From: an uncultured Myxococcales bacterium
GTDB taxonomy: Bacteria; Myxococcota; UBA4151
Direction of reading: 5' to 3'
DNA: 15,683 bases
Assembly: GCA_964013405.1 (NCBI GenBank)
Contig: CAXGWI010000083.1
Coordinates: forward strand, 1 to 15,683
The notes beneath the pieces were generated by a model. That model had not been told where the DNA came from. It made no database searches and was given only the letters and a program-made list of their open reading frames with translations. Of this stretch, positions 1 through 15,683 are shown piece by piece. The position numbers were made by a program, and so were the translations under genes. The stretch's first letter is position 1. Each line of letters opens with the position of its first letter.

Positions 1-1
1 C

Positions 2-655
2 TTGGATGAGCGGGTGATCCGGGATCCGGTCCACCGCTTCCTTGAGTTGGCTGAGAACGCTTGTCATCTCGATGTCATGGAGCCCGGCACGGTCGTTGAT
101 GTCGATATGAAGGGCAAGCGGATTGAAGCTCTGGTCACCAGCCGAGGACAGCGAATCCAGGCGTCAGAATTCCTCCATTCCGGGACTCCTGCTGATCTGG
201 ATTGGGGCCCCGACCGCAAACGGGGCTCGCTCACCAGCCGTTGGAACGAGGACTTAGGGGCCCCGTGGCGTCGTCTTCGGTTAGAGATCAGCGTGCACCC
301 CCAAAACTGGCCGGATTTTTTGGTTGGGCCTCTTCTTTTTGAGGACTTGGGGCTCGGGGTTTCCGTGACTCCGTTTCCTGATCGGGTCGTCCTCGATACC
401 ATCCTGAGCGAGGAGAATCAGGTGTCCGCCGTGATGGATGCCCTCCACCGACATTTACCGTGGCTTCGGCTACCCGAGCCGGATGTTCATGCCATCGAGT
501 TGCCCCGCCGGAGTGATGTGACGGCGCCGCTTCCTAGCTTTAGGGAGTACTGCCCCAATCTCCTCTTCGCCCCAGATCGCCTGACCTTTGGCATGGGGCT
601 CAATCAGCCCTTTCGGGCCGCTCGAGAGTTAGCAGACCTGCTTATCGAGCCCTGA
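2..655 (+). CDS. Probably 5'-truncated; C-terminal part of a degenerate FAD-dependent oxidoreductase (phytoene desaturase/amine oxidase-like fold)
   Basis: The frame is open from the window edge. VVDVDMKGKRIEALVTSRGQRIQASEFLHSG resembles the mid-protein beta-meander of flavoproteins. The C-terminal NLLFAPDRLTFGMGLNQPFRAARELADLL resembles NLYLAGDxTxPGxGxxGAxxSGxxAA. Overlaps the menD 3' end by 14 nt. Confidence 0.45.
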   Translation: MDERVIRDPVHRFLELAENACHLDVMEPGTVVDVDMKGKRIEALVTSRGQRIQASEFLHSGTPADLDWGPDRKRGSLTSRWNEDLGAPWRRLRLEISVHPQNWPDFLVGPLLFEDLGLGVSVTPFPDRVVLDTILSEENQVSAVMDALHRHLPWLRLPEPDVHAIELPRRSDVTAPLPSFREYCPNLLFAPDRLTFGMGLNQPFRAARELADLLIEP

Positions 656-2201
656 GGTCGAACTCCACGAAGCAGGAGCCGGCTTGGTCTTCGAGCCAGG
701 CCTTCAGCCCTGGGCCTTGGTGCGGCAGCACGCGCCGCGTCGGCAGGCCGAAGAGGGCTGCGGCAGCGCAAAGGTCGAGGTGTTGAGGCGTTGCGAAGAA
801 ACGCTCGTGATCTAAGGGGTCGATCAACTTTGCTGCGGGCAGTTGGTCGAAGATTCGCCCCCCGTCGTTGTTGATCACCACCACGCAGATCGGAACTTCG
901 CTTTCCTGGATGAGCCGCAAACTGTTCAGGTCGTGAAACAGGCTTAAATCACCCAGCAGGCAGGTCACTTTGCGACCGGTGCCGGCGGCCATGCCGGCGC
1001 TGAACGCAAGCTGGCCGTCGATGCCGCAAGCACCTCGGTTGCCGTAAATATCGGTGGGTGCATGACCGGGTCGTACCGCTTCATCAAAGCGTCGTACCGA
1101 CAGGCTGTTGCCAAGGACGACAATGCTGTCCAATGGGAGGGCCCCCGCTAGATGCTGGATCAACTGCTCCTCGTCGGTCGCAGGTGAGGAGAGGGGGCGG
1201 ACCGGCCCAAGGTAGGTTCGTAGCTCGTTCGCCGGGGGACAAAGCGCGACGAGTTGAGCGGCCACGGGACCGCCGAGGGCGGCGGCTTCCGGGTCGAGCG
1301 GATTGTTCTGGGCCTCTCGACCGAGTCCAAAGATGGGCACGCCAGCATCGGTCCATTCGACCAAAGCGCGGCGCCAGGTGGTGGCCGTGGGCCAATGTCC
1401 CAGCCGGAGCACCCATGATGGGGTCGCATCTGGGGGTGTCAGCTCTTGAAAGGCCCGTAGGGAGGGGTGGTGCCGGAGGCCAGAGGCGCTCTCTGCGAGC
1501 AGCGTAGAGCCTGTGCTCTGAAGGAAGGTCGCAAGCTCGTCGACGCAGTCTTCCCGGTGGGCCCGTCCCCCGGCGATCACCAGGCCGGACCCTTCGAGCA
1601 AGGCCCGGTGGGGGAGGCTTGGGGGTGATAACGGCTCCCGAGTTGGGAGCGGGGTCTCGAGACTTGGGGCTGGTTGCAGCGTGAGGGGCTTGGCGAGGGG
1701 GACGTTGATATGAAGGGACGCCCCTGCTTCCTGGTCGGCAAGAAGACAGCCGAGGCGTTGGAGTTCAGCCGCACCTTTCTTGGCTTCGAACTCAATAAAG
1801 GTCTCCACTTGGGGTCGAAAGAGATCGCGATGGTCGGCCGACTGGGGGGCGCCTCGGTGACGGAGGTCACTGGGGCGGTCGGCGCTGATGAGGACGAGGT
1901 CAAGATGACTCGCTTTTGCTTCCACGAGGGCCGGGTGCCAATGACAGGGGGCCGAGCCAGAGGTTGCGATAAGTCCTGGGCGCTTCCCCGCCTGCCTCAA
2001 CCCGAGCGCAAAGAAAGCAGCAGCTCGCTCATCAGCGATGGGGTGTAGGGTCAACTCCGCTCGTTCGAGGGCAGCCATCACGAGGGGGGTTGAGCGGGAA
2101 CCGGGCGAAACAACGCAATCGGTGAGCCCCCACTGAATCAGCAGGTCGAGCAGGCCGCGGACGCCGCTGGACTGAGCTTGGGAGCCGGGTCGATCACGCA
2201 A
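642..2201 (-). CDS. menD: 2-succinyl-5-enolpyruvyl-6-hydroxy-3-cyclohexene-1-carboxylate synthase (ThDP-dependent)
   Basis: Motifs SPGSRSTPL, DERAAAFFALG, ADRPxxL, NRGACGIDG, GDLSLFHDLNSL, NNDGGRIF. Start uncertain: TTG at 2201 chosen (GGGG upstream, overlaps the menF end); the ORF extends to TTG 2222. Confidence 0.93.
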   Translation of the reverse strand: MRDRPGSQAQSSGVRGLLDLLIQWGLTDCVVSPGSRSTPLVMAALERAELTLHPIADERAAAFFALGLRQAGKRPGLIATSGSAPCHWHPALVEAKASHLDLVLISADRPSDLRHRGAPQSADHRDLFRPQVETFIEFEAKKGAAELQRLGCLLADQEAGASLHINVPLAKPLTLQPAPSLETPLPTREPLSPPSLPHRALLEGSGLVIAGGRAHREDCVDELATFLQSTGSTLLAESASGLRHHPSLRAFQELTPPDATPSWVLRLGHWPTATTWRRALVEWTDAGVPIFGLGREAQNNPLDPEAAALGGPVAAQLVALCPPANELRTYLGPVRPLSSPATDEEQLIQHLAGALPLDSIVVLGNSLSVRRFDEAVRPGHAPTDIYGNRGACGIDGQLAFSAGMAAGTGRKVTCLLGDLSLFHDLNSLRLIQESEVPICVVVINNDGGRIFDQLPAAKLIDPLDHERFFATPQHLDLCAAAALFGLPTRRVLPHQGPGLKAWLEDQAGSCFVEFDLRAR

Positions 2202-3294
2202 GGTGCAGCCCCGATTCGGCAAGGATCGATTCCCGCTTTAGGTGAATCTCGGCCAGCTCCTGTCGGGGTCTTGAGCCCGGGACACAACCGGCGCCAGCGA
2301 TCAGTTCTAAGTGGTCGCCCCGTTGCTGAATGGCTCGCAGTCCGACGATTAAGGCCCCCGATGAACGAGAGAACCAACCGATCACCCCACCGTAGAGCCC
2401 CCGGGGAAACCGCTCCACCGATTGCAGAACTCGTAATGCTTCAAGTCGCGGTTGGCCACAGAGGGCTGGCGTCGGGTGGAGCATGGCCGCGAGGAGCAGC
2501 GGATGGATCTTTGGGCCCTGCCCATGAAGCCGGGTGCACAGGTGCTGTAGGCCCGGCAGTTGGATGAGTTCTGGAGCCTGGGCTGGGCCGATTTGTTCGC
2601 AATGGTGCTCGAGATGTTGGCGGATGTGGTCAACCACACTCATGTGCTCCCGGCGGTCTTTTTCGCTCCCAAGGAGACCTTGACCCATCCGTGCGTCTTC
2701 TTCGGGATCTGAACTTCGGCCGGTGGTGCCGGCGAGGGCCATCGATTCGACTGCCTCGCCCTGCCAGCGCAGCAAGGCCTCTGGGCTTTTTGCGTAGAAA
2801 GCCCGGTCGGACTCCTGGAGACTCATGGTCCAAACCAAGCCGTCGCCGCCCGTAGGCTGCAACCAGGCTGGAGGGGACTCGGTCCGCAGACGTTGGGCGA
2901 GGACGACCTTATCCAGTTTCCCTTGGGCGAAGAGGGGGGCCAGGCTGGAGATGGATTGAAGCATCTCGTCATCCGTGGGCTGAAGGCCTCGGGCCGTGGC
3001 CGCCAAGGAGGGGTTGGGACTGGCCTCGGCCATCGGTCCGACGTCGATGGACTCCGGGAGCCAGAGTTTCGCCTGAAAGCCGGGCTCACCATCCCGCTGG
3101 TCCGGGAAGTCAAAGGTGACGAGCATCCGACTGCTGTCGTCGGCTGGGAGTTGTCGGATTGCCTCGAGGAGAAGGGGGTTGAGGTCGTTCTGGACGGCCT
3201 TCAAGCGCACCCAGGTTTGGGCAGACCACCGGCTACCGTGGGCGACGAAAGCCTCGGCCGCTGCTGGGCCACCGAAGTGAAGGCGGGGACGCAT
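2194..3294 (-). CDS. menF: Isochorismate synthase (chorismate-binding MST family)
   Basis: Motifs KVVLA, SPE, ALAGT, SEKDRREH, QHL, LHPTPALCGxP, RGLYGGVIGW, AGAGxVxGSxPxxExxEIxxK. Lies directly upstream of menD. Confidence 0.9.
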   Translation of the reverse strand: MRPRLHFGGPAAAEAFVAHGSRWSAQTWVRLKAVQNDLNPLLLEAIRQLPADDSSRMLVTFDFPDQRDGEPGFQAKLWLPESIDVGPMAEASPNPSLAATARGLQPTDDEMLQSISSLAPLFAQGKLDKVVLAQRLRTESPPAWLQPTGGDGLVWTMSLQESDRAFYAKSPEALLRWQGEAVESMALAGTTGRSSDPEEDARMGQGLLGSEKDRREHMSVVDHIRQHLEHHCEQIGPAQAPELIQLPGLQHLCTRLHGQGPKIHPLLLAAMLHPTPALCGQPRLEALRVLQSVERFPRGLYGGVIGWFSRSSGALIVGLRAIQQRGDHLELIAGAGCVPGSRPRQELAEIHLKRESILAESGLHLA

Positions 3295-4032
3295 TCAGAG
3301 GCGCCGCCCCGTGTACAAGCGTGCAGCCCCAAAGGTGAGCGCTTGGTGCTCCACCTCATGAAAGCCGACCTGTTCAAGCTGGGCACAGAACTCCGAAGGC
3401 GCCGGGAATTGGGCAATTGAGTCTGGCAGGTATTTGTACTCCTGTGCCCCCGACAGGATCGCCCCGAGTTGGGGCAGGATGTGGTGCATGTAGAATCGCC
3501 CCGTGGGGCCGACGAGAAAGCCCTCCGGCTCCCCGCCCTCCAAGATGGCAAATCGCCCGCCGGGCCGCAGGACTCGCTTCATTTCGTCCAGGGCTCGATC
3601 TCGGTCTGGCACATTGCGAATCCCCCAGGCCATCGAGATGCCGTGGAAGCGCTCAGACTCGAAGGGCAGGCTTTGGGCGTCACCCTCGACCAACTCCACG
3701 TGCTCCGTCAGGGCTGCATCTGTGACCTTTTTACGGCCGACTTCGAGCATGGCCGGGCTGGGGTCGAGCCCGACGACTTGGAGGCCAGGGACCCTTCGTG
3801 CAGCCATGATGGCCAAGTCAGCGGTCCCGGTGGCGAGATCGAGCATGTAATGGTTTGGGCTGAGTTCAAGACTCTTCAACGCCCGTCGTCGCCAGCCTTG
3901 ATCCATGCCGAAGCTTTGCAGGCGGTTGAGGAGGTCATACCGCCCCGCAATTCGGTCGAACATCGCGCCCGAACCGCCCAGGACACCGCTCTCCGTCATG
4001 GGCTTGCCGACAGGATCGAGATCTTGGCTCAT
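3295..4032 (-). CDS. ubiE: Demethylmenaquinone methyltransferase (UbiE/MenG family)
   Basis: Motifs MFDRIAGRYDLLNRLQSFG, SAM-binding LDLATGTADLA, GDAQSLPF, GIRNV, RVLRPGGR, YKYLPDSI. ATGA overlap with the upstream gene; its stop abuts the menF ATG. Confidence 0.93.
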   Translation of the reverse strand: MSQDLDPVGKPMTESGVLGGSGAMFDRIAGRYDLLNRLQSFGMDQGWRRRALKSLELSPNHYMLDLATGTADLAIMAARRVPGLQVVGLDPSPAMLEVGRKKVTDAALTEHVELVEGDAQSLPFESERFHGISMAWGIRNVPDRDRALDEMKRVLRPGGRFAILEGGEPEGFLVGPTGRFYMHHILPQLGAILSGAQEYKYLPDSIAQFPAPSEFCAQLEQVGFHEVEHQALTFGAARLYTGRRL

Positions 4033-5111
4033 GAGACCCGCTCGACCAGTAGTCGAGTCATCAAGCCGAGGGCGGAGCGAGCCAAGGTGTCGGGTAAGGC
4101 ATCAATACGCTCGTGAGCTTCTTCGAGCCGATCCTGAATCATGCTTCGCGCTGATTCGAGGGCGCCGCTGGCCTCTAGGGCTTCGAGTAAGGCCTGGGTT
4201 TTCTCGGGATCCATCGCTTCGACGGGGCGATGGGCCAGGGATTGAATGAGGGGCCGGTACGTTGGTTGCTCCCGGAGGAGCCAAAGGACCGGCAGCGTGA
4301 GTTTGCCTTCGGCCAGGTCGCTAAGCAGAGGCTTGCCCGTTTGTCGCGGGTCACCAACCAAGTCCAACAGGTCATCTTGCACCTGAAAGGCTAGGCCTAG
4401 ATTGGTCGCAAAACGAGTCAGTTGATCGCGCTGCTCTTCGTCAAGGCCGGCGATGTGCCCACCATAACAAAGGGCCAAACGAAACAGGGAAGCGGTTTTG
4501 CCGTCGATGACCTTGAGATACGAGGCCGAACATTCGGTCAGATTCTGGCTCAGTTCAGCTTGCAGAATCTCGGCCTCGATCAGTTGATCGATGCAATCCA
4601 GGGCGGCGGGAAGGGCCCAGGGATGACCCACGCTGTGGATCAAGCGAAGGGCGCGCACCAGGAGCCAGTCACCGGCAAAGACGGAAACCGTGTTGCCAAA
4701 AGTCACGCGGGCCGTCGGTTGGCCCCGCCGCTCGTCGGCCAGATCGACCACATCATCGTGCAACAGGGTTGCGTTGTGAATGTATTCGACCACGGCAGCC
4801 ATTTGGAGTGCGTCCTCTCGCGACCGTTGCTGGCCGAGGCGACTGGCGACGAGAAGACAGAGGGGCCTGATGCGTTTACCACCGGCCGCGAGCAAGGGCT
4901 GAGCAACGGTCTGAGCCCGGTCTGTTTGGGGCTCGAACAAGAGGGATTCAACCCCGCTTAGGTCCTCCGAGAGCCAGCGCCTGAGCAAGGCGAGACCTTC
5001 GGCTTGCGATGAGTTTCCGACCGCTCTTGCGAAATCCTCAAGGCGCGTCGGGACGGCTTCAGACACGGTATCCTCCACGGCAGCAAGAGCACCGACTGGG
5101 GTTGTCGTCAA
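4029..5111 (-). CDS. Long-chain trans-polyprenyl diphosphate synthase (IspB/HepT-like)
   Basis: Motifs GGKRIRP, FARM HNATLLHDDVVD followed by RRG, GKTASLF, SARM FQVQDDLLD, DLAEGKLTLP. Ala five residues before the FARM fits long-chain products. TTG start at 5111 chosen, 7 nt after the upstream stop; the ORF extends to 5231. Confidence 0.9.
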   Translation of the reverse strand: MTTTPVGALAAVEDTVSEAVPTRLEDFARAVGNSSQAEGLALLRRWLSEDLSGVESLLFEPQTDRAQTVAQPLLAAGGKRIRPLCLLVASRLGQQRSREDALQMAAVVEYIHNATLLHDDVVDLADERRGQPTARVTFGNTVSVFAGDWLLVRALRLIHSVGHPWALPAALDCIDQLIEAEILQAELSQNLTECSASYLKVIDGKTASLFRLALCYGGHIAGLDEEQRDQLTRFATNLGLAFQVQDDLLDLVGDPRQTGKPLLSDLAEGKLTLPVLWLLREQPTYRPLIQSLAHRPVEAMDPEKTQALLEALEASGALESARSMIQDRLEEAHERIDALPDTLARSALGLMTRLLVERVS

Positions 5112-5118
5112 CGCTTTC

Positions 5119-6642
5119 TCAGTCCACCTCAAGGGCCACGGGGTGGTGGCGGTCCTGCCGGTCACCAAGTCCAAGTTGGCCCCAGGAATTCCGTCCCCAG
5201 CATGAAAGCGTGCCCGCCACGTCGATGGCACAGGTCCCTTCGTGGCCGGCTGCGATGGCGACGATCTCGTCCAGATCTGCCAAGAGGACTGGACTTGGAC
5301 GGCAGCCCGCAGTCACGCCGTCCGGTGGGATGCAGAGTTCGCCAGCAGCGGTGCCATCGCCCACCTGACCCCGCCGGTTGTCGCCCCAGCAAACAACGGT
5401 TCCGCCGCGGGTGAGGGCGCAGCTGTGCCGTGCCCCGGCAGCGATGGCTTGGGCTGGTGCCAAACCGTCGACCTCGGCCGGCCTTGGGTGGCAGTGGTTC
5501 CGACTGCTCTGACCCAGTCGGCAGCGGCGTGGAGATGGAATGGCACCCTGTCCCACTTGCCCGTAGCCATTGTAACCCCAGCAGGTCACTTGTCCCTGCT
5601 CGTCGAGGGCGCAGGAATGCCGTTCACCAAGGGCCAACTGGGTGATCGCCGTCAGGTTTCGTACGGGGACGGGAACGAAGGCATCCTGATCGGAACCATT
5701 GCCCAGTTGCCCCTCCGCATTTCGCCCCCAACATCTCACCGCACCATCGCTGACGATGGCACAGGTGTGAAAGCCACCGAGGGCGAGCCCGCTGAGACCT
5801 TCAAGTCCTTCAACTTGCACCGGCTGGGCCAATTGAGCCCGGCGTTGAGGGTCGCCCAACTGACCGTGCAGATTTGAGCCCCAGCAACTGAGGTGTCCGT
5901 CGTGGTGGGCGCAGCTGTGGGTCAGCCCAGCCCCCATCGACTCGACACCCGAAAGTTGGGTGCTGCCCCGTGCATAGCGGCATGTTTCTCGGGCGGTCCG
6001 AGAGCAGCTCTCACTGGGTTCAGGCCCCGTTTGTCCGGCCGTTGCCAGGCCCCAACAGGCGCCCGTTCCATCGGCCAACCACTCACAGAGGTGCCCGCCA
6101 CCGGCCACGATGCCGGCGGGGCTGCGCTCGAAGATGGGGCCGGGGGCCAGCCGGTCGACGCCGACTTCACCGCCGAGGGCACCGTAGCGGTTGTTACCCC
6201 AGCAGCGTAGCGAGCCGTTCATCTCGAAAGCACAACTGATCGCGCCCGAATCACCGCCACCCATGATGATGCGATCCCAGACTGGCTGGGGGCGTCGGCA
6301 GTCGGAAGTACAGGTCTCAGACCCTGGCGCATCACAGGCTTCGTAGCCAGGGGCGTCGGGGTTTACATCCATGCGCTGAAAACCGTCGCCGCATCGGGCC
6401 TCTTGGCAGGTCGAGGTGCATGCGTCCTGATCGTTCAGGTTGCCGTCGTCACAGGCCTCGCCAGGACTCAAGAGACCATCGCCACACCTGGCTGGGGCAC
6501 AAAGGCTCGTGCAATCATCTGCATCGTCCGTGTTGCCGTCATCGCAGGCTTCTGAGCCTTCGGTGTGTCCATCGCCGCAAACGGGGGAGGCTGGAGCGCA
6601 GGCGCACAATGCAGAGCCCAACAGCAGGGCCTGGAGCCTCAT
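5119..6642 (-). CDS. Lipoprotein with three myxobacterial Cys-rich (CGDG...EACDDGN) repeats and a 7-bladed RCC1/BLIP-II-like beta-propeller
   Basis: ATG at 6642 in an ATGA overlap; signal peptide [15 protein letters not shown]. Repeats CGDG-x-EACDDGN-x-C-T-S-x-C (DUF4215-like). Seven CWGxNxxGQLG-type RCC1 repeats with GxxHxCA motifs. Confidence 0.88.
6298..6579 (-). repeat. Three tandem myxobacterial cysteine-rich repeats (coding)
   Basis: [27 protein letters not shown] / [27 protein letters not shown] / CGDGFQ...[16 protein letters not shown]. Confidence 0.8.
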
Positions 6643-7964
6643 GGGTCCGTGCAACTCTGCCCCTGCTCCGGCATGCAATTCTGCCCGACGACTCGACCGG
6701 CAACGCGAACGGGGGCGCAGAGGAAGCCGCTGGGGCAACTGGGCTGGTTTGGATCGCAGAGCAGTCCACAGCGGTAACTGGCGCAGAGGCCGCCCGAGCA
6801 ACGACCAGGAACGTTCTCGGCCGGCGTTGCGCCAACGCATTCCTGGCCCTGGGCACATTCTCGGGTGAAGAAGCAGGGGTAGGCCGGGTTGCAGTAGAAG
6901 CCGTCGCCGCCGCAGTCCGCGTTGGCGTGACAGGCCGTGCGGCTCGCCTCGCCAATACAGAAATTTCCTTCACCGCAGTCGGACAGGACCCGGTGGTTGC
7001 AGGCTCGGCAGAGGCCGCCGGGAAGACCGTCTCGGCAGTGGCCCACCTCCCCATCGCAATATTGCCCTGGCTCGCAAAAGAGGTCCGCCTGGCAGGCTTG
7101 GGCGCAGCGGCCTCCATCGGCACAGACTTCATCGGCACACGTGCCCTGAACACAGGCCTGATCCAGGGGGCAATCCCGATGTTCATCACAGCCATCAATA
7201 CAGCGCCCGGAATCGCAGCGCTCACCCAGCGGGCAGGCCTTGTTGACGCTACATCCAGGCACGCAGAGGCCGGAACGACAGACGGTCCCTTCCGGGCATT
7301 CCTGATCCTCGCCATTCGGGCACCGGGTGGGTGGCTGACAATAACCATCGAGACAGCGCCAGTCGGCCGGGCATTCCGCATTCTGCTGGCAGGACACCAC
7401 ACAGGCCCCTTCAAGACAGGTGCTGCCCCGGGGGCAGTCGACGTCCGAGCGACACGCTGGCGGAAGCGAGCAATCGCCAAAAGCCGGAACACATTGGGCG
7501 GCGGTGCCGAATTGCCAGCACACCGATCCCGTGGGGCAGCGGTCCGGATCGGCGCTGCAGTCCACCCCGCAGGCGCCTCCGGGCAGGCAAAGATCTTGGG
7601 ATTGGCCACATTCTGAACTGCTGCTGCACGGTGAGCAGAGCCCGCCTCGGGGACGGCAAACACCTTCGGCACTGCAATACAAAGCCAAGGAGCAATCACT
7701 GTCGACTCGGCAGCCACCTTCTTGGGCTTCGCAGCGTCCTGTGTAGGGATTGCAGCGCTCGCCGCTGTCACAGATGTTGGAGCTGGCACAGACACAGAGT
7801 CCCGTCCAAGCATCACAGGCCTGGCCTGTGGGGCAATCCTCATCTTGGAGACATGCGACGGTCTGCTCGTCGCCCGTGGGCCTCTCGCCATCAGTCGTAC
7901 AGCCTGGCCCGAAGACGACCAGGCCAAGGACGAACCCAATGGAACTTAACGCCAGCGCCTTCAA
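6639..7964 (-). CDS. Cysteine-rich repeat lipoprotein (myxobacterial, Dickkopf-N/EB-like modules)
   Basis: TTG start preceded by GGGGAG. Signal peptide with lipobox [22 protein letters not shown]. About 15 C-x2-D-x-D-C-P-x-G-x2-C-like modules. ATGA coupling to the next gene. Confidence 0.85.
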
Positions 7965-8068
7965 CGCTCCCCCTGCCCCTTAAAGAATGCCCGATCTCAA
8001 CCAGAAGTCGAGGTTTGACGAGCCAGGGTCGCTGTGTCAACGGACGGTCGCCCTAGCCTGGAGTACCC

Positions 8069-8929
8069 ATGACAAAGGCCGATCTGGAGAAAGTCTTCCA
8101 GACAGCACGGCAGCTGTTAAACCGCAGTTGGGCCGTTGAAGCAGAGCAACTGGTGCGCACGGCGATTGCGATGCACCCCGGGACACCCGAATTGCAGGAT
8201 CTTTTAGGCGAATGCCTTTTGCGCCAAGGTCGCTGGATGGATAGCTTGGCCGTCTTGATGGATGGGGTGCGAGCATTCCCCGAAGACCAAGGGCTCAAAC
8301 TTCGCCTGGGCCAATTCCTCGCGGGCGAGGGCCTGCATACGGCGATGGAGGTCTTCCGACAGGTGGAGGAATCCCATGGCTCCGACCCGCTGGTTCTGTT
8401 GGAGATTGCCATGACGCTCGCCGACCTAGGAGATCCGGCGGAGGCTGAGCGCTATGCGACCCGGGCCCTCGAGGTCGACGAGGATTATTACGATGCGTGG
8501 ATTGAATTGGCCCATATCCGCATCGATGCGGGTGATTGGCGCGGCGCCGTCCAGCCGATCCGGCGGGCGATCGATTTGGGGGGGGCGCGGGCGGATTTGT
8601 GGGTCGACTTGGCCGCCGCCTATCTCCATTTGGGCTTCTATGGTGAGGCAGAAAAAGCCCTCGATGAAGCCGAGCAAATGGATGAGGAACACGTCGGGCT
8701 CTCCTATTACCGCGCCGCCTTGTCCGCATCCCAACGGGATCAACAGCGGGCGCTTCGGCACCTGCGGCGGGCTTTTTCGACCCAGCCTGAGCGCTTGCGA
8801 CGGCTCTTCCAGGTGGATCGTTTCTTCGATGAAGTTCGGGAATTACCCGAGGTCCTGGAAATCATTGGAACGGAAGCCATGGCAGGCGAGGTGAAGGTGC
8901 TCAACCCCCGGCGCCGACCCAAGCGATGA
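8069..8929 (+). CDS. Tetratricopeptide repeat protein with TPR end-of-group C-terminal domain
   Basis: GGAG RBS at 8060-8063. Repeated TPR helix pairs (LGECLLRQGRWMDS, LADLGDPAEAERYATRAL, YLHLGFYGEAEKAL). C-terminal YYRAAL...ALxxLxxA...DRFFDEVRELPE. ATGA overlap with ftsY. Confidence 0.85.
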   Translation: MTKADLEKVFQTARQLLNRSWAVEAEQLVRTAIAMHPGTPELQDLLGECLLRQGRWMDSLAVLMDGVRAFPEDQGLKLRLGQFLAGEGLHTAMEVFRQVEESHGSDPLVLLEIAMTLADLGDPAEAERYATRALEVDEDYYDAWIELAHIRIDAGDWRGAVQPIRRAIDLGGARADLWVDLAAAYLHLGFYGEAEKALDEAEQMDEEHVGLSYYRAALSASQRDQQRALRHLRRAFSTQPERLRRLFQVDRFFDEVRELPEVLEIIGTEAMAGEVKVLNPRRRPKR

Positions 8930-10419
8930 CTGCGGACGGTCAAACCTTGGTTTGGGGCCTTGTCGGTCTCGCCATCCTGCTGGGGCTCGGCTGGTCGATC
9001 TGGTCGACCCTACGGGCCCGCCGCCGTGATGACGGTGGTGAAGGCTGGCGGTACAATCTCGACACGGCCTACGATGCGAAGGCGGAGGCGAAGCGGGCTG
9101 CTGAGCAGACGGCACCGGCTTCCGAGGCGGCCGAGGCAGCCGACGATCCGGCGCAGGTCGACGTCGAACCGGAGGCGGTACCGGCTGAAGAACCGGCGGC
9201 ACCAACTGAAGAACCGGCGATAGCGCCAGTTGAAGAAGCGGTGGCGGTGCCCGAGCCGGTTTCGGAATCGCCGGCCGCGACAGCAAGCGAGCCGGCACCG
9301 GCCGTGGACCCAGAGGCATTGGAGGCGGCCCGCCGTGAGCGCTTCGAGCAAGAAAAAGCCGCCCGGCGGGCAGAGAAAGCGGCGAAGCGTGAAGCCAGAG
9401 AAGAGGCGGCGGAGGCTGCGGCCGCACAGCGTCTCGATGACTTGGCCGAGGACCGCCAGCGTTTCGAGGCCGAACGCCGCCAGGCCTTTCGACTCGGCCT
9501 GACGAAGACCAGAGAAGGGCTCCTCGGCAAGCTCGGCGGGATTTTGGGTTTTGGCAGTCAGGTCACCGAAGAGACCTTTGCCGACCTAGAAGCGGTGCTC
9601 TTTACCTCTGACATCGGCGTTCGGACGGCCGACCGCTTGCTTTCCACACTCCGGCAGCAACACGCTTCGAAGGCGATGAAGGATCAGCGGGAATTGCTCA
9701 GCGCCCTGCGCCGAGAGATCGAATCCATCCTCGATCTCGACCAAGAACCTTTGTTCGCCGGGGGCGAGGCCGGTGCCCCCAGAGTCATCATGGTGGTGGG
9801 CGTTAATGGTGTAGGCAAAACCACGACCATCGGCAAACTCGCCCACCGAGCCATCGCCGAAGGACATCAGGTCTTGGTGGGTGCCGGTGATACCTTCCGA
9901 GCTGCAGCGGTCGAACAGCTTGAGGTCTGGGGTGAGCGAAGTGGCGCAACCGTCGTCAGCGGCAAGTCTCAGGCCGATCCGAGTTCGGTCCTGTTCTCTG
10001 CGGTCCAAAAGGGCCTAGAGCAAGGGGCCAGCGTGATCATCTGCGATACGGCCGGGCGCCTTCATACCCGCGCCGAGCTGATGGAAGAATTGAAGAAGAT
10101 GCACCGGGTGATGGGTAAAGCGCTACCTGGTGCGCCCCACGAAGTGCTTTTGGTCCTCGACGCCACGGTCGGGCAAAATGCCATCGCTCAGGCCCGTAGC
10201 TTTAAGGATGCGGTGGAGGTCACCGGCATCGCCCTGACCAAGTTGGATGGGACCGCACGCGGCGGCGTGATCGCCGGTATTTGTGACGAGATGGGGGTGG
10301 CCGTTCGCTTTATCGGGGTTGGTGAAGCCCTGGAAGATCTTCGAGTCTTCGATGCGGAGGCCTTCGTTGATGCCCTTTTTGCCGATGCTGAGCAGATGGT
10401 GCTTGGCGGCGGCGACTAA
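8926..10419 (+). CDS. ftsY: Signal recognition particle receptor FtsY with N-terminal transmembrane helix and acidic linker
   Basis: Motifs [68 protein letters not shown]. Confidence 0.96.
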
Positions 10420-10445
10420 ACAGCGGCGTTTTTCAACCCAAGGCG

Positions 10446-10474
10446 TTGACCAAGGCTGCCACGACAATTACCGT
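10446..10474 (+). promoter_or_regulatory. Putative sigma70-type promoter for zapA-6S-ygfA-rny
   Basis: TTGACC (10446-10451), 17-nt spacer, TACCGT (10469-10474), then purine-rich GAGGGG before ATG 10494. Confidence 0.6.
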
Positions 10475-10493
10475 GGGAGGTAGAGGGGGAGCG

Positions 10494-10817
10494 ATGAGCG
10501 AACGAGTGGAGGTCAGAATTGCCGATTGTCGGCTCCGGATTCAGCCCGGGACCCATTCGGTGGAGATGCTCCATGAGGCCGCCCGCAAAGCGGATCTCTC
10601 CCTCGATCGGGTCATGGGCCGGCGGTCCGGTGATTCTAGGTTGACCTTGCGGCATTTGGAGCCGCGGAAAATGGTTCAGGCGCTTTTTACGCTGAGCCTG
10701 ACCTTGGAAAACCTACGCACCGATCTGAAGGGCATGACCCAAGAGTTGGCAGCCGAGGTGGAAGCACTTCGGCGAGAGATTGATGAACTTAGGTCCAAGT
10801 CTGGAGGGAAATCCTGA
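10494..10817 (+). CDS. zapA: Divergent cell division protein ZapA-like
   Basis: 107 aa. The N-terminal VEVRIADCRLRI matches the ZapA V-x-V-x-I-x-G-x-x-Y-x-I pattern, followed by helices and a C-terminal coiled coil. Canonical position directly upstream of 6S RNA and ygfA. Confidence 0.65.
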   Translation: MSERVEVRIADCRLRIQPGTHSVEMLHEAARKADLSLDRVMGRRSGDSRLTLRHLEPRKMVQALFTLSLTLENLRTDLKGMTQELAAEVEALRREIDELRSKSGGKS

Positions 10818-10996
10818 GTCCCGCCGTTCTCGCTCGAGAAACAGCGCCGACCGCAGGTAGATCAGGGGAGCCGGTTTGAAAGTCGTGGAACGAAGGCACG
10901 GATGAAACTGCCGAGCGTACGCTAGAAGCGACTCCTTCGGCGCCCACCTAGGCAAGCGGGTCTAGGTCGTGTTGAGAGCGAGGCGGCAACTCAGGG
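10812..10996 (+). ncRNA. ssrS: 6S RNA
   Basis: 185-nt long irregular hairpin: TCCTGAGT/ACTCAGGG, CCGCC/GGCGG, CTCGCTC/GAGCGAG, CAGCG-CGACC/GGTCG-TGTTG, a central weakly paired region, GGG-GCCGG/TCGGC-CCC, AGTCGT/GCGACT. Carries GGGAGCC and CCCACCT elements and the classic zapA-ssrS-ygfA synteny. Confidence 0.88.
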
Positions 10997-11017
10997 CCTC
11001 TCCAGTTGGATCTCTCG

Positions 11018-11587
11018 ATGGACACCGAGGTGTTCGAAGAGAGCGCGATGCGCGAGGAAAAACAGCGCCTTCGGCGGGCCCAACGGGACCGCCGCAATGG
11101 GCATCACAGGGAGTACTGGCTTCGTGTTGGTCGGGCGATCACCGGCCGCGTTGCGCGTTTTTTGCTTGGCCGCCCCAGACTGATGGTCGGTGTGTACAAT
11201 GCCTTGCCCGATGAGCCTGTGATCGCGCCCTTACCCCATGCGACCGCGTTTCCCAGAGTTGAGGGCCGGGAGATCCACTTTCATGAATGTCACCAGGATC
11301 GACTTCGGCCTGGCGCGTTTGGAATTGAAGAACCTCCTATTGGAGCCCCCATCGTCCACCCCGATGTGATCCTTGTACCGGGGCTCGCGTTTGCCGAGGA
11401 TGGCAGTCGCCTTGGGCGAGGGCAGGGGTTCTATGATCGATATTTGGCGACCCACGAGACCCTGAGCATTGGGGTTGTCGACGAGGCGGGGCTTCTTGCA
11501 AGCGTTCCGCGGGAAGCCCATGACGCTCGGATGGATGTGATCGTCACCCAGGACCGAGTGTTGGACAGAAAGGATACAGGAATATGA
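11018..11587 (+). CDS. ygfA: 5-formyltetrahydrofolate cyclo-ligase
   Basis: Motifs EKQRLRR, YNALPDEP, FPRV, GAFGIEEP, DVILVPGLAF..GSRLGRGQGFYDRYL, VPREAHDARMDVIVT. Alternative start ATG 11048. Confidence 0.92.
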   Translation: MDTEVFEESAMREEKQRLRRAQRDRRNGHHREYWLRVGRAITGRVARFLLGRPRLMVGVYNALPDEPVIAPLPHATAFPRVEGREIHFHECHQDRLRPGAFGIEEPPIGAPIVHPDVILVPGLAFAEDGSRLGRGQGFYDRYLATHETLSIGVVDEAGLLASVPREAHDARMDVIVTQDRVLDRKDTGI

Positions 11588-13125
11588 GTCCAATTGTGAC
11601 GGGCTTGTTGGGCCTTATACCGGGCCTCATTTTAGGTTGGTTGTTTGTCAAAAAACGGTCCCAGGCCGAAGCAGAGAAGACGGCGCAAGAGCACCAACAG
11701 AACATCGAACAACTTGAGGCGGACCAGGCCGAGCGTCTCGAGGCGCTTCGAGAAGAAATCAAGAGCGAGCAGGATACGGAAGAAGAGGCGCTCAAGGGGC
11801 AGATCGCCGAGGTGAAGGAGCGGGCCTCGGCCCTCGCGGAAGAGGAGAAGTCCCTAAAGGCTGCGCGCCAAAAACTGAATTCTGAGTTGGGTCGCGTGCA
11901 GTCGCAAACGGAGTCCATGACCAGGAAAGAGGACCAGTTGCAGCGCCAAATCGAGTCGATGGAAGCTCGAGAGGGGGAGCTCGAAACGGCGCTGGAGCGA
12001 GTGGCTGGTCTCACCCGGGATGAAGCCCTTAAGCAACTCGAAGAAGAACTGCGCGACCGGGCCCACGAGCGGGCAGCGGCCGAACTGCGGCGGATTCAGC
12101 AGCAAGGTCAGGAGGAGTTGCGGGAGGCTTCAGCAGCGCTCCTGGCGAAGGCTGTCTTTCGCTATGGCGGCGAGGTGATTCAAGAGATCACGACCACCGC
12201 TGTTCACCTCCCGTCCGACGACCTCAAAGGGCGGATCATCGGTCGCGAAGGGCGCAATATTCAAAGCTTTGAAGAAGCCACCGGAGTCGATGTGATCATC
12301 GACGATACGCCGGGAATCATTACGCTCTCGAGCTTTAGTCCATTACGGCGACTGATCGCCCACGAGGCCATGACACGATTGCTCCGTGATGGGCGGATTC
12401 ACCCCACTCGAATCGAGGAGTCGGTGGCGAAAGTCCGTAAGGCGGTGGACCGATCACTGCGCCAGAAGGGTGAAGAAGCCGCAGCCGAAGTCGGCGTTCA
12501 GGGGCTCGACGGGGCTGTCTTGGATTTGTTGGGTAAGCTCTCGATCCACCAGGTGAATGGTCAAAACCAGTTACATATGGCTCTCTCTGCAGCCCGATTG
12601 GCCGAGCGTCTGGCCGCCGAGTTGGACCTTAACCCGAAGCCCTGCCGCCGAGCCGCCCTGCTCAGTTTGATCGGCTGTGCTGCCGATCACCAGATGGAGG
12701 GATCAACAGCGGACATCACGGTGGCGCTAGCTCGTCGTCATGGCGAGTCGAAGAAGGTCCTTGCGGCACTCGAGGATCTCACCACTGAGAGCGGACCCAG
12801 AAGTACGACGGGGATCGTGGTCCAACTGGCCACAAAGTTGGCTGCCAGTCGCCCGGGCGTCCAGAGCGAGCAGCTGGCCGAAAGCATCGAACGGCTCGAG
12901 GCCTTGGAGCAAATGGCTTTGGAGGAAGAAGGCGTTCGACAGGCCCACGTCCTTCAAGCCGGTACCGAGATTCGCGTACTCGTCGACCCAGCGGAGGTCA
13001 GCGAGGGCAAGCTGATGGCTTTGGCCCAGCGTCTGGTGCGGAAAATCGAAGACCGGGCCGATCGCCTCGGTGAGGTTCAAGTCCACGTTGTTCGGGAGAC
13101 CCGGGTCACCGAGACGGCGATGTAG
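11584..13125 (+). CDS. rny: Ribonuclease Y homolog with a degenerate, probably inactive HD domain
   Basis: N-terminal TM helix, long coiled coil, LERVAGLTRDEA, KH domain LPSDDLKGRIIGREGRNIQSFEEATGVDVIIDDTP, DGRIHPTRIEE, C-terminal QAGTEIRVLV and VVRETR. The HD motif reads LLSLIG instead of LLHDIG. Confidence 0.9.
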   Translation: MSPIVTGLLGLIPGLILGWLFVKKRSQAEAEKTAQEHQQNIEQLEADQAERLEALREEIKSEQDTEEEALKGQIAEVKERASALAEEEKSLKAARQKLNSELGRVQSQTESMTRKEDQLQRQIESMEAREGELETALERVAGLTRDEALKQLEEELRDRAHERAAAELRRIQQQGQEELREASAALLAKAVFRYGGEVIQEITTTAVHLPSDDLKGRIIGREGRNIQSFEEATGVDVIIDDTPGIITLSSFSPLRRLIAHEAMTRLLRDGRIHPTRIEESVAKVRKAVDRSLRQKGEEAAAEVGVQGLDGAVLDLLGKLSIHQVNGQNQLHMALSAARLAERLAAELDLNPKPCRRAALLSLIGCAADHQMEGSTADITVALARRHGESKKVLAALEDLTTESGPRSTTGIVVQLATKLAASRPGVQSEQLAESIERLEALEQMALEEEGVRQAHVLQAGTEIRVLVDPAEVSEGKLMALAQRLVRKIEDRADRLGEVQVHVVRETRVTETAM

Positions 13126-13624
13126 TTCCGGATTCGGTGGATTTGAGGTCGAGTTTGTCGAGCCCCATCGCCTCAGGGCGTTCCCGTTCGTCGATCAGCT
13201 TGAGTTGATCCGTTTGACGGGCGATGATCTCGCTCAAGTCGAAGTAAAGGCGGCCCTGCCAAGATTCGCCACAGCGAACGATCAACTTGTCATGCCAGCC
13301 ATGCTGGGTGTCGAGTCCAGCGCTCTCAAAGGAGAGGCCGAGGGCGCAGGGCGGTGTTTCTACGAAGGAGCGAACGAAGGCTCGTTCCGCAGCCGCGGCC
13401 GGGCCACTTTGAACGAGGATCGCGTTGGCATGGGTATCGCCTGCATTGGCCTTGAGCCAAAAGCCATCTTTGGTTCGGACGCGCTGCCCATCACCGGCTT
13501 TCACGATGAGCTGGGCCCATTGGGGACCGGTGTCCTTGACGGCTTGGACTGGGGGCGGGGGCGATTCGGGGGCTTGGGTCTGACAAGCGAGGACGAAAAG
13601 ACTGGGGAGGACCAGAACTCTCAT
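13106..13624 (-). CDS. Hypothetical lipoprotein
   Basis: Signal peptide with lipobox [14 protein letters not shown], Pro-rich linker, globular domain with two Cys. ATGA coupling to tyrS; overlaps the rny 3' end by 20 nt. Confidence 0.7.
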
Positions 13625-14856
13625 TGGACGCGAATCTGAGTGAAGCTGCGTTTGCCTGCTCTAAGAACATAGTCGCCCGGCGGTACCTCTGCCAACGGGC
13701 TGGTCACCTTGTCTCCATCCAACTTCACCGCACCTCCGTCGATGAGACGTCGAGCGGCTCCTCTACTCTGGGCTTGTTTGGTCGCCACGAGGCAATCCAC
13801 GATCGAGACGGGAGCCTCCAGGTCGAAGGATTCTAACTGATCGGGTACAGCATCTCGGTTGTGACTGATTCGATCGAATTCTTGGCGTTCTCGGGCACCG
13901 GCTTCCGGGCCACAATAGCGGGAGGTCAACTCCTCGGCCAAGTCCGCTTTCGCAGCCCTCGGGTGCAACTGCCCCGCCGCAACAGCGGATTTTTTCTCAG
14001 CGATCGAATCCAAGCTGAGGTCGCTAAGTAGCTCGTAGTACCGCCACATCAGAGGGTCGCAAATACGCATGAGCTTGCCGAAGATATCCCGAGCGGGTTC
14101 ATCGATGCCGATGGCATTGCCCAGGGATTTGCTCATCTTGGCGCCGACGATCTCACCGTTTTCTTCTCTGGCATCGATTCCTTCAAGAAGGGGGTTCGTC
14201 ATGACCACCTGGGGCCGGAGCGCAGCGCCGGCCTGGTGATCCTGGCGCATGAGTGTTCGGCCGAGCAGGAGATTGAAGAGTTGGTCGTCGCCTCCCAGTT
14301 CCACATCGGCTTCCAGGGCGATCGAATCGTAGGCTTGAACCAGAGGGTAGAGGAATTCATGGATACTGATCGAGATGCCTTCAGCATGACGCTTGGCGAA
14401 GTCATCTCGCTCCAACATGCGGGCCATTGGATATCGGGAGGCAAGTCGGATGAGGTCCGCGGCGGTCATGGGTGAGAACCATTCCCCATTAAAGCGAACT
14501 TCGGTTTTTGCAGGGTCGAGAATTTTGAAGACCTGCTTTTCATAGGTCTTCGCATTGTCTCGAATCTCCTCTTCGCTCAGGGGGGGGCGGGTCTTTGAAC
14601 GGCCTGATGGGTCGCCGATCCGGGCCGTGAAATCCCCGATCAGAAAGATGGCCTGGTGCCCGTGATCTTGGAACCGCTTCATTCGCTGCAGCAGCACGGT
14701 GTGACCCAGGTGGAGATCGGGGGCGGTGGGGTCAAACCCCGCTTTGACCCGCAAGGGGCGGCCCTCTTGCAGCCGAGCCTTTAGCTCCTCCGGGCTATGG
14801 AAACTGACACAACCTCGGGAGAGCTCGGCGACTTGGGTTTCTAGGTCCAGGGACAT
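13621..14856 (-). CDS. tyrS: Tyrosine--tRNA ligase
   Basis: Motifs [13 protein letters not shown] (HIGH), [40 protein letters not shown]-terminal S4 domain. GGAGG RBS upstream. Confidence 0.97.
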
Positions 14857-14917
14857 GGCAGCCTCCAGCGGTGCGGCCTTTGCCCGGTGGGCGCGACGAG
14901 ATCAAGGGCTCTGGATC

Positions 14918-15683
14918 TCATGGGCAGCGCTCCCCTTTCTTTGCCTTCGCCATATCGAAGGGGGGGAACTTCATGTTGCTGCCGCTGACCTTGACCGTGT
15001 CTTTAAGCGCGAGTCCTGAGGCTTCATTATGGATGCAGATCTTGAGGGAACCGGCGGGGACCTTCGCTCCTTTCACCGGCGCCATACCGACAGCCCGGCC
15101 GTTGAGGTAGACCATCCCCCAATCGAAGTGACGGTTCCGTTGTTTGACGTCGATTTGGACTGAAACCAGCGCTGCGGGGCCTGCCTTGGGGGCCGAGCGT
15201 GTTCGGGGCGGCGATGAGTCGGCGGTTCGGGGGCGCTTCGGTTGCGCGATGGGCTGGGGCCTCTCCTTAGGGGGCTTCTCAGCAATTTTAGGCACCGCTT
15301 CGACAGGTTCTTCCTCGTTGCGGATCGTGATCGGTTCGGGGGCTTTGCCCGGCGCCTGGACCACAGTCTCAGCGGGCGGCGGCTGTGTTTCAACCTCTGG
15401 GGCGACGGGGTCTCTAATGACGTTTGTTGCGAGGGCGAGGACCACCACGAGACCGGCGACTAAGGCGCCCCAGAGGAGGGCTGGATTCTTTGCGCGCTCA
15501 TGGCTCGTCACCTCTGTGCCGGGCACTTCCATCTCCGCTCGACTTGCCGGTCGTCGGCTTGCGGAGCGCATACGAGCCGCCTGTGTCGAGCTCTGGGAAC
15601 TGAGCCGGGTCAACTCCTCCTGGAGTGGCTCGGCCCCAACCAGGTCATCGACGGAAGGAAGCTGGGGCAGGACAACGGAGGAC
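14918..15683 (-). CDS. Probably 5'-truncated membrane protein: TM helix, Pro-rich linker and C-terminal PEGA-like domain (architecture of myxobacterial Ser/Thr kinase tails)
   Basis: The frame is open to the window edge upstream of TTG 15613. TM segment ALLWGALVAGLVVVLALA, Pro/Glu/Lys-rich linker, and WGMVYLNGRAVGMAPV...VPAGSLKI matching the PEGA pattern. No kinase domain is visible in the window. Confidence 0.6.
   Translation of the reverse strand, partial: SSVVLPQLPSVDDLVGAEPLQEELTRLSSQSSTQAARMRSASRRPASRAEMEVPGTEVTSHERAKNPALLWGALVAGLVVVLALATNVIRDPVAPEVETQPPPAETVVQAPGKAPEPITIRNEEEPVEAVPKIAEKPPKERPQPIAQPKRPRTADSSPPRTRSAPKAGPAALVSVQIDVKQRNRHFDWGMVYLNGRAVGMAPVKGAKVPAGSLKICIHNEASGLALKDTVKVSGSNMKFPPFDMAKAKKGERCP

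Follow-up and report, generated by a model that had tools for sequence, protein, structure and literature searches.

What does a bacterium keep an RNase Y gene for when the encoded protein has lost every conserved residue of its catalytic site? In many bacteria, mRNA decay is initiated by RNase Y, and a gene of this kind lies in the window analysed here, that is, the whole 15,683-nucleotide stretch of contig CAXGWI010000083.1 (assembly GCA_964013405.1) from an uncultured Myxococcales bacterium. Its product is called copy a below. The features that concern it are as follows.

8926..10419, + strand: ftsY, upstream context (Pfam and NCBIfam profile matches)
10446..10817, + strand: possible zapA-like open reading frame (weak Pfam match, E 0.087)
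10846..10961, + strand: probable 6S RNA (sub-threshold Rfam match; supported mainly by position)
11006..11587, + strand: ygfA-like 5-formyltetrahydrofolate cyclo-ligase (profile matches; start codon uncertain)
11584..13125, + strand: RNase Y copy a, 513 amino acids, KH-intact and HD-dead
11593..11643, + strand: predicted N-terminal membrane anchor of copy a, approximately residues 4-20 (hydropathy window 2.10)
11650..12177, + strand: long helical coiled-coil region of copy a, approximately residues 23-198, strongly acidic
12229..12261, + strand: intact KH GxxG motif of copy a, GRIIGREGRNI, residues 216-226
12544..12858, + strand: HD-fold domain of copy a, residues 321-425, with 0/11 conserved site residues
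12859..13122, + strand: C-terminal domain of copy a, residues 426-513, 98% identical to that of a congener

The 6S RNA that a preliminary description of this DNA placed next to the gene has its position in its favour, between the zapA-like and ygfA-like genes, but not its score, which reaches 18.5 bits (E 0.11) where the gathering score is 46.4; at the gathering threshold, Rfam gives no match in the window. A search for a sigma-70-like promoter found none. Two low-depth contigs of one marine metatranscriptome, matching 10550-10917 and 11664-11811, give a weak hint that the copy-a locus is expressed, DNA carry-over being possible. On the opposite strand, a 172-residue open reading frame (13106-13624) located downstream of tyrS converges on the RNase Y gene and shares its last 20 bases; the N-terminus of its product is lipoprotein-like, and neither Pfam nor NCBIfam gives a match. 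Farther away on the same strand, menD-, menF-, menG/ubiE- and polyprenyl-synthase-like frames, recognized by eye from their translations, stand in a row at 642-5231, and two cysteine-rich, probably secreted proteins, one of them with RCC1-like repeats, are encoded at 5119-7964 and resemble, also by eye, myxobacterial Cys-repeat proteins.

The frame of copy a is open, with 0 internal stops, and overlaps the ygfA-like frame in the sequence ATGA; re-reading confirmed both this coupling and the coordinates given in the preliminary description. The anchor, coiled coil, KH domain and C-terminal domain noted there are likewise borne out, by PF12072 (RNase_Y_N, 40.7 bits, from residue 4), by PF00013 (KH_1, 32.4 bits), by hydropathy, by a C-terminal profile match (E 3e-29) and by an AlphaFold model. 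This model, built on a 110-row alignment (mean pLDDT 84.8, pTM 0.49), has helices at residues 3-140 and 145-198 and retains the HD helices at 329-421, with a block pLDDT of 83-97. TIGR03319 matches copy a over its whole length with 418.1 bits, which is below the curated cut-off of 454.35, and a Pfam profile search gives no match to the HD domain PF01966. Copy a possesses the anchor with the long coil, the KH domain with GxxG and the C-terminal domain of an RNase Y, and lacks the HD domain's His/Asp residues. Judged from its sequence, it is an RNase Y by descent and architecture that fails the catalytic test and would not be an active member of the family alone. Databases label such dead copies 'ribonuclease Y'.

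To score each RNase Y copy, 11 HD and 10 KH positions were used; the full score of 29 of 29 single-copy genes is partly by construction, because the positions were chosen on these genes. Copy a, aligned with single-copy RNase Y proteins of its phylum, keeps 10/10 of the KH positions and 0/11 of the HD site positions. In its RxSY motif, R is replaced by H322 (12547), S by V324 and Y by N325; farther along, H is replaced by M332 (12577), the HD dyad by S361-L362 (12664-12669), the Lys after it by C365, H by T375 (12706), HH by L399-T400 (12778-12783) and D by T417 (12832). All seven conserved His/Asp positions (M332, S361, L362, T375, L399, T400 and T417), which we take to be metal ligands, as in HD domains generally, are therefore changed (0/7 kept). 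The register is supported by an hhalign alignment of copy a with the HD-intact second copy of the same genome, which has only two one-residue gaps near 399-407. The earlier reading that every ligand position is replaced, with SL at 12664-12669, was correct.

The same dead site is present in four genomes of the family and in further metagenomic homologues (10 proteins aligned). Both G001, of the same genus (85% identical), and the more distant G002 and G003 (53-55%) have open frames and 0/11 site residues in copy a, related genomes being among the checks that the preliminary description proposed; a homologue 54% identical to copy a is labelled Myxococcota in public sources. Between the source genome (G000) and G001, copy a has a pN of 0.10 and a pS of 0.82, and its dead HD domain a pN of 0.117 and a pS of 0.79; these values are reported because saturation of the synonymous sites makes dN/dS not computable. 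Copy a is under strong purifying selection, and the low pN relative to pS indicates that the gene is not decaying. Its HD domain, with a retained fold, lost catalytic residues and purifying selection, is as would be expected of a pseudoenzyme. The initial proposal of a repurposed, membrane-anchored, putatively non-catalytic protein with an intact KH domain, and not a decaying pseudogene, agrees with these values.

Where the proposal fell short is in regarding copy a as a lone pseudo-nuclease, because the genome holds a mirror-image copy:

G000:C10:21885-23408 (outside the window), - strand: RNase Y copy b (locus L002), 507 amino acids, HD-intact, KH motif lost

The second rny gene that had been suggested for a search thus exists, but it is intact only in its HD domain (11/11; PF01966, 42.6 bits). 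Copy b is 21% identical to copy a, has a membrane anchor and scores 221 bits with TIGR03319, below the cut-off of 454. In place of the GxxG loop it has a different and shorter sequence, which a profile of the KH domain alone does not match; from a colinear profile alignment to copy a (hhalign), the KH fold may be kept. Domain-only profiles run on all six frames of the source genome (94% complete) found no third copy. As for the other RNases that were to be looked for, profile searches gave two matches to RNase E/G and none to RNase J in this genome. The layout of open reading frames around copy b is common to G000 and G001. Directly abutting copy b, upstream, is a 1327-residue coiled-coil-rich frame without a Pfam match (G000:C10, L081:7409-11389, - strand); G001 and G003 have frames of similar length upstream of copy b, and downstream of it G000, G002 and G003 carry a response-regulator/HD-domain gene. 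The two copies also change in opposite ways. Between G000 and G001, the KH domain is 94% and the HD domain 82% identical in copy a, and the corresponding values are 83% and 93% in copy b. The KH domain is the more conserved in a and the HD domain in b in 5/5 pairs of pairs, marginally in one; the HD domain is the fastest-changing part of copy a after the coil.

This pairing recurs in myxobacteria. In the window's phylum, a sample of 201 genomes gave 41 with a TIGR03319 match, and a second, overlapping sample of 401 gave 53. In this first set, all 30 b-type copies have HD 11/11 and KH 0-4 of 10, and all 26 a-type copies have HD 0-10 of 11, with KH 10/10 in 25 and 9/10 in one; both copies were found in 25 genomes. 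Four of the 25 were reached via named loci (Kofleriaceae, Myxococcales and a MAG labelled Pseudomonadota); the scan of named genomes covered 4 of the 64 parts of the collection, and the KH motif was absent from 6 of its 80 loci. A held-out set consisted of 151 genomes from a second phylum-level group, the phylum of G206, with a match in 67 genomes and two matches in 17. Without G206, already counted, and G574, in which one gene is in two pieces, all 15 two-copy genomes fit, the higher-scoring copy having HD 6-10 and KH 9-10 and the lower-scoring copy HD 11 and KH 0-4. Among the 50 single copies of this set, ten were read, chosen mostly for the lowest scores, and nine are fully intact; the exception, in G619, carries an Asp-to-Asn change, and no partner was found for it. 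Complementary losses in co-occurring paralogs, as expected of a heteromer of specialized subunits, are therefore seen in 40 of the 40 myxobacterial genomes with both copies read, of which 15 belong to the held-out set.

These tallies leave out G038 (partial), G096 and G574 (each with one gene in two pieces) from both pairs and single copies, and count G215 and G070, and likewise G345 and G211, as one genome each. Copy a is a C-terminal fragment in G343 and is in two pieces in G021; in G343 and G005, it is cut by a contig end. Copy b occurs alone in G004, G016 and G079, and ygfA was not found in those assemblies either; copy a occurs alone in G342 (86% complete). Erosion of the HD domain is only partial in most lineages, the family of the source genome being the end point. 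Because many a-type copies keep the HD dyad and have lost only one to four residues, they may be partly active. Where checked, in both groups, the KH-keeping copy sits at the usual locus, beside ygfA or recA/ymdB. In G025 and G074 (L085 and L060), relA/spoT follows the a-type copy directly.

A similar pair is found in Lactobacillaceae, in which 31 of 121 genomes have two RNase Y copies; 17 of the 31 pairs and 8 of the 86 single copies were read, and all eight single copies are intact. Copy 1 keeps KH 10/10 in all 17 pairs and has HD 2-11, below 11 in 16; copy 2 has KH 2-6 of 10 and HD 11/11 in 15 pairs and 10 in two. In Apilactobacillus apinorum, for example, the KH motif is absent from locus L164, and the second copy of the genome has an intact KH domain and HD 4/11. 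In three loci checked, recA adjoins copy 1. The split is milder in a subgroup (G289, G219, G257 and G316) in which copy 2 keeps GxxG. In many KH-eroded copy-2 proteins (L175, L191, L197, L201, L213 and L217), a short tail, basic and mostly rich in lysine, has been added at the C-terminus; it may stand in for a contact with RNA or with the membrane. In trees, both copies fall inside their own family with support of 99-100, and a single clade of myxobacterial b and Lactobacillaceae copy 2 is rejected by the AU test (p-AU 5e-5); as judged from these sequences, the complementary pair arose independently in Lactobacillaceae. The myxobacterial b copies form one group (SH-aLRT 100), to which a long-branch group of KH-less, HD-intact RNase Y (P0023, P0040 and P0050) is sister. 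A single origin of all myxobacterial a copies was considered and is not established, with support of 97 in FastTree and an SH-aLRT of 12 in IQ-TREE. The 57 pairs, being in part kin and not independent, perhaps represent two or three origins.

The mirror-image losses in the two copies suggest that they likely make up one two-part enzyme, and the recurrence of the pairing across many genomes favours an RNA-binding half over a free tether or a general scaffold. Copy a is probably the RNA-binding half that, with copy b, forms one membrane-bound two-subunit RNase Y. What is observed is that the defects of the two copies complement each other, that both genes are under purifying selection and that the copies occur together repeatedly. 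Of the roles suggested in the preliminary description (RNA tether, degradosome scaffold or dominant-negative partner), the predicted non-catalytic repurposing stands, the free tether or scaffold is disfavoured by the recurring presence of copy b, and a dominant-negative or regulatory role is a rival reading.

In the accessible part of the report on Bacillus subtilis RNase Y (PMC9775385), the enzyme dimerizes via the coiled coil and, in AlphaFold models, a C-terminal strand; a channel lies near the KH domains, and the C-terminal region is the proposed dimer interface. Because RNase Y dimerizes through these parts, a duplicate would start out able to form mixed dimers, and the ancestral homodimer would have become, after duplication, a heteromer joined via the coiled coil as well as the C-terminal domain; that copies a and b bind each other in this way we infer from their sequences. 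Single-stranded RNA would be bound and held in place by the KH domain of copy a, and cleavage would take place at the metal site of copy b. Provided that one subunit can cut the RNA that the other holds, one KH domain and one active site per dimer would be dispensable, and complementary loss would then lock the pair in. The route was probably stepwise, with the KH motif lost in b everywhere and the HD residues lost gradually in a, often with the last Asp changing to Asn first. According to the available part of PMC10303841, B. subtilis RNase Y depends on its HD dyad; no passage showing that RNase Y cleavage needs the KH domain was found in the literature searched.

Coil and anchor bear on this model in some lineages. 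In a scored window of 120 residues, the coil of copy a has a net charge of -14 and that of copy b +12; the second a/b pair of the source genus has -9/+10, and 27 single-copy proteins range from -8 to +2. Charge complementarity was rejected as a general rule, b being the more basic copy in 10 of 20 pairs from myxobacteria and 6 of 17 from Lactobacillaceae. By a crude coil score, which favours homodimers by construction (control 5/496), just 6 of 39 pairs have a mixed coil that outscores both homodimers. Shuffled pairings did as well as cognate ones in 598 of 5000 trials for Lactobacillaceae, which is not significant, and in 0 of 5000 for myxobacteria, a result confounded by kinship. In family f19 (4/4 genomes; L072, L073, L235 and L237), copy b has an open frame without a hydrophobic anchor, and copy a keeps its anchor on a coil of roughly 135 residues, by arithmetic about 40 fewer than the usual 175 or so, as would be expected if a tethers b. 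A joint loss of the anchor in both f19 copies was discarded as a start-codon error.

Several observations count against a two-subunit enzyme: genes a and b are unlinked, GxxG is kept in at least six Lactobacillaceae copy-2 proteins, HD is 11/11 in both copies of G289, and, in the accessible part of PMC10303841, overproduced HD-dead B. subtilis RNase Y is dominant-negative and not helpful. This last result is also what would be expected if copy b were a self-sufficient nuclease without a KH domain and copy a a regulator acting through mixed oligomers or competition for RNA. RNase J2 has been described as a specificity factor for J1, as far as the available text of bioRxiv 10.64898/2026.05.27.728192 goes, and b stands alone in three high- or medium-completeness assemblies. 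These assemblies lack ygfA as well, however, and in G005 a contig end truncates copy a; no whole lineage has b alone, pairs being present in f12 (G347) and f21 (G039, G211 and G346). Since every myxobacterial b has lost its KH motif and the same loss is seen again in Lactobacillaceae, a regulatory role is unlikely. We consider it less likely still that the copies work apart, a as a membrane RNA tether or scaffold, for example for RNase E/G, and b as an HD phosphohydrolase with another substrate. The unlinked genes, the identity of only 21% and the presence of RNase E/G without RNase J in the 94% complete genome would suit such separate roles, but both copies retain the full RNase Y architecture and coil length, they co-occur tightly, their coils change in a correlated way in the source genus and f19, and the same outcome was reached twice.

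It is very improbable that copy a remains an enzyme via an alternative metal site. H322, D368, H369, E372 and D398 are invariant in 10/10 proteins of the copy-a family and might be thought to form one, but intact enzymes have H369 and E372 as well, relatives differ in the residues that have replaced all seven canonical His/Asp, and the HD domain is the part of a that changes fastest after the coil. The His at 12574 (H331), raised earlier as a possible alternative ligand, occurs in just 3/10 family proteins and so is not conserved. Recent decay, or an artefact of assembly or binning, might be suspected in an assembly of 244 contigs with the two copies on different contigs, but this hardly seems credible when the frames are open, the same dead site is found in four genomes down to 53% identity and nonsynonymous change is rare even in the dead domain; contig C10 matches the genome in G+C (0.607), and the surroundings of b are the same in G001. 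The conservation data already largely refute this explanation.

RNase J1 and J2 of Bacillota form a heteromer. As far as the accessible sources go, they are likewise paralogous RNases, one of which, with reduced catalysis, serves as partner, but J1 is a complete enzyme, whereas each RNase Y copy here is without a different module. Anchor, coil, KH domain, HD fold and C-terminal domain, their order, the length and, for copy a, the gene neighbourhood are all shared with RNase Y of the B. subtilis type (Rny/YmdA/CvfA; TIGR03319); the studied enzymes are single-gene homo-oligomers, whereas here the KH domain and the catalytic site are on separate gene products. The engineered H368A/D369A mutant (PMC10303841, available part) is likewise KH-intact and catalytically dead, but it poisons a complete enzyme, whereas the natural copy a is conserved beside a KH-less partner. 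By analogy of logic, the closest system is the hetero-bacterioferritin Bfr1/Bfr2, in which, according to the accessible part of PMC12867745, a duplicated homo-oligomer has two sites split between interdependent paralogous chains, as appears to be the case here; its fold and chemistry are unrelated, and the heteromer was seen there by cryo-EM, whereas ours is deduced.

Database entries named 'Ribonuclease Y 1' and 'Ribonuclease Y 2' exist for some species. No description of complementary RNase Y paralogs was found in the literature searched, which comprised titles and the starts of abstracts of papers, few of them behind subscription; term searches of the available parts of PMC5436854, PMC3997798, PMC5289998 and PMC11261784 gave no mention. 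No solved RNase Y structure was found by PDB sequence and profile searches (0 matches; then 11 weak matches to KH, HD or coil), and there is no structural study of the RNase Y KH domain bound to RNA according to the accessible part of a 2024 review (PMC11261784).

RNase Y may have become, at least twice, a nuclease that obligatorily consists of two subunits, one chain reading the RNA and the other cutting it, a generalization to which we give about an even chance. The a-type series, from 10 down to 0 of 11 HD residues, together with the Lactobacillaceae origin, would be a clean case of the change from homodimer to heteromer. In two-copy species, deletion of a single gene would be misread. The pairs of cultured lactic acid bacteria, such as A. 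apinorum, make the two-subunit idea directly testable, and a natural pair of KH-only and HD-only proteins separates binding from cutting and so tests for action across subunits. If the idea is true, ordinary homodimers, too, would pass RNA from the KH domain of one subunit to the other subunit's active site, a long-open point of the RNase Y mechanism.
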